Source: Neisseriaceae bacterium
GTDB lineage: Bacteria; Pseudomonadota; Gammaproteobacteria; Burkholderiales; Neisseriaceae
Length of the DNA: 64,000 nt
Direction: 5' to 3'
Assembly: GCA_017991555.1 (NCBI GenBank)
Contig: JAGOQM010000004.1
Coordinates: 18,273-82,272, forward strand
Shown here: piece by piece, positions 1 to 64,000 of the stretch
How positions within the stretch are numbered: the stretch's first letter is position 1
How the letters are laid out: every line of letters starts with the position of its first letter
Translations under genes and position numbers: made by a program
Notes under the pieces: generated by a model
Told to the model about the DNA's origin: nothing
What the model saw: only the letters and a program-made list of their open reading frames with translations
Database searches by the model: none

Positions 1-1504
1 ACAGCAAGGCCAGTGCCAACAGGTCGCTGACCGATTCGGCGTTGGAAATGATGCTTTGGTTGATGGCGGTTTCGCCATAGGTTTCTTTAATGTGGCGCGC
101 GGCTTGGAAAATCGCCAGTTCTTTTTTGGTGACGTCGTTGTAGTCAATGTAGGGCGAGTACAGCGGTCTGGGGGTGGCCAGTTCGCGCAGCAGCACGCGT
201 TGACGGGCGGTTTCGTCTAATGCCAGATAGTCTTCTAGGCCGGCGTGTTTAAACAGGTCGGCCACGACATCGGCGTGAAAGGCGCCATGCTGTCGCAGGT
301 CTAGCGGCATCAAGTAGAAGCCAAACACCGACACGGCGCGAATGAATGACGCCAGACGGCCATTGGCCAAGCGTTCTGAGCCGTTGGCAATCAACGAGTC
401 GCGAATGAGGTTCAGGTCGGCCAAGAAGTCTTCGGCGCGCTCATACGGTGCCAGCAGGCCAAAGTGTGACCCTAAAGGCGCCCCCAGCTTGTTGGCGGTG
501 GCCAACACGCGGGCGCTGAGGTAGGCCATGACTTGGCGATAAGGTTCTTCTTCACGGGCACGGGCACGGTCGGGCGAGTGTTTCGCCAGCTGCAAGACCG
601 CTTCGCTGACGCCGACGCGGCGCAAAGACAGCGACAGCTCTTCGTACAGCTCGCTCAGTTCCGAACGGTAAAATTGGAATAAGGTTTTGGCGTGCTGGGT
701 AAAGGCGTAGCTTAGGGTGTCGGCGTCGACAAAGGGGTTGCCATCGCGGTCACCGCCCACCCAGCCACCAATGTGCAATAGGTTGGGGGTGTTTAAATCG
801 GGTGACAGCTGTTTTAAGCCCTGCTCCAGCTTGCGGTATAAGCGCGGCACCGATTTAAAAAAGCTCAGGGGAAAATAGGCCACGCTGTTGGTGATTTCAT
901 CCGCCACCGTCATTTTGAAGTGACGGGTTTCGTTGCTTTGCCATAGGGTCAACAACACGTTTTCTAACGCGTCCTGAATGTTTTGCTGTTGTTCTTTGCT
1001 GACGTAAGGTTGATTGCGCTTGTCCAGCAGGCTGCGAATTTTACGGTTTAGGGTCAGCACCGTTTGGCGCTGAACTTCAGTGGGGTGCGCCGTTAACACC
1101 GCGGCGACCTGAGTGTGGTTCAGCTGGCTTTGCAATACATTGCTGGCAATGTTGGCGTCTTGCAGCTGTTGCAACACTTCTTCCAGACTGCCTTTGGCTG
1201 CGCCAGACTGGTTGGCCTCATGGGCCAAGCGGCGGCGCTCGTGGTGGGCGTCTTCGGCAATGTTCAGCACTTGGGCAAATAGGCCACAGGCGCGGATCAG
1301 CTGTTCGGTTTGGGCTTCATTCAGCTTGGGCAAAAAGGTTTGCACGTCTTTTTCTGGCTGTGTCGTGGTAATGAAGACAGAAAAAGCCTGCAAAACATCT
1401 TGCGGTAACTCAGCGTTGAGTACGGCTAGGAGGGCATCGGATAAAAAGGCGACGTCTACCTTGAGGGCGGCGTCCTTGGGGTTGGTGATCTGGGTTTGCA
1501 ACAT
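1..1504 (-). CDS. ppc: phosphoenolpyruvate carboxylase, N-terminal ~500 aa (3' part lies beyond the window edge)
   Basis: The minus-strand frame is open from position 1 to the ATG at 1502-1504. My translation contains LTAHPTEVQRQT and GGWVGGDRDGNPF, both PEPC signatures. It is absent from the ORF track because the window truncates it. Confidence 0.9.
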   Translation of the reverse strand, partial: MLQTQITNPKDAALKVDVAFLSDALLAVLNAELPQDVLQAFSVFITTTQPEKDVQTFLPKLNEAQTEQLIRACGLFAQVLNIAEDAHHERRRLAHEANQSGAAKGSLEEVLQQLQDANIASNVLQSQLNHTQVAAVLTAHPTEVQRQTVLTLNRKIRSLLDKRNQPYVSKEQQQNIQDALENVLLTLWQSNETRHFKMTVADEITNSVAYFPLSFFKSVPRLYRKLEQGLKQLSPDLNTPNLLHIGGWVGGDRDGNPFVDADTLSYAFTQHAKTLFQFYRSELSELYEELSLSLRRVGVSEAVLQLAKHSPDRARAREEEPYRQVMAYLSARVLATANKLGAPLGSHFGLLAPYERAEDFLADLNLIRDSLIANGSERLANGRLASFIRAVSVFGFYLMPLDLRQHGAFHADVVADLFKHAGLEDYLALDETARQRVLLRELATPRPLYSPYIDYNDVTKKELAIFQAARHIKETYGETAINQSIISNAESVSDLLALALL

Positions 1505-1785
1505 GCTGGGTTCCTCAAATATTGGGTCACAATGGGTTGGTATTGACCCTAGATGGTGCCTATTGTTGTGATTAGGGCACGCAAAAAAAAGCCCCTTGAT
1601 GGCCGTGGCTGAAGGGTGCAGTATGCGCCAATGGCTGAATAGGGCGGTGCGTTAGGGCAAAACCGAGTTCGATGAGCGATTGACCAAAACGCCATCGAAG
1701 CGTGCAGGAGATTGAATGCGTCATCGCATGAAATATCCTGCGGCAAATAGTGTTAAACTGAAGGCCTTAATCACGGTGCGAAACT

Positions 1786-2739
1786 ATGAGCCTTACTTTA
1801 CATCATCAATTAACAGAGTTAGATAATCAGTCTTTACAACGATTATGCGGCACGCTGGATGAGCATATCAAGACCTTAGCACATGCTTTGCAAATTAGCA
1901 TCAGCCGTCGCTTTACTGCGTTCACTTTTTCAGGTGAACGGGCAGAGTCTGGCGTGGCTGCGTTGAATGAACTGGTTGAAATTGCACAGAATAGGGAGTT
2001 GACATTGGCAGACATCCAGATGGCGGTGATCGACGCAAAAAGCAACACCCAGGCCGACGCCAAGCAGCAGTCGGTTGGGGTTTACCATTTAAAAACCAAA
2101 AAAGGCTATTTAAATGGCCGCACGCCGCGGCAGAACTTGTACATTAAAGCCTTGCTCAGCCACGACGTGGTGTTTGGGGTGGGGCCTGCCGGTACCGGTA
2201 AAACCTATATTGCGGTGGCGGCGGCGGTGGACGCGATGGAGCGACAGCTGGTGGAGCGCATTGTGTTGGTGCGTCCTGCGGTTGAAGCGGGTGAGAAGCT
2301 GGGCTTTTTACCGGGCGACCTCTCGCAAAAAGTAGATCCTTACTTACGGCCCTTATACGACGCTTTATATGAGCTCATGGGCTTTGATAAAGTGATGCGG
2401 CTATTGGAAAAGGGCCTGATTGAAATTGCGCCTTTGGCCTATATGCGTGGTCGTACTTTAAACGGTGCCTATGTGATCTTGGACGAAGCGCAAAACACCA
2501 CGCCCGAACAGATGAAAATGTTTCTGACCCGAATTGGCTTTGGCGCCAAGGCGGTGATTACCGGCGATTCTAGCCAAGTCGACTTGCCCAAGCACATTAA
2601 GAGCGGCCTGCGCGATGCTGAGGAAAAGCTACAGGGCATTGATGGCCTTCATTTTCACTACTTTAAGAGTGACGATGTGGTGCGCCATCCGCTGGTGCAA
2701 AAAATTGTGGAAGCCTATGAGGCGCACGACGAGCGTTAG
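1786..2739 (+). CDS. ybeZ: PhoH-like ATPase
   Basis: 317-aa ORF with Walker A GPAGTGKTY. It is the first gene of the conserved ybeZ-ybeY-corC-lnt arrangement. Confidence 0.9.
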   Translation: MSLTLHHQLTELDNQSLQRLCGTLDEHIKTLAHALQISISRRFTAFTFSGERAESGVAALNELVEIAQNRELTLADIQMAVIDAKSNTQADAKQQSVGVYHLKTKKGYLNGRTPRQNLYIKALLSHDVVFGVGPAGTGKTYIAVAAAVDAMERQLVERIVLVRPAVEAGEKLGFLPGDLSQKVDPYLRPLYDALYELMGFDKVMRLLEKGLIEIAPLAYMRGRTLNGAYVILDEAQNTTPEQMKMFLTRIGFGAKAVITGDSSQVDLPKHIKSGLRDAEEKLQGIDGLHFHYFKSDDVVRHPLVQKIVEAYEAHDER

Positions 2740-2781
2740 GCTAGGCCTATTAGGGTATAGAACGAAACAGAAGGATATTGC

Positions 2782-3300
2782 GTGAAAGCAGCAAAAAAAC
2801 GGCCGTTTTTGGCCGAACAAAAAAAACGATTGGCCTTGGACATTAGTCGGGAAACGGCGGCCGAGACGCCAGACAACGCTGAATTTTTTAAATGGGTGTG
2901 GCAGGCGTTAAAAAACGAGTATCGCCAGGCCCAAATTGGCATTATGATTTGTGATGAGGCCGAAGCCCAGCAGTATAACCGTGATTACCGTGGTAAAGAC
3001 TACGCCACCAACGTGTTGAGCTTTGCCCTGAATGAGGGCGATGACTTTGCCGAGATGCTGGATACGGGCGCTGAGCCGGTATTGCGCGGTGATTTGGTTT
3101 TGTGTACCGAGGTAGTGGCCAAAGAAGCAGTAGAACAAAACATCAGCCTGACGGCGCATTATGCCCACCTTGTGATTCATGGGGTGTTGCACTTAATGGG
3201 GTACGATCATGAGCAAGATGATGAAGCAGAAGTGATGGAAGCACTTGAAATAAAGGTCTTGCATCAGTTAGGATACGCTAATCCCTATTCAAAGGAATAA
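2782..3300 (+). CDS. ybeY: rRNA maturation endoribonuclease YbeY
   Basis: Contains the HGVLHLMGYDH zinc-binding motif. GTG start preceded by an AGAAGGA RBS. Position after ybeZ fits. Confidence 0.9.
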   Translation: MKAAKKRPFLAEQKKRLALDISRETAAETPDNAEFFKWVWQALKNEYRQAQIGIMICDEAEAQQYNRDYRGKDYATNVLSFALNEGDDFAEMLDTGAEPVLRGDLVLCTEVVAKEAVEQNISLTAHYAHLVIHGVLHLMGYDHEQDDEAEVMEALEIKVLHQLGYANPYSKE

Positions 3301-3307
3301 ATCATAA

Positions 3308-4159
3308 ATGGACGAAAGTCTGCAGTCTAAGAACCCTGGTTTTTTTGAACGTCTTAAAAATCGTTTGACCAATGATGGTCCCGATACGCAAGAAGAGGTG
3401 GTGAACACCTTACGTGCGGCGTTTGCGCAAGAAGTGCTGGATGCCGATACCTTGAGCATGCTCGAGAGCGTGTTGGCGTTTGGCGATTTAGAGGTGCGTG
3501 ACGTGATGCTCAGCCGCAGCCAAATGGACGTGGTGCGCGAGGACGAAGCCATCGAGCGCATTGTGGCCTTAACCATCGAAACCGCACACTCGCGCTTTCC
3601 CGTAATCGGTGAAGACAAAGACCACGTTTTGGGTATTTTGCACGCCAAAGACCTGTTGCGTTACTTTGCGCATCCAGAAGGCTTTAAGCTGCATGACATT
3701 CTGCGTGAAGCCGTGTTCGTGCCCGAAAGCCAATCTTTGAGCACTTTGCTCAAAGATTTCCGCAGTAATCGCAACCACATGGCCTTGGTGGTGGATGAGT
3801 ATGGCGGCGTGTCGGGCTTGGTGACGATTGAAGACGTGATCGAGCAGATTATTGGCGACATTGAAGACGAATTTGATGAAGACGACACGGCTGACAACAT
3901 CATTAAAATATCACCCGTGCGCTTCTTGGTTAAAGCCACGACGGAAGTAGACGACTTTAACGCGTTTTTCCAGACGGATTTCAGCGATGAAGAGGTTGAT
4001 ACCCTGGGTGGTTTGGTGACGCAAGAGCTAGGGCGCATGCCCGAGCGCGGCGAAAGCGTGATGCTGGGCCACATGCGTTGCACCATTGCGCGTGCCGATG
4101 CGCGCCGTTTGCATTCCATCATGATCACCTTGCCTAGCCCTTACGGCGGCCCGCAATAG
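3308..4159 (+). CDS. corC: CorC/HlyC-family magnesium/cobalt efflux protein (CBS pair plus CorC_HlyC domain)
   Basis: 283 aa with the typical CBS-pair and C-terminal transporter-associated domain layout. Starts 7 nt after ybeY. Confidence 0.85.
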   Translation: MDESLQSKNPGFFERLKNRLTNDGPDTQEEVVNTLRAAFAQEVLDADTLSMLESVLAFGDLEVRDVMLSRSQMDVVREDEAIERIVALTIETAHSRFPVIGEDKDHVLGILHAKDLLRYFAHPEGFKLHDILREAVFVPESQSLSTLLKDFRSNRNHMALVVDEYGGVSGLVTIEDVIEQIIGDIEDEFDEDDTADNIIKISPVRFLVKATTEVDDFNAFFQTDFSDEEVDTLGGLVTQELGRMPERGESVMLGHMRCTIARADARRLHSIMITLPSPYGGPQ

Positions 4160-4243
4160 GCGGTTGTTGATCAGCTTAAATGTCAACGAGCTGTTGCCAG
4201 CGATTGAGGCAGCGGCTCGTTTTTTATGAATTAAAGGAAGATT

Positions 4244-5800
4244 GTGTACGCACAAAATCGCTTGTTACAAATCGTGTGGGCTCGGCCCTATTTACTGTAC
4301 GCCCTGATGGTTTTAGGGGGCGCGGCGACGCCGCTGGCGTTTGCACCGTATCGCTTAAGCTTCATGATGGTGCTGCTGCTGGGGATGCTGTTCTTTTTTG
4401 CCTTTGGCCACAAACACTCAGTGCGCCTGGCTTATCTTTGGGGCATCAGCGCCTATGTGGCGCAGTTTTACTGGATCAACATTGCCCTCAATGAAACCGC
4501 AGGGCTGCCCCAGTTCTTGGCGGTGCCGCTGACGCTGCTGCTGCCCGCCTATTTGGCGTTGTATCCCGCCTTGGCATTTTGGCTGGTGCGCCAGCTGAAA
4601 CTGTCGGCGTTTCAGGGCTTGGCCGTGGGCCTGCCCTTTGCTTGGGCTTTAGGCGAATTTGTGCGAGAACGGGCGTTTACCGGTTTTGGCTGGGGTGCTC
4701 TGGGCTACAGCCAAATTGGCGCGCAGTCGCCGCTGGCCGGGTTTGCGCCCGTGGGCGGCATTCACATGGTGACGCTGGCGGTGGCCTTGATTACCGCCTG
4801 GCTGGTGTTGGCGCTGCGCGCGCCGAAGGCCAGCACCCAAGCGGGTGGCGTCATTGGTATTTTGCTGGTGTTGGGCTTTGGCAGCAGCGTGAAAGACGTG
4901 CCGTTTACCCAGCCGGATGGCACCAAGGCCACGGTGGCTTTGGGCCAGGGCAATATTCCACAAAGCCTTAAGTGGCAGCAGGATCAGGTGATGCCAACGT
5001 TTCAAACCTATTTTCAGCAGGTGGCAGACACCAAGGCCGACATTTTGATTTTGCCCGAAACCGCGTTGCCGCTGATGAAGCAGCACATTCCGGTTAACTG
5101 GCTGCAAGACTTTGCCGACACGGCCCGTCACAACGGCACCGCGTTGGCGATGGGGATGAGCCAGTTTGCAGACGATGGCGAGAACTACTTGAACGTGGTG
5201 GTGAATATGTCGGATTACGACGGCACGCCGGGTAAGGCCGACCCTTACTATGCCAAAGACCATTTGGTGCCGTTTGGTGAGTTTATTCCGTTAAAGAGCG
5301 TGACCAACTGGCTCTATCAGTTCATGGACATTCCATTGGCCGACACCACCCGTGGGGGCAAGGGGCAGGCGCCGTTGCAACTACACAACCAGCGGGTGGC
5401 GTTTAACATCTGCTACGAGGACGGTTTTGGGGACGAGCTGATTGCCTCGGCCAAACAGTCGAGCCTCTTGGCCAACGCCAGCAATATGGCCTGGTATGGT
5501 GAATCTTACGCCATGGACTTACACCTGCAGCAGTCGCAGGCACGGGCCTTAGAGCTGGGTCGTTACATGGTGCGCAGTACCAACACGGGCATGACGGCGA
5601 TTATTCAACCGAATGGGGAGATTCAAAGCGAATCGGTGCGGGTGACGCGCACGGTCCTGCAAGGTGAAATCGAAGGACGCAGCGGCGAAACGCCGTATAT
5701 GCGCCTGGGCAGCAGCTGGCCCTGGTTTTGGCTGTCGACGCTGGTTCTGGCGGGCCTAGGCTGGCAGGCCAGACGCCGTAGAAAGGCGAAGAAAAGTTAA
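4244..5800 (+). CDS. lnt: apolipoprotein N-acyltransferase
   Basis: 518 aa with a multi-TM N-terminus followed by a CN-hydrolase domain. GTG start after AAGGAAG. Synteny with corC supports the call. Confidence 0.9.
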   Translation: MYAQNRLLQIVWARPYLLYALMVLGGAATPLAFAPYRLSFMMVLLLGMLFFFAFGHKHSVRLAYLWGISAYVAQFYWINIALNETAGLPQFLAVPLTLLLPAYLALYPALAFWLVRQLKLSAFQGLAVGLPFAWALGEFVRERAFTGFGWGALGYSQIGAQSPLAGFAPVGGIHMVTLAVALITAWLVLALRAPKASTQAGGVIGILLVLGFGSSVKDVPFTQPDGTKATVALGQGNIPQSLKWQQDQVMPTFQTYFQQVADTKADILILPETALPLMKQHIPVNWLQDFADTARHNGTALAMGMSQFADDGENYLNVVVNMSDYDGTPGKADPYYAKDHLVPFGEFIPLKSVTNWLYQFMDIPLADTTRGGKGQAPLQLHNQRVAFNICYEDGFGDELIASAKQSSLLANASNMAWYGESYAMDLHLQQSQARALELGRYMVRSTNTGMTAIIQPNGEIQSESVRVTRTVLQGEIEGRSGETPYMRLGSSWPWFWLSTLVLAGLGWQARRRRKAKKS

Positions 5801-5888
5801 AAAGTCGCTGAAACCATGGAACATTTTGTGCGTTTTGCGGTCTTACTTTGGTGTGCTAGCGCGACGCTTGCCGATGCCCGAACATGAG

Positions 5889-5917
5889 TTGGCGGAAATA
5901 ACAAATAATGTTAGACT
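5889..5917 (+). promoter_or_regulatory. candidate sigma-70 promoter for rpoH
   Basis: TTGGCG (5889-5894), a 17-nt spacer, then TAGACT (5912-5917) with an upstream TG (extended -10). Found by eye only. Confidence 0.3.
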
Positions 5918-5977
5918 AACTTTTGTTTTTTGTTGGCCCGTCGCGCCAACAGCAGAACGAACCTAAAAGGAAAGAAC

Positions 5978-6832
5978 ATGAGCCAAACATTTGCTTTACC
6001 CGTGCCATCAGGCCATGGCAGCTTAGAACAGTACATTCAAACTGTGAACAGCGTGCCATTATTGACGCCTGAAGAAGAGCACGACTTGGCTATGCGTCAA
6101 AAGAATTTAGGCGACTTGGAAGCTGCAAAACAGTTAATTTTGTCGCATTTGCGCGTGGTTGTGTCGATCGCTCGTGGGTACGATGGGTATGGCCTTAATC
6201 AGGCCGATTTAATTCAAGAAGGCAATATTGGTTTGATGAAAGCGGTAAAACGCTTCGAACCCACCCGTGGGGTGCGCCTATTCTCATTCGCCGTGCACTG
6301 GATTCGTGCTGAAATTCACGAGTTTATTTTGCGTAACTGGCGTTTGGTGCGCGTGGCCACGACTAAGCCACAGCGCAAGCTGTTCTTTAACCTACGCAGC
6401 ATGCGTAAAAGCCTGTCGGCCCTGAGCGATAAAGAAGCACAGGTGATTGCCGATGATTTGGGCGTGAAGCGTGAAGAAGTGTTGGAGATGGAGCAGCGCA
6501 TGACCGGTCGCGACATTGCCCTATTGGCGGATAATGACGACGACGAACAGGCTTATGCCCCGATTGACTGGCTGGCCGACTCTGAAAGTGAGCCGACTCG
6601 CCAAATCGAAAAGGCCGCCCGTGCGACTTTGCAAACCGATGGCTTGCAACAGGCATTGGCTCAGCTAGATGACCGTAGCCGCCACATTGTGTCGAGCCGC
6701 TGGCTGTCAGACGACAGTGGCCCGACTTTGCATGATTTGGCCGCGGAATATGGCGTATCGGCCGAGCGCATTCGTCAAATTGAAGTGAAGGCGATGCAAA
6801 AGCTGCGTGGTTTTTTAGAAGCCGCTGCCTAA
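5978..6832 (+). CDS. rpoH: RNA polymerase sigma-32 (heat-shock sigma factor)
   Basis: Contains the RpoH box QRKLFFNLR and sigma-70 regions 2 and 4. The ATG at 5978 is preceded by AAAAGGAAAG. The 5930 start in the ORF track is a TTG extension. Confidence 0.93.
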   Translation: MSQTFALPVPSGHGSLEQYIQTVNSVPLLTPEEEHDLAMRQKNLGDLEAAKQLILSHLRVVVSIARGYDGYGLNQADLIQEGNIGLMKAVKRFEPTRGVRLFSFAVHWIRAEIHEFILRNWRLVRVATTKPQRKLFFNLRSMRKSLSALSDKEAQVIADDLGVKREEVLEMEQRMTGRDIALLADNDDDEQAYAPIDWLADSESEPTRQIEKAARATLQTDGLQQALAQLDDRSRHIVSSRWLSDDSGPTLHDLAAEYGVSAERIRQIEVKAMQKLRGFLEAAA

Positions 6833-6860
6833 CCCCGCCGACTTGATTTTAGCTTACCCT

Positions 6861-6892
6861 AAAGCCGCTCTCTTTGGAGAGCGGCTTTTTTT
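6861..6892 (+). terminator. rho-independent terminator of rpoH
   Basis: 10-bp stem agccgctctc/gagagcggct, loop tttg, then a 7-T run. Confidence 0.85.
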
Positions 6893-6961
6893 ACGTGGGT
6901 GTTTGGGTTTGGACGAGGGCTTCGGCGGGCATGAGCATAAGCTTGTCGTCTTGATGGCCGT

Positions 6962-6987
6962 AAAAAAACCGTTCTTTGGGAACGGTT
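6962..6987 (-). terminator. rho-independent terminator of folA
   Basis: Stem aaccgttc/gaacggtt with an A-run on the plus strand, which is a T-run on the minus strand. Confidence 0.75.
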
Positions 6988-6999
6988 GGTTATGAAGCA

Positions 7000-7503
7000 T
7001 TAAGCCATGCGCTGATAGTGAACAAAAGCATAGCGAATGCCGTCATCGGTGACGTGTTTTTCTAGGCTGGCGACGCGCCAGAGGTCGTGGTCGATGTCGG
7101 GAAAGAAGGCGTCGCCTTCAATGTCTAAATCAATGTGGGTTACCTGTAGGTCGGTGGCCACCGCCATGGCCTGCGCATAAATCTGGGCGCCACCCATCAC
7201 GCACACTTCGGCCTCATCGCAGGCGGCTAAGGCTGCTGCTAACGAGTTGTGACTTTCGGTTTGGGCCATGCTGGCATCGATGTAGTCGGCCTGGCGGCTG
7301 ATGACTAAGTTACGGCGTCCGGGTAGGGGTTTAAACGGCAGTGATTCCCACGTTTTTCGGCCCATGATGATGGGTTTGCCTAGGGTGACCGCTTTAAAGT
7401 GTTTTAAATCTTCTGGGATGTGCCAAGGCAAGGTGTTGTTGACGCCAATCACGTTGTTGCTGGCCATCCCCACCACTAGGGTAATGCGTTGGGGCGTACT
7501 CAT
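7000..7503 (-). CDS. folA: dihydrofolate reductase
   Basis: 167 aa with the DHFR N-terminal pattern ([22 protein letters not shown]). Its start overlaps the thyA stop by 4 nt. Confidence 0.92.
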
Positions 7504-8294
7504 ACGGCCACCGTTGCTTTAATGTGGGGGTGGGGGTCGTAGCCTTCTAGGGTGAAGTCTTCAAACTTAAAGGCAAACAGGTCTTTTACCTCGGGATTGA
7601 GGCGCATGGTTGGCAGGGCGCGCGGTTCGCGGCTCAGTTGTAGCTGGGCTTGTTCAAAGTGGTTGCTGTACAAGTGGGCGTCGCCAAAGGTGTGCACGAA
7701 ATCCCCTAATTCAAGGTTGCACACTTGCGCGATCATCATGGTCAATAAAGCGTAGCTGGCAATGTTGAACGGCACGCCTAAGAAAATATCGGCGCTGCGC
7801 TGATACAGCTGGCACGACAGCTTATTGTTGGCCACGTAAAACTGGAACATGGTGTGGCAAGGCGGCAGCGCCATGTCGTTGACCAGCGCCGGGTTCCAAG
7901 CCGACACCAACAGGCGGCGCGAGTCGGGCGTGTTTTTGATTTGCTCAAGCAGCTGGCTGATTTGGTCGATGTGCCCACCGTCTGGGGTGGGCCAACTGCG
8001 CCACTGGTAGCCGTAAACAGGCCCTAAGTCGCCGTGTTCGTCAGCCCACTCATCCCAAATACGCACGCCGTTGTCCTGCAGGTATTTGATGTTGGTGTCG
8101 CCCTGTAAAAACCACAGCAGTTCATGAACGATGGAGCGAAGATGGCATTTCTTGGTGGTGACTAAAGGAAAGCCTTGGCTCAGGTCAAAGCGCATTTGGT
8201 GGCCAAACACCGAGCGGGTGCCGGTACCGGTGCGGTCTGATTTGTCGGTGCCGGTGGTCAGCACGTGGTTCATTAAGTCTAGATAAGCTTGCAT
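7500..8294 (-). CDS. thyA: thymidylate synthase
   Basis: 264 aa with a full-length ThyA pattern ([12 protein letters not shown], the active-site region PPCH, DAHLY). Confidence 0.95.
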
Positions 8295-8617
8295 GGGGGC
8301 ACCTAATAATATTTTATGGCCCTATTGTACCGAAAAATGGGGGCGATTGTCCTCCTTCGATGAAGGGAATGCGGCCGGTTCAGACCGCATTTTGTGTCAC
8401 TGATTGGCCAGCGGAAACAGTAATGGCGGATTTTTGGCCAAGGTGTTGCCTTTCTGGCCTCAAAACCAGTAAAAAATAAACAATAAAAAAGAAGCTTTTA
8501 AAACATTAAACATAAGGTTGTTTATAAACTTAGATGGAAAAGCGCTGTGAAATTCGCTATACTAAAAACAACTTATAAAAATAATAAAATGGCATAAAAA
8601 AGGAATGAAGTGGACAT

Positions 8618-8640
8618 AAGCCCATTATTGGGCTTTTTCT
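8618..8640 (+). terminator. orphan plus-strand rho-independent terminator with no upstream plus-strand CDS
   Basis: Stem aagccca/tgggctt, loop ttat, then TTTTT. See the findings. Confidence 0.55.
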
Positions 8641-8870
8641 ACGTTTGTAGGATGGTGTTGGTGCCCGTTAGGCTGGGGCCTTTTGTGACGCACAGCCATC
8701 TGGACGGACGACGTTAAGCGCCTGTCTGCATGACCCCCTAATACTGCATCATTGCATTCTGTCACTCATGTGTCGGCTACCGCATCATGAAGTGAAGATT
8801 AAGGCCCCGCCAGCAGGGTCGGCTTTGGTGCGAACAGAACATTCAACGTTTCACTCACGGAGCTTTAAGT

Positions 8871-10298
8871 ATGACAACTGTAGCATCTACTCGTCTTGAA
8901 AAAGACTTGCTCGGCACTTTAGAAGTGCCCGCAGACGCGTATTACGGCATTCAAACCCTACGTGCCGCCAATAACTTTCACCTATCAGGGGTGACTTTGT
9001 CACATTACCCTAAGTTTGTGATGGCGCTGGCCATGGTGAAGCAGGCCGCGGCCGATGCCAACCACCAATTGGGCCACTTGCCGACCGAAAAGTATGACGC
9101 CATTGAAGCGGCGTGTCAGCGTTTGGTGAACGGTGAGTTCCATGACCAATTCATCGTGGACATGATTCAAGGCGGTGCCGGTACGTCGACCAACATGAAT
9201 GCCAACGAGGTGATTGCCAACGTGGCGCTTGAAGAAATGGGCAAAGCCAAGGGCGAGTATCAGTTTGTTCACCCCAATAACGATTTAAACATGGCTCAGT
9301 CTACCAACGATGCCTACCCAACCGCGATTCGCTTGGGCCTGTTGTTGGGACATGACAGCCTGTTGGCCAGCCTAAAAGGCCTGATTGATGCGTTTTCAAC
9401 CAAAGCCGTTGAGTTTGAAGGCGTGTTGAAAATGGGCCGCACCCAGCTGCAAGATGCCGTGCCGATGACTTTGGGCCAAGAGTTCAAGGCCTTTTCGACC
9501 AACCTTGCCGAAGACTTAACCCGTTTGACCAGCCTAGTGCCAGAATTGCTATACGACATTAACCTAGGCGGTACCGCCATTGGCACCGGCATTAATGCCG
9601 ATTCACGTTATCAACAATTGGCGGTGGATTGCCTGGCCAAAATCAGCGGCCACGCCTTAAAGCCAGCGCCTGACTTGATTGAAGCCACTTCTGACATGGG
9701 CGACTTTATTTTGCTGTCGGGCATGTTGAAACGCACCGCCATGAAGCTGTCTAAAATTTGTAATGACCTACGCTTGTTGTCTAGCGGCCCACGCACCGGC
9801 ATCAATGAAATCAACCTGCCTGCGCGTCAGCCTGGTAGCTCCATTATGCCCGGCAAGGTAAACCCAGTGATTCCAGAAGCCGTCAACCAAGTGGCGTTTG
9901 AAGTGATGGGCAACGATTTGGCGTTGACCATGGCGGCCGAAGCCGGTCAGCTACAGCTGAACGTGATGGAACCGTTGATCGCCTACAAGCTGTTTGATTC
10001 AGTGCGCCTATTACAACGCGCGATGGATATGCTACGCGAACTGTGCATTGAGGGCATCACTGCCAACCCAGAGCATTGCTTGAAACTGGTGGAGAACTCG
10101 ATTGGTTTGGTGACCGCATTGAACCCTTACATTGGCTACGAGAACGCCACCCGCATCGCCAAAACCGCTTTGGAAAGTGGCCGCGGCGTGTTGGAGTTGG
10201 TGCGCGAAGAGAAGCTATTGGATGAAGCCATGCTGGCCGACATTTTGCGTCCAGAAAACATGATTGCCCCACGCTTGGTGCCTTTGAAAGAAGCCTAA
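8871..10298 (+). CDS. aspA: aspartate ammonia-lyase
   Basis: 475 aa with the fumarate-lyase signature GSSIMPGKVNP. The N-terminus, LEKDLLGTLEVPADAYYGIQTLRA, is AspA-like. Confidence 0.88.
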   Translation: MTTVASTRLEKDLLGTLEVPADAYYGIQTLRAANNFHLSGVTLSHYPKFVMALAMVKQAAADANHQLGHLPTEKYDAIEAACQRLVNGEFHDQFIVDMIQGGAGTSTNMNANEVIANVALEEMGKAKGEYQFVHPNNDLNMAQSTNDAYPTAIRLGLLLGHDSLLASLKGLIDAFSTKAVEFEGVLKMGRTQLQDAVPMTLGQEFKAFSTNLAEDLTRLTSLVPELLYDINLGGTAIGTGINADSRYQQLAVDCLAKISGHALKPAPDLIEATSDMGDFILLSGMLKRTAMKLSKICNDLRLLSSGPRTGINEINLPARQPGSSIMPGKVNPVIPEAVNQVAFEVMGNDLALTMAAEAGQLQLNVMEPLIAYKLFDSVRLLQRAMDMLRELCIEGITANPEHCLKLVENSIGLVTALNPYIGYENATRIAKTALESGRGVLELVREEKLLDEAMLADILRPENMIAPRLVPLKEA

Positions 10299-10316
10299 GC
10301 ATTGTTGGCATGAATC

Positions 10317-10352
10317 AACCGCTTGTCCCCGTGAGGGCCAAGCGGTTTTTTT
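10317..10352 (+). terminator. rho-independent terminator of aspA
   Basis: Stem aaccgcttg/caagcggtt followed by a T-run. Confidence 0.8.
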
Positions 10353-10362
10353 GTGGGCCTTG

Positions 10363-13300
10363 TTAATGCGGGGCGTGTTCGTCTGGGGTGCGGTTGAGGC
10401 GTTTGAGGAGGCGATGCGTGCGCGTGCGCAGGCCGTCCAGCAGGGTGTACATGACCGGCACCACAAAGAGGGTGAGCACGGTCGAGGTGATGAGGCCACC
10501 AATCACGGCCCAGGCCATCGGCTCTCGGGTTTCGCTGCTCTCACCGCCGCCTAAGGCCAGCGGCAGCATGCCGAAGATCATGGCCAAGCTGGTCATCAGA
10601 ATCGGCCGTAAGCGCACGCGGCCGGCCTCGACGATGGCGTCGGTACGGTTTAGGCCTTCGTTGAGGCGCGCATGGTTGATGAAGTCCACCAGTAAAATCC
10701 CGTTTTTGGCGGCCAGGCCCATCAGCATGACAATGCCGATGATGGAGAACATGTTCAGGGTGTTGCCGGTGAGCCAAAGCGCGCCGAAGACCCCGATGAA
10801 GACGAGGGGCAGCGACACCATGATGGTAATGGGCAGAGTGAAGCTGCGAAACTGTGCCGCCAAAATCATGTAGATGAAGATCACGCCCAGCGCCAGCGCT
10901 TGGAGCGCATACAGGGCAGATTCAACCATGTCTTGGTTTTCACCCTCTTGGATGAACTGGACGTCGCTCGGCAGGGTCAGCCGGTTTTTTAAGGCCTCAA
11001 CGTCGGCAAACACGGCCGAAGCGTCGCGGTCGCGGATGTTGCTGGTGAGGGTGATTTCGCGCTGGAGGTCAACCCGATGAATTTCACGCGGCGTTTGCCC
11101 AGCGGCAACCGTGGTGAAGTTGCTGAGGGTCACCATATGGGTTTGGCCATCTTGGCCAGTGGTGGGCACGGTCAGGCTGTGCAATAGGTCTTCGGTGCGG
11201 GCGGCTTGCGGGATGCGTAGGCGCACGTCGTGGCTGTTGCCGTCTTCCGCCTCCCAGAGGGTGGCGGTGTTGCCCGAAAACATGGTTTCTAGCATGGTGC
11301 CTAAGTCTTCGAGGCTGACGCCTAGGTTGGCGGCGGCGTTGCGGTCCATGGTGATGTCAAAGGAAGGGTCGGCATCGGTAAAGGTGGACTCAATGTCGGC
11401 AATGCCATCGATCTGGGCCAGCTCGGCCATGATGCTGGTGGCGGTGGCTTCTAGTTCGTGGAGGTTGCTGCCGCGAATGCCAATGCTGATGGGCTTGCCC
11501 CCGCCGTGGGTGGAGGCGCCAGAAATAGAGGTGATTTCGATGCCCGCGATCGGCTCAATGAGGCGGCGGCTTTCAGCCATCACTTCATCCAGGCTACGGT
11601 CGCGGAGGGCTTTTTTGCCAATGTCAACGTTGAGGCTGCCGTTGATCTTGCCGTTGCCAAAGCCAGCGGCGCCAATGTTGGCTGAAATGGTGTCGATTTC
11701 GGGAATGGCGCTCAAGGCCTGTTCCACCTCGATGCTTTTGGCCAGCGTGTAGTCGAGGCTAGAGCCCGCAGCGGTTTTAAAGCTGATGGAAAACTCACCG
11801 CGGTCTTCATCGGGCATGAATTCGGCCCCGATTTGGCCGCTGCTGACCAAGGCGAAGCTGCCGATGGTGAGGCCGGTGGCCGCCAGCAGGACCAGTAACC
11901 AATGCGACAGTGTCCAAAGAATAGCGCGGGCGTAGCGGTCGGCCAGTTTGCTGAGCCAGCGGTCAAAGCGGTCGGACAGTTTGCCAAATACGGAGCGTTT
12001 GCCGCTGCGGCCTGGGTCGTACCAAATGCTCGACAGCATGGGGTCGAGGGTGAGGCTGACGATCATCGAAATCATGATGGCAATGGCAACGGTGAGAGCG
12101 AACTGATGGAAAAACTGGCCGATGATGCCGTCCATGTAGCCGATGGGCACAAACACCGCCACGATGCACAGGGTGGTGGCCAATACGGCGAGACCAATTT
12201 CTTTGGTGCCCTCTAGCGCCGCTTGGTAATGGCTTTTGCCAAAGCCGGCGTGGCGCACAATGTTTTCCCGCACCACAATGGCGTCGTCAATCAATAGGCC
12301 GATGGACAGCGACATGGCCATCAGCGTCATCAGGTTGATGGTAAAGCCCAAGAGGCTGATGACAAACAGCGTGCCAATCAGCGAAATGGGCAAGGTGAGG
12401 CCGGTAATGACGGTGCTGCGCCAAGAGCCTAAAAAGAGGTACACGATTAAGACGGTGAGGACGATGCCTTCCAGCAGGGTGGCGCGCACGTCGGCGACCG
12501 AGTTTTTGATGTCTTCCGACTGGTCGTAGGTGTAGCTGATGCTAAAGCGATTGGCTTCTTCGGATTGCATCTGGGCCAGCGCCTGCTTAATGCCATCGGC
12601 CACCTGCACCACGTTGGCGCCGCGGTTGGCGCGGATGTCCAGGCTGAGTGAAGGCTTGCCGTTGAGTAGGGCAATGCTGTTTTTTTCGGCCTCGCCGTCG
12701 ATGACGGTGGCGACGTCGCGCACGCGGATCAAATGGCCGTCACGGTTGCTGATGACCACGTCGGCAAAGGCCAGTGGGTCTTTGATTTTGCCGGAGAGTC
12801 GGACCGACAGCTCTTCCCCATCGTTGCGCACGTTGCCGGCGGGCCGGTCTTGGTTGGCAATGGCTAAGGCGTCGGCCACCTGCGTGACGCTGAGGTTGAG
12901 GCTGCGAAGCTGGTCAGGGTTGAGGGCGATGTTGATTTCGCGGCTGGTGCCGCCGACAATCTCGACGTCGCCTACGCCGATGACGGTTTGTAAGCGTTTC
13001 TTGAGGGTGTTTTCCACCCAGTTGGTGAGGTCGCGTGGGCTCATGTCGGTGCTGCTCAGCGCGACCGACATCATTGGCTCGTCCGAAGGGTTGACCTGGG
13101 AGACGATGGGGGTGTCAATTTCGCGCCGGAACCCCCCCGAGATCATGCTGACCTTGTCGCGCACGTCTTGAATGGCCAGGTTGATGTCGACCGATAGCTC
13201 GAATTCCACCACGATGGTGGAGGCGCCTTCAAACGAGTAAGAGCGAATTTTTTTAATGCCGTTAATGGTGTTGAGGTTTTCTTCTAGCGGTTTCGAGACG

Positions 13301-13485
13301 TCGCTTTCCACCATTTCGGGCGAAGCCCCTTGGTAGGTGGTTTGAATCACGGCTACTGGAAAGCGCACATCGGGGAAAGCCTCGATGGGCAGCTTATTCA
13401 GAGAAAATAGGCCCAAGACCACGGCGGCCAGCACCAAAACGGCGGCAAAGTAGGGGTTGTTGACGCTAAGGCGGGTTAGCCACAT
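10363..13485 (-). CDS. RND-family efflux transporter, inner-membrane permease (AcrB-like)
   Basis: 1040 aa with a typical AcrB-family N-terminus and a 12-TM, two-large-loop architecture. Sits directly downstream of an MFP gene. Confidence 0.92.
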   Translation of the reverse strand: MWLTRLSVNNPYFAAVLVLAAVVLGLFSLNKLPIEAFPDVRFPVAVIQTTYQGASPEMVESDVSKPLEENLNTINGIKKIRSYSFEGASTIVVEFELSVDINLAIQDVRDKVSMISGGFRREIDTPIVSQVNPSDEPMMSVALSSTDMSPRDLTNWVENTLKKRLQTVIGVGDVEIVGGTSREINIALNPDQLRSLNLSVTQVADALAIANQDRPAGNVRNDGEELSVRLSGKIKDPLAFADVVISNRDGHLIRVRDVATVIDGEAEKNSIALLNGKPSLSLDIRANRGANVVQVADGIKQALAQMQSEEANRFSISYTYDQSEDIKNSVADVRATLLEGIVLTVLIVYLFLGSWRSTVITGLTLPISLIGTLFVISLLGFTINLMTLMAMSLSIGLLIDDAIVVRENIVRHAGFGKSHYQAALEGTKEIGLAVLATTLCIVAVFVPIGYMDGIIGQFFHQFALTVAIAIMISMIVSLTLDPMLSSIWYDPGRSGKRSVFGKLSDRFDRWLSKLADRYARAILWTLSHWLLVLLAATGLTIGSFALVSSGQIGAEFMPDEDRGEFSISFKTAAGSSLDYTLAKSIEVEQALSAIPEIDTISANIGAAGFGNGKINGSLNVDIGKKALRDRSLDEVMAESRRLIEPIAGIEITSISGASTHGGGKPISIGIRGSNLHELEATATSIMAELAQIDGIADIESTFTDADPSFDITMDRNAAANLGVSLEDLGTMLETMFSGNTATLWEAEDGNSHDVRLRIPQAARTEDLLHSLTVPTTGQDGQTHMVTLSNFTTVAAGQTPREIHRVDLQREITLTSNIRDRDASAVFADVEALKNRLTLPSDVQFIQEGENQDMVESALYALQALALGVIFIYMILAAQFRSFTLPITIMVSLPLVFIGVFGALWLTGNTLNMFSIIGIVMLMGLAAKNGILLVDFINHARLNEGLNRTDAIVEAGRVRLRPILMTSLAMIFGMLPLALGGGESSETREPMAWAVIGGLITSTVLTLFVVPVMYTLLDGLRTRTHRLLKRLNRTPDEHAPH

Positions 13486-13500
13486 ATCGCGGTTGCTCTC

Positions 13501-14604
13501 TTATGGTTTGGCGGTGGGAAGGGAAACGGAGTCGCCTGCCTTGAGGCCCAGAATGGTTTGTCTTAACACCACCGTGTTGGGCTCAATGCCGGTGACGGCC
13601 ACGCGTCGAGAGTAGCGGTCTTCCAGCATGACGGTGACCGGCCGCTCCTGAACTTGGTGGTCGATGACGGCCCAGACAAAAGTTTGGCCTTTGGCATTGG
13701 TTTGGAGGGCGCTGCTGGGCACCAGTGGGAACGCTTCCGTGCCTTCGGTGATGATGCTGCCCTGAGCAAATTGGCCGGCTTTTAAAGCGCCGTTGGCGTT
13801 GTTTACCTCAATAAAGGCCTTGAAGTCGCGGGTGTTGAGGTCGGCAACGGCATTGATGCGTTTGATCACGCCAGAGTAGGCCGCCTCATCACCGTCTACT
13901 TGGAAGGACACGGTTTGGCCTACGCGCACGAGGGGGACTTGCTGGTTCGACAGCGTGGCGGTGATTTCTAAGGTGTCTAGGTTGGCAATGGCGAACAGCT
14001 TGCTGTTGGCGGTGATGACTTCGCCGGCGCTGCTGGCGCGCTCATACACAATGCCGCTCATCGGGGCGTAAACGGCCAGATCGTGGACTGATTTTTCGGC
14101 CTGGGCCATTTGGGCCAATTGGGCGCGATGGCTGCCTTGGCTCACCGAAAATTGGTTTTTGGCTTCGTCTAAGGCCAGCTTCGAAATAAAGCCTTTTTCA
14201 AATAGAACCTGCTGCTGTTGCAGCTTGATTTTGGCCAAGTTGAGGTTGGCTTGGCTGTTGGCGACCTGCGCTTTTTGTTCTTGTAGTATTTGATTTAACG
14301 AAATGTTGTTAATTTGCGCCAATAGCTGGCCTTTTTTAACCCATTCTCCTTCACGTACCGTGACGGCTTGGAGGGTGCCGCCGACTTCTGAGTTCACGAC
14401 TGCTTGGTCATAGGGCTGCAGGTTGCCGGTAAAGGCCAGGCCGGCATTCAAGGGGCTGACCTGAGCGGTGGCAATGTCGACTTCGGAGAGGCGCTTCGCG
14501 ACGCTTTCAGCGGCCGCTGCCTGAGCGTCGGCGCCCTCGCTGGGTGCGCCCCCGCAGGCGGTGAGTAAGGTGAGGCAAAACACAATGAATAAAGTTGAGC
14601 GCAT
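13501..14604 (-). CDS. RND efflux periplasmic adaptor (membrane fusion protein), lipoprotein
   Basis: 367 aa with lipobox LLTACGG and coiled-coil plus beta-barrel MFP features. Located 15 nt upstream of the RND permease. Confidence 0.88.
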   Translation of the reverse strand: MRSTLFIVFCLTLLTACGGAPSEGADAQAAAAESVAKRLSEVDIATAQVSPLNAGLAFTGNLQPYDQAVVNSEVGGTLQAVTVREGEWVKKGQLLAQINNISLNQILQEQKAQVANSQANLNLAKIKLQQQQVLFEKGFISKLALDEAKNQFSVSQGSHRAQLAQMAQAEKSVHDLAVYAPMSGIVYERASSAGEVITANSKLFAIANLDTLEITATLSNQQVPLVRVGQTVSFQVDGDEAAYSGVIKRINAVADLNTRDFKAFIEVNNANGALKAGQFAQGSIITEGTEAFPLVPSSALQTNAKGQTFVWAVIDHQVQERPVTVMLEDRYSRRVAVTGIEPNTVVLRQTILGLKAGDSVSLPTAKP

Positions 14605-14760
14605 AGAAACAGTCGTCAGGCCGAAGCCAAAGGTGATTGGAGGCGTTAATTTTAACTGGTTTCGCAGCGCGGCGGGGGCTTATCTGAGGGCAAGGAGCTG
14701 GGTTGTGGCGAATGGCTAGGTACATAAGGCCAAGCGACCGAGTCGTCGTGACGGCGTGGT

Positions 14761-15906
14761 TTAGCCTAAGGTCGATGAATCACCGTAGTTGACCGAACGC
14801 GCCACCGGCGTTTCGTGGATGAGGCCTTTGAGCTTGAGGCGGCGATAAATCTTGGCCTCTAGGGATAAAAATTGGTTGAGGACGTCGTGGTTGTCTTGGT
14901 GGTAGGCCAGGGCAATGCGTTCAATTAAGTACACCAGATAAAAAATGTAGGCCGCATTGCTGGGCGGGGCAATGTGAAAAAACGTGTTTTGCCACTGGGC
15001 GTAGCGTTCAAAAAACAGCCTGAGGGTGTCTGAGAACACTTTGCGTTTGCGGTAGCGGGTGTAGAGGTCAAACAGATCGAAATGCAACAGCGAATAGGTT
15101 TGCATCTCCCAGTCTAAAATCACGTAGCCGTGCTGGCTTTTGGCAAAATTGCGGCTGTCGGCGTCGCCGTGAATGAACGAGGTTAAAAGTGGCATGTGGG
15201 GATCATAAGCAGGGTCATTGATGACGGCCATGATCAAGGCGTTGATTTTGATCTGGGACGGATGTTGGGTGGCCAACAGCTGTTGCTTACGTAAATAGCC
15301 GGACAGGGACAGCTGGCCGGTGGTGGTGGTTTTGTATATGTCGGCCAAGGCGGGCGCCAGTTGGCTAAATAGGTCTTGATAGACGGCTTTGTCCTGATTC
15401 ACAAAGCGTTTGCCATAAATGTCATGGCGGGTAAACGAGGTAATCAAATAGATCGACTCGGTGCTGGTCGAGCCCAAGGACAATAGGTCGGGCGTCGATT
15501 GTGGCTTGGTGAATAGATTGAGATGGTACAGGGTTTTGATGTGGTTTTTGAGGTAGGGCCGCCCTTGCTCTTTGGGGAACAGCTTGAGAATTTTTTGATT
15601 ATGACGAGAGCAGATGATCAGTCCTTCGCGCCGCTCGCGGTAAAACAGAACCGTGTCGGCCGGTAGGTCGAGGGTGATGTCGTCGAGGCATTTACCCCTG
15701 AGCTTAAGGCTGAGGTGTTTGAGGTAATAAGTGTAGACCTTATAGCGCGAAGGACCCAGATAATATTGCAGTTCAGGACTGCATAAGCTGGGCACGTAGG
15801 CACTCAGATACGCATGGTAGACAAACCGTGTGGGGGTGGTTGTCTGCCAAGTATCGTGTAATTCGTCGAGCGATGCCAGTAATGAAGTCTGATCGTGTAG
15901 GGGCAT
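14761..15906 (-). CDS. APH/choline-kinase-fold phosphotransferase, substrate unknown
   Basis: 381 aa with catalytic-loop motif FIHGDADSRNF and metal-binding motif ILDWE. It is a stand-alone transcription unit. Confidence 0.6.
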   Translation of the reverse strand: MPLHDQTSLLASLDELHDTWQTTTPTRFVYHAYLSAYVPSLCSPELQYYLGPSRYKVYTYYLKHLSLKLRGKCLDDITLDLPADTVLFYRERREGLIICSRHNQKILKLFPKEQGRPYLKNHIKTLYHLNLFTKPQSTPDLLSLGSTSTESIYLITSFTRHDIYGKRFVNQDKAVYQDLFSQLAPALADIYKTTTTGQLSLSGYLRKQQLLATQHPSQIKINALIMAVINDPAYDPHMPLLTSFIHGDADSRNFAKSQHGYVILDWEMQTYSLLHFDLFDLYTRYRKRKVFSDTLRLFFERYAQWQNTFFHIAPPSNAAYIFYLVYLIERIALAYHQDNHDVLNQFLSLEAKIYRRLKLKGLIHETPVARSVNYGDSSTLG

Positions 15907-16024
15907 GATGTCCGCTTTAAGGGTTTATCAATGGTCTGTAATAATCATAGCCGATCAAAAACCTAATTGCGGTTAAAAAATGTAAAAGCGTGTTAGCAAT
16001 GAAGAGCGGATTATGGGTAGAAGG

Positions 16025-16055
16025 CGAATAAAAGGGCAAGCCCAACGGCTTGCCC
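16025..16055 (-). terminator. rho-independent terminator of the moaD-moaE-mobA-moeA operon
   Basis: Stem gggcaagcc/ggcttgccc with an A-run on the plus strand, which is a T-run on the minus strand. Confidence 0.8.
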
Positions 16056-16089
16056 TGTATTAATGAATCCGATGATGCACCTGCGCGGC

Positions 16090-17289
16090 TTAGGCCAACA
16101 GCAAGTAGGCGCGCAGACTGTCGCCGGCGTTGACCACGGTTTGGGGCGGCACTTCGACCAGGCAGTTGGCTTGAGTGCAGGCGCTGAGCATGGCCGAGCC
16201 TTGATGAGGCAAGAGGGTGATGAGGCTTTGGCCGTCTTGATTCACCAGCACGGCGCGTAAAAATTCTCGTCGTTTAATCGCTTTAGGGCGTTCAAAAGCC
16301 GCCGTGGCGTACACTTGCGCCAGCTGCCAAAAGCGTGAGTGAACGCCCATTAGGCGTTTGAGTGCAGGCTGTAGCAACAGCTGTGAGGTCGCGAAGGTGG
16401 CCACAGGGTTGCCTGGCAGCATAAAGACTTTGGCTTGGCCGACGGTGCCCCAGGAAAACGGTTTGCCCGGCTTGATTAAGACCTTGTGCTCGATCAGGGT
16501 GCCTGCCTTCATGATGGCATTTTTTAAGTGGTCTTCTTCGCCGACGGACACGCCGCCGCTGGTGATGATGATGTCGTAGTGGGCAGCGGCCTCAGTGAAG
16601 GCGGCTTCGGTGGCCTGCTGTTGGTCTGGCAGAATGCCGCCGTCGGTGACTTCGGTGCCCAGGGCGTTGAGCCAGGCCAAGAGCTGAAAGCGGTTGGCGT
16701 CGTAGATTTGTCCCGCAGCCAAAGGCTGGTCTGGGTTAATGACCTCATTGCCGCTGGAAAAGACCATGACCTTTAGGGGTTTGAATACGGTGATTACGGG
16801 ATAGCCTTGGCTGGCGATCAGGCCCAGATTAGCCGTGCTTAATGGCGTGCCCGCAGGCACCAATAGGTCGCCAACGAGGGTTTCTTCCCCTTCAAAGCGG
16901 ATGTGCTGTTTGGGCTGGGCGCTGGCGGTTAAGGTCAGGGTGCGGCCCTCAACGGCGGTTTCTTCTTGGGGCACAACGGCGGTGGTGCCATGGGGGATGG
17001 GGGCGCCGGTAAAAATACGCACCGCTTCGCCCGCATTTAAGCGGACGTGTGCGGCGCTGTCGCCGGCGGCAATGCGCTCAATGATGTCAAAAGGCCCTGC
17101 TTCGTTGTTAGGGGCACAAATGGCGTAGCCATCCATGGCGCTGTTGTCAAACAAGGGGCTGGCAAACTTGGCGCACACGTCGTGGGCCAAAATACGGTTG
17201 GCCGCCTGTGCCAAGGGCAGGCTTTCGGTGGCTGGGGCGGTGTGGGGAATGTTTTGTAATTCGGTAAGGGCGTCGTAAAAATCTATCAT
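16090..17289 (-). CDS. moeA: molybdopterin molybdenumtransferase
   Basis: 399 aa with the MoeA domain pattern. Its start overlaps the mobA stop by 4 nt. Confidence 0.9.
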   Translation of the reverse strand: MIDFYDALTELQNIPHTAPATESLPLAQAANRILAHDVCAKFASPLFDNSAMDGYAICAPNNEAGPFDIIERIAAGDSAAHVRLNAGEAVRIFTGAPIPHGTTAVVPQEETAVEGRTLTLTASAQPKQHIRFEGEETLVGDLLVPAGTPLSTANLGLIASQGYPVITVFKPLKVMVFSSGNEVINPDQPLAAGQIYDANRFQLLAWLNALGTEVTDGGILPDQQQATEAAFTEAAAHYDIIITSGGVSVGEEDHLKNAIMKAGTLIEHKVLIKPGKPFSWGTVGQAKVFMLPGNPVATFATSQLLLQPALKRLMGVHSRFWQLAQVYATAAFERPKAIKRREFLRAVLVNQDGQSLITLLPHQGSAMLSACTQANCLVEVPPQTVVNAGDSLRAYLLLA

Positions 17290-17906
17290 GATGACTCCTG
17301 ATCAGCCATGTTGTCTAAGTCTTGGTAGCGGTTGCCGTTGGCAAAGGCTGCGGTTTCGGGAAAATACAGGGCGGCGGCCTGATGCTGCTGTAAAAAGCCG
17401 CGTAAGGTGCGCTCGCCGCGGGCCAAGTAGTCGGGCAGGCTGGCGAGCAGGTGGGGCCGCAGCAGCATGATGCTGGGCTGGGGGCCGTCATCGGTCTGGG
17501 CGTACCAGGCTAGGACTTCTGGTCGCTCGGTGGCGGCCGCCAGCAGGCGCGGCACGAGGGTGTGCGGTAGTTTAGGGGTGTCGCAGGGCAAGACCAACAG
17601 CCAGTCTAGCGCGGGCAGAAGCGGCCCTGCCGAAGCGAGGCCGGCTAAGGGGCCTTGGGCCGCATAAGCGTCGGCATCGGCAAACACGGCGTCGGCCTGG
17701 CTCAGCTGTTGATAGGCGGCCTGATTGCGGTTGGCGCTGACGCCCAGCCACTGACAGGCGGGCCGCACCACTGGCAGTAAGTGGCAGATTAAAGGCTGGC
17801 CTTGGAACGGCACCAGCCCTTTGTCGTGGCCTTGCATGCGGGTGGCGAGGCCACCCGCCAGAATGATCGCCCCTAGGCGCACTGGGCTACCAGCGGTTTT
17901 TGGCAT
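17286..17906 (-). CDS. mobA: molybdenum cofactor guanylyltransferase
   Basis: Contains the motif ILAGGLATRMQGHDKGL. I trimmed the start to the ATG at 17906, because the ORF-track start at 18020 would overlap moaE by 134 nt. The exact start is uncertain (17912, 17906 or the GTG at 17882). Confidence 0.85.
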   Translation of the reverse strand: MPKTAGSPVRLGAIILAGGLATRMQGHDKGLVPFQGQPLICHLLPVVRPACQWLGVSANRNQAAYQQLSQADAVFADADAYAAQGPLAGLASAGPLLPALDWLLVLPCDTPKLPHTLVPRLLAAATERPEVLAWYAQTDDGPQPSIMLLRPHLLASLPDYLARGERTLRGFLQQHQAAALYFPETAAFANGNRYQDLDNMADQESS

Positions 17907-18336
17907 CGTCATCGCTGGCTTTGGCGGCGACCCAAGCGCTGTCGCCATTTTTAAAGTGTTCCTGCTTCCAGAAAGGGGCCTCGGTTTTGAGGTAGTCCAT
18001 GATGTATTCTGCCGCCGCAAAGGCTTCTTTACGGTGAGTGGCCGCCACTAAAATCGCCACGATTTGCTCGTCTACGTAGAGGTTGCCGACGCGATGGATG
18101 ACGCGGCAGGCTTGTAGGGCCCAGCGGTCTTCGGCCTGAGTGACAATGCGGCCAATTTCACTTTCGGTGAGGCCGGGAAAGTGTTCTAAAAAAAGATGGC
18201 TGAGCGGCTCGGCCTGGTCTTTACCGCGCACTTTGCCGGTGAAGGTGACCACCGCGCCGACGTTGGGCGTGTCCTGGCACAGCAGGGCGTATTCGTGGGC
18301 GAGGTCAAAATCTTCGGTTTGGATGCTGATGACCAT
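17887..18336 (-). CDS. moaE: molybdopterin synthase catalytic subunit
   Basis: 149 aa, MoaE-like, placed immediately after moaD. Confidence 0.88.
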   Translation of the reverse strand: MVISIQTEDFDLAHEYALLCQDTPNVGAVVTFTGKVRGKDQAEPLSHLFLEHFPGLTESEIGRIVTQAEDRWALQACRVIHRVGNLYVDEQIVAILVAATHRKEAFAAAEYIMDYLKTEAPFWKQEHFKNGDSAWVAAKASDDDAKNRW

Positions 18337-18338
18337 GA

Positions 18339-18593
18339 TTAACCTCCCGTGACCGGCGGCAACAAGGCGACTTCAGCGCCGTGCGGAATGCTGACGTTGC
18401 CCTGGGTGATTTGTTTGTTGACCACCAGGCGGAAAATACGCTCCGGCGCCAAGGCCTCGGCCCAATCGTGCCCGCGCCCGCGCAACAGCGCCAACAGCTC
18501 GTCTCGGGTGCCGCCGGGCCAGTCGAGGCTTTCTTGGGCCAAGCCTAGCTGTTGCTTCAGGACGCCGAAATAAATAAGGTGGATCATGCGCAT
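18339..18593 (-). CDS. moaD: molybdopterin synthase sulfur-carrier subunit
   Basis: 84 aa with a ThiS/MoaD fold and C-terminal GG (PPVTGG). Confidence 0.85.
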   Translation of the reverse strand: MRMIHLIYFGVLKQQLGLAQESLDWPGGTRDELLALLRGRGHDWAEALAPERIFRLVVNKQITQGNVSIPHGAEVALLPPVTGG

Positions 18594-18714
18594 GGTTCCT
18601 TCTGTTACGGGTTGGGTATGTGGCTTATTTTACCAGTTTAATGCGTGCTTGGATTGAGATTAGTCACGGGCGGTGGTAAGGTTTGCTTTTTCCAAGTGAG
18701 TGAATGGTTAACCC

Positions 18715-19191
18715 ATGTCTGAATTAACCCATTTCAATGCCCAAGGCCAAGCCCATATGGTTGACGTTGGGGCCAAAACCGAGACCGTGCGCGTGGCCAA
18801 GGCCGTTGGCGCCATCGTGATGCTGCCGGAAACGTTTGCGGCGTTGATGGCGGGCAACAACAAAAAAGGCGACGTGCTGGGCATTGCCCGCATTGCCGCC
18901 ATTCAAGGCACCAAGCAAACCAGCACGCTGATTCCGCTGTGCCATCCGCTGAGCCTGACCCATGTAGACGTGGATTTTACAACCGATGCCGCCACCCATA
19001 CAGTGACCCTCACCGTGACCGCGAAAACCACGGGTAAGACCGGGGTGGAGATGGAGGCCCTAACCGGTGTGATGACTGGTTTACTCACCGTTTACGACAT
19101 GCTCAAAGCCATTGATAAAGGCATGCAGATTGTGAACGTGCGCCTGTTGGAAAAACAAGGGGGCAAGAGTGGCCATTTCATTGCCTCTTGA
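18715..19191 (+). CDS. moaC: cyclic pyranopterin monophosphate synthase accessory protein
   Basis: 158 aa with a typical MoaC sequence ([19 protein letters not shown]). Divergent from moaD. Confidence 0.92.
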
Positions 19192-19213
19192 GGGGCAGCT
19201 GGTGGCACCGGTG

Positions 19214-19819
19214 ATGCGCATTGGCTGGTGTGGTCAAGACGCGTTGTTTTGGCAGGGGGCCAAGGCCTTGCTGTGTCTGCCTCAGTTTTTGCTGCACCCA
19301 GCTCAAGCCTGGACGGCGGTTGCCGACTTAGCTCAGGCCGGTGCCGATCTGGATTTGCTGGTGTGGGATTTAGGCATGGCTCGCGCTGAAGACATGGCGG
19401 CCTTACAGGCGGCGTGGCCGTCCTTGTTGCCCACGCCGGTCTTGGTGGTGAGTGCCCACATGGATCAGGGGCTATTGAATGCCTTGCTGACCCTCGGCGT
19501 GAGCGGGGTTTTGTCCAAGCAGATCGACGGCCAGTATTTGGTGCAGTCGGTGAAGCAGGCGGTGGCCGGCCAGAAAGTGTTGGCGCCCGAATACCGCGGG
19601 CTAGTGCCAGACCCCGAAGCGGTGCTGTTTCAAACCTTGACCGCCCGCGAGCGCGAAATTTTGGCCTACTTGGCCAAGGGCGCGAGCAATAAGGTCATTG
19701 CCGAAGCGCTGGCGGTGGCCCCAAGCACGGTCAAAGTGCACGTGCAAAATATTTTACGCAAATTACAGCTAAGCTCCAGAGTGCAGGCGGCCGTGTATGC
19801 CGTCAGGCTGCAAGGCTAA
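19214..19819 (+). CDS. LuxR/NarL-family DNA-binding regulator with an atypical receiver-like domain
   Basis: C-terminal LuxR HTH (LTAREREILAYLAKGASNKVIAEALAVAPSTVKVHVQNILRKL). The N-terminal receiver keeps the D, S and K positions but has CG where the acidic DD pair should be. The start could instead be the GTG at 19169. Confidence 0.75.
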   Translation: MRIGWCGQDALFWQGAKALLCLPQFLLHPAQAWTAVADLAQAGADLDLLVWDLGMARAEDMAALQAAWPSLLPTPVLVVSAHMDQGLLNALLTLGVSGVLSKQIDGQYLVQSVKQAVAGQKVLAPEYRGLVPDPEAVLFQTLTAREREILAYLAKGASNKVIAEALAVAPSTVKVHVQNILRKLQLSSRVQAAVYAVRLQG

Positions 19820-19844
19820 GCCCCTAATCACCCCAAAGCCACCA

Positions 19845-19868
19845 CCGCCTGCGTCAGGCGGTTTTTTT
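19845..19868 (+). terminator. rho-independent terminator of the LuxR-type regulator gene
   Basis: Stem ccgcctg/caggcgg followed by a 7-T run. Confidence 0.8.
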
Positions 19869-19897
19869 GTGCCCGTAGTTTAGGCTTACGTAGGCAC

Positions 19898-19933
19898 AAA
19901 AAAACCGCTGGGCCTGAAGGCAGGCACCAGCGG
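19898..19933 (-). terminator. rho-independent terminator of secB
   Basis: Long stem ccgctgggcctg/caggcaccagcgg with an A-run on the plus strand. Confidence 0.75.
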
Positions 19934-19952
19934 CGGCGTGACGCGACCGAGC

Positions 19953-20450
19953 TTATTGCTTGGTGGCGCTTTCGCTTTCCTGTTCGGCTAATTCGTTTAG
20001 GTGTTGCAAGTACATGGCTTCGAAGTTAATCGGGGCCAACAGGACCGGTGGCAAACCAGAACGCGCCACTAGGCTAGAAATGGCTTCACGGGCGTAAGGG
20101 AACAGCATGTTCGGGCAAGCGATGCCAAACAACGGCGCTAGATCTTGCTCGTCAATGTTTTTAACCGTGAAAATACCGGCTTGGGTGACTTCGGCTAGGA
20201 ATAGGGTACGGCCATCTTCCATCACCGCAGAGGTGGTGACTTTTAGTGAACCTTCGTAATAGTTTTCTTCCAGCTTGGTGCTGGCCGTCACCACTTGGAT
20301 GTCAATTTTCGGCTGCTCTTGCATCAAGAAAATTTCTGGGGCGTGTGGCACTTCCAAAGACAGGTCTTTGGTGTACACGCGGTCAATGCTGAAAGAAGGC
20401 TGTTCGTCTGCGCTGGCTGCGGCTTCAGTGTTTAAGTCTTGCTCACTCAT
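19953..20450 (-). CDS. secB: protein-export chaperone SecB
   Basis: 165 aa with a SecB pattern ([37 protein letters not shown]). Confidence 0.92.
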
Positions 20451-20551
20451 GTTTAAACTTTCTAATAGAGGGTTTAATTTAAATAGTCGGCGGCCAGTGT
20501 AACATACCCGCCGTCTTGTGTTTCTATGAATAACGCATTAATTGACGCGGC

Positions 20552-20809
20552 TTAATTGCCCAATAAAGCGTCTAATTTACCTTGGGTATTCAAGGCGCTT
20601 AAATCATCAAACCCACCCACATGAGTGTCCCCGATGAAAATTTGTGGCACCGTGCGGCGACCGGTCAGCTCAATCATTTGATCGCGTACGGCAGGGTCTA
20701 AATCCACGCGAATTTCTTCAACCTCAGTCACGCCTTTTTGCTTTAACAGGTTTTTGGCCATCATGCAGTAAGGGCAAACTTGGGTGGTGTACATTTTTAC
20801 AGGGTTCAT
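20552..20809 (-). CDS. grxC: glutaredoxin 3
   Basis: 85 aa with active site CPYC and TVPQIFI. Confidence 0.92.
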   Translation of the reverse strand: MNPVKMYTTQVCPYCMMAKNLLKQKGVTEVEEIRVDLDPAVRDQMIELTGRRTVPQIFIGDTHVGGFDDLSALNTQGKLDALLGN

Positions 20810-20858
20810 CAGGTTCTCCAGTTGAGTAAACTGCTAAATGAGGGGCATGGTCTATTTT

Positions 20859-22271
20859 TCAAGAGCCATATTGGACAATCAATGCCTGAACCAGTTGATC
20901 CATGTCATCAAGATAACGGGTGGCGTTAGGGCTATTAATGACCACGGTGATGCTTAACGGCTTTTTGCTGGGGTCTTCTGGGAGCCAAAAGCCCGCCAAA
21001 GCCCGCACATTATTCAAGGTACCCGTTTTTAAGCGCAGTGGCGAGCCTAAATCTTTAAAGCGGGTCTTCAAAGTGCCGTCATTGCCCGCAATGGGCAGGC
21101 TGTCAATAAAGTCCTGCTTAAATGAGCTGTTGTAGGCTTGTTGCAACAGGTCGCCCATCAGGCGAGGGGTGAGGCGTTCTTTACGCGACAGCCCTGAGCC
21201 ATTTTCCAACACCAAAAAGTCGCGGTCGCGAACATGGTGCTGCGACAGGCTTTGGCGCACTTTGTTTTCGGCCTCGGTGGCGGTGTCGGCCTGCGCTTGA
21301 GCGTGGGTGCCGAGGGTCAGGTACAGGGTGCGCGCAATCACATTATTAGACGCCTTATTCATGTCTTGAATCACGCTTTTTAACGGAGGAGAGGCATGGG
21401 CGGCTAAAATTCTGGCGTTTTGGGGCGTTTTGCCGTTCATTAAGCTGGGCGTGCTTTGGCCGCCGAGCTGGGCCCAGTTGGCCAAAAAGCTTTGGTGGGC
21501 AAACGCCATCGTGGGCAAAACGTTGACGTAGGTTTGGTTGCCGATGCAGCTGGGCGGTAGGCTGCCGCTTAAAACGACCACGTTGTCGCCTTCGGTGTCG
21601 ACGTTCAGGTGGTTTTTAAGTTTGACGCAGCTTTGGGCCTGGCTGGGCTTGAGGTTAAGGCGCAGGCGCACATCGGGCAGCGCCGGAATCATGTCGACCT
21701 TGGGCTGGCCGTTGGCATCGGCTTTAATGTTCAGCCACGCCACTTTGTAGCCCACCATTTGAGGGTCGGGTGGGGTGGTGAAGGCTTCTTTAGCGTCGTC
21801 TAAAAACCCTTCTGCACTGCCCATGGTTTGCCAGATGCTGCGGTCAAACACGAGGCGCCCGTCGATGTGGTTAATCCCCTGCATTAGCAATTGCGCTTGC
21901 ATGGCCTGTAAGTCTTTTTGATCAAAAACCGAATCACCGCTGCCTTGCCAGTAAAGGTCGCCCTGGAGGGCGCCGTTTTTAATGGCGGCGTTGCTGCGAA
22001 AGAAGGTCGGCCACACATAGTCAGGCCCAAGCTTGTCTAGGGCGGCAAAGGTGGTGACCAGCTTCATGGTGGAGGCCGGATTGAAGGGCTTTTGGGCGTT
22101 GAGCTGATACAAGACCTGATTGTTGCGTAAGTCTTGCACGTAAATGCCAACCTCCTGGCTGGGGATGTTGCCTAGGTTTATGGCCTGAGCGGGCAGGCTT
22201 AGGGCAACGCTGAACAGCGTTGCCAGCACCGCGAGGGCGCGAGGGGGCTTAGTAAGCCAATGGATCGACAT
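20859..22271 (-). CDS. dacB: D-alanyl-D-alanine carboxypeptidase/endopeptidase (PBP4)
   Basis: 470 aa with a signal peptide, SxxK motif STMK and KTG motif LKTGTL. Confidence 0.88.
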   Translation of the reverse strand: MSIHWLTKPPRALAVLATLFSVALSLPAQAINLGNIPSQEVGIYVQDLRNNQVLYQLNAQKPFNPASTMKLVTTFAALDKLGPDYVWPTFFRSNAAIKNGALQGDLYWQGSGDSVFDQKDLQAMQAQLLMQGINHIDGRLVFDRSIWQTMGSAEGFLDDAKEAFTTPPDPQMVGYKVAWLNIKADANGQPKVDMIPALPDVRLRLNLKPSQAQSCVKLKNHLNVDTEGDNVVVLSGSLPPSCIGNQTYVNVLPTMAFAHQSFLANWAQLGGQSTPSLMNGKTPQNARILAAHASPPLKSVIQDMNKASNNVIARTLYLTLGTHAQAQADTATEAENKVRQSLSQHHVRDRDFLVLENGSGLSRKERLTPRLMGDLLQQAYNSSFKQDFIDSLPIAGNDGTLKTRFKDLGSPLRLKTGTLNNVRALAGFWLPEDPSKKPLSITVVINSPNATRYLDDMDQLVQALIVQYGS

Positions 22272-24423
22272 CGATAGACCACCTTAAGTCTTTATAGGGT
22301 TTAGCCAGCAGGGGCAGCAAGGATTCTGCCGTCGCCGCGACCTGATGCAGGGCGCTGCGTTTAGGCCCCTCAATAAACAGCTGGGCACGTTCGCGCCCGG
22401 CCAGGCGCACCATGAAAGCGGGCGCTGGGCCCATGATGAACACGCTGTCGGGCGCATCCAGCTGGGCTTTGAGTTCGGTTAGAAATTTAATCGCCTCGTG
22501 GATGAGTGGCGCGTCGGCCTTGATCGCAATGCTGTGCTGAAAGGGGCTAAAGCCAAACAGCTTGCGGTTGGCCAGCTCTTCGTCGGCAAAGCGAACATAG
22601 TCATGCGCTTTGAGCGCTTGAAACACCGGATGGTCGGGCACCTGCGTTTGAATCAGCACCTGGCCTTTGCTGTCGGCCCGGCCCGAGCGGCCCGCCACCT
22701 GAGCCAGCTCGCTAAACATGTGCTCACTGGCGCGAAAATCGGGGCTGTAAAGGCCGCCGTCGGCGTTCATCACCACCACCAGGTTTAAGCGGCCAAAGTC
22801 GTGGCCCTTAGACAGCATTTGGGTGCCGACCAGCACATCTACCTCTTGGTTGTGAATCTGCTGATACAGAATATCCCAGTCGTTTTTTTTGCTGGTGCTG
22901 TCGCGGTCAACCCGCTTGATGCGGGCCTTGGGCAAGGCCTGCTGGAGGGTTTCTTCCACCCGCTGGGTGCCCTGGCCCACGGCGGTGAGGTCTTGGTTGC
23001 CGCATTCAGGGCAGGCGGTGGGCACGGGCTCCACGTGGTTGCAATGGTGGCAGCGCAGGTGATGGGCCAAGCGGTGAAACACCATTTTGGCCGAACACAT
23101 CGGGCAGCCAAAGCTGTGGCCGCAGTCGGTACACATCAGCGCGGGCGCAAAGCCGCGGCGATTGAGGTAGACCAGGCTTAAGCCCCCGTCTTGATGATTT
23201 TTTTTCAGCGCCGCCAGGGTTTTTTTGCTGAAACCATTGTCGAGAAACTGACGCCCGACGTCTTCAATCAGCACTTCCGGCAGTGTGGCCGCGGTGTGGG
23301 CGCGCTGGCTGAGGGTCAAAAGCTGATAGTGGCCGGCCTTGGCGTGTTGCCAAGATTCTAGGCTGGGGGTGGCGCTGCCCAGAATAATGGGGCAGCCGCT
23401 TTGCTTGGCGCGCCACACGGCTAGGTCGCGGGCCTGATAGCGTAGGTCGTTGTCTTGCTTAAACGAGCCATCATGCTCTTCGTCGACCACGATGAGGCCC
23501 AGCTTGGGCAGCGGCGTAAACACGCTGAGGCGGGTGCCAATGATCAGCTGGGCGCGGCCGCTTTGGGCGGCCAAATAGTTTTGGGTGCGTTCGCTGGCTG
23601 CGGTTTGGCTGTGCAATACCACACAGCCGACGTGCTCAAAGCGGGCTTGAATGCGGGTTAACAGCTGCGGCGTGAGGTTGATTTCGGGCAGTAAAAACAG
23701 CACCTGCTGGCCACGCGCCAGGGCGGTGGCGATGACTTGGAAATACACTTCGGTTTTGCCGCTGCCGGTAATCCCAAACAGCAAGTAGGGGGCGAAGGTG
23801 CCCAAGCGGGCGCTGACAAGGTCAACCGCCTGCTGCTGTTCGGGGTTGAGGACGTGGTCGCTGGGCAGCACGCGCCCGCTGGGGCCGTCGTGCTCGACGA
23901 TCCAACCGGCCTCGGCCCAATCATCTATGTTTTTTTGGGCCTGTGGGTGGTGTTTTTTTAGCTGTGATAGGGGCGTTGGCCCGGCTGCTAAGGCCTGCCA
24001 TAGCGCGTGTTTGCGGGCATGGCTGGCCGGCGGCGCGGTGGCGTCCTGTCCTGGCGCACTCAAGGCGAAATAGCGCTCTGAGGGGCGTAAAATGGCGGCC
24101 TGATGCTGCTTGAGGCCGCTGGGCAGGGCGGTAAACACGGTTTGGCCTAAGGGGTGGTGATAGTAGCGGGCACAAAAATCCATTAAGGCACGCCAATCGT
24201 CGGACAAGGGAAGGGCGTCTGCCAACACGGATTGAATGGGCAATATTTTATGGGCGGCCACGTCCAGCGTGTCGGTGTGGGCCCAAACGAGGCCACAAAC
24301 GGTTTTACCCCGAAACGAAACCAGCACGCGCGTACCCGGCGCGAGCAGGGTCGCCGACTGATAGGTAAAGAGGCGGTACAGGGGAACGTCAATGGCCACT
24401 TGATGATAGTAAACGGGCGTCAT
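22249..24423 (-). CDS. priA: primosomal replication-restart helicase PriA
   Basis: Walker A GITGSGKTEVY, DEEH box VVDEEHD and a Cys-rich zinc-binding insert. I trimmed the start to the ATG at 24423 (MTPVYYHQVAIDVPL). The 3' end overlaps the dacB start by 23 nt. Confidence 0.92.
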   Translation of the reverse strand: MTPVYYHQVAIDVPLYRLFTYQSATLLAPGTRVLVSFRGKTVCGLVWAHTDTLDVAAHKILPIQSVLADALPLSDDWRALMDFCARYYHHPLGQTVFTALPSGLKQHQAAILRPSERYFALSAPGQDATAPPASHARKHALWQALAAGPTPLSQLKKHHPQAQKNIDDWAEAGWIVEHDGPSGRVLPSDHVLNPEQQQAVDLVSARLGTFAPYLLFGITGSGKTEVYFQVIATALARGQQVLFLLPEINLTPQLLTRIQARFEHVGCVVLHSQTAASERTQNYLAAQSGRAQLIIGTRLSVFTPLPKLGLIVVDEEHDGSFKQDNDLRYQARDLAVWRAKQSGCPIILGSATPSLESWQHAKAGHYQLLTLSQRAHTAATLPEVLIEDVGRQFLDNGFSKKTLAALKKNHQDGGLSLVYLNRRGFAPALMCTDCGHSFGCPMCSAKMVFHRLAHHLRCHHCNHVEPVPTACPECGNQDLTAVGQGTQRVEETLQQALPKARIKRVDRDSTSKKNDWDILYQQIHNQEVDVLVGTQMLSKGHDFGRLNLVVVMNADGGLYSPDFRASEHMFSELAQVAGRSGRADSKGQVLIQTQVPDHPVFQALKAHDYVRFADEELANRKLFGFSPFQHSIAIKADAPLIHEAIKFLTELKAQLDAPDSVFIMGPAPAFMVRLAGRERAQLFIEGPKRSALHQVAATAESLLPLLAKPYKDLRWSIDVDPLAY

Positions 24424-24502
24424 GGTGAAATCATGCCATAAAAAAAGCCAAAAACCCATCCTATTTTAGGGCAATGCTGGGTTAGCTGAGTGTTTTTGAG
24501 GG

Positions 24503-24523
24503 TGTGGATAACTTTGTGGATAA
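24503..24523 (+). promoter_or_regulatory. two tandem perfect DnaA boxes (TGTGGATAA at 24503-24511 and 24515-24523)
   Basis: Exact matches to the complement of the TTATCCACA consensus. They are direct repeats 12 bp centre to centre, about 80-100 bp upstream of the priA start. Confidence 0.6.
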
Positions 24524-24682
24524 ATCGTTAATCAAATCAAAGTCATCATAAAGTCAACTAAAAAAATTCAATAAATACAAAATGCTTGCATTAATATTGA
24601 GTTACATCAACAAGTTACGGGTGGTTTTAAAAAATGTTGATTTAATTCAAAAAATTAAGTCCCTGATGTTGGGGCGTTTTAT

Positions 24683-24691
24683 TGTGAATAA
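24683..24691 (+). promoter_or_regulatory. third near-consensus DnaA box (TGTGAATAA)
   Basis: One mismatch to the consensus. Same orientation as the two perfect boxes. Confidence 0.4.
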
Positions 24692-24724
24692 AAAAGGCCA
24701 TAACGCACGATTATGGCCTTTTTG
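24689..24724 (-). terminator. rho-independent (bidirectional-looking) terminator of hemE
   Basis: Stem aaggccataa/ttatggcctt flanked by an A-run and a T-run. Confidence 0.8.
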
Positions 24725-24742
24725 TTTATATGTTTAAACTAT

Positions 24743-25807
24743 TTAAACATGGTACTGCTTGGACAGTCTGTGTACTGCTTCAACCAGTGCGGCGGCATGC
24801 TCTGGCGGCGTAAACTGATTGATGCCATGGCCTAGGTTAAAGATGTGGCCAGAGCCGTGGCCGTAGTCTGCCAAAATGCGCGCGGCTTCGGCTTCGATGG
24901 CTTCGGGGGTGCCAAATAGGGCGAAGGGGTCGAAGTTGCCCTGTAGTGCGACTTTGTCGCCCACGCGTTGGCGTGCTTCACCGATGTTGCAACTCCAGTC
25001 TAAGCCTAGGGCATCGGCGCCAATGGCGGCCATTTTTTCAAGCCATAGGCCACCGCCTTTGGTAAACACAATGACCGGTACTTTACGGCCGTCGTGTTCG
25101 CGTTTTAGGCCCGCAATGATTTGCTGCATGTAGTTGAGGCTAAAGGTTTCGTAAGCGGCATCGCTTAACACACCGCCCCAAGAGTCAAAAATTTGAACGG
25201 CTTGGGCACCGGCTTCGATTTGGGCATTCAAGTAATCAATGACGGCTTGAGTGTTGACCGCCAAGATTTTGTGCAATAGGTCTGGGCGGCGATACATCAT
25301 GGTTTTAATGGTGCGGTAATCTTTACTGCTGCTGCCTTCGACCATGTAGCACGCTAGGGTAAAGGGGCTGCCAGAAAAACCGATCAAGGGCACGCGGCCA
25401 TCTAGGGCCTTACGAATGCTGCTGACGGCGTCGGTCACGTATTTTAAACTGTCTTCCACATGGGGCACGGCCAATTTGTTAATGGCGTCTTCATGCTGGA
25501 GCGGGCGCTCAAACTTGGGGCCTTCGCCTTCGGCAAAGTATAGGCCTAGGCCCATGGCGTCTGGGATGGTCAAAATGTCAGAAAACAGAATCGCCGCATC
25601 TAGGGGAAAGCGTTCTAACGGTTGAATGGTCACTTCGGTGGCCAAATCGGTGTTTTTGCATAAATCTAAGAAGCTACCCGCTTCGGCACGAGTGGCTTTA
25701 TACTCAGGTAAATAACGACCTGCTTGGCGCATCATCCAAATGGGGGTGTATTCAACAGGCTCTTTGAGTAATGCTCGCAAGAAAGTATCATTTTTTAATT
25801 GTGTCAT
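24743..25807 (-). CDS. hemE: uroporphyrinogen decarboxylase
   Basis: Contains the signature [15 protein letters not shown]. The ATG is at 25807; an in-frame GTG one codon upstream at 25810 is the ORF-track start. Confidence 0.94.
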
Positions 25808-25957
25808 CACGAAACCCTATTTATAAATTAAGCCAGATTATAGCCTAAATCAAAGGTTACTGTTCGGTTGAGACCGAAATATAACCTTGACCCACGTCAT
25901 GGCGTGGCCATCGCACGGGGCAGGCAAATACCAAACTTTAGGAAAGCGAACCACACC

Positions 25958-26410
25958 ATGCGGTTATTGACCACCACGGATTTAAGCAGCCCACTGTACG
26001 CTCAGGCCATCGCCATTCGGACAGAGGTATTCATTGACGAACAAGGGATTGCGGCCGATTTAGAGCTGGATGCCCTAGAAGGCGAGTGCGTGCACATGTT
26101 GCTGGTGCCTAAGGACGCGCCTGATGCGGCGGTGGCCTGCTGTCGGGTGTTGCCTTTGAGCGCGACCGAGTTAAAAGTACAGCGGGTGGCGGTGCCGTTA
26201 TCGCATCGAGGCCAAGGTCATGGCGTGGCGCTGATGCAGCAGCTGGCCGAATGGGCCCGCATTCAGGGTTATGCGCGCTTGGTGTTGGGGGCGCAGAGCA
26301 GCGCCTTGGGGTTTTATCAAAACCTGGGTTATGCGGTGACCTCCGAGCCTTACTTGAGCGTGGGCTTGTGGCATCAGGATATGGCGTTAATTTTGGTCCA
26401 GCAGGACTAG
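25958..26410 (+). CDS. GNAT-family N-acetyltransferase
   Basis: 150 aa with the acetyl-CoA motif RGQGHGVALM. The ATG at 25958 is preceded by AGGAAAG. The ORF-track start at 25868 is an unlikely extension. Confidence 0.75.
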   Translation: MRLLTTTDLSSPLYAQAIAIRTEVFIDEQGIAADLELDALEGECVHMLLVPKDAPDAAVACCRVLPLSATELKVQRVAVPLSHRGQGHGVALMQQLAEWARIQGYARLVLGAQSSALGFYQNLGYAVTSEPYLSVGLWHQDMALILVQQD

Positions 26411-26416
26411 GGCGAG

Positions 26417-26460
26417 AAGCCTTCAGCCCTTACGGGGCGGGCGCTGAAGGCTTGTGTTTG
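26417..26460 (+). terminator. probable terminator hairpin after the GNAT gene
   Basis: Stem aagccttcagc/gctgaaggctt. The following T-tract (gtgtttg) is weak. Confidence 0.5.
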
Positions 26461-26638
26461 TGGCTAAGTGTTTAATTTGATACAATTGTTTCTTTTTTTT
26501 GCTTCATGGCCCGTCACAATAACGCTTATAATTGCCATGAAAATCGCCGTTTTGGTTTGTGTTTTTTGTTGTCTTTGGGCGTGCGTTCCCTGTTGTTGAT
26601 GGTGAAGCCTTTTATTAACTATTGAGAGTGAGGCCCCT

Positions 26639-28912
26639 TTGAGTTTTATTAAAAAACTACAGCAATCATCTACTCTAAATCCTTATGTTTTTCTACCCAG
26701 CATTGCCTTTATCTTGGCGATCACCATTGTTTGTTCGGTTTTTCCCGAGCGCTCACAAATCATGCTTAATCAGGCCAAAGACCTGATTTTTGATTATTTC
26801 AGCTGGTTTTATGTGCTCACCGCTTCCATTTTTATCGTGTTCTTACTGTTCTTGGCCTTTAGCCGCATTGGCGACATCCGTTTGGGCGCCGACGACGAGC
26901 AGCCAGAGTTTCCATTCATCTCGTGGTTGGCCATGCTGTTTGCCGCCGGGATGGGGATTGGCCTCATGTATTTTGGCGTGGCCGAGCCGTTGTCGCACTA
27001 TGCCAACCCGTTGAGTTCGGGGATGGACCAGCCGCAAACCATTAAAGAAGCGTCGCTGTATGCGTTTTACCACTGGGGCATTCATGCCTGGGGCATTTAT
27101 GCCGTCATTGGTTTGGCGCTGACCTATTTTGGTTTTCGTTACAAGCTGCCGTTGAGCGTTCGCTCTGGCTTCTATCCTTTATTAAAAAACCGCATTAATG
27201 GCCCCATTGGCCATGGCATCGACACCGTGGCGCTGTGTATTACCGTGTTTGGTGTGTGTACCACCCTAGGCTACGGCGCCATGCAGATGAACGCCGGTTT
27301 GTTCAGCCTTAACTGGGTGGGCGAAAACGACTTCACTTCTAATGCCATAATCATTATGGTGGTGACTGCGTTGGCGGTGATGTCGGCGATGTCTGGGGTG
27401 GGTAATGGCGTGCGCCGACTGAGTGAAATTAACCTGGTCGTGGCCGTCCTGCTGATGCTGTTTGTGTTGGTGACGGGCCCCACCCTGTTCGTGCTGTCTG
27501 GCTTTACCGAAAACATCGGCAACTACTTTAGTAAGTTGGTTAGCCTGAGCTTTACCAACTTTGCTTATGAGCCAGAAAAAGCCGGTTGGTTTAGGGGTTG
27601 GACGGTGCTGTACTGGGCCTGGTGGGTTTCCTGGGCGCCGTTTGTGGGCTTATTTATTGCGCGCATTTCGCGTGGCCGTACCATTCGTGAGTTTGTATTG
27701 GGGGTGATGTTTATTCCGTCGATGTTTAACTTCTTGTGGATGACGGTGTTTGGCAGCAGTGCGATTTGGATCGACATCAACGTGGCCCACGGCGCTTTGA
27801 GTAGCCTCGTGAACACGCCGGACGGCCTGTTGTTTGCCTTCTTTGAATACCTACCGTTTTCGACCCTGCTGAGCATCATTGCGGTGTTGATTATTTCGCT
27901 GTTCTTTATTACGTCGGCCGACTCCAGTATTTATGTGATGAACTCACTGGCTTCTGGCGGTCGTGGCGATTCGCCGCCTTGGCAAAGCATGTTCTGGGGC
28001 GTGTTGTTGGTGGTCTTGTCCTTGTCCTTGCTCCGATCAGGGGGCTTGCCGGCCTTGCAGACCATGACGCTGATCATCGCGCTGCCGTTTATGGGGATCA
28101 TGCTGGTGCTCTGTTACGGGATGTGGAAGGGCTTTGTGGTCGACAACCAGTACTTTAGGCAAGACTTTAACTATGGCAGCGCCTTTTGGAGCGGTCGCCA
28201 TTGGAAGAAGCAGCTGAAGCAAATTTTAAGCCAGCCCCAGCAAGAAGAAGCGGTGACGTTTATTAACCGCATTGCCTTCCCCGCTTTGACGGCCTTATCG
28301 AAAGAGCTGACTGAGTATGGTCTAGACGTTAATGTGACCAAAAAAGAGGAAGCCCCTTACGAAACCGAGCTGTTGATTAAGGTGGACTCTATCTGTAACT
28401 TTACCTACGGCATCAAAATTCAAAAGGTTGAGGTGCATTCAGACCTATTGGACGATGATTCGGTGCCAACGGTCGAAAACAGCCACAGCTACGAGCCCGT
28501 GACGTTCTTTGGCGACGGCCGTTTGGGCTATGACGTTCAGTACATGACCAAGAATGAAATCATTACCGACGTACTGAAACAGTATGAGCGCTACATGAGT
28601 TTGGTGATGGACCCATCGAATCAGCTGATGACCCAAAACGTGACCAAGGATCAGATGGCCGAAGAAGAGGCTTTACGCGAAGCCGCACAGAAAGACGCTG
28701 AAGCGGCGGAGGCTGAAGTGACCGCTGCTGCGGACGCCGCTGACTCAAGCGCGGTCGCCGCCGAAGCCAGCGCCGAGGCGACCGAGGCCGCGGCAGAGGA
28801 GACGGCCACCGAGCCTCTGCCCGTGGTGGATCAGTTTGAGGTTGAGATTCCGAGCGAGCCGGAAACACCGCTAGCCGAGGGTGATCGACCCAAGGATGCG
28901 GACAACCGTTAA
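26639..28912 (+). CDS. BCCT-family (BetT-like) choline/betaine transporter with a long C-terminal cytoplasmic extension
   Basis: 757 aa with the BCCT signature WTVLYWAWWVSWAPFVGLFIARISRGRTIREF. TTG start after a GAGAGTGAGG RBS. Acidic Ala/Glu-rich tail. Confidence 0.88.
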   Translation: MSFIKKLQQSSTLNPYVFLPSIAFILAITIVCSVFPERSQIMLNQAKDLIFDYFSWFYVLTASIFIVFLLFLAFSRIGDIRLGADDEQPEFPFISWLAMLFAAGMGIGLMYFGVAEPLSHYANPLSSGMDQPQTIKEASLYAFYHWGIHAWGIYAVIGLALTYFGFRYKLPLSVRSGFYPLLKNRINGPIGHGIDTVALCITVFGVCTTLGYGAMQMNAGLFSLNWVGENDFTSNAIIIMVVTALAVMSAMSGVGNGVRRLSEINLVVAVLLMLFVLVTGPTLFVLSGFTENIGNYFSKLVSLSFTNFAYEPEKAGWFRGWTVLYWAWWVSWAPFVGLFIARISRGRTIREFVLGVMFIPSMFNFLWMTVFGSSAIWIDINVAHGALSSLVNTPDGLLFAFFEYLPFSTLLSIIAVLIISLFFITSADSSIYVMNSLASGGRGDSPPWQSMFWGVLLVVLSLSLLRSGGLPALQTMTLIIALPFMGIMLVLCYGMWKGFVVDNQYFRQDFNYGSAFWSGRHWKKQLKQILSQPQQEEAVTFINRIAFPALTALSKELTEYGLDVNVTKKEEAPYETELLIKVDSICNFTYGIKIQKVEVHSDLLDDDSVPTVENSHSYEPVTFFGDGRLGYDVQYMTKNEIITDVLKQYERYMSLVMDPSNQLMTQNVTKDQMAEEEALREAAQKDAEAAEAEVTAAADAADSSAVAAEASAEATEAAAEETATEPLPVVDQFEVEIPSEPETPLAEGDRPKDADNR

Positions 28913-28925
28913 ATTAAGCATGGCC

Positions 28926-28959
28926 AAACCGCTGCTTCTGATGAGGCAGCGGTTTTTTT
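28926..28959 (+). terminator. rho-independent terminator of the BCCT transporter gene
   Basis: Stem aaaccgctgc/gcagcggttt followed by a T-run. Confidence 0.85.
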
Positions 28960-28988
28960 GTATTTGATTGATGGCGGGCAGCAGGCCA

Positions 28989-29021
28989 TAAAAAACGCCA
29001 CCGCGTGCAGCAGGTGGCGTT
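28989..29021 (-). terminator. rho-independent terminator of asd
   Basis: Stem aacgccacc/ggtggcgtt with an A-run on the plus strand. Confidence 0.8.
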
Positions 29022-29042
29022 GGGGCCGACTAAAAGGGTGTG

Positions 29043-30152
29043 TTACTTGGCCAGAATGATGCGCAGCATGCGGCGTAGCGGTTCGGCCGCGCCCCAAAGC
29101 AGTTGGTCGCCGACGGTAAAGGCGCTGATGTATTCACCGCCCATGGCCAGCTTACGAATGCGGCCAACGGGGATGGCCAGCGTGCCGGTCACGGCCGCAG
29201 GCGACAGTTCCGCCATGGAGGCTTCTTTGGTGTTGGGCACCACTTTCACCCAGTCGTTGGCGCCGGCAAGTAGGGCTTCAATTTCCGCTACCGGCAGGTC
29301 TTTTTTCAACTTCAGGGTCAAGGCTTGGCTATGGCAGCGCATGGCGCCTACGCGCACGCACAGGCCATCGATGATGGTTTTGCGGTCGGTGCCCAAAATC
29401 TTGTTGGTTTCGACGTCGCCTTTCCACTCTTCTTTCGATTGGCCATTGCCGAGGTCGGCGTCAATCCAAGGGATCAGGCTACCGGCTAAAGGCGCGCCAA
29501 AGTTAGCGTCGGGGAAGCGGTCGCTGCGCATGAAGTCAGACACTTTGCGGTCGATGTCTAAAATGGCGCTGGCGGGATCGGCCAATTCGGCGGCCACTTC
29601 GGCTTCAATCGCGCCCATGCCTTGAATCAGCTCACGCATGTTTTTAGCACCGGCGCCAGAAGCCGCCTGATAGGTCATCGAGCTGGCCCATTCAACCAGG
29701 TTGTTTTGGAACAAACCGCCTAGGGCCATCAGCATTAAAGAGACGGTGCAGTTGCCGCCGACGAAGTTTTTCACGCCCTTGGCCAAGCCTTGGTCGATCA
29801 CGTCACGGTTCACCGGGTCTAGAATGATGAGGGCATCGTCTTCCATGCGAAGGCTCGACGCTGCGTCAATCCAGTAACCCTGCCAGCCGCTGTCGCGCAG
29901 CGGTTGGAACACGCTGTTGGTGTAATCGCCGCCCTGACAGGTCACAATAATGTCCATTTGAGCCAACGCTTGGATGTCGTTCGCATCCTTTAAGGGCGGC
30001 ACGTCTTTACCGATGTTGGGCGCTTGACCGCCCACATTAGAGGTCGTAAAAAAGACTGGCTCTGTAATGTGGTTAAAATCTAGCTCCTGTTGCATGCGTT
30101 GCATCAACACCGAACCCACCATGCCACGCCAACCGACAAATCCTACTTTCAC
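29043..30152 (-). CDS. asd: aspartate-semialdehyde dehydrogenase
   Basis: 369 aa. The N-terminus [16 protein letters not shown] and the overall pattern match the gamma/beta-type Asd. Confidence 0.94.
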
Positions 30153-30564
30153 AGTATTACTCCTCTAAACTCTAGATCAACAAATGATAAAAATAATAAA
30201 AGCCAAATAAATAAAAGCTCATATACTAATAAAGATGAATCATTAGTTGTAACCTCATCAACCAAAAAAGTAAAGATGCGGCCGCCTGCTTTGTCAAAAA
30301 ATAATTGTGCCGAGGCCTTATCGAGGCGTCTTTGTCAATATGACCAAGGCCCATATATGGAAAAAACCGCCGCAAATGGTTTGGTTCGGGCTATAATTGA
30401 AAACTTTAAATGGGCGCCTAGGCCATAAATGGCTTTGCGTGATGATGTGTTCTAGGGTGACGACCCATCTTAAGCTGCCTGACCGTTGTGGTTCAGGTTG
30501 CTCATGCTTAAACCGCGTTGATTTGACGCATAACCCCAATCAAACAAGAAAGGGATTTGGCAGC

Positions 30565-31323
30565 ATGACAGAGCCAAAAAAAGACGACGTGACGCCGTCT
30601 CAAAAAAGTTTTATTAAATCGGGCATTTACCTTTTGCCTAACTCATTTACCCTAGCCGCATTGTTTTCTGGCTTTTATGGCATTGTACAAGCCATGAATG
30701 GCCGTTTTGAACTGGCCGCGATTGCGGTGTTCCTCTCAATGATCTTGGATGGCATGGACGGCCGCGTGGCGCGCATGACGCACAGCCAGAGTGATTTTGG
30801 CGCCGAGTTCGACAGCTTGGCCGACATGGTGAGTTTTGGCGTGGCGCCGGCACTGATCGCCTATGAATGGCAGCTCCAGGCTTTTGGCCGTTTCGGCTGG
30901 GCGGTGGCGTTTATTTACTGCGCCTGCGCCGCCATGCGCTTGGCCCTCTTTAACACCATGGTGGGTAAAACCGACAAGCGTTGGTTTATTGGGATCCCCA
31001 GCCCTACGGCGGCCGCTTTAGTGTGTGGCCTAGTGTGGATTAGCCATGAGTATGAAGCCATGCCGTACGTGGGTTGGGTGGCGATGGTGCTGACCGCTTT
31101 TGCCGGTTTGTCGATGGTGGTGCCGGTTAAGTTCTGGAGCTTTAAAGAGCTGCACGTGCGCCGTAAAATGCCGTTTTTCACCCTGTTGATTTCCATTGTG
31201 ATCTTATTGCTGTTGGTGTTGGAGCCGGCCTTGGTGTTGTTTAGCTTCTTCGTGCTGTATAGCCTGTCAGGTTACGTTTACTACCTGTGGTGCTTGATGA
31301 AAAAGCCTAAAACGGCGGCATAA
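30565..31323 (+). CDS. pssA: CDP-diacylglycerol--serine O-phosphatidyltransferase (CDP-alcohol phosphatidyltransferase family)
   Basis: Contains the motif DGMDGRVARMTHSQSDFGAEFDSLADMVSFG. The ATG at 30565 follows AAGAAAGGGA. The ORF-track start at 30397 adds a non-homologous Cys-rich extension. Confidence 0.88.
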   Translation: MTEPKKDDVTPSQKSFIKSGIYLLPNSFTLAALFSGFYGIVQAMNGRFELAAIAVFLSMILDGMDGRVARMTHSQSDFGAEFDSLADMVSFGVAPALIAYEWQLQAFGRFGWAVAFIYCACAAMRLALFNTMVGKTDKRWFIGIPSPTAAALVCGLVWISHEYEAMPYVGWVAMVLTAFAGLSMVVPVKFWSFKELHVRRKMPFFTLLISIVILLLLVLEPALVLFSFFVLYSLSGYVYYLWCLMKKPKTAA

Positions 31324-31342
31324 CCGTCCGCTGTATGATGTG

Positions 31343-31370
31343 AAAGCTGCCCTTAATGGGGCAGCTTTTT
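31343..31370 (+). terminator. rho-independent terminator of pssA
   Basis: Stem aaagctgccc/gggcagcttt followed by a T-run. Confidence 0.85.
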
Positions 31371-31489
31371 GTGTATTTTTCTTTGACACTTTATTGACTT
31401 GGTGTATTTTGTGTTAAGGTTAATATTGACCGTGGCATGCCAGTCTTGGCATGGCGACCGTATTGTCGACCTAGGAACCTTTTGAACGT

Positions 31490-32059
31490 ATGGGCAGTCT
31501 TTCTTCTAGCGCTTGGGCCATTGACCCAAGCGGTTGGTTACCGCAAGCCACTCATTTGCCGTCGCCTAATTTTGAGGCACGCACGGAGGCGGTAGACCTG
31601 GTGGTGTTACACAATATATCGCTGCCGCCGTTTGAGTATCAGCAGCAAGGGCCGCAGCAGCTGTTTCAAAACGCCCTTGACCCTAGCGTACACCCATTTT
31701 ATGCGGTGATTCAGTCGCTGCGGGTGTCGAGCCATTTATTAATTGAGCGCAGTGGACAGGTGACCCAGCTGGTGTCGTTTCAAGACCAAGCCTACCACGC
31801 AGGCGTCTCGTCTTTTCAAGGGCGCCCCCGCTGCAATGCTTTTTCAATTGGGATAGAATTAGAAGGATGCGATTTCGAGCCTTTTAGTGCCGCCCAGTAT
31901 GAGGCCTTGGTGCCGCTTTTGACGGCCCTGTGCCAGCATTATGAGATTAAGGCGATCACCGGGCATGAAGATATTGCGCCGGATCGCAAAACCGACCCAG
32001 GCCATTTTTTTGATTGGTTTAAGCTTCAGCAAGCAGGGTTGCCGATCGTAAGAGGATAG
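31490..32059 (+). CDS. ampD: 1,6-anhydro-N-acetylmuramyl-L-alanine amidase
   Basis: 189 aa with an amidase_2 pattern (SPNFEAR, VLHNISLPP, YHAGVS, SIGIELEG, GHEDIAP). Confidence 0.88.
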   Translation: MGSLSSSAWAIDPSGWLPQATHLPSPNFEARTEAVDLVVLHNISLPPFEYQQQGPQQLFQNALDPSVHPFYAVIQSLRVSSHLLIERSGQVTQLVSFQDQAYHAGVSSFQGRPRCNAFSIGIELEGCDFEPFSAAQYEALVPLLTALCQHYEIKAITGHEDIAPDRKTDPGHFFDWFKLQQAGLPIVRG

Positions 32060-32178
32060 CCGAACGCAGGCAGCGTGGTTAAAAGGTGTGAATAAAGATA
32101 CGCTTATGCCGAAGTTATCGCTATAATCGTTTAAAATGATGGCAACATGTGACAACTTGAATATAAAGTGATGATTGA

Positions 32179-33549
32179 ATGATGAACGAACTGACCTTAG
32201 CGCTGGTGGTGATCTGTGTGGCGATTGTGGCTGCCGTTTTGGGCTACAACATTTACCAGGAACGTAAGTTCCGGGAACAAATGCGTAAACGCTTTAGCGG
32301 TTCGCAGGACGATGTGTTGCTGCAAAAGCCTAAAAATCAGGTGCGAGATGGCCAAGAAGGGACGTTGGCGCCTAGTTTGGTTCAGCCTCAATCATCATCG
32401 CCCCAGACGGCGACGGTTGAGCCCGCGGCAGCAGACGCGGCGCCCATTCCGACCACCTCGGGGCTGTTTGACGTGGACGCGGCTAAGCCGAAGAATATGG
32501 CGCGTGAAACCGACGATGATTTTGCCAGCAGCCCCGCCGAACGTGCGGCCAATGAGGCTGCGGCAGCGATGACGCTAGAGACAGAGTATGAGGCAGAGGA
32601 AGACAATGCCGGTTTATTGGTTCAGGAAGCCAGCACGCCCATGCAGCAGGTGATCTTTGAAGAGGTTGAGTTGGCCCCAGCGCCGCAAACCGCGCCAGAA
32701 GTGGTGAACCGCAAGCTATTACTGCGCTTAAAAGACATGGCCAAGCTGGATTTGCCTTGGTTTGACCGTCGCTGCGACTACACCGCCTATGTGTCTTTGG
32801 CCGAGCCGCGCGAACTAACCGTGGCGCCTAGGTTGAGCAACCGTCATCGTTTTCGCATTATTGGTTGCACCATGGATGGCCGCTACCAGCGTGCCGAGCC
32901 GATTCCAGGGGTACAGTATCAAGGCTTCGTGCTGGGCCTACAGGCGATTAGCCGTGCCGGCCTAGCCTCGATTGAAGACTTAGATCAGTTTGCGGCCAAC
33001 GCCAACGCCTTTGCCGAAGAAATGAATGGTGGCCTATTGCTCACCGACGTGGATGCGTTCATGCAGCTGGCCCGTCCGCTAGACGAGCTGTGCGCCCGCG
33101 TGGACCAAACCATCGCGATTCACCTCTTGGCGCGCGGCAGCGTGTCGGGCACTGAGCTGCGTATGGAAGTGGAGCGCCTGGGTTTTGAATTAGAACACGA
33201 TGGTGCGTTCCACTATCATGGCAGCGCCACCGAAGACTTATTTACCTTAGTGACCCTAGACAATACGCCGTTCACCGGCCCGTTGTTGGACAACCAAGCG
33301 TACCGTGGCTTCAGTATGCTGTATGATGTGACGCATGTGCCTACTGGCGAAAAATCGTTTGCTCAGTTCATGGATTTGACCGTGAAGCTGGCCAGCGCCT
33401 TACGCCTAGATTTAGTGGACGACCAGTTAAAAGAGTTATCGACCAGTTCGCTCAAGCAAATTCGCCAACACGTGGCCCAGTTACAAGGGGACATGGTGTC
33501 CGCCGGGATTGAGCCAGGCGACGAATTGGCCGAGCGCCTCTTCGCTTAA
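32179..33549 (+). CDS. zipA: cell-division protein ZipA
   Basis: N-terminal TM helix, a P/Q/A-rich linker and a C-terminal ZipA FtsZ-binding domain. Sits immediately upstream of ligA. Confidence 0.85.
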   Translation: MMNELTLALVVICVAIVAAVLGYNIYQERKFREQMRKRFSGSQDDVLLQKPKNQVRDGQEGTLAPSLVQPQSSSPQTATVEPAAADAAPIPTTSGLFDVDAAKPKNMARETDDDFASSPAERAANEAAAAMTLETEYEAEEDNAGLLVQEASTPMQQVIFEEVELAPAPQTAPEVVNRKLLLRLKDMAKLDLPWFDRRCDYTAYVSLAEPRELTVAPRLSNRHRFRIIGCTMDGRYQRAEPIPGVQYQGFVLGLQAISRAGLASIEDLDQFAANANAFAEEMNGGLLLTDVDAFMQLARPLDELCARVDQTIAIHLLARGSVSGTELRMEVERLGFELEHDGAFHYHGSATEDLFTLVTLDNTPFTGPLLDNQAYRGFSMLYDVTHVPTGEKSFAQFMDLTVKLASALRLDLVDDQLKELSTSSLKQIRQHVAQLQGDMVSAGIEPGDELAERLFA

Positions 33550-33569
33550 CCTCACCGCAAGCAGCCTAG

Positions 33570-36952
<3,383 letters not shown>

Positions 36953-37043
36953 GCCTAATCGTTGTCAGGTTAGGCTGAATGCGTATACTGGATGGATTAG
37001 GCGTGAGGCTCAAACATGAGTGAGGGACGCAGAGGACAAGCAC

Positions 37044-38606
37044 ATGGGCTTATTAAGTAAGTTATGGCATCAGTGGCAGCATAAAAAAGGTCAGGAAGCA
37101 GTGGTGGTGCAAGAGGTGTTTCAATCGGTGCCTCACTACATTAACCATCAGCGTCTGGCGTCTGGTTCGGGCCTGGTGGCGGAAGTGTTTAACCCCGCGA
37201 CTGGAGTGGCCGAAAAAGAAGTTGGCTTGGCCAACAGTGAGGAAGTTCAGCTGGCGGTACAGGCCGCCAAGTCGGCGTTGGGGCCGTGGGCCAAAACCAC
37301 GCCGGCGCACCGCGCCAGAGTGTTGTTCAAATACAAAGAGCTACTGGAAGGCAACCGGCAGGAGCTGGCGGCAGCGGTGGCGGCTGAGCAGGGTAAACTG
37401 CTGTCCGATGCGCTGGGTGAGGTGGACCGCGGCATCGAAGTGGTGGCTTTTGCCTGTGGCGCGCCTTATTTGCTGAGCGGTGACTATGCGCATGAGGTCA
37501 GCCACGAAGTCGACAGCTATCATTTTCGTAGTCCTGTTGGCGTGGTGGTGGGCATTACGCCCTTTAACTTCCCCGCCATGATTCCTTTGTGGATGGCGCC
37601 GCTGGCCATTGTGTGTGGCAACACCTTCGTGCTCAAACCTTCAGAGCAAACGCCTTCGGCAGCTTTGCTGTTGGCCGACCTGTTCCAACAGGCTGGGCTA
37701 CCGGCGGGCGTGTTTAACGTATTGCAAGGCGATCAGCTGGCCGTGGACGCCCTGATTGCCCACCCTGATGTGGCCGCGGTGAGCTTTATTGGCTCTACCG
37801 CCGTCGCGGAAAAAGTGTATGCGGCCGCGGCGCAGCACCATAAGCGGGTGCAGGCCTTGGGCAGCGCTAAAAACCACATCGTGGTGATGCCGGATGCGCC
37901 GTTGGATGAAGCGGTAGATGCGTTGGTGGGCGCCGCCTTTGGGGCTGCCGGTGAGCGCTGTATGTCGGCCGCAGTGGCCGTGGTGGTGGGCGATGTGGCG
38001 CCAGAGCTGATGGCGAAGCTTAAGGCCAAGGTGGCCAGCGTGCGTACCGGTGCCCAGCATGAGGCGGGGGTACACTATGGGCCGTTGATTAGCCAAGTGC
38101 ATCTGGATCGGTTGCGCGATAGCGTCAGCGTGGGCGTGGCCGAAGGGGCCGAGCTGCTGATTGATGGGCGTGATGTGGTGGTGGAAGGGCATGAGCAAGG
38201 CTACTTTATGGGGCCCTGCCTGTTTGATTTTGTGACCCCGAACATGAAGATTTATCAGCAGGAGCTGTTTGGCCCGGTGCTGTGCGTGGTGCGGGTGCCG
38301 CATTTAGAAGCGGCGCTGGACCTGATTAATCAGTGTGCCTTTGCCAACGGCGGCAGCATCTTCACCCAGTCTGGCCGAGTGGCGCGGGCGTTTGTGGCTC
38401 AGGTCGAAGTGGGCATGGTGGGGGTGAACGTGCCCGTGCCGATGCCGATGGCCTACCACAGCTTTGGCGGTTGGAAAAACTCGTTGTTTGGCGACCTGGC
38501 GGTGTATGGCCAAGACGGGATTCGGTTCTATACCCGCAGCAAAAATGTGACCACGCGCTGGCACGATGTGGTGAGTGAGTCGGCGTTCGATTTGCCCAGC
38601 CGCTAA
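37044..38606 (+). CDS. mmsA: CoA-acylating methylmalonate-semialdehyde dehydrogenase (aldehyde dehydrogenase family)
   Basis: About 520 aa with an ALDH fold, a catalytic Cys in GERCMS and an MmsA-like C-terminus. The exact start is uncertain. Confidence 0.8.
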   Translation: MGLLSKLWHQWQHKKGQEAVVVQEVFQSVPHYINHQRLASGSGLVAEVFNPATGVAEKEVGLANSEEVQLAVQAAKSALGPWAKTTPAHRARVLFKYKELLEGNRQELAAAVAAEQGKLLSDALGEVDRGIEVVAFACGAPYLLSGDYAHEVSHEVDSYHFRSPVGVVVGITPFNFPAMIPLWMAPLAIVCGNTFVLKPSEQTPSAALLLADLFQQAGLPAGVFNVLQGDQLAVDALIAHPDVAAVSFIGSTAVAEKVYAAAAQHHKRVQALGSAKNHIVVMPDAPLDEAVDALVGAAFGAAGERCMSAAVAVVVGDVAPELMAKLKAKVASVRTGAQHEAGVHYGPLISQVHLDRLRDSVSVGVAEGAELLIDGRDVVVEGHEQGYFMGPCLFDFVTPNMKIYQQELFGPVLCVVRVPHLEAALDLINQCAFANGGSIFTQSGRVARAFVAQVEVGMVGVNVPVPMPMAYHSFGGWKNSLFGDLAVYGQDGIRFYTRSKNVTTRWHDVVSESAFDLPSR

Positions 38607-38622
38607 GGCGTAAATGAAACCA

Positions 38623-38648
38623 CAGCGAGCCCTCGGGCTCGCTGTTTT
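38623..38648 (+). terminator. rho-independent terminator of mmsA
   Basis: Stem cagcgagcc/ggctcgctg followed by TTTT. Confidence 0.8.
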
Positions 38649-38676
38649 GGTTGGGTGCAACCCAGCGCTTGTAGGC

Positions 38677-39426
38677 CTAGCCGAACAGGTCGGATTGGGC
38701 CGTAGGCGCTGGCGCTAACTGCCAGTTAATGGCGGTTCGCTGGTGTTGGCTAAGGTATTCATTGGCCCGCACGAAATGCTGGTTGCCCAAAAAGCCGCGG
38801 CTGGCCGACAGCGGTGAGGGGTGGGCCGAACAGAGGATGAGCTGCCGCTGGTCGTCAATCAAGCTGGCCTTTGCTTCGGCGTGTTTGCCCCACAGCATAA
38901 ACACGGTGTGCTGGCGGTGCTGATTCACAAAGCGCAGCAGCGCGTCGCTGACCACGGCCCACGGCCAGGCCTTGTGGCTGGCAGCCTGATGGGCTTCGAC
39001 GGTGAAGGCGGTGTTCAGCAACAGAACGCCTTGTGCCACCCAAGCGCTCAGGTCGCCGTGGGCGGGTGGGGTAAAGTCAGTAGACTGGGCCAGCTCTTTG
39101 TACATGTTGCGCAGCGATGGTGGTACCCGTTCGCCTAAGCGCACCGAAAAGGCCAGGCCGTTGGCCTGATTAGGGCCATGATACGGATCTTGTCCCACAA
39201 TGACGCAATGAACGGCGCAAACCGGTAGGGCCAAGGCGGCAAACAGATCCGTGGCGGGCGGATAAATGACTTTGCCTGCCGCGATTTCAGCCGCGTAGCG
39301 GCCATGACAGTCTTGCAGCGCCGCCAGCACCGTGGGGGCGCTCAGGCAGGGCAGCCAGCTGGCGTCGACTTCGCTTAAGGCGCCAGCCCATAGGGGCAAG
39401 GCGCGCATTAAGGAGGCTTGAGCCAT
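38677..39426 (-). CDS. ung: uracil-DNA glycosylase
   Basis: Contains the motifs GQDPYHGPNQANGLAFSV and HPSPLSA. The ATG at 39426 overlaps the rhodanese stop (TAATG). The ORF-track start at 39465 is an extension. Confidence 0.92.
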   Translation of the reverse strand: MAQASLMRALPLWAGALSEVDASWLPCLSAPTVLAALQDCHGRYAAEIAAGKVIYPPATDLFAALALPVCAVHCVIVGQDPYHGPNQANGLAFSVRLGERVPPSLRNMYKELAQSTDFTPPAHGDLSAWVAQGVLLLNTAFTVEAHQAASHKAWPWAVVSDALLRFVNQHRQHTVFMLWGKHAEAKASLIDDQRQLILCSAHPSPLSASRGFLGNQHFVRANEYLSQHQRTAINWQLAPAPTAQSDLFG

Positions 39427-39755
39427 TAGTACGTGGGCACGCTGGGGTCGATGCTGCGCGACCAAGCGTCGATGCCGCCGGTGAGGTTGTACACATCGGC
39501 CTCAAAGCCAGTGTGCTTCAAGAACATGGCCACCTGTAGGCTACGCATGCCGTGATGGCAATACACCACGATGGGGGTGTCGTCTGGCAGCTCGTTATGG
39601 CGTAGGGGGATCAGGTTCATGGGAATGTGAACGTGGCCAGGTAGGGCGCAGTGAGCGACCTCGTTGTCTTCACGCACGTCTAGCAGCACAAAAGGTTTTT
39701 TTTCTTGTTGCCATTGGGCCAGTTCTGAAACCGACAGGGTGTATACGTTGCTCAT
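39426..39755 (-). CDS. single-domain rhodanese (thiosulfate sulfurtransferase, GlpE-like)
   Basis: 109 aa with active-site loop CHHGMRS. Confidence 0.85.
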   Translation of the reverse strand: MSNVYTLSVSELAQWQQEKKPFVLLDVREDNEVAHCALPGHVHIPMNLIPLRHNELPDDTPIVVYCHHGMRSLQVAMFLKHTGFEADVYNLTGGIDAWSRSIDPSVPTY

Positions 39756-39774
39756 GAGGTCTTTTCTTCAGAAA

Positions 39775-39813
39775 AAATGAAAAAATAAAGCCCTTGTCGG
39801 AGCAAGGGCTTTT
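39775..39813 (-). terminator. rho-independent terminator of pcm (bidirectional-looking)
   Basis: Stem agcccttg/caagggct flanked by an A-rich run and TTTT. Confidence 0.7.
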
Positions 39814-39826
39814 GTAGAAGGCTGTT

Positions 39827-40489
39827 TTAGAAGCTGAAACGAGAAGCAACGAGGGCCTCAGCGCCCTGCAGGGGGGCGATGTAGGCATCGAATAAGCGTT
39901 TTTCTTCAAAACTGTCGCCGCGACGGGTCACTAGGGTGGCCCGTTGAATGGGGTCAGCCGCATCGCCAATCATGGCAATCAGGCGACCACCGTCGGCCAG
40001 CTGGGCCTTTAGGGTTTCTGGCACCACGGGGCAAGAGCCGCCGACAAAAATGGCTTGGTAAGGGGCTTGATCATTAACGCCTTGAAGGCCATCGGCCTGT
40101 TTGTAGGTCACGTTGTTACGGTTAAGCTGTTGCAAAGCGGCTTCGGCTAATTTTAGCTGCGCCGCATCGACGTCGACGGTCAACACGCTGTGGGCCATGG
40201 CCGACAAAATGGCGGTGCCGTAGCCTGAACCGGTGCCCACTTCTAAGACGTTCTCAGTATTGGTTAGCTTGAGTGCTTGTGCCATACGCGCCACAATTTT
40301 AGGCTCGGTCATTTCGCTGCCGTTGGGTAAGGGCAATACCTGGTCGGTGTAAGCGATGGCTTTTTGTGCTTCAGGTACGAAAATTTCACGCGGAATTTCT
40401 TGTAGCACATCCAGCAAATCAAAGTCCAAAACATCCCATGGGCGGATTTGTTGTTCCACCATGTTAAAACGCGCGTTGTTAAAGTCCAT
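39827..40489 (-). CDS. pcm: protein-L-isoaspartate O-methyltransferase
   Basis: SAM motif VLEVGTGSGYGTAIL. The ATG at 40489 is preceded by a GGAG RBS. Confidence 0.88.
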   Translation of the reverse strand: MDFNNARFNMVEQQIRPWDVLDFDLLDVLQEIPREIFVPEAQKAIAYTDQVLPLPNGSEMTEPKIVARMAQALKLTNTENVLEVGTGSGYGTAILSAMAHSVLTVDVDAAQLKLAEAALQQLNRNNVTYKQADGLQGVNDQAPYQAIFVGGSCPVVPETLKAQLADGGRLIAMIGDAADPIQRATLVTRRGDSFEEKRLFDAYIAPLQGAEALVASRFSF

Positions 40490-40599
40490 CCTGCACTCCA
40501 AAAGCTGGTTATCATGAAGAGGAAGATTATCCCATATTTACACCGAACGTGCATGGGTTTAACGCAACTAAAAGAAATCCCTGTGTTTCTGATCGGTCA

Positions 40600-41103
40600 T
40601 TAAGGACGATTGAGCTTGGGTACGGCCTTGCCCAAAATGATGACGTCGGTTTTGGCGTGGTGTAAGTCGCTGACCTGGGGCAAAAAACCCCATTGTTCAA
40701 ACCCATATTTTTTAAACAGGCGCAGGCTGGGCTGATTGTTGGCGTACACAATGGCCAGCACGTTATGGATGCCGAGGATGGGGGCCATATTGAGCATAAA
40801 CCCCAGAATTTCAGAGCCCAGGCCTTGGTTTTGCACGGCTGGGGCGAGGTAAATGCTGATTTCGGCGCTGATTCGATCCATGTTGGAAGGGTGTTCAACG
40901 CTAAAAGAGGCCCACGCGACCATGATGCCTTCGTCGTTATAATAGGCATAAAGGGGGTAGTGGGCCTGCTTGTGGGCGTCGAACCAGAGGGTTTGATCGC
41001 CCTGAGTGAGGGTGGTGAAGTCGGGTGCAGATTGGTCGTACGGTAGCGAAGCGTTGTAGATTGCCATGACTTCTTGTAGATCAGTTACTTGTGCCAGTTT
41101 CAT
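40600..41103 (-). CDS. GNAT-family N-acetyltransferase (phosphinothricin-acetyltransferase-like)
   Basis: 167 aa starting at the ATG at 41103 (MKLAQVTDLQEVMAIYN), with acetyl-CoA motif QNQGLGSEIL. The ORF-track start at 41283 adds an implausible 60-aa extension that overlaps the next gene's start. Confidence 0.78.
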   Translation of the reverse strand: MKLAQVTDLQEVMAIYNASLPYDQSAPDFTTLTQGDQTLWFDAHKQAHYPLYAYYNDEGIMVAWASFSVEHPSNMDRISAEISIYLAPAVQNQGLGSEILGFMLNMAPILGIHNVLAIVYANNQPSLRLFKKYGFEQWGFLPQVSDLHHAKTDVIILGKAVPKLNRP

Positions 41104-41248
41104 GATGTGCTTTTTTCTGAAAGGAGTATAAAAATAGTGTACCATGATTTCAGCACCAAAGACGTTGTGGCAGTGAGCGCGGGTGCAGCGCTCGGGACAA
41201 TAAAGAGGGGCTTCACCTAAGCCCAGATTCGACATAAGGAGATAGATC

Positions 41249-41671
41249 ATGAATAAATTATGGTTGGTATTGTTAGCAGGCATGAGCAGCGTTGGTTTTG
41301 CTCAAGGAATTGTGGGCAAGTGGCAGACCATTGACGACGAAACCAAAAAGCCTAAGGGCGTGGTTGAAATCGTTGCTTCAGGTGGGGCATTCCAAGGCCG
41401 AGTCACCCAGCTGTATGAAGGGTCTTTGAATCAGTGTACCGGCTGTACCGGTGCGCAAAAGGATGGCCCCATCATTGGCATGACGGTGGTTTCTGGCCTT
41501 AAAGAAACCAAAGACGGCCAGTACGAAGGCGGTAAAGTATTTGATCCGAAAAGTGGGAAAACCTACAGTGCCAAAGCCAAGCTAATCAATAACGGCCAGT
41601 CCCTAGAACTGCGTGGTTTTGTGGGCGTGTCGCTATTGGGCCGTACGCAAACCTGGAAGCGCCTAAACTAG
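41249..41671 (+). CDS. secreted DUF2147-family protein
   Basis: 140 aa with a signal peptide and the pattern GKWQTIDDETKKPK...GKVFDPKSGKTYSAK typical of DUF2147. Confidence 0.75.
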   Translation: MNKLWLVLLAGMSSVGFAQGIVGKWQTIDDETKKPKGVVEIVASGGAFQGRVTQLYEGSLNQCTGCTGAQKDGPIIGMTVVSGLKETKDGQYEGGKVFDPKSGKTYSAKAKLINNGQSLELRGFVGVSLLGRTQTWKRLN

Positions 41672-41692
41672 GATCAGGATGGATGTGAATCG

Positions 41693-41723
41693 CAGGGGGC
41701 ACTATGACAGGCCCCCTGTTTTT
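41693..41723 (+). terminator. rho-independent terminator of the DUF2147 gene
   Basis: Stem cagggggc/gccccctg followed by TTTTT. Confidence 0.85.
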
Positions 41724-41907
41724 CTAGTATGATGGCGATGAGTCGCCATAAAAATGTTTCGGGAATGATTTTGTGGTTTGATGGTCTATGCTTCATAGAC
41801 CACAATCTTGTGGTGAGTGGCAGTGCCTTGCGTACGGTCATCATGTCTTTATGTTTTAAGCCTCGGGCTTGAAGCGCGTGTTTAACGCCAACAGAGAAAG
41901 CAGCTGG

Positions 41908-42627
41908 ATGCGTATTTTTTCATTGAGTCCCAAAAAATTCATGCACACGATGGGTGTGGTCAGTTTAATCGCCGTGCTCGGCGCCTGCGGCAGCAACAAT
42001 GCGCCCGTCAGTCGTGGCAACAGTGCGGGCCCTGCGCCCACGGGCTATTACCGGGTGAAGCCGGGCGATAACCTGTACCGTATCGGCATGAAGCACGGCC
42101 AAACCGTGACCGCCTTGCAGCGCCTCAACGGCCTGTCTGATCCTTCTAAAATTGAAGTGGGCCAGCTCATCAAGGTGCGCGGCAACGCGAAAGCCCCTGC
42201 CAATGCGGGTAAAAAACCGGCCTCGGGCAACAAGGGCAACAATAACAATACGGCGGCCTTAAAAACCAACATTAAGCTGCAGTGGCCGGTACAGGGCCAA
42301 GTGATCGGCCGCTTTGATGGGCGGGCCAATAAGGGCATCGACATCGCCGGCAATGTGGGCACCCCGATTAAAGCGGCGGCGGCGGGCACGGTGATTTACG
42401 TGGGTGAAGAAGTGCGTGGCTATGGCAAGCTGGTGATGATTCGCCACGACGCTCGGACGCTGACGGCCTATGCCCACAATAACAGCACCAGCGTCAGCCT
42501 GAATCAGCGTGTGAGCGCCGGTCAGCAGATTGCCACCATGGGCAGCACCGGCACCAATCGCGTGAAGTCGCACTTTGAGCTGCGGATTCAAGGCAAAGCG
42601 GTGAATCCGATGCCGTATTTGAAATAA
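41908..42627 (+). CDS. nlpD: LysM plus M23 peptidase-domain lipoprotein (NlpD-like)
   Basis: Lipobox VLGACGS, a LysM domain (YRVKPGDNLYRIGMKHG) and a C-terminal M23 domain. The start could be 41908 or 41941. Confidence 0.85.
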   Translation: MRIFSLSPKKFMHTMGVVSLIAVLGACGSNNAPVSRGNSAGPAPTGYYRVKPGDNLYRIGMKHGQTVTALQRLNGLSDPSKIEVGQLIKVRGNAKAPANAGKKPASGNKGNNNNTAALKTNIKLQWPVQGQVIGRFDGRANKGIDIAGNVGTPIKAAAAGTVIYVGEEVRGYGKLVMIRHDARTLTAYAHNNSTSVSLNQRVSAGQQIATMGSTGTNRVKSHFELRIQGKAVNPMPYLK

Positions 42628-42656
42628 ACCAGGGCCTAGCCCGTAGATGATGACGC

Positions 42657-42680
42657 ACCGCCTCTTGTAGGCGGTTTTTT
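42657..42680 (+). terminator. rho-independent terminator of the nlpD-like gene
   Basis: Stem accgcct/aggcggt followed by a T-run. Confidence 0.8.
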
Positions 42681-42785
42681 GTGGTCAGTTGCCAGCCGTG
42701 TTGACATTGGGTTGGGTTTCGGTTGACGCTGGCGGCGACTGGGTTTATTTTCTGTCTTTTAGAGGATGTGTTTGGGTTGAGTACG

Positions 42786-44819
42786 ATGATGAAAAAGTCT
42801 CGCAGTGCCTGTTTGCTGCTGGCGTTAGGGATGGCGGTGGCCAGCGGCGCCAGTCAGGCCCAAACGGGCCAAAAGCCTTCCTATTACGGTCAGTTACAGC
42901 AAAGTAACATGATTCCGCCGGCGATGCCGCTGGAAACGCCAGAAAAAACCACGCAAGACAGCCTGTCGGCGGTGCGGCGGCAGCAGGATTTTGACGTGCT
43001 GGCACGGGTGTACGAACAGGGCACGCCGTTTGAAATTCCCCACCTGCTGTTTGTGATTGATCGGCATGAGCATGATCAAATCTACTATGTCAACACGCCC
43101 AAACACCCCTTACACGAACGTTTTGTGACCCATCTATTGGGCAAAAAGCCGAGCAAAGAGGTGTTGAAAAGCTATTATTATGCGCCCGATCGTCGCTATG
43201 TGTTTGGCACCCTCAGCTGGCGGCAAAATATTCGGGCCTTTACCTATGAGTTTTGGGAGGGCGACAGGCTCACGCCAGAGCTGTTGCGCCTTACCGAGGC
43301 GCAGCTCAAACACACATTTTTTGCGCCCGTGCGCTTTAAAACCAATGCTTCTTGGCACCAGCAGGTTGGCGCGGCGGTGGGGCTGGACTACGTGACTCAA
43401 GAAGCCTTAATCAAAGAACAGCCTTTTATGGCCTTGAATCCAGGCTTGGCCGTGGGCCGACTCAGGTTGGTTGAGACCGAAGCCGATTTGGCCACGGTGG
43501 GCGAACACGACATCATCATCTTAAAAGAAGTGCCTCTGAGCCTGCCGCCGGTGGCCGCGGTGATTAATGAGCAGCCTTCGACCATTTTGTCGCATGTGAA
43601 TTTGTTGACCAAGGGTTGGCGGGTGCCCAATATTTATTTGAAAGATGCCAGTAAAATTATGGCGGCGATGCTGAATCAAAACGTCCTCCTCACGGTTGGG
43701 CCGAACGATTACAGCGTGGTGCCTTACGCCGACGCCCAGCGGCCACAGCCCCCTACAGTGGCCAATCTGCCTCAGCCGAATGTCACCGACGCCACGCTGA
43801 GGCCATTGGGCCAGCTGGGCAAAGGCGCGGGGCAATACTGTGGCAGCAAGGCCGCCAACCTGGGGGCGATTAAGCAAGGTAGGTTAGGCTTGAACGTGCC
43901 CGATGGCTTTTGCATTCCGTTTGCCCCATTTCAGCAGTTCATGGACCAACAGGGCATCACGCCGGCGTATTTGAATCAGCTCGAGGCGCAGTTTGACGGC
44001 GACGTGGCCAAGCGTAAAGCTGGCCTAGTCGCTCTGCGGCAGAAAATCATGTCGGCGCCGCTAGACCCTGAATGGGTGCGCGCTTGGGCAGCGCAGTGGC
44101 GACAGCAGCTACAGGGCCAAGGGGCGTTTGTGCGCAGCTCATCGAATTCAGAGGACTTACCCAATTTCAGTGGTGCCGGACTGTATCAGACGGTGCCGAA
44201 CGTGACCACGGAAGCCGACTTGGCCGAGGCGGTAAAAACCGTTTGGGCCTCGGTGTTCAACTTTGAGGCCTATGAGGCCAGGCGCGTGGCAGGCTTTCCC
44301 CAAAACAGCGTCAAGATGAGCGTGTTGGTGCAGCAGGCGATCAACGCCGATGCGTCCGGGGTGATGGTGACCTTAGACCCGTTTGATGAACGGCGTAAGG
44401 GGGTGATGTATCTGGCCGCCAAGCGCGGCATTGGCATAAGGGTCGTGGAAGGCAAGCGCATTGCCGAGCAGGTGTTGTACACGCACCGTACAGGCAGTGT
44501 GCAAGTGTTGACGCAGTCGGCCGATGAAGTGGCCTTACAGTTGGATGACCAAGGCGGGGTGGTCGAAGTGCCGCTGTCTGGCCCACCGGCGGTATTGGAC
44601 GAAGCCACGATTAAGCAATTGGCCGCCGCCAGCGTGGCCATTAAAACGCTGTTTGGCGAGGACGAGCAAGACATTGAGTGGGCCATTCAAGAGGGTCAGC
44701 TGTTCATTTTGCAAGCGCGGCCTTATATTCGGCAAGTGCCGTTGTCACAGCCTTTGGCCTTAGGCTTGGGCATTGTCTTTATGAGTTTTGGCACGCTGAC
44801 GGGGGCGGGTGTTGGCTAG
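42786..44819 (+). CDS. exported PEP-utilising-type protein: unknown N-domain, swivel phosphohistidine domain, then PPDK_N ATP-grasp domain
   Basis: Signal peptide MMKKSRSACLLLALGMAVASGASQAQ. Mobile-domain pattern IIILKEVPLSLPPVAAVINEQPSTILSHVNLLTKGWRVPN. PPDK_N pattern GSKAANLG...VRSSSNSEDLPNFSGAGLYQTV. I recognise no PEP/pyruvate TIM-barrel. Confidence 0.7.
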   Translation: MMKKSRSACLLLALGMAVASGASQAQTGQKPSYYGQLQQSNMIPPAMPLETPEKTTQDSLSAVRRQQDFDVLARVYEQGTPFEIPHLLFVIDRHEHDQIYYVNTPKHPLHERFVTHLLGKKPSKEVLKSYYYAPDRRYVFGTLSWRQNIRAFTYEFWEGDRLTPELLRLTEAQLKHTFFAPVRFKTNASWHQQVGAAVGLDYVTQEALIKEQPFMALNPGLAVGRLRLVETEADLATVGEHDIIILKEVPLSLPPVAAVINEQPSTILSHVNLLTKGWRVPNIYLKDASKIMAAMLNQNVLLTVGPNDYSVVPYADAQRPQPPTVANLPQPNVTDATLRPLGQLGKGAGQYCGSKAANLGAIKQGRLGLNVPDGFCIPFAPFQQFMDQQGITPAYLNQLEAQFDGDVAKRKAGLVALRQKIMSAPLDPEWVRAWAAQWRQQLQGQGAFVRSSSNSEDLPNFSGAGLYQTVPNVTTEADLAEAVKTVWASVFNFEAYEARRVAGFPQNSVKMSVLVQQAINADASGVMVTLDPFDERRKGVMYLAAKRGIGIRVVEGKRIAEQVLYTHRTGSVQVLTQSADEVALQLDDQGGVVEVPLSGPPAVLDEATIKQLAAASVAIKTLFGEDEQDIEWAIQEGQLFILQARPYIRQVPLSQPLALGLGIVFMSFGTLTGAGVG

Positions 44820-44928
44820 GCATCGATTAGGCTTGTGCCATGCATGGCACGCTGCGTTGCCTGTTTTATTGGGTAACGATCTGTTATATTAGCCATATTA
44901 TCAGCTGACTAACCGAAGGAGCCGCCCT

Positions 44929-45840
44929 ATGAATAGCAAAGTTGCCTTAAGCGTGTCGAAAGAGGGTCATTTTGAACGTCCAGCCAGTGTGTTTCGTGAT
45001 GCCTTGACGCCAGGCGGGCCGTTTGCGCCGGCGCTGGATCGGTATCATTTATACGTCAGCCTTGCCTGCCCTTGGGCGCACCGGGTGTTGATCATGCGTG
45101 CTTTGAAAGGGCTGGAGACGGCGTTGCCGGTGACGGTGGTTCATTGGCGCCTTGGGCCTAAGGGCTGGCATTTTGCCGCTGAGAAAGGGGCCGAGGCGGA
45201 CCCGCTGATGAACGCGCAATACTTATCTGAGGTGTATCAAAAAGCCGAGTCGGGCTATCAGGGCCGGGTGACGGTGCCAGTATTGTGGGATAAGCAGCGC
45301 CAAACCATTGTGAACAATGAGTCGTCAGAGCTGATTCGCATGCTCAACAGCGCTTTCGATGACTTGGGCGCGACCCCAGGCGATTATTATCCCGAAGCGC
45401 TGCGTGCCGACATTGATGCGGTCAACGAGCGGGTGTATGAAACCTTAAACAACGGCGTGTATCGCTGCGGCTTTGCGACGTCGCAGCAGGCCTATGATGA
45501 AGCGTACACCGCGCTGTTTGCCACCATGGATTGGCTGGCGGCACGGCTGAGCAAAGACGGTCCTTATTTAATGGGCGACACCTTAACCGAGGCCGACATT
45601 CGGTTGTTTACCACCTTGGTGCGGTTTGATGCGGTGTATCATGGCCACTTTAAGTGTAACCAACGGCAGCTGCAGGATTATCCTGCGCTCTGGGCCTATA
45701 CCCGCAGGCTGTATGCGCAGCCGGCCTTTGCGCAAGACGTGAACTTCTTTCACATCAAGCACCATTATTATGAGAGCCATCTGAACATTAATCCGACCGG
45801 GATTGTGCCCTTGGGCCCCGACATTGATTGGCGCCTTTAA
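44929..45840 (+). CDS. Xi/omega-class glutathionyl-hydroquinone reductase-type GST (YqjG-like)
   Basis: 303 aa with active-site motif CPWAHR. Confidence 0.82.
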   Translation: MNSKVALSVSKEGHFERPASVFRDALTPGGPFAPALDRYHLYVSLACPWAHRVLIMRALKGLETALPVTVVHWRLGPKGWHFAAEKGAEADPLMNAQYLSEVYQKAESGYQGRVTVPVLWDKQRQTIVNNESSELIRMLNSAFDDLGATPGDYYPEALRADIDAVNERVYETLNNGVYRCGFATSQQAYDEAYTALFATMDWLAARLSKDGPYLMGDTLTEADIRLFTTLVRFDAVYHGHFKCNQRQLQDYPALWAYTRRLYAQPAFAQDVNFFHIKHHYYESHLNINPTGIVPLGPDIDWRL

Positions 45841-45849
45841 GCAACATGG

Positions 45850-45884
45850 AAAAAGCCCTCAGAGCGTGCTCTGAGGGCTTTTTT
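45850..45884. terminator. bidirectional rho-independent terminator between the GST gene and hemH
   Basis: 12-bp stem agccctcagagc/gctctgagggct flanked by an A-run and a T-run. Confidence 0.85.
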
Positions 45885-45903
45885 GTGTCAGCCCAGATGG
45901 CTC

Positions 45904-47001
45904 TTAGCCTAACTGCTTTTTGACGGCCTGAACGCGCATGAGGCGGTCGTCTTGCCTGTCGCCGCTTTCACGCTCGGGGATCCAACCCTGAATCTGACTG
46001 TCGACGATGCTGACGAGGGTATCCATCCATTCCGGCTCGGTGTTCAAGCAGGGAATGTACTGGAAGCCTTTGCCGCCGGCGTCGATGAAGAGTTCGCGGC
46101 CCTCATCGTTGATTTCTTCTAAGGTTTCCAAGCAGTCGGAGACAAAGCCGGGGCACACCACGTCGATGTTTTTAACGCCGTGTTTTTTGGGAAGGGCGGA
46201 AAATAGGTCTTGCGTCGAAGGGCCCACCCATTTGGCTTTGCCGAAGCGGCTTTGGAAGCACACCACGTAGTCTTCGGCCTTAAGTTGTAAGGCCTGTGCC
46301 AGCAGTCGTGCGGTTTTGTGGCATTCGCAAAAGTAGGGGTCGCCTTGGTGTAGGGTTTTTTCAGGCACGCCATGAAAGCTCATCAGCAGCTTGTCGCCGC
46401 GGCCATGCTGTTGCCAATGCCGTTGAATGTGGTTGGCTAGGCTTTGAATGTAGGCCGGGTGGTCATGAAAGCGAGACACCGTGCGTACGTCCATCATGTT
46501 GCGTTGCTGCATCAGGGTGCGAAATACTTCGTCTAAGGCGGTGGCGCTGCTGGAGCCGGCGTACTGCGGATACAGCGGCAGCACAAACAGGCGCGTCACG
46601 CCCTGCTGCTTCATTTTTTGCAACACGCTTTGCACCGAAGGATTGCCGTAGCGCATGGCATAGTCGACCACGATGAGGTCGCTTTGGGCCTTAAGTCGTT
46701 CGGCCAGCAAGGCGGCTTGCTGCTGGGTGTAATAGGCCAAGGGCGAGCCGGCCTCGAACCAAATGCGGCGGTATTTTTGGGCGCTTTGCTTGGGGCGAAA
46801 GGTTAAAATAATGCCTTTTAAAATCGGTTGCCACAGCCAGCGCGGTAGCTCGACGACGCGGCGGTCGGACAAAAACTGGTTCAGATAGCGGCGTAGCGGC
46901 TTGGTTTCTGGGGCATCTGGGGTGCCTAAGTTCATCAACAATACGCCGACTTTGGGCTGGTATTGGTTGTGGTTGTGCGTGGGTTCGGCTAAAAAAGTCA
47001 T
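45904..47001 (-). CDS. hemH: ferrochelatase
   Basis: Full-length ferrochelatase pattern (GVLLMNLGTP, LPLYPQY). The ATG at 47001 lies just after the ftsK stop. The ORF-track start at 47076 would overlap ftsK. Confidence 0.9.
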   Translation of the reverse strand: MTFLAEPTHNHNQYQPKVGVLLMNLGTPDAPETKPLRRYLNQFLSDRRVVELPRWLWQPILKGIILTFRPKQSAQKYRRIWFEAGSPLAYYTQQQAALLAERLKAQSDLIVVDYAMRYGNPSVQSVLQKMKQQGVTRLFVLPLYPQYAGSSSATALDEVFRTLMQQRNMMDVRTVSRFHDHPAYIQSLANHIQRHWQQHGRGDKLLMSFHGVPEKTLHQGDPYFCECHKTARLLAQALQLKAEDYVVCFQSRFGKAKWVGPSTQDLFSALPKKHGVKNIDVVCPGFVSDCLETLEEINDEGRELFIDAGGKGFQYIPCLNTEPEWMDTLVSIVDSQIQGWIPERESGDRQDDRLMRVQAVKKQLG

Positions 47002-47008
47002 GGTGCGT

Positions 47009-49372
47009 CTATTCTTCTGAAGATCGAGCCAAAATTTGGCGGCTGCCGCCCACTTCTGGGGCCGACACGATGCCACCGCGTTCTAAGTCTTCCATTAAAT
47101 TGGCTGCTCGATTGTAGCCAATTCGTAAATGGCGTTGTAGGGAGGATATAGAGGTTTTACGACTGCTTAAAATAAACTCTACCGCTTGGTCAAACAGTTC
47201 ATCTGCGCCTTGGCCACTGCCGTCGGCAGCCCCATCGGTGCTGTTGCTGGCTTCGCCGGTCAGCAGGCCTTCCACATAGTCTACTGGACCTTGGCGTTTT
47301 AAGTAATCCACCACCTGGTGGACTTCTTCATCGGAGACAAAAGCCCCGTGAATGCGGGTGGGGTCGCCGGAGCCAGGCGGTAAGAATAACATGTCGCCTT
47401 TACCCAACAGATTCTCGGCGCCCATTTGGTCCAAAATGGTGCGGCTGTCGATGCGGCTGGATACTTGGAACGAAATTCGGGTGGGAATGTTGGCCTTTAT
47501 CAGGCCGGTAATCACGTCCACCGAAGGCCGTTGCGTGGCCAAGATCAAATGGATGCCGGCGGCACGCGCTTTTTGCGCCAGGCGCGCAATCAGCTGTTCG
47601 ACTTTTTTGCCTTCCACCATCATCAGGTCGGCCAGCTCATCGATGATGACCACGATTTGCGGTAGCGGCAACAGTGGCTCTGGGTTGTCTGGGTCGAGGC
47701 TGAACGGATTGGTTAATGGTTCGCCTTTGTTTTTAGCGGCCTGTAGTTTTTCATTAAACCCGGCTAGGTTGCGTACGCCGGTGTGGGCCAAGAGGCGATA
47801 GCGTTTTTCCATTTCCTGCACGCACCAGTTCAGCGCGTTGGCGGCGTGCTTCATGTCGGTTACCACCGGCGCCAGCAGGTGGGGAATGCCCTCATAAATC
47901 GACAGTTCCAGCATTTTAGGGTCGACCATGATGAGGCGCACTTCTTCTGGTGACGCCTTGTACAGCATCGACAAGATCATGGCGTTAATCGCCACCGACT
48001 TACCCGAGCCAGTGGTACCGGCCACCAGGACGTGTGGCATTTTGGCTAGGTCGGCCACCACCGGCTGGCCAGAAATGTCTTTGCCCATGGCTAGGGTCAG
48101 CTTAGAACCGCTGTTGGCAAACACCGGCGCGTCAAAAATATCGCGCAGGCCCACGTTTAAGCGTTCTGGATTAGGCAGTTCGATGCCCATCGAGCTCTTG
48201 CCGGCAATGGTTTCGACAATGCGCACGCTTTGTAAGGCCAGGGCGCGGGCGAGGTCTTTGCCGAGGTTGACGATTTGGGTGCCTTTAACCCCTTGCGCCG
48301 GTTCGATTTCGTAGCGGGTGATCACGGGGCCTGATGTGGCGCTGATGACGCGTACCGACACACCAAATTCGTTGAGGCTGCGTTCGATCAGGTCGGCCGT
48401 TTGCTGTAGGGTTTGCTGGTCTATGGGCTTATTTTGCTGGGCGGTGAGCGACAGCAGGTTCACCCCGGGCAAGGCCGTGCTTTTGGCCGTGCGCGGTTTT
48501 TTAGGCGCACGTGGCTTGCCGTCTGCCGGGGCGGCGGCCTCATTGGCGGCGTCTTCTTCGTCAAATTCATCAAACAAGGACGGCTGTTCTAAATCCAAGG
48601 CAGGGGCCACCTGTACCGGAATCGGCGCCTTGGTGGTTTCTGTGGCGTTGCCGCCGACGGTGACTTCCTTGGCGATGCGGCGGGTGATGCGTTTTTTGGG
48701 TAGGTCTTGAATGAAGGCGTGCGGCTTTTGGATCAGCTTCAGCCACAGCCACTCTAGGCGGGTGCCCAGTTTTTCAATCAGCACCAGCCACGACACTTGT
48801 AACAATAGCGACAGGCCAATCATGACGCAGCACAGGCTGAGCACAAAGGTGCCGGTCATGCCCAAGTAGGTGCTTAAGAGGCCGCCGAGTTGACTGCCCA
48901 TAAAGCCGCCGGCGCCAAAGGGCAGGCCGTCGAACTGATTTTTCCAGCCCAAGTATTCCAAAATGGGGCTGGCCACAAACAGCAACAAGACGCCGCAGGT
49001 GCCAATCACGTTGTTGTAGCGGTGTTCTTTTTGCTCGTTGGCTAAGGGGCGAAAGGATTTAACCAGCCAGGTGATGGCGGCGATGATGAGCCACCAGGCG
49101 GAAATGCCGGCCAGATAGTACATGATGTCGGCGAAATAGGCGCCAAAAACGCCGCCAAGGTTGCGCATTTCGGTGCCTTGCACGCTGCGTGACCAAGCGG
49201 GGTCTAAAGGGGTGAAGCTGGCCAAGCTGAGGCCCAGGTACACCACCACTAATAGGGCCACCAGCCATAGGGCATCATTAATAAGAATGATGAGGTGGGG
49301 CGCCTGAGTGCGAGACTTATTTTTAACGACGGATTTTCGTTTGGTTTTCTTTTTAAATAAATTCATAGTCAT
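47009..49372 (-). CDS. ftsK: DNA translocase FtsK
   Basis: 787 aa with N-terminal TM helices, a linker, a motor domain with Walker A GTTGSGKS, and a C-terminal gamma winged-helix domain. Confidence 0.94.
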
Positions 49373-49425
49373 TCATGTCATTGGGTCGGTGCGGTTTGAT
49401 AACCAGTATGCGTCGTAAGAGTGCT

Positions 49426-50547
49426 TTAAGCAGGGTAAAGTGCCCCTAACAAACGTTTGCCAGCAGCGCCCGTGGCTTCCGGCAGGTTGCCGGGTTGCCG
49501 ATGGATGAGCTGCGCCGCTAGCCAGCCAAAGGCGGCGGCCTCTACCCATTGAGGGTGTAAATCCAATTCGGCCGTGTCGCTTAAAACCAATCGTGGTAAT
49601 AAATCTTTTAGTCGATTGTATAATAAGCCATTATTCAAACCACCACCACACACAAATAGGGTTTGGGTGTCTGGCGCATGCGCCTGAATGGCGTCGGTGA
49701 TCGAATGGGCCGTGTATTCCAGTAGGGTACGCAACACGTCCTGTGGTTTTTCGGTGCCGTTTAAATAGGGGCTGAGCCAGCCCAGCGAGAACAGATCGCG
49801 GCCGGTGCTCTTGGGTGGCGTTTGAGCGAAGTAAGGGTGGGTAAGGAGTGTGGTCAACAGGGTCGGCAAAACGGTGCCGGCGGCGGCCAAGCGGCCGTCT
49901 TCGTCGTAGTGCTGCTGCCACTGCTGCTGCACCCAAGCGTCCATCAGCATGTTGCCGGGGCCCGTGTCGAAGCCAAAGGCGGCTTGCTGGGGTGCCAAAA
50001 CGGTGATGTTGGCAATGCCACCAATGTTTAAAATGGCTCGGTGCTGCTGCGGATGGGCAAACAGGGCCTGGTGAAAAGCAGGGACCAAGGGCGCACCCTG
50101 TCCACCGGCGGCAAGGTCACGGCTGCGAAAGTCGCCCACGACGTCGATTTGGGTCAGCTCGGCCAATAGGGCTAAGTCGCCGCTTTGGAGGGTGTAGCCT
50201 TGGTCTGGGTTGTGGCGAATGGTTTGGCCGTGGCAGCCGATGGCGCGAATGGCCTGCCGGTTAATTTGGTGCTGGCGCAACAGCGTATTCACCGCCTCAG
50301 CGTAGAGGTGGCTCAGCGTTTGCGCCAGTAGGGCATTGCGGTGCAGCTCGTTGTCGGCCACCTGCTGTAGGGCCAACACTTGGGCTTGTACTGCGGCAGG
50401 ATAAGGAATGAAGGCGTGGGCGATGGCGCCGCACCAGCGATGCTGCTGGGTGCGAACCAAAACGGCGTCCACGCCATCTAGGCTGGTGCCAGACATGAGG
50501 CCAATATAGTATTCGTATTCGGAAACCGACAGCGTTGCCGTAGCCAT
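49426..50547 (-). CDS. anmK: anhydro-N-acetylmuramic acid kinase
   Basis: 373 aa with N-terminal motif GLMSGTSLDGVDA. Confidence 0.9.
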   Translation of the reverse strand: MATATLSVSEYEYYIGLMSGTSLDGVDAVLVRTQQHRWCGAIAHAFIPYPAAVQAQVLALQQVADNELHRNALLAQTLSHLYAEAVNTLLRQHQINRQAIRAIGCHGQTIRHNPDQGYTLQSGDLALLAELTQIDVVGDFRSRDLAAGGQGAPLVPAFHQALFAHPQQHRAILNIGGIANITVLAPQQAAFGFDTGPGNMLMDAWVQQQWQQHYDEDGRLAAAGTVLPTLLTTLLTHPYFAQTPPKSTGRDLFSLGWLSPYLNGTEKPQDVLRTLLEYTAHSITDAIQAHAPDTQTLFVCGGGLNNGLLYNRLKDLLPRLVLSDTAELDLHPQWVEAAAFGWLAAQLIHRQPGNLPEATGAAGKRLLGALYPA

Positions 50548-50591
50548 GATGCACTCCTTGGTGGGTATGCTTGATTATACTATCAGTAGAC

Positions 50592-50622
50592 AAACAAAAC
50601 GCGCCCTATGGGCGCGCTTTTT
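50592..50622 (-). terminator. rho-independent (bidirectional-looking) terminator of the cytochrome c5 gene
   Basis: Stem gcgccc/gggcgc with T-rich tracts on both strands. Confidence 0.7.
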
Positions 50623-50636
50623 AATAAAAGTGTGAT

Positions 50637-51209
50637 TTACTCTTGAGGAGCGGCTTCTTCAGCAGCAGGGGCTTCGCCTTCAGCTGCGGCTTCTTCGCCC
50701 TCGGCACCTTCTTCGCCTTCTTCAACAATCGCAGGGGCAGTGAAGTTAGCGCCAGCGCTGTTGGCCATGTAGGCAACGGCACGTGCCACTTCATCATCGG
50801 TCAGGTCTGAGCGACCGCCACGGGCAGGCATGGTGTCATTCATGAAACCGTTAATGGCATGATCTAATAGGGTGTCGTAGCCTTTGGCAATGCGTGGACC
50901 CCATTGGTCAGGGTGGTTAAGTTTAGGAGAGTTGGCCACGGTAGAGTCTTCCGCGTGACACTGGATGCAGACTTTGTTGAAAACTAACTCACCACTGCGT
51001 TGACCTGCAGGAACGCCATCGCCTAAGACAATGTTGCCCGTTGGTTTAATGCGTGAGCTCACGGCCTCTTTGGTCATTTCATCAAAATCACTGTGAAAAC
51101 CAGAAGTGGCTAAACTAACCAACAAATACAAAAAGCCAAGAATAATGACAATACCACCGATTAAAGTAGTCGCTGCGGAACCGGTAGTGTGTTTTCTAGA
51201 GGTGTTCAT
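50637..51209 (-). CDS. membrane-anchored c-type cytochrome (cytochrome c5-like)
   Basis: N-terminal TM helix, heme motif CIQCH with a distal Met region, and an Ala/Glu-rich C-terminal tail. Confidence 0.85.
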   Translation of the reverse strand: MNTSRKHTTGSAATTLIGGIVIILGFLYLLVSLATSGFHSDFDEMTKEAVSSRIKPTGNIVLGDGVPAGQRSGELVFNKVCIQCHAEDSTVANSPKLNHPDQWGPRIAKGYDTLLDHAINGFMNDTMPARGGRSDLTDDEVARAVAYMANSAGANFTAPAIVEEGEEGAEGEEAAAEGEAPAAEEAAPQE

Positions 51210-51490
51210 TTTATATATTGCCTCGCCTGAAAAGGGTAAACGTAGGGTAATAGAATGCCAAGATTATACTTAAAAGGCCCCATCTTTCCAATCTTAAACT
51301 TTGGCCTGCCTCAAGTTAACACAGATTAAATGAGAAAAATGGGTGCTTTATTAGGGTATTAGCCCATAATGATGCTTGGCTTAAGGTTGTGTTCTGCTCC
51401 ATTTTATCGCATTTATTTACCCTTTTGGGGCTTATGTGCCTTTACAAGGTGGCATGAGATAAGCTAACCTTGCGCCATAGTGAGTTTTAC

Positions 51491-51566
51491 GCACCCATAG
51501 CTCAGTTGGAAGAGCGTCAGTTTCCGAAGCTGGAGGCCACAGGTTCGATCCCTGTTGGGTGCGCCA
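51491..51566 (+). tRNA. tRNA-Arg (anticodon CCG)
   Basis: A manual cloverleaf fold fits: acceptor gcaccca/tgggtgc, D arm gctc/gagc, anticodon stem tcagt/gctgg with loop ttCCGaa, T arm acagg-ttcgatc-cctgt, and an encoded CCA. Confidence 0.9.
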
Positions 51567-51579
51567 CTTAGCCTATTAA

Positions 51580-51616
51580 ACACGCGTTCTGAATCGATCA
51601 GAAGCGTGTTTTTTTG
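51580..51616 (+). terminator. rho-independent terminator after tRNA-Arg
   Basis: Imperfect stem cacgc(g)ttctga/tcagaagcgtg followed by a 7-T run. Confidence 0.8.
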
Positions 51617-51637
51617 TGCCTATTGGCAACGTTTAGG

Positions 51638-51667
51638 TAAAAAAAGGCCCCAAGCAGAACTTGGGGC
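51638..51667 (-). terminator. rho-independent terminator of aceA
   Basis: Stem gccccaag/cttggggc with an A-run on the plus strand. Confidence 0.8.
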
Positions 51668-51701
51668 AAATATCAGCATGAGTCAGGAAACAAGGTAAAA
51701 C

Positions 51702-53000
51702 TTAGTGGAACTGCTCTTCTTCGGTAGAGCCGGTTAGGGCCGTTACGCTAGAAGTACCACCTTGAATAACGGTGGTTACTTGGTCAAAGTAACCGGTGCC
51801 AACCTCTTGTTGGTGAGACACAAACGTGTACCCACGGTCGCGAGCGGCGAATTCAGGCTCTTGAACTTTCTCAACATAGGCAGACATGCCGCGCTCGGCG
51901 TAGTCTTGTGCCAAATCGAACATGTTGTACCACATGTTGTGAATGCCGGCTAAGGTAATGAACTGGTATTTGTAGCCCATTGCGCCTAGTTCGCGTTGGA
52001 ATTTCGCGATGGTGGCATCGTCCAAGTTTTTCTTCCAGTTAAACGAAGGTGAACAGTTGTAAGCCAGTAATTTACCTGGGAATTCTTTGTGAATCGCTTC
52101 CGCAAATTGACGGGCGAATTCCAAATCAGGGGTGCCGGTCTCACACCAAATCAAATCGGCATAAGGGGCGTAGGCTAGGCCGCGAGAAATGGCTTGTTCT
52201 AGGCCATTTTTAGTGCGGTAGAAGCCTTCGGCAGTCCGTTCGCCGGTGCAGAATGGCGCATCGTTAGGGTCAACGTCTGAAGTCAGCAAGTCTGCCGCTT
52301 CGGCGTCGGTACGGGCCAAGATCAAGGCAGGTACGCCCATCACGTCGGCGGCCAAGCGCGCAGAAATCAACTTCTGTACTGCTTCTTGGGTCGGCACCAG
52401 TACTTTACCGCCCATGTGGCCACATTTCTTTACCGCAGCCAGTTGGTCTTCAAAGTGAACCCCAGCCGCGCCAGCTTTAATCATGGCTTTCATCAGTTCG
52501 AAAGAGTTCAGTACGCCACCAAAGCCTGCTTCTGCGTCGGCCACGATGGGGGCGAAGTAGTCAACGTACTCTTTGTCGCCAGCATCCACGCCACGAGCGT
52601 GTTGAATTTCGTCGGCACGGGTAAAGGTGTTGTTGATGCGCTCAACCACGGCGGGCACTGAGTCAACTGGGTATAACGATTGATCAGGGAACATCGACAT
52701 GTATGAGTTGTTGTCTGCCGCAACCTGCCAGCCCGATAGGTAAATGGCTTTAATGCCGGCTTTAACCTGTTGCATGGCTTGGCCACCGGTTAGGGCGCCC
52801 AAACAGTTAATAAATGGCTCGTCGTGAACCAAGCGCCATAATTTTTCAGCGCCGTTACGAGACAGGCTGTGTTCAACATTAATAGAGCCTCTTAGGCGTT
52901 CAACATCTTCAGCGGTGTAGCCGCGTTTGATGCCTTTCCAGCGAGGGTTTTCTTGCCAATCTTTTTCGATTGCTGCGATACGTTCTGCACGATTAGTCAT
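51702..53000 (-). CDS. aceA: isocitrate lyase
   Basis: 432 aa with the signature [13 protein letters not shown]. Confidence 0.95.
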
Positions 53001-53440
53001 ACTAGGATTTCCTTTGTTCTAATTTAGATTTTGGATTCTGAATGGATCGTCATCGGCCCTGAGGGGAACGTCCTTCTTGGCCTTGGCGATGTGAAAATTT
53101 AACCATGTTTCGGGCAGGGTAGCCAGCCCGATTTGTCGCCAAGGTGTTAGAACAAACGGTCTAATTTTCAATTGCTTACTGCTGAGTTCGGTTTCGAGTT
53201 TCGGGTTTGTTGTTAAATGTTCCTTTGCGGTTTTTTCGACAGAAATGCGTGTTGAGAAGAGAAGATTTTTCGGCGCATTATGGGCCAGTTTTGTGGTTCT
53301 AAGTCTGATGGCCCTAGGGCTTGGGCGCTTAGGACGTTGCAATGCAGCATGTTGTTTTTCGTTGTCACAAAAAGAATCTATGTTGTTTTGGTTAAACTGT
53401 TGTATTTTTACAAATAAATTTAAAAATAAGGGATTAAATA

Positions 53441-53468
53441 ACAAAAGAGCCCGCCATATGGGCGGGCT
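53441..53468 (-). terminator. rho-independent terminator of aceK
   Basis: Stem agcccgcc/ggcgggct with an A-run on the plus strand. Confidence 0.8.
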
Positions 53469-53488
53469 GACTGTCAATACTTTATTGA

Positions 53489-55270
53489 TTAACGTTCGGC
53501 AGGGGGCAATCGTGCAAAGCGTCCCGACTCGGGATAAGGGTAAAAATCTTCGATTAAACCCGCCAAAATTCGATCTTTTTTACTTTGCCAAAACTGCGGC
53601 GTCAGCAGATCGCGATGGTGCTTTAAAAACACCTGGCGCACGTCGGGCTCGCCTAAGAGGAAGGGACCAAACTCTTCTGGAAAAACATCGCCGTGGTTCA
53701 CCGGATACCAAATTTCGTTGGACATCTCGTATTCAGGGTTCGGCGCCGGGGGGATGGCCCTAAACTGGCAGTCGGTCATGTATTCAATTTCATCATAGTC
53801 GTAGAAAATCACCCGACCATAACGCGTCATGCCGAAGTTTTTATACAGCATGTCGCCAGGGAAAATATTGGCCGACGCCAGCTCTTTGAGGGCGTTGCCA
53901 TATTCAATGACGGCGCTGTCTTTGTCGGCCTGGCTGGCGTTTTGCATGTATAGGTTGAGCGGCTTGAGGCGGCGCTCAATGTATAAGTGCTTGACCACCA
54001 GCAGCCCATCGTTCTCTTCAATTTGAGAGGGTGCCAGGGCGCGTAGCTCGGCCAGTAGGAGCGGATCACAGCGATCGAGCGGAAAGGCCACGTTGGAAAA
54101 TTCTAAAGTGTCGGCCATGCGGCCCACGCGGTCGTGCCGCTTCACCAGTAAGTACTTTTCCTTGACCTCTTTGCGGCCAAAATCTTTATTGGGCCCAAAA
54201 ACGTCTTTAATCAGCTTAAATACGTAGGGGAAGGTGGGCAAGGTGAACACCAGCATCACCAGGCCTTTCACGCCAGGGGCCAGCGTGAACTGGTCGTTGG
54301 AGTGATTCAGGTGCTGAATGAATTCGCGATAGAAAATATTCTTGCCCTGTTTTTGCAGGCCCAACATGGTGTACAGCTCATGCGGATGGCGCATGGGCAA
54401 CAGCCGGTGTAAGAAGTTGACGTAGGCTGAGGGCACGTCCATGTCGACCAAGAAGTAAGCGCGCGCAAACGAGAACAGCACCGCAATCTGTTCGGGGTGG
54501 AACAGTGCCGTGTCGATCACCAGCTGGCCCTGTTCGTCGTGCAAGATGGCCAAAGCAAACGGATGGCGACGGCTGCCGTTGACGATTTGGCCAAAAATAT
54601 AAGCGCCTTTGTTGCGGTAAAACGGTGAGTGTAATACCTGTAGGTGTAGGTTTAGCTCACTGGGCGGCCATTCATCTTGAAAGTAGGCCTTGGCCGCACG
54701 CAGCACGCAGGAAAGGTCATGGCTTAAATGAGCGAACGGACGCTGCCAGTTAAAGTGGCCAATGATGTGCTGTAGGCAACCCCGTAGGCCTTCTTTATTA
54801 GGGTAAAAGCTTTTAAACGTGGGCGGGTCTGATTCAATGTATTCAGTAGAGGTCGCTGGCTTAAAGAAGATAAAGTCATTGTTGAAATATTCTCTATCTA
54901 AAATCTTGCAGCAGACTGAATTAAAGAACGTCTCTGCCAGCTCTGGCTGCTTGTGGTTGACCAAGAGGGCGATGTACAGCGTTTTGGCCTGTTGCCATAC
55001 CTCATCTGAAAAGTGAGCGGCATCACAGGTTTCGCGCAAAAAGGTCACGGCCTCTTTGACGCGGTCGTCGTACATTTGAATCCGATTGGCCACTAATTCT
55101 TGAATGCCATGCCAGTTCGCGGCCTCGAACAGGCCTTTGGCCTGGGCGTTGGCCTGGCTGAATAAAAAATAGTGCTTGTTAAAGCCATTCAGGATGCTTT
55201 GGGCAACCAATAGGGACCGACTATTTTGACTGGAATGGCCCTGACTGCTGTGGGGGCTTAAATCCGACAT
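53489..55270 (-). CDS. aceK: isocitrate dehydrogenase kinase/phosphatase
   Basis: 593 aa. Length and sequence pattern are typical of AceK, and it neighbours aceA. Confidence 0.88.
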   Translation of the reverse strand: MSDLSPHSSQGHSSQNSRSLLVAQSILNGFNKHYFLFSQANAQAKGLFEAANWHGIQELVANRIQMYDDRVKEAVTFLRETCDAAHFSDEVWQQAKTLYIALLVNHKQPELAETFFNSVCCKILDREYFNNDFIFFKPATSTEYIESDPPTFKSFYPNKEGLRGCLQHIIGHFNWQRPFAHLSHDLSCVLRAAKAYFQDEWPPSELNLHLQVLHSPFYRNKGAYIFGQIVNGSRRHPFALAILHDEQGQLVIDTALFHPEQIAVLFSFARAYFLVDMDVPSAYVNFLHRLLPMRHPHELYTMLGLQKQGKNIFYREFIQHLNHSNDQFTLAPGVKGLVMLVFTLPTFPYVFKLIKDVFGPNKDFGRKEVKEKYLLVKRHDRVGRMADTLEFSNVAFPLDRCDPLLLAELRALAPSQIEENDGLLVVKHLYIERRLKPLNLYMQNASQADKDSAVIEYGNALKELASANIFPGDMLYKNFGMTRYGRVIFYDYDEIEYMTDCQFRAIPPAPNPEYEMSNEIWYPVNHGDVFPEEFGPFLLGEPDVRQVFLKHHRDLLTPQFWQSKKDRILAGLIEDFYPYPESGRFARLPPAER

Positions 55271-55388
55271 CTTGTGTAACTCCTTTGTGACAACAAGTGG
55301 GACTCAGGCTGATATTGATTCATTATTATGGGTTTTATTTCATCATAGCAATCCTAATCAACTTTGGGAAGGGGCCATTGCAAGGCCA

Positions 55389-55421
55389 TAAAAAAGCCGC
55401 TAGCCCTGATGGGCTAACGGC
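55389..55421 (-). terminator. rho-independent terminator of the epimerase gene
   Basis: Stem gccgctagccc/gggctaacggc (one mismatch) with an A-run on the plus strand. Confidence 0.75.
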
Positions 55422-55442
55422 TGGCACGAAGCGGCAGCGGCT

Positions 55443-56501
55443 TTAGTCGCTGAGCCCCAGGCCAGGGCGTTCAGTTAAGGTCACCCGTTGGCCTGCGTAG
55501 CTAAGCCCTTGCGGTGCGGCTTGTAGCCATAGGGGCGCATCGAAATCACAGTACAGCACGTTGGGGTGGCTGGCGGCAAAGTGGGCGGCGGCGCTGACCG
55601 ACACCGACGACTCCATCATGCTGCCAATCATGCATGGCATGTGGTGAATGGCGGCCAGATCAGCGATTTGTTGGGCGGGGCCAATGCCGCCGCATTTCAG
55701 CAGCTTGATGTTGAGCAAGTCAACGCAGCGATCGCTGATTAAGGTAAACGCATCTTGCGGTGAGAACACGCTTTCGTCGGCCATGATTTTAGTGCCTACC
55801 TTATCGGTCACGTATTTCAGGCCGGCGAAGTCGCGTGCCAATACTGGCTGTTCGACCCAGTCGATGTTCAGCTGTAAGGCTTCTAGTTGGCAGATCACGT
55901 TGACCGCGTCCTTGGCCGTCCAGCCTTGGTTGGCATCGAGGCGAAAGCGCGTGCTGGCGGGCACGGCAGCCACAATGGCTTGCATGCGTTCGATGTCTAG
56001 GGCAGGGTCGTTGCCGACCTTAACCTTTAAGGTGTCAAAGCCGTCGGCCACGGCTTTTTGCGCCGCGGCTTGCATCACGTCGGGCGTGTCGAGGCCGATG
56101 GTCATATTGGTGCTGAGCGCTTTGTGACCCCCTAATACCGCATACAAAGGCTGCTCTAGCCATTTGGCAAATAAATCATGCAGGGCAATGTCGGCGGCGG
56201 CTTTGGCGCTGGTGTTGCCAATGCATGAGCGTTGGATGGCCAGTAACAGCCGATTCAGCTGGCGTGCGTCTTGGCCCACCAAGGCGGCTTGAATGGGGCC
56301 CAGCAGCGCGCCCATGATGCCCTCCAAGCTGTCGCCGGTAATCACCAGAGTCGGTGCGGTGGCGCCGCGGCCGATGAGGCCAGCATCGGTGTCTAGATAG
56401 ACGTCGATGCTGTCAATTTCATGGGCGGTACGCAGCGCGGTTTTAAAAGGAGTGTGCAGCGCGAGCGGCGTGTGCGCCACCCGTAATTGGGTAATGATCA
56501 T
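55443..56501 (-). CDS. enolase-superfamily dipeptide epimerase (L-Ala-D/L-Glu epimerase-like)
   Basis: 352 aa with an MLE-subgroup pattern (FDTLKVKVG, RLDANQGW, WVEQP, ADES, KLLKCGG). Confidence 0.8.
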   Translation of the reverse strand: MIITQLRVAHTPLALHTPFKTALRTAHEIDSIDVYLDTDAGLIGRGATAPTLVITGDSLEGIMGALLGPIQAALVGQDARQLNRLLLAIQRSCIGNTSAKAAADIALHDLFAKWLEQPLYAVLGGHKALSTNMTIGLDTPDVMQAAAQKAVADGFDTLKVKVGNDPALDIERMQAIVAAVPASTRFRLDANQGWTAKDAVNVICQLEALQLNIDWVEQPVLARDFAGLKYVTDKVGTKIMADESVFSPQDAFTLISDRCVDLLNIKLLKCGGIGPAQQIADLAAIHHMPCMIGSMMESSVSVSAAAHFAASHPNVLYCDFDAPLWLQAAPQGLSYAGQRVTLTERPGLGLSD

Positions 56502-56534
56502 GTGTGTGCTTTCTGGTCGTCGAATACGGCTCGA

Positions 56535-57692
56535 TTAAAGTAAGGACAAAATTTTGCCGACCAGCATGCCAAAGTAAGTGCCGGCAAAAGACCCCATCAG
56601 CGCCATCAAGACGCCAATCGGAATGAGCGATTTATGGTAGCTGGCGGCCAACATCGGGGCCGAGGCCATGCCGCCAATATTGGCCAAGCTGGCCACGCCC
56701 AAGGTGAATAAGTCGTAGCGGAACAGCTTGCCCAATAGCACCATCACAATCAGGTGAATGAACAGGATCAGGAAGCCAGACACCAAATAAATCGGGGCTT
56801 GGGCCAGGTTGCTGAAGTCTGAGCGTGAGGCAATCAGGGCAATGATGACGTACAACATCACGTTGGACAATTCCATTGAACCCGACATTTTAGACAAGGG
56901 CGTCATGGCCAAAATTAAGCCAATCACCGAGGCCAACATGATGGTCCAAGTGGTGCCATTGATCACGTCGCCCACGTTGGGTAGCTGTTGCCCAGCCCAG
57001 GTGCAGACGGCGGAAATCAAGAGGCCAATGCCCAATAAGTATAAAATGTTTTGGAAGGTGATGGGGGCGTCTTCGACTTCGGCTTTTAAGTTCATGGCTT
57101 CGGTCGACAGCTGTTCTGGCGCCTTGGTCCACTTGTTGAAACGGCCAGCAAACGGCACCAGCCAGAACATGAACATCACCCACACGGCGTAGTTAATGGT
57201 GTCCATCATTAAAATGTAGCCAAAAATGGTTTCCGGCACGTCTAGGATGCTTTGTAAGGCCACCATATTGGCCGAGCCACCGGTCCAGCTGCCAGCCAGT
57301 GCTCCGAATGCGCGCCAGGTACCGTCGATGTAAAAATGTTTGAGGCCGACATAAACCACCACAAACCCCACCAAAATGCTGAACACGGCACAGGCGTAGG
57401 CCACCAGCATGCGTGGGCCAAGATGAATGATTTCGCGCAGGTTACACTTAAGCAACATCAGCGCCAGCATGGCGGGCAACAGCGCGCTGCGTACCGAAGA
57501 GTAGGTGTTGCTGATGGATTCGGAAGGCGCAAACACGCCAAAGGTATTCATCATCGAGGCGCCGATGTAGATCAACACCACCGCCGGTAAAAACGTGAGT
57601 AGCTTGCGGGCATGGGCGTATTGCTGAAAAGCCGCCATGGCGGCCGCCCAGGCGATTAACACGCTGAGGTAGATAAAGCCTTGTTCAATCAT
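56535..57692 (-). CDS. DUF819-family polytopic membrane protein (putative transporter)
   Basis: 385 aa with about 10-12 TM helices. Sits 33 nt upstream of the epimerase on the same strand. Confidence 0.7.
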   Translation of the reverse strand: MIEQGFIYLSVLIAWAAAMAAFQQYAHARKLLTFLPAVVLIYIGASMMNTFGVFAPSESISNTYSSVRSALLPAMLALMLLKCNLREIIHLGPRMLVAYACAVFSILVGFVVVYVGLKHFYIDGTWRAFGALAGSWTGGSANMVALQSILDVPETIFGYILMMDTINYAVWVMFMFWLVPFAGRFNKWTKAPEQLSTEAMNLKAEVEDAPITFQNILYLLGIGLLISAVCTWAGQQLPNVGDVINGTTWTIMLASVIGLILAMTPLSKMSGSMELSNVMLYVIIALIASRSDFSNLAQAPIYLVSGFLILFIHLIVMVLLGKLFRYDLFTLGVASLANIGGMASAPMLAASYHKSLIPIGVLMALMGSFAGTYFGMLVGKILSLL

Positions 57693-57751
57693 GAGTTTCT
57701 CCTTGAATTATTGTGGTGGCCAGAGGCCGTTTTGTGTGTGCGCAGGCAAAA

Positions 57752-57809
57752 AAAATCCAGCCAAGCGCGCGCCTGCTGGTTGAGCAAGCGTTGCGATTGG
57801 CTGGATTTT
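57752..57809. terminator. long-stem hairpin, probable bidirectional terminator
   Basis: 13-bp stem aaaatccagccaa/ttggctggatttt around a 32-nt loop, flanked by an A-run and a T-run. Confidence 0.5.
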
Positions 57810-57841
57810 ATTTAGGTGATTAAATAAAGCAGCTTAATCAG

Positions 57842-58168
57842 CTATTCGGCATCACGTTGAAGATGTTGGGCATATTTTTTCTGAGCGTCTTTAAATGCCA
57901 CAATCAAGGCCTTCTGTGAGGCGCCTAAATAGCGTTGGGTAATTTGGGTACTGATGTCGCTGTTGTGAATGTGTTGGCCAATAAAAAAGCCCCGAATGAA
58001 CTTATTGGTCAGTGCCAGGGTGGTCGAACATTCAACGTCAACAATCAGGTGGGTTTTGGGGTCAATGACCAAGGCCAAAAAATAGGCCTTAAATTTTTCG
58101 GTTATGGGGTTGTTTTGCGGCGATTTGGCGTCGCCAACCACATAAATGGTGTCTTCATCGTAGGGCAT
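57842..58168 (-). CDS. small conserved hypothetical protein (DUF3870-like, assignment tentative)
   Basis: 108-aa ORF with coding-like composition and no shadow-ORF explanation. The family assignment is from memory only. Confidence 0.55.
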   Translation of the reverse strand: MPYDEDTIYVVGDAKSPQNNPITEKFKAYFLALVIDPKTHLIVDVECSTTLALTNKFIRGFFIGQHIHNSDISTQITQRYLGASQKALIVAFKDAQKKYAQHLQRDAE

Positions 58169-58446
58169 AGAGTGTCACCTTTGTGTTGTCTGGCCATGGA
58201 TGAGGCTTAGGGCCAAGCGGCTGTTTTTGTCCGTGGGCGCTTTGTTATTTTGACGTTAGGCCAATGAGTTGCGCTGGCGACAGACATGGGCGCAAATATA
58301 GCATTGAACAAATGATTCGGCAATAGTGCCTCCCGGCGGCGACACCGACGACTTTTGTTAGAAGAAGGTGTTTAGGCGTCATTAATGGATGGTTTTGTGT
58401 GTGCTGTAAAACATCTCTCACTGGTGCCGATTCTCTGACGGCGTCT

Positions 58447-58687
58447 CCTTTAGGTGAAGTACCGTCCCGTAGAGCCGCCGAAGTAGGTTCTATTGAGCCA
58501 GATGAAGCAGGCAAAAAGCTTGTGGCGCCCGACCACGCTTTGATAGGAGGGCGAGCACTCTTGCCTGCGCTGGCTCAATAGGTTCTGCTGAGGGCAGTCA
58601 CGCAGTGACCGGGGATCAGGGTGGCCTTTTCTTTGCTTCGTTTCTTTTGGCCACGCAAAAGAAATGACGTCGCCCATTGGGCGAAAC
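58447..58687 (+). repeat. left copy of a ~240-bp structured repeat (inverted pair)
   Basis: Aligns over its whole length with the reverse complement of 58777-59019, about 80 percent identity by eye. Carries nested stems with compensatory changes. Confidence 0.9.
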
Positions 58688-58776
58688 AAAACGCCCAAAT
58701 TTAAGTCATGCCTGACTAAAATCAGCATTTCAAAATCATTCATGCTTCGGCAACATCGCTATTGATTAGTCGTTGG

Positions 58777-59019
58777 GTTTCGCCCTGTAGGGCGACAGAC
58801 TTTCTTTTGCGTGGCCAAAAGAAAGTATGCAAAGAAAAGGCCACCCGACAATCCGCCCTAGCGGGTGCCCTCCCTGGAACCTATCGGGCCGGCGCTAGCA
58901 AGAGTGCTCTGTCTCCTATCAAAGCGTGGTCGACAGCCACAAGCGATTTGCTAGCTTCATCCGGCCCGATAGAACCCAGCTCGGCGGCTTTAGCGGGAAA
59001 TCGGTACTTCACCTAAAGG
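58777..59019 (-). repeat. right copy of the ~240-bp structured repeat (inverted pair)
   Basis: It is the reverse complement of the left copy. Stems: ctatcgggccgg/ccggcccgatag, gctagcaa/ttgctagc, ctgtc/gacag. Confidence 0.9.
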
Positions 59020-59294
59020 CAAGCGTGGTGAGTTTAAATAATTTGGCCTTCACCAAACCATGGTTTGCTTCTCGTCTTACAGACAGTGGGCTGATGAGGC
59101 GAGGCCGTGGGTAAACCGAAGCCTAGGGCATGACAGCATGAAAAATCAAGGCCAGGTGGGTCACGATCCATCCTAGTTGACCGATGCAGAGCCTGTTTGG
59201 CCTATTTTTTGTCATCAACTTGGGGTATTGTAAACGTCATCACGCCCTGTTGTATGGTGGGCGATTAAGTTTAAATAATGATTAGGAGACAAAC

Positions 59295-59930
59295 ATGGGG
59301 ATTCACCGTTTTTTTACCAGTTTAAATGACTTAGAACGCATTATTCGGGCGCCAGGGCGCTTTAAGTTTGAAGAGCATAACGTGGCGGCACACTCATGGA
59401 AAGTGTCGCAGTACGCCATGTTTTTTGGCACCCTCGAGGAAATGAACGGCGCCGACATTGACTGGAAGGCGGTGTATGAAAAAACCATTAACCACGACTT
59501 TGCCGAAGTGTTTATTGGCGACATCAAAACCCCGGTCAAGCATGCGTCGCCTGAGCTCAAGCAAATGCTTAGCCATGTCGAAGAAAAAATGATGGAAAAG
59601 TTCATTGTGGATGAAATCCCTGAAGAATTTCAAGCCGTGTTTTTTCACCGCATGAAAGAAGGCAAGGACGCCAGTATTGAAGGGCGCCTATTGGAGCTGG
59701 CGGATAAGCTGGACCAGTTTTATGAAGCCTTTGCCGAGCTTAAGCGAGGCAACCGCGACCATGAGTTTATCGACATGTACCAAAACGCCTTGAGTAAAAT
59801 TTTGCACATGCCTTTGACGGCCAGCGTGGCCTATTTTAGGCACACCATGCTGTTAGACGTGCTGGCCGAGGATTCACAGATTGACCTATACGACCTGACC
59901 CATGAAGTGTTGGCGCAGGTGGCGGCTTAG
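59295..59930 (+). CDS. HD-domain hydrolase, YfbR-like 5'-deoxynucleotidase family
   Basis: 211 aa. The motifs EHNVAAHSWKV, NHDFAEVFIGDIKTPVK and ELADKLD parallel E. coli YfbR. RBS AGGAGA. Confidence 0.78.
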   Translation: MGIHRFFTSLNDLERIIRAPGRFKFEEHNVAAHSWKVSQYAMFFGTLEEMNGADIDWKAVYEKTINHDFAEVFIGDIKTPVKHASPELKQMLSHVEEKMMEKFIVDEIPEEFQAVFFHRMKEGKDASIEGRLLELADKLDQFYEAFAELKRGNRDHEFIDMYQNALSKILHMPLTASVAYFRHTMLLDVLAEDSQIDLYDLTHEVLAQVAA

Positions 59931-59945
59931 GCGAGGAGGGTCAGC

Positions 59946-60332
59946 ATGATTCAGCGTAAGCGCATTTATGAGCCGTCTGCACCCAGCGACGGTCAGCGCC
60001 TGTTGGTGGATCGGCTGTGGCCCCGCGGCGTGAGCAAGCTGAATGCACGCTTGGATGATTGGCTTAAGGTCATTGCGCCTTCAACGGCGCTGCGCCAGGC
60101 CTATCATCAGGGCAGCTTGACCTTTGCAGAGTTGACCGAGCGGTATGAGGCCGAACTGTTGGGCCAGCCGGAGGCGGTCGCCTGCTTGACCGATTTAGCC
60201 GCGCGCAGCGCCACGCAGGCGCTGACCTTCATCTATGCTGCGCGGGATACCGAACAAAATCACGTGTGTATTTTAATGGGCTTGTTACAGCGGCAGTTTG
60301 GGGCGCTGTGTTCAGGCGAAGCCTTGGCTTAG
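59946..60332 (+). CDS. DUF488-family protein (YeaO-like)
   Basis: 128 aa with the pattern RLLVDRLWPRGVSK...WLKVIAPS...LR. Starts 15 nt after the HD gene, with RBS GAGGAGGG. Confidence 0.78.
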   Translation: MIQRKRIYEPSAPSDGQRLLVDRLWPRGVSKLNARLDDWLKVIAPSTALRQAYHQGSLTFAELTERYEAELLGQPEAVACLTDLAARSATQALTFIYAARDTEQNHVCILMGLLQRQFGALCSGEALA

Positions 60333-60425
60333 AGCGTAGAGGCCAGCAGGTTAGTCAATGAGGGATGGGCGATTAGGACGAGTTAAAGCATTATTTAAAA
60401 CAGTTGGGTACAGAGGAGAAGGCAC

Positions 60426-61454
60426 ATGGAGATGACGCAGACAAACGCGCGCCCAAACGCCAACCACCCGATTAGCTTACATGCGGTGCAGGTGTTGCAA
60501 AGCCTGTGCGACAAGCTGGGGGTGACCGTAGACTTATTGGCGCATTTGAACGTGGATCATAAAATTAAGGACATGACGGTGATTGCGCGCAGCGAAGAGC
60601 TGCACGCCTTTCAGGTGGCCTTAAATAAATGCAAGCGGCTGGACTTAGGCCTGTTATTGGGCCAAGAAATGCATTCGGCTTCGTATGGGATTTTGGGCTA
60701 TGTGATGCTGGTGAGCGACCAGCTGCTAACGGCTTTAAACTGCGCTTGGTCGTGCCCGCTACAGTTGGGCAGCTACTTTCAGGCGCGGCTCACCCAGCAG
60801 CAAGGCTTGGCGTCGATTGCCTATACCGATTATGCGGCCGACGTGAACCTGTATGCGTTCAACGTCGATACCTGCTTGAGCTCTTATTGGTGCATCATTC
60901 AATCGATTTTGGGCGAGCAGGTTTGGCCCACTAAAATTCATTTAAAGCGCCGGCAGCTGACCTATGTGGCGGCTTATGAAGCGCTATTTCAGTGCCCCAT
61001 CGTGTTGGGTGCGCCAGAGGACGCGCTGTTTTTCCCCGCCTCATGGTTGAGTCGGCCCGCGCGTTATCACAACCAAACCAGCTTTGAGATGGCTTACAAG
61101 CAATGTCAGGCGATCGAAGAAAGCCTGGCCCAAACGGTGATCGATACCTGGGCGGCCAAAGTATCGACGCTGTTGGCCAGCGACATTGTACGTTATGCGG
61201 CCATTGGCAACGTGGCGGATGCGCTGTGCGTGACCGAGCGCACCTTGCGGCGTTATTTAAAGTCTGAATCGACGGCGTTTCAGTGGTTGCTGAGCGAGGC
61301 GCGAATGACGCAGGCGATGCTGTTGCTGCAACAGGGGCAGCTGCGGATGAACCAAATTACCGAACAGCTTGGCTACAGCGACCCATCGGCGTTTCGGGTG
61401 GCATTTAAGCGTTGGAAGGGCATGACGCCATCGGCCTTTCGTCGGCAGGCGTGA
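60426..61454 (+). CDS. AraC-family transcriptional regulator with an N-terminal ligand-binding domain
   Basis: 342 aa with the C-terminal AraC HTH pair (ITEQLGYSDPSAFRVAFKRWKGMTPSAFR). Confidence 0.88.
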   Translation: MEMTQTNARPNANHPISLHAVQVLQSLCDKLGVTVDLLAHLNVDHKIKDMTVIARSEELHAFQVALNKCKRLDLGLLLGQEMHSASYGILGYVMLVSDQLLTALNCAWSCPLQLGSYFQARLTQQQGLASIAYTDYAADVNLYAFNVDTCLSSYWCIIQSILGEQVWPTKIHLKRRQLTYVAAYEALFQCPIVLGAPEDALFFPASWLSRPARYHNQTSFEMAYKQCQAIEESLAQTVIDTWAAKVSTLLASDIVRYAAIGNVADALCVTERTLRRYLKSESTAFQWLLSEARMTQAMLLLQQGQLRMNQITEQLGYSDPSAFRVAFKRWKGMTPSAFRRQA

Positions 61455-61852
61455 GCGCCTTGGGCTGTCTTTAGACTGTCCGTTTTTACCCGCTTGAGCC
61501 GTCAGGGGGATGAGGGGCGCAACGTGGCTGTGCTTTAATCAGCAAGGGTGGGTGGGTATTTGAAGGTCAGTGCCTCAGGCGGTTGTGCCCGCCTGAGGCA
61601 CTTTTTTTGGCTTTTTTGCCCTGGAGGCTGTCCTTAATTGTCGTTTTTTTGTCCTCGATAAAGCTCGTTGATTGCCTTAGGCCATGGCTAGAATGACAGC
61701 AGAGATCAAAAAAATAGGACCGACTGGACTGAGGCTATGGCGACATGGCCACCGACGTTGAGGAGCGTGGGTAGGGTCACAGGATGGTTTTTATCTCGCT
61801 GCTGCCTCGCTGTGGGGCCGTGGCCTCGTCTACACGTAAAAGGAGTAGGGCT

Positions 61853-62998
<1,146 letters not shown>

Positions 62999-63031
62999 TC
63001 ACAGTGGGTGGCCTTAAGATGGGAGTGAATC

Positions 63032-64000
63032 ATGTTATTCAGAACCAAGTCTTACCCCTTTGCGGGGCGGTTGTTGCTGTGGATTGTGCTGATCGTGGTG
63101 GCGGTTGTGGGTGCAGCACACTGGCTGGTGGCGGCTGACGCCAACGGTCAGAAGGCGTTTGGCGCGTTTACTTTGTTTCCGGTGTTGAGCGTGCTGGCGC
63201 TGGCCTTGCTCAGCAAGCGCACCTTAGAGCCATTGTTTGCCGGCGCCTGTATTGGCATGATGATGCTGGCCAGCAATCCGCTGGTGTTCATTCAGTCGCT
63301 GATGGGCAGCGCTTTAAAGGTGATGGCCAGCCCGGTCATGGGCTGGATTCTACTGCTGTCGGCGCTGATGGGCGGTTTGATTACCTGGCTGCAGGTGTCG
63401 CGCGCCACGGCTGCCTTTAGCGAGCTGTTGGGCAAAATCGTCAAAACGCGGGCGCAAAGCCTGTTGGCGGCGTGGGCCTTGGGGTTGGTGATCTTCATCG
63501 ACGATTATTTAAGCGCCCTCACCGTGGGCGCAGCCATGCGCCGCCTGACCGATAAATTTAAGGTGTCGCGGGCGATGTTGGCCTACGTAGCGGCGGCCAC
63601 AGCGGCGCCAGTGTGCCTGCTGGTGCCCATTTCCACCTGGGCGATTTACATTTCTGGTCTGTTGGAAAGCAACGGCGTGGCGGCCAAGGGGGCCGGTTTG
63701 GCCTATTACACCAGCATCATTCCTTATATGTTCTATGCTTGGATCACCATATTACTGGTGCCCTTGGTGGCCTATCGGCTGATTCCGCCATCGCCCACCA
63801 TGCGTGCGGCCGAAGCGGCGGCCGCGGCGCAAGACTTCGCGCCCGAAGCGGTGGCGGAAGTGGCCTTGGACGGCTCGACACGGCCGCGCTTGTGGCACTT
63901 TTTTGTGCCCATTGTGGTGATGATCGGCGCGACGTGGGTGCTGGGCGACACTTTATTAGGGGTGATGACGTCGGTGTTGGTGACGCTGGCGGTGTACCGC
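63032..64000 (+). CDS. NhaC-family membrane transporter (Na+/H+ antiporter family), 5' part; continues beyond the window
   Basis: The frame is open from the ATG at 63032 to the window end (323 codons). It is hydrophobic with the motif FIDDYLSALTVG. Absent from the ORF track because the window truncates it. Confidence 0.75.
   Translation, partial: MLFRTKSYPFAGRLLLWIVLIVVAVVGAAHWLVAADANGQKAFGAFTLFPVLSVLALALLSKRTLEPLFAGACIGMMMLASNPLVFIQSLMGSALKVMASPVMGWILLLSALMGGLITWLQVSRATAAFSELLGKIVKTRAQSLLAAWALGLVIFIDDYLSALTVGAAMRRLTDKFKVSRAMLAYVAAATAAPVCLLVPISTWAIYISGLLESNGVAAKGAGLAYYTSIIPYMFYAWITILLVPLVAYRLIPPSPTMRAAEAAAAAQDFAPEAVAEVALDGSTRPRLWHFFVPIVVMIGATWVLGDTLLGVMTSVLVTLAVYR

Follow-up and report, generated by a model that had tools for sequence, protein, structure and literature searches.

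An inverted doublet of structured units in an uncultured Neisseriaceae genome, a probable dispersed repeat with a candidate triple-helix pseudoknot

Within the 64-kb stretch of DNA analysed here (the window), the segment at 58388-59066 carries two related arms in inverted orientation, and we consider it likely that this doublet represents a single insertion of a dispersed repeat that is non-autonomous and non-coding, is structured when single-stranded and belongs to a wider superfamily; it may be recognised in trans as a selfish element. The repeat would act in its single-stranded form, probably as RNA. The proposed element would comprise two diverged arms, A and B, each of ~340 nt and arranged tail-to-tail, and would be hosted by a small clade of uncultured freshwater Neisseriaceae with several loci per genome. 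Each arm would be the lineage-specific form of a much broader superfamily, seemingly not described before, whose repeat units of ~250 nt occur in Beta- and Gammaproteobacteria.

The earlier note had described an inverted pair of ~240-bp copies, and such a pair is present, with a mean identity of 81% end to end and small indels. Inverted-repeat detection recovered main complementary arms at 58470-58596 and 58866-58992 (80% complementarity) and a second arm block at 58619-58675 and 58790-58846 (88%), and the outermost 18 nt of the pair (58447-58464 and 59002-59019) are perfectly complementary. Both copies share an identical 20-nt core that has no third occurrence in the window (0.00 expected). 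However, the limits given previously (58447-58687 and 58777-59019) proved too short. Arms were placed by nhmmer at 58442-58729 (+) and 58732-59029 (-), the A-arm homology on the left extends outward to ATGGTTTT at ~58388, and the right-arm homology with the B arms of loci L003, L007 and L017 extends outward to AAACCATGGTTT. The arms, of ~340 nt each, nearly abut. Because homology continues inward, the 89-bp interval taken for a spacer consists mostly of diverged arm tails. The units and their surroundings are as follows.

About 58388-58729, + strand (structured, 'inward'): left arm, A type, from the nhmmer match and homology to other A arms
About 58732-59066, - strand (structured, 'inward'): right arm, B type, from the nhmmer match and B-arm homology
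59055-59066: 12-nt palindrome AAACCATGGTTT that terminates the right arm on its outer side, the sole perfect match in the window
58330-59187: block absent from the orthologous DUF3870-HD intergenic region of relatives, extending ~58 nt beyond the doublet to its left and ~125 nt to its right

All arms align as far as (A/C)CCATGGTT, past which the flanking sequence diverges. The terminal inverted repeats typical of MITEs are represented here by whole inverted arms, both finishing in (A)AACCATGGTTT. The left-arm counterpart of the terminal palindrome is degenerate (about 58386-58397), and the fuzziness of the terminal boundaries counts against reading the doublet as a mobile repeat. The solo B elements at L003 and L016 are asymmetric; in place of inverted ends, L003 has a 26-nt direct repeat in its flanks. 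When the whole doublet is folded as a single strand, a long A:B foldback is preferred (-398 kcal/mol), which in this model would compete with the local arm folds.

Folding models indicate that the structured strand is the one reading toward the doublet centre. The consensus fold reaches -88.3 kcal/mol inward versus -68.6 outward, the inward strand folds better in 8/8 copies, and its fold contains 47 G.U cells versus 4 A.C cells. An outward-reading orientation exposing an anti-Shine-Dalgarno-like loop, as put forward in the earlier note, is unsupported because the inward fold is the better one for the consensus and for each of the copies.

On this strand each arm would fold into a conserved structure of several domains, namely a helix that closes it, the long stacked hairpin P0-P3, whose loop and internal loops are conserved, a small hairpin of variable sequence, a U/A-rich hairpin of 14 bp and a GC hairpin. 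The 5' and GC-hairpin features are listed here.

58474-58479, +: GCCGCC, one strand of a predicted long-range helix (RNAalifold helix 1) whose other strand is GGUGGC at 58620-58625
58482-58589, +: left long stacked hairpin, from covariation and inverted-repeat detection
58482-58486/58585-58589, +: left P0, an extra predicted helix missing from the earlier description
58490-58501/58570-58581, +: left P1
58507-58514/58561-58568, +: left P2
58526-58530/58549-58553, +: left P3
58531-58548, +: left P3 loop, 18 nt
58597-58609, +: variable hairpin P4, gtcac-gca-gtgac, with its right-arm counterpart at 58853-58864
58670-58684, +: left GC hairpin TCGCCC-ATT-GGGCGA, then AAC, with its right equivalent at 58780-58796
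58873-58980, -: right long stacked hairpin
58881-58892/58961-58972, -: right P1
58894-58901/58948-58955, -: right P2
58909-58913/58932-58936, -: right P3, with loop 58914-58931

Left P1, P2 and P3 were recovered exactly as first described, and all eight stem differences between the two window copies are compensated (8/8). The variable fourth hairpin is likewise present in both arms at a kept position, with unrelated or covarying sequence (helix 6), as are the two conserved small hairpins. The claimed identity of the 18-nt loop holds for both window copies but does not extend to the wider family, in which the loop differs in the arms L007b and L016. Covariation was assessed in 8 distinct copies from at least 3 genomes. 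Across the 67 predicted pairs, 96.8% of cells are paired in these related copies compared with ~40% when partners are slid, and 21 pairs have changed on both sides, a count reached by 0/500 shuffles, although shuffle statistics overstate the independence of related copies. Both-sided change affects 15/37 pairs in helices 2-4, those of the long stacked hairpin. Together with the absence of a conserved ORF, these pair changes support the proposal that secondary structure is under selection; template-switch mutation can also yield compensated changes in quasi-palindromes without selection. The single-stranded loops and junctions are conserved across genomes. GCCGCC and the loop GCCAC are competitors for one pairing partner, GGUGGC. 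The predicted GCCGCC:GGUGGC helix is invariant, and covariation therefore neither supports nor refutes it.

The 3' part of each arm contains a module in the order GGGTGGCC-TTTTCTTT-...-TTTCTTTTG-GCCACG-CAAAAGAAA, plus the GC hairpin, which follows the module in most taxa. A paperclip search of the 64 kb found the module at the two arms only.

58619-58669, +: left triplex/pseudoknot module (predicted), from the paperclip search, mirror states and tail-loop statistics
58619-58626, +: left GGGTGGCC, predicted to pair with the hairpin loop
58627-58634, +: left TTTTCTTT, predicted Hoogsteen strand
58636-58640/58665-58669, +: left lower stem, CTTCG/TGACG
58641-58649, +: left Watson-Crick pyrimidine strand TTTCTTTTG
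58650-58655, +: left loop GCCACG
58656-58664, +: left purine strand CAAAAGAAA
58797-58846, -: right triplex/pseudoknot module (predicted), same layout
58846-58839, -: right GGGTGGCC
58838-58831, -: right TTTTCTTT
58829-58797, -: right hairpin of the module

In the proposed structure, the U-rich tract 5' of the U/A-rich hairpin would occupy the major groove of that hairpin and run parallel as the Hoogsteen strand of U.A-U and C+.G-C triples, and the GC-rich segment immediately upstream of this tract would pair with the hairpin loop, giving an H-type pseudoknot with a triple helix. Across taxa we observed 5 distinct states of the Hoogsteen tract, Watson-Crick pyrimidine strand and purine strand (H/Y/R), each obeying both Watson-Crick and parallel Hoogsteen rules, in 24/24 module instances. 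On one strand the blocks follow each other as 5'-H-Y-R-3', the purine strand is the reverse complement of Y and H is the parallel complement of R, the arrangement that defines class IV (pyrimidine motif) intrastrand triplexes. In the L007b module the change is coordinated at three positions, and the lower stem of the module covaries. Tail-loop pairing averages 4.7 bp versus 3.5 +/- 0.26 in shuffled pairings, with 0/10000 shuffles reaching 4.7. At the level of sequence, this three-way (mirror) covariation and the covarying tail-loop pairing are consistent with a pseudoknot that encloses a pyrimidine-motif triple helix. Given the near mirror symmetry of the tracts, the U-rich tract could instead form Watson-Crick pairs with the purine strand in a shifted register of 6-7 bp. 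The distance of only 1-2 nt from the third strand to the hairpin, with its covarying 5-bp lower stem, would suit A-form RNA over B-form DNA.

Uncharacterised repeats of Ralstonia, Burkholderia, Vogesella, Aeromonas, Pasteurella, Comamonadaceae and Methylococcales, among many Beta- and Gammaproteobacteria, also carry the module. Units of the superfamily share the overall architecture and the 3' module almost letter for letter, and in other taxa the same architecture occurs in tandem, tail-in and tail-out arrays. We raise as a tentative possibility that the arm and its superfamily constitute an unrecognised class of widespread ~250-nt bacterial structured RNA, spread as a repeat, whose 3' triple-helix pseudoknot might stabilise RNA or direct its processing, or might be the handle that a trans-acting enzyme uses to recognise and copy the element. 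A literature search by sequence strings and topic found no earlier description.

The long ORFs running through the two copies had been said to use different frames; this was partly borne out, since the frame is shared in patches only and no ORF is conserved across copies. A coding hypothesis was rejected, as ORF frame and extent differ between copies and no Pfam family was matched. The element thus resembles MITEs in being short, non-coding and devoid of a transposase, with ordinary neighbours. In agreement with the earlier note, no Rfam, tRNA or tmRNA match falls at the element. A scan of 57000-60500 against Rfam at E<=1 gave no match, Rfam 15 at gathering thresholds (window, L003 and L007) returned only a tRNA at 51491-51563, and the relatives L012-L014 gave only spurious miRNA-hairpin matches at E<=1. 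The reported absence of an adjacent transposase, RT or integrase gene also holds at the window locus. No transposase or other mobilising gene was found near any copy, which counts against a mobile repeat; no IS elements were found in the window or the examined flanks, and no RAYT (Y1 transposase) gene was seen in the examined flanks of copies. A PADLOC defence-system search of five neighbouring genes gave no match, and the REP-like motif GAGGCCGTGGGT was not enriched as a window-wide repeat. On the outward strand, the GC hairpin followed by a T tract makes only a borderline terminator because the T tract begins 5 nt past the stem.

Further doublets were found at L017, L015 and L007; L003 and L016 each have a lone B arm. 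The MAG GCA_017984955.1 has at least 4 loci and Go_Leine_bin_75 at least 2. Contigs of GCA_017984955.1 end inside the element, at least 4 contigs in a second MAG bear ORF artefacts of it, and the MAG 'KBC57' carries it on several contigs. Neighbouring genes are unrelated and lie in either orientation (kdp, EamA, metW/htpG, alanine symporter/fba). Copy density is low (one locus in 64 kb), which is a point against a mobile repeat. BLASTN of the doublet against plasmids and phages and a metagenome scan with the B-type loop and CTCTTGC each returned no match.

The window doublet is flanked by divergent DUF3870 and YfbR-like HD hydrolase genes, and their intergenic region measures 1126 nt here versus 326-342 nt in GCA_030146515.1 and Go_Leine_bin_75. 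In Go_Leine_bin_75 this site is empty, yet the genome has element copies elsewhere. When the window is aligned locally with the empty sites L032 and L026, the match breaks off at 58329 and picks up again at ~59188. At this polymorphic locus the element replaces 89-95 unrelated nt instead of interrupting a site that is otherwise intact, and comparison with the empty sites revealed no flanking target-site duplication of fixed length, a trait expected of MITEs; both points count against a mobile repeat. Multiple dispersed copies with insertion polymorphism are a further trait shared with MITEs. The arm L007b is a mosaic, which suggests gene conversion between arms. Among the options offered in the earlier note, the structured mobile element is favoured by the multiple copies, the contig breaks, the presence or absence at orthologous loci and the unrelated neighbours. 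A locus-specific small RNA or leader does not agree with the dispersed loci, the contig breaks and the empty orthologous sites in relatives.

How such a repeat might persist can be outlined from these features. The element would be selfish, maintained or propagated via its single-stranded form, and its fold may be recognised in trans by a factor encoded elsewhere, comparable to REPINs and RAYT or to IS200/IS605-derived elements and TnpA. Read-through from a neighbouring gene would generate a very stable 3' RNA structure that could block exonucleases or be processed, and the doublet would offer one 'sense' arm to transcripts from either side.

Other readings of the doublet were weighed against this structured dispersed repeat. 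The arms might be true small-RNA genes, convergent paralogues with their own promoters in the outer 60-120 nt that act in trans via the 18-nt loop. This would agree with the strand-specific conserved fold, the conserved loop and junction sequences, the lack of coding capacity and an AT-rich motif, TTATTTAAnCTCAC, conserved ~25 nt upstream of the structured core in the B arms and L007b. However, we found no sigma-70-like promoter or intrinsic terminator common to the copies, and convergent genes without terminators would collide; the empty orthologous locus in relatives, the scatter beside unrelated genes, the divergent loops of L007b and L016 and the varied arrays of other taxa also make this reading unlikely. 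We attach a similarly low probability to a purely DNA-level repeat, in which quasi-palindromes and a polypyrimidine/polypurine mirror repeat (H-DNA or an intrastrand triplex) would have no RNA role, their symmetry would be kept by template-switch repair and gene conversion, and the main effect would be local genomic instability. Hypervariability of the locus among relatives, with replacement instead of clean insertion, speaks for it, as do the L007b mosaic and the strong tendency of the whole doublet to fold back on itself or form a cruciform. In bacterial repeats, moreover, motifs for intrastrand triplexes, of which BoxC is a proposed example, have been linked to rearrangement (PMC4666352). 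Yet a symmetric mechanism does not predict the excess of G.U over A.C cells and the better folding of the inward strand, the single-stranded loops and junctions are conserved, and the short gap between third strand and hairpin would be better accommodated by A-form RNA.

Two readings that tie the doublet to particular genes appear weaker still. An orphan guide or scaffold RNA of a transposon enzyme (a TnpB or IscB omega-RNA or an IS110 bridge RNA), borne by non-autonomous copies and used in trans, would share the length of ~250 nt, the pseudoknotted multi-stem fold, the presence in several copies, the missing ORF and a 3' end reading GGGCGAAAC..AAC. Such RNAs adjoin or overlap their nuclease or recombinase gene, whereas TnpB, IscB, IS110, RT and integrase genes are missing from the flanks of all 7 loci examined; there was also no HEARO or other Rfam match, the arms are inverted copies of one unit and not distinct left and right ends, and a variable guide-like segment at a fixed end is not evident, leaving this reading very improbable. 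A cis-regulatory leader or riboswitch pair for the DUF3870 and YfbR-like HD hydrolase genes would profit from the 1.1-kb divergent intergenic site, from which outward transcription would enter both genes. We rejected it, and give it hardly any weight, because the orthologous sites are empty: the same gene pair in relatives has a short gap without the element, other copies sit between convergent or co-directional unrelated genes, and the structured strand reads inward.

The structured dispersed repeat was then compared with known systems. Like MITEs, ERIC/IRU, the Correia/NEMIS elements of Neisseria, RUP and BOX, it is non-coding, multi-copy and intergenic with inverted symmetry. As with those repeats, its single strands or transcripts would fold into long hairpins, its insertions are polymorphic between relatives, and it gives rise to spurious ORFs. 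In contrast to them, it is much larger (~340-nt arms, ~680 nt in total) and each arm has its own strand-specific multi-domain fold beyond arm-to-arm complementarity; no target-site duplication or cognate IS was found. The Correia/NEMIS element is 100-155 bp long with a 26-bp terminal repeat. The Correia repeat, TATAGTGGATTAACAAAAA, had 0 matches in the window at <=3 mismatches, and identity with this element was rejected. REPINs are likewise inverted doublets of a structured unit with a GC-rich hairpin, compensated stems and solo units, and their mobilising enzyme is encoded elsewhere, as is putatively the case for the doublet. REP units, however, are 20-40-nt palindromes with a conserved GTAG and hundreds of copies, whereas the ~340-nt unit is ~10x longer and sparse, with the GC hairpin as just one of its domains; it has no conserved GTAG, since that position belongs to a stem and covaries.

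The module invites comparison with PIT elements, including BoxC (= TMECO), which are intrastrand triplex repeats (Hoyne et al., 2000; Holder et al., 2015, PMC4666352). Both have three consecutive homopurine/homopyrimidine blocks on one strand with complement and mirror relations, and BoxC repeats are also bacterial and intergenic. BoxC, however, is a G/C-rich purine-motif repeat (class I/II) of the form CCCTCNCCC-N3-6-GGGNGAGGG-N3-GGGNGAGGG, whereas the module is A/T-rich with a pyrimidine motif (class IV), a type also possible in RNA, and is placed inside a 14-bp hairpin with an extra covarying tail-loop helix as one domain of a larger unit. Identity with BoxC was rejected, since sequence and class differ and BoxC-like matches occurred only in the unrelated loci L005 and L024. 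The Bordetella BRE is a ~90 bp, intergenic, GC-rich, multi-copy betaproteobacterial repeat that is sometimes tandem and overlaps an sRNA locus (Hot et al., 2011, PMC3110155). Published BRE sequences (PMC3110155) contain none of the tested module strings, and identity with BRE was rejected: the two are separate elements, or any kinship of BRE with the 5' part of the arm is remote. H-type pseudoknots with major-groove U.A-U triples (telomerase RNA and the riboswitches SAM-II and preQ1-II) and ENE/MALAT1-type folds are analogues without implied membership. The predicted module shares with such pseudoknots the topology S1-L1(U-rich)-S2-S1'-S2', with L1 parallel to the A-rich S2 strand, and like ENE- and telomerase-type folds it would be stable and potentially exonuclease-resistant. 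It differs from telomerase, riboswitch and ENE triplexes in having no sequence or family tie and no ligand or poly(A) partner, and in being bacterial, repeat-borne and multi-copy, with a tertiary structure deduced from covariation.

In practical terms, the element accounts for contig breaks and spurious ORFs in these MAGs and may be used as a strain-typing marker. Should our reading be correct, an entire superfamily of structured repeats has been overlooked so far; it occurs in Comamonadaceae, Burkholderiaceae, Chromobacteriaceae, Rhodocyclales, Methylococcales, Aeromonas and Pasteurella, where it is now annotated merely as short 'hypothetical proteins', and it has no Rfam entry. It also bears on how such repeats spread when no transposase is evident. 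In sequence, the domain that is most conserved in it follows the logic of a triple-helix pseudoknot compatible with RNA, a fold known from only a handful of RNAs, none of which is known to be a bacterial repeat. If true, the 3' domain would be a bacterial analogue of telomerase-type or ENE-type triplexes, and the module offers a concrete object for asking whether bacteria use triplex elements for RNA stability.

The pair of inverted elements that the earlier note had described by eye was recovered by an inverted-repeat search, with arms that are 80% (58470-58596 / 58866-58992) and 88% (58619-58675 / 58790-58846) complementary and 18-nt ends (58447-58464 / 59002-59019) that are perfect complements. 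End-to-end alignment of the two arms gave a mean identity of 81% with small indels, close to the 80% estimated before. The stacked stems P1, P2 and P3 and the identical loop lay where the note had placed them, and its eight stem changes were all compensated (8/8). The 20-nt loop core occurs twice in the window (0.00 expected), each arm is more stable than its own shuffles (z ~ -3.4 to -4.0), and the doublet is the sole copy in the window, where other sizeable repeats are absent. The long ORFs over it, of 97 aa (- strand) and 84 aa (+ strand), have a common frame in patches only, in line with the note's reading of the frames.

Features of the doublet and its flanking genes in the window
~58388-58729, + strand: left arm A
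58732-59066, - strand: right arm B
57842-58168: DUF3870 gene
59295-59930: YfbR-like HD hydrolase gene

Copies were also sought beyond the window, as the note had proposed, and were found on other Neisseriaceae MAG contigs. The loop 18-mer, searched against a set of genomes with each species represented once, gave two more, at loci L003 and L007 of the Neisseriaceae MAG Go_Leine_bin_75, and a profile search revealed a second, divergent inverted copy in L007 (L007b). Gene callers annotate spurious ORFs on the element, and searches with these as queries detected it on two contigs of MAG GCA_017984955.1 (L015 and L017) and on an ENA contig (L016), and ORF artefacts of the element lie on at least four contigs of a third MAG; locus L018 had no match to the element and only carries on the gene that borders the truncated B arm in L015. 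In an alignment of ten copies, the outward limit of every arm was a terminal palindrome, (A/C)AACCATGGTTT, perfect at window 59055-59066, and the flanks outside it were unrelated between copies. The '89-bp spacer' of the earlier note proved in this alignment to consist largely of inner arm tails that have diverged. Four loci (the window, L017, L015 and L007) have doublets with facing tails; L003 and L016 have a B arm alone. Between genomes the B arms share 84-95% identity, and A arms within the window's genome share 95-97%. In L007 the partner arm is mosaic, its 3' module A-like and its small variable hairpin (P4) B-like, which suggests gene conversion.

The decisive test of whether the element is a gene of this locus was a comparison of synteny. 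The window neighbours are ordinary (AceK, an enolase-superfamily protein, DUF819, DUF3870, a YfbR-like HD hydrolase, DUF488, AraC and a deacetylase), with no transposase, reverse transcriptase or integrase among them, as noted earlier, and no PADLOC defence-system match for the five tested. Other copies neighbour kdpFABC, EamA/TatD, metW/htpG or alanine symporter/fba, in every kind of orientation to these genes. The order DUF819, DUF3870, intergenic region, HD is also found in GCA_030146515.1, several Logan assemblies and Go_Leine_bin_75, and the DUF3870-HD intergenic region is 326-342 nt in syntenic relatives without the element vs. 1126 nt in the window. Homology to these empty sites ends at 58329 and picks up again at ~59188; an 858-nt block stands in place of 89-95 unrelated nt, and the comparison showed no target-site duplication at the window locus. 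Go_Leine_bin_75 is empty at this site, yet has copies at other loci, and at the window locus the assemblies from two samples are broken within the element. An element that is dispensable, polymorphic and multi-copy in this way behaves as a mobile or recombining repeat.

The HD hydrolase itself is 77-84% identical to Bacillota proteins (Viridibacillus, Lysinibacillus, Caryophanon, Rummeliibacillus), and its best 120 homologues include no proteobacterial ones except three close Neisseriaceae-type matches. By these similarities it resembles a gene that this Neisseriaceae lineage acquired horizontally, and the neighbouring DUF3870 gene may be part of the same acquired block. Several short repeats were also observed. 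The solo B element of L003 is flanked by a direct repeat of ~26 nt, CTCACGACGCAYAYCAACCCATGGTT (~1490-1515 and ~1985-2012), which includes the terminal CCATGG motif and resembles a short target-site duplication less than it does att-like or duplicated ends. A GC-rich motif, GAGGCCGTGGGT / CCCACGGCC, often a small hairpin, lies near the element at three loci (window 59101-59112, L003 ~1950-1990, L007 ~5335-5390); it is not enriched in the window and may be a further module of a mosaic repeat. Three direct copies of a AGTTTAAATAAT-like sequence lie in the right-arm outer region (window 59031-59044), just upstream of the HD start codon (59268-59281, also at the empty site L032) and inside the HD gene (59319-59332). 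An exact 13-nt direct repeat, GTTTTGTGTGTGC, at the left-arm outer end (58392-58404) and 663 nt off, upstream of the DUF819 gene (57729-57741), may be a coincidence or be left from an earlier insertion. In the kdp-linked doublet of L015 (~5158), the B arm stops within P3 and runs straight into a membrane-like protein ORF (P0003/P0009), either a real truncation/fusion or a chimeric MAG contig.

On eight distinct copies, RNAalifold predicted 67 pairs in eight helices. In an independent count on eight copies, 96.8% of cells were paired vs. 39-47% with partners slid by 1-3 columns, and 21 pairs had changed on both sides, values reached by none of 500 shuffles. Beyond P1-P3 the predicted helices comprise a covarying P0, a covarying variable hairpin, a U/A-rich hairpin and a GC hairpin, and a long-range helix, GCCGCC:GGUGGC, invariant across copies. 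The consensus fold energy was -88.3 kcal/mol for the inward strand, which reads towards the doublet centre, vs. -68.6 kcal/mol for the outward strand, and inward was the more stable in 8/8 copies, contradicting the outward, 'anti-SD' orientation of the earlier note. The inward fold held 47 G.U and 4 A.C cells, a count made on a structure optimised for that strand, the energy comparison being the fairer test. By these results the arm structure is real and strand-specific, the structured strand being that reading towards the centre. Folded as one 679-nt strand, the whole doublet is most stable as a long foldback of A on B (-398 kcal/mol); because the A/B differences are compensated pairs within local stems, the local fold is preserved at the foldback's expense.

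The 3' module contains three tracts, H, Y and R, and reads on the inward strand GGGTGGCC / TTTTCTTT / G / CTTCG / TTTCTTTTG / GCCACG / CAAAAGAAA / TGACG. Pyrimidine strand Y, purine strand R and a 5-bp lower stem make a 14-bp Watson-Crick hairpin, the lower stem covarying (GTTAC/GTAAC, GTGAC/GTCAC, CATAC/GTATG, GGTTC/GAACC, CCTAC/GTAGG). Upstream, tract H is complementary to R in parallel orientation and is neither a copy nor a complement of Y. By its sequence the module falls under the formal definition of a class IV pyrimidine-motif intrastrand triplex, the Hoyne and Holder class, which can form in RNA too (PMC4666352). Five sequence states were found, each satisfying Watson-Crick and parallel-Hoogsteen rules, and a search of the 64-kb window for this logic matched at the two arms only.

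Sequence states of the module (H / Y / R)
State 1: TTTTCTTT / TTTCTTTT / AAAAGAAA
State 2: TTTCTTTT / TTTTCTTT / AAAGAAAA (Pasteurella, Aeromonas, Burkholderia)
State 3: TTTCTTT / TTTCTTT / AAAGAAA (Ralstonia)
State 4: TTTTTCTTT / TTTCTTTTT / AAAAAGAAA (L007b, via three coordinated substitutions)
State 5: TTTCTTCT / TCTTCTTT / AAAGAAGA (locus L022)

Immediately 5' of H, a GC-rich segment can pair with the hairpin loop and covaries with it (tail:loop pairs GUGGCC:GGCCAC, GGUGGC:GCCACC, UCGCC:GGCGA, UGUA:UACA, GGCCC:GGGCC). This helix averages 4.7 bp vs. 3.5 +/- 0.26 on random re-pairing (reached by 0 of 10000 shuffles); it is weak in Ralstonia and at loci L019 and L025, and in the window's family GGUGGC has an alternative partner, the 5' GCCGCC. 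Triplex logic and tail-loop pairing combined suggest an H-type pseudoknot with U-rich loop 1 in the major groove of stem 2. The telomerase pseudoknot and SAM-II are H-type pseudoknots of this build; the module is likened to them in its possible working, not claimed as a member. Near mirror symmetry of the tracts also allows an alternative, Watson-Crick pairing of H with R in a shifted register of 6-7 bp. The same search logic also found BoxC-type G/C-rich triplex motifs (CCCTC...GGGAGGG) in Phytobacter (L005 ~1224) and Aeromonas caviae (L024 ~69 and ~1325), one in Aeromonas ~200 nt from the A/T-rich module.

The element belongs to a wide and apparently undescribed superfamily. A module pattern made up of positions that did not vary among the five copies then known matched a high-GC metagenome contig (L012), and BLAST and a viral-contig scan located the module in Ralstonia megaplasmids, a Burkholderia cepacia plasmid (aceF-lpdA intergenic region), Aeromonas caviae, Pasteurella multocida (between dapF and DUF484/xerC genes), Variovorax and five IMG/VR contigs. 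The profile of a peptide from one module frame (GWPFLCLLSFGHAKE...) matched 92 protein clusters, all 'hypothetical' and without a Pfam family, from Hydrogenophaga, Rhodoferax, Acidovorax, Paracidovorax, Polaromonas, Variovorax, Ramlibacter, Collimonas, Vogesella, Aquitalea, Chitinilyticum, Chitinolyticbacter, Methylobacter, Methylomonas, Rhodocyclales and Thiobacillus. Alignment of full units gave a common architecture.

Parts of the superfamily unit, 5' to 3'
1: 5' AGCCGCCGAG or CGCAGCCGAGC
2: long stacked hairpin, with recurrent loop GTCYGAGCGCAGCGAGTT in Burkholderiales and Vogesella
3: GCAGGGCA or GAGGGCA
4: small variable hairpin
5: GGGYSGCC and the module
6: GC hairpin, usually present

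Units are tail-in in the window's family, tail-out in Ralstonia, Pasteurella and L022, and tandem direct in Vogesella; Rfam had nothing at any of the superfamily loci. In Vogesella sp. EB (L034, 1470-2065) the two tandem ~330-nt units, each a long hairpin with loop GTCCGAGCGCAGCGAGTT and a triplex module, are interleaved with REP-like hairpins (GTAGGTTGGG...CCCAACCTAC). Two records filed as plasmids look chromosomal, the 4.9-Mb Aeromonas NZ_AP026896.1 (L024) and the 325-kb Pasteurella NZ_CP020346.1 (L014, with dapF, xerC and clpB).

The elements are structured intergenic repeats. The window's element differs from a MITE in lacking a target-site duplication and from REPINs in size, copy number and GTAG motif, and was rejected as a Correia, BoxC or BRE member, which bears out the note's failure to match it to Correia- or REP-type elements; Rfam, a check the note had advised, has no family for it. 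Literature searches by topic and sequence string returned no description, at a coverage incomplete enough that a prior one is possible. The analysis showed a repeat that is non-coding, multi-copy and polymorphic and whose multi-domain fold covaries and is specific to one strand. We consider its identification as a non-autonomous, dispersed repeat fairly probable, and any particular mechanism much less so. The arms might be independent sRNA genes, or the element a leader, but syntenic sites without it and dispersed copies are behaviour unlike that of a leader, a riboswitch or a fixed sRNA gene. Less probable readings, too, are an orphan guide RNA and a purely DNA-level quasi-palindrome or H-DNA element. 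We favour a fold that would matter in single-stranded form, RNA in particular because wobble is asymmetric between the strands, the triplex class is compatible with RNA, and the linker across a 5-bp stem is 1-2 nt long, which suits A-form geometry. Such a fold could be a handle for a trans-acting mobilising enzyme, an RNA 3'-end or processing element, or both, and the doublet would guarantee one 'sense' arm in any read-through transcript. The value of the finding lies mainly in the conserved, predicted triplex-pseudoknot module and in the breadth of the superfamily.
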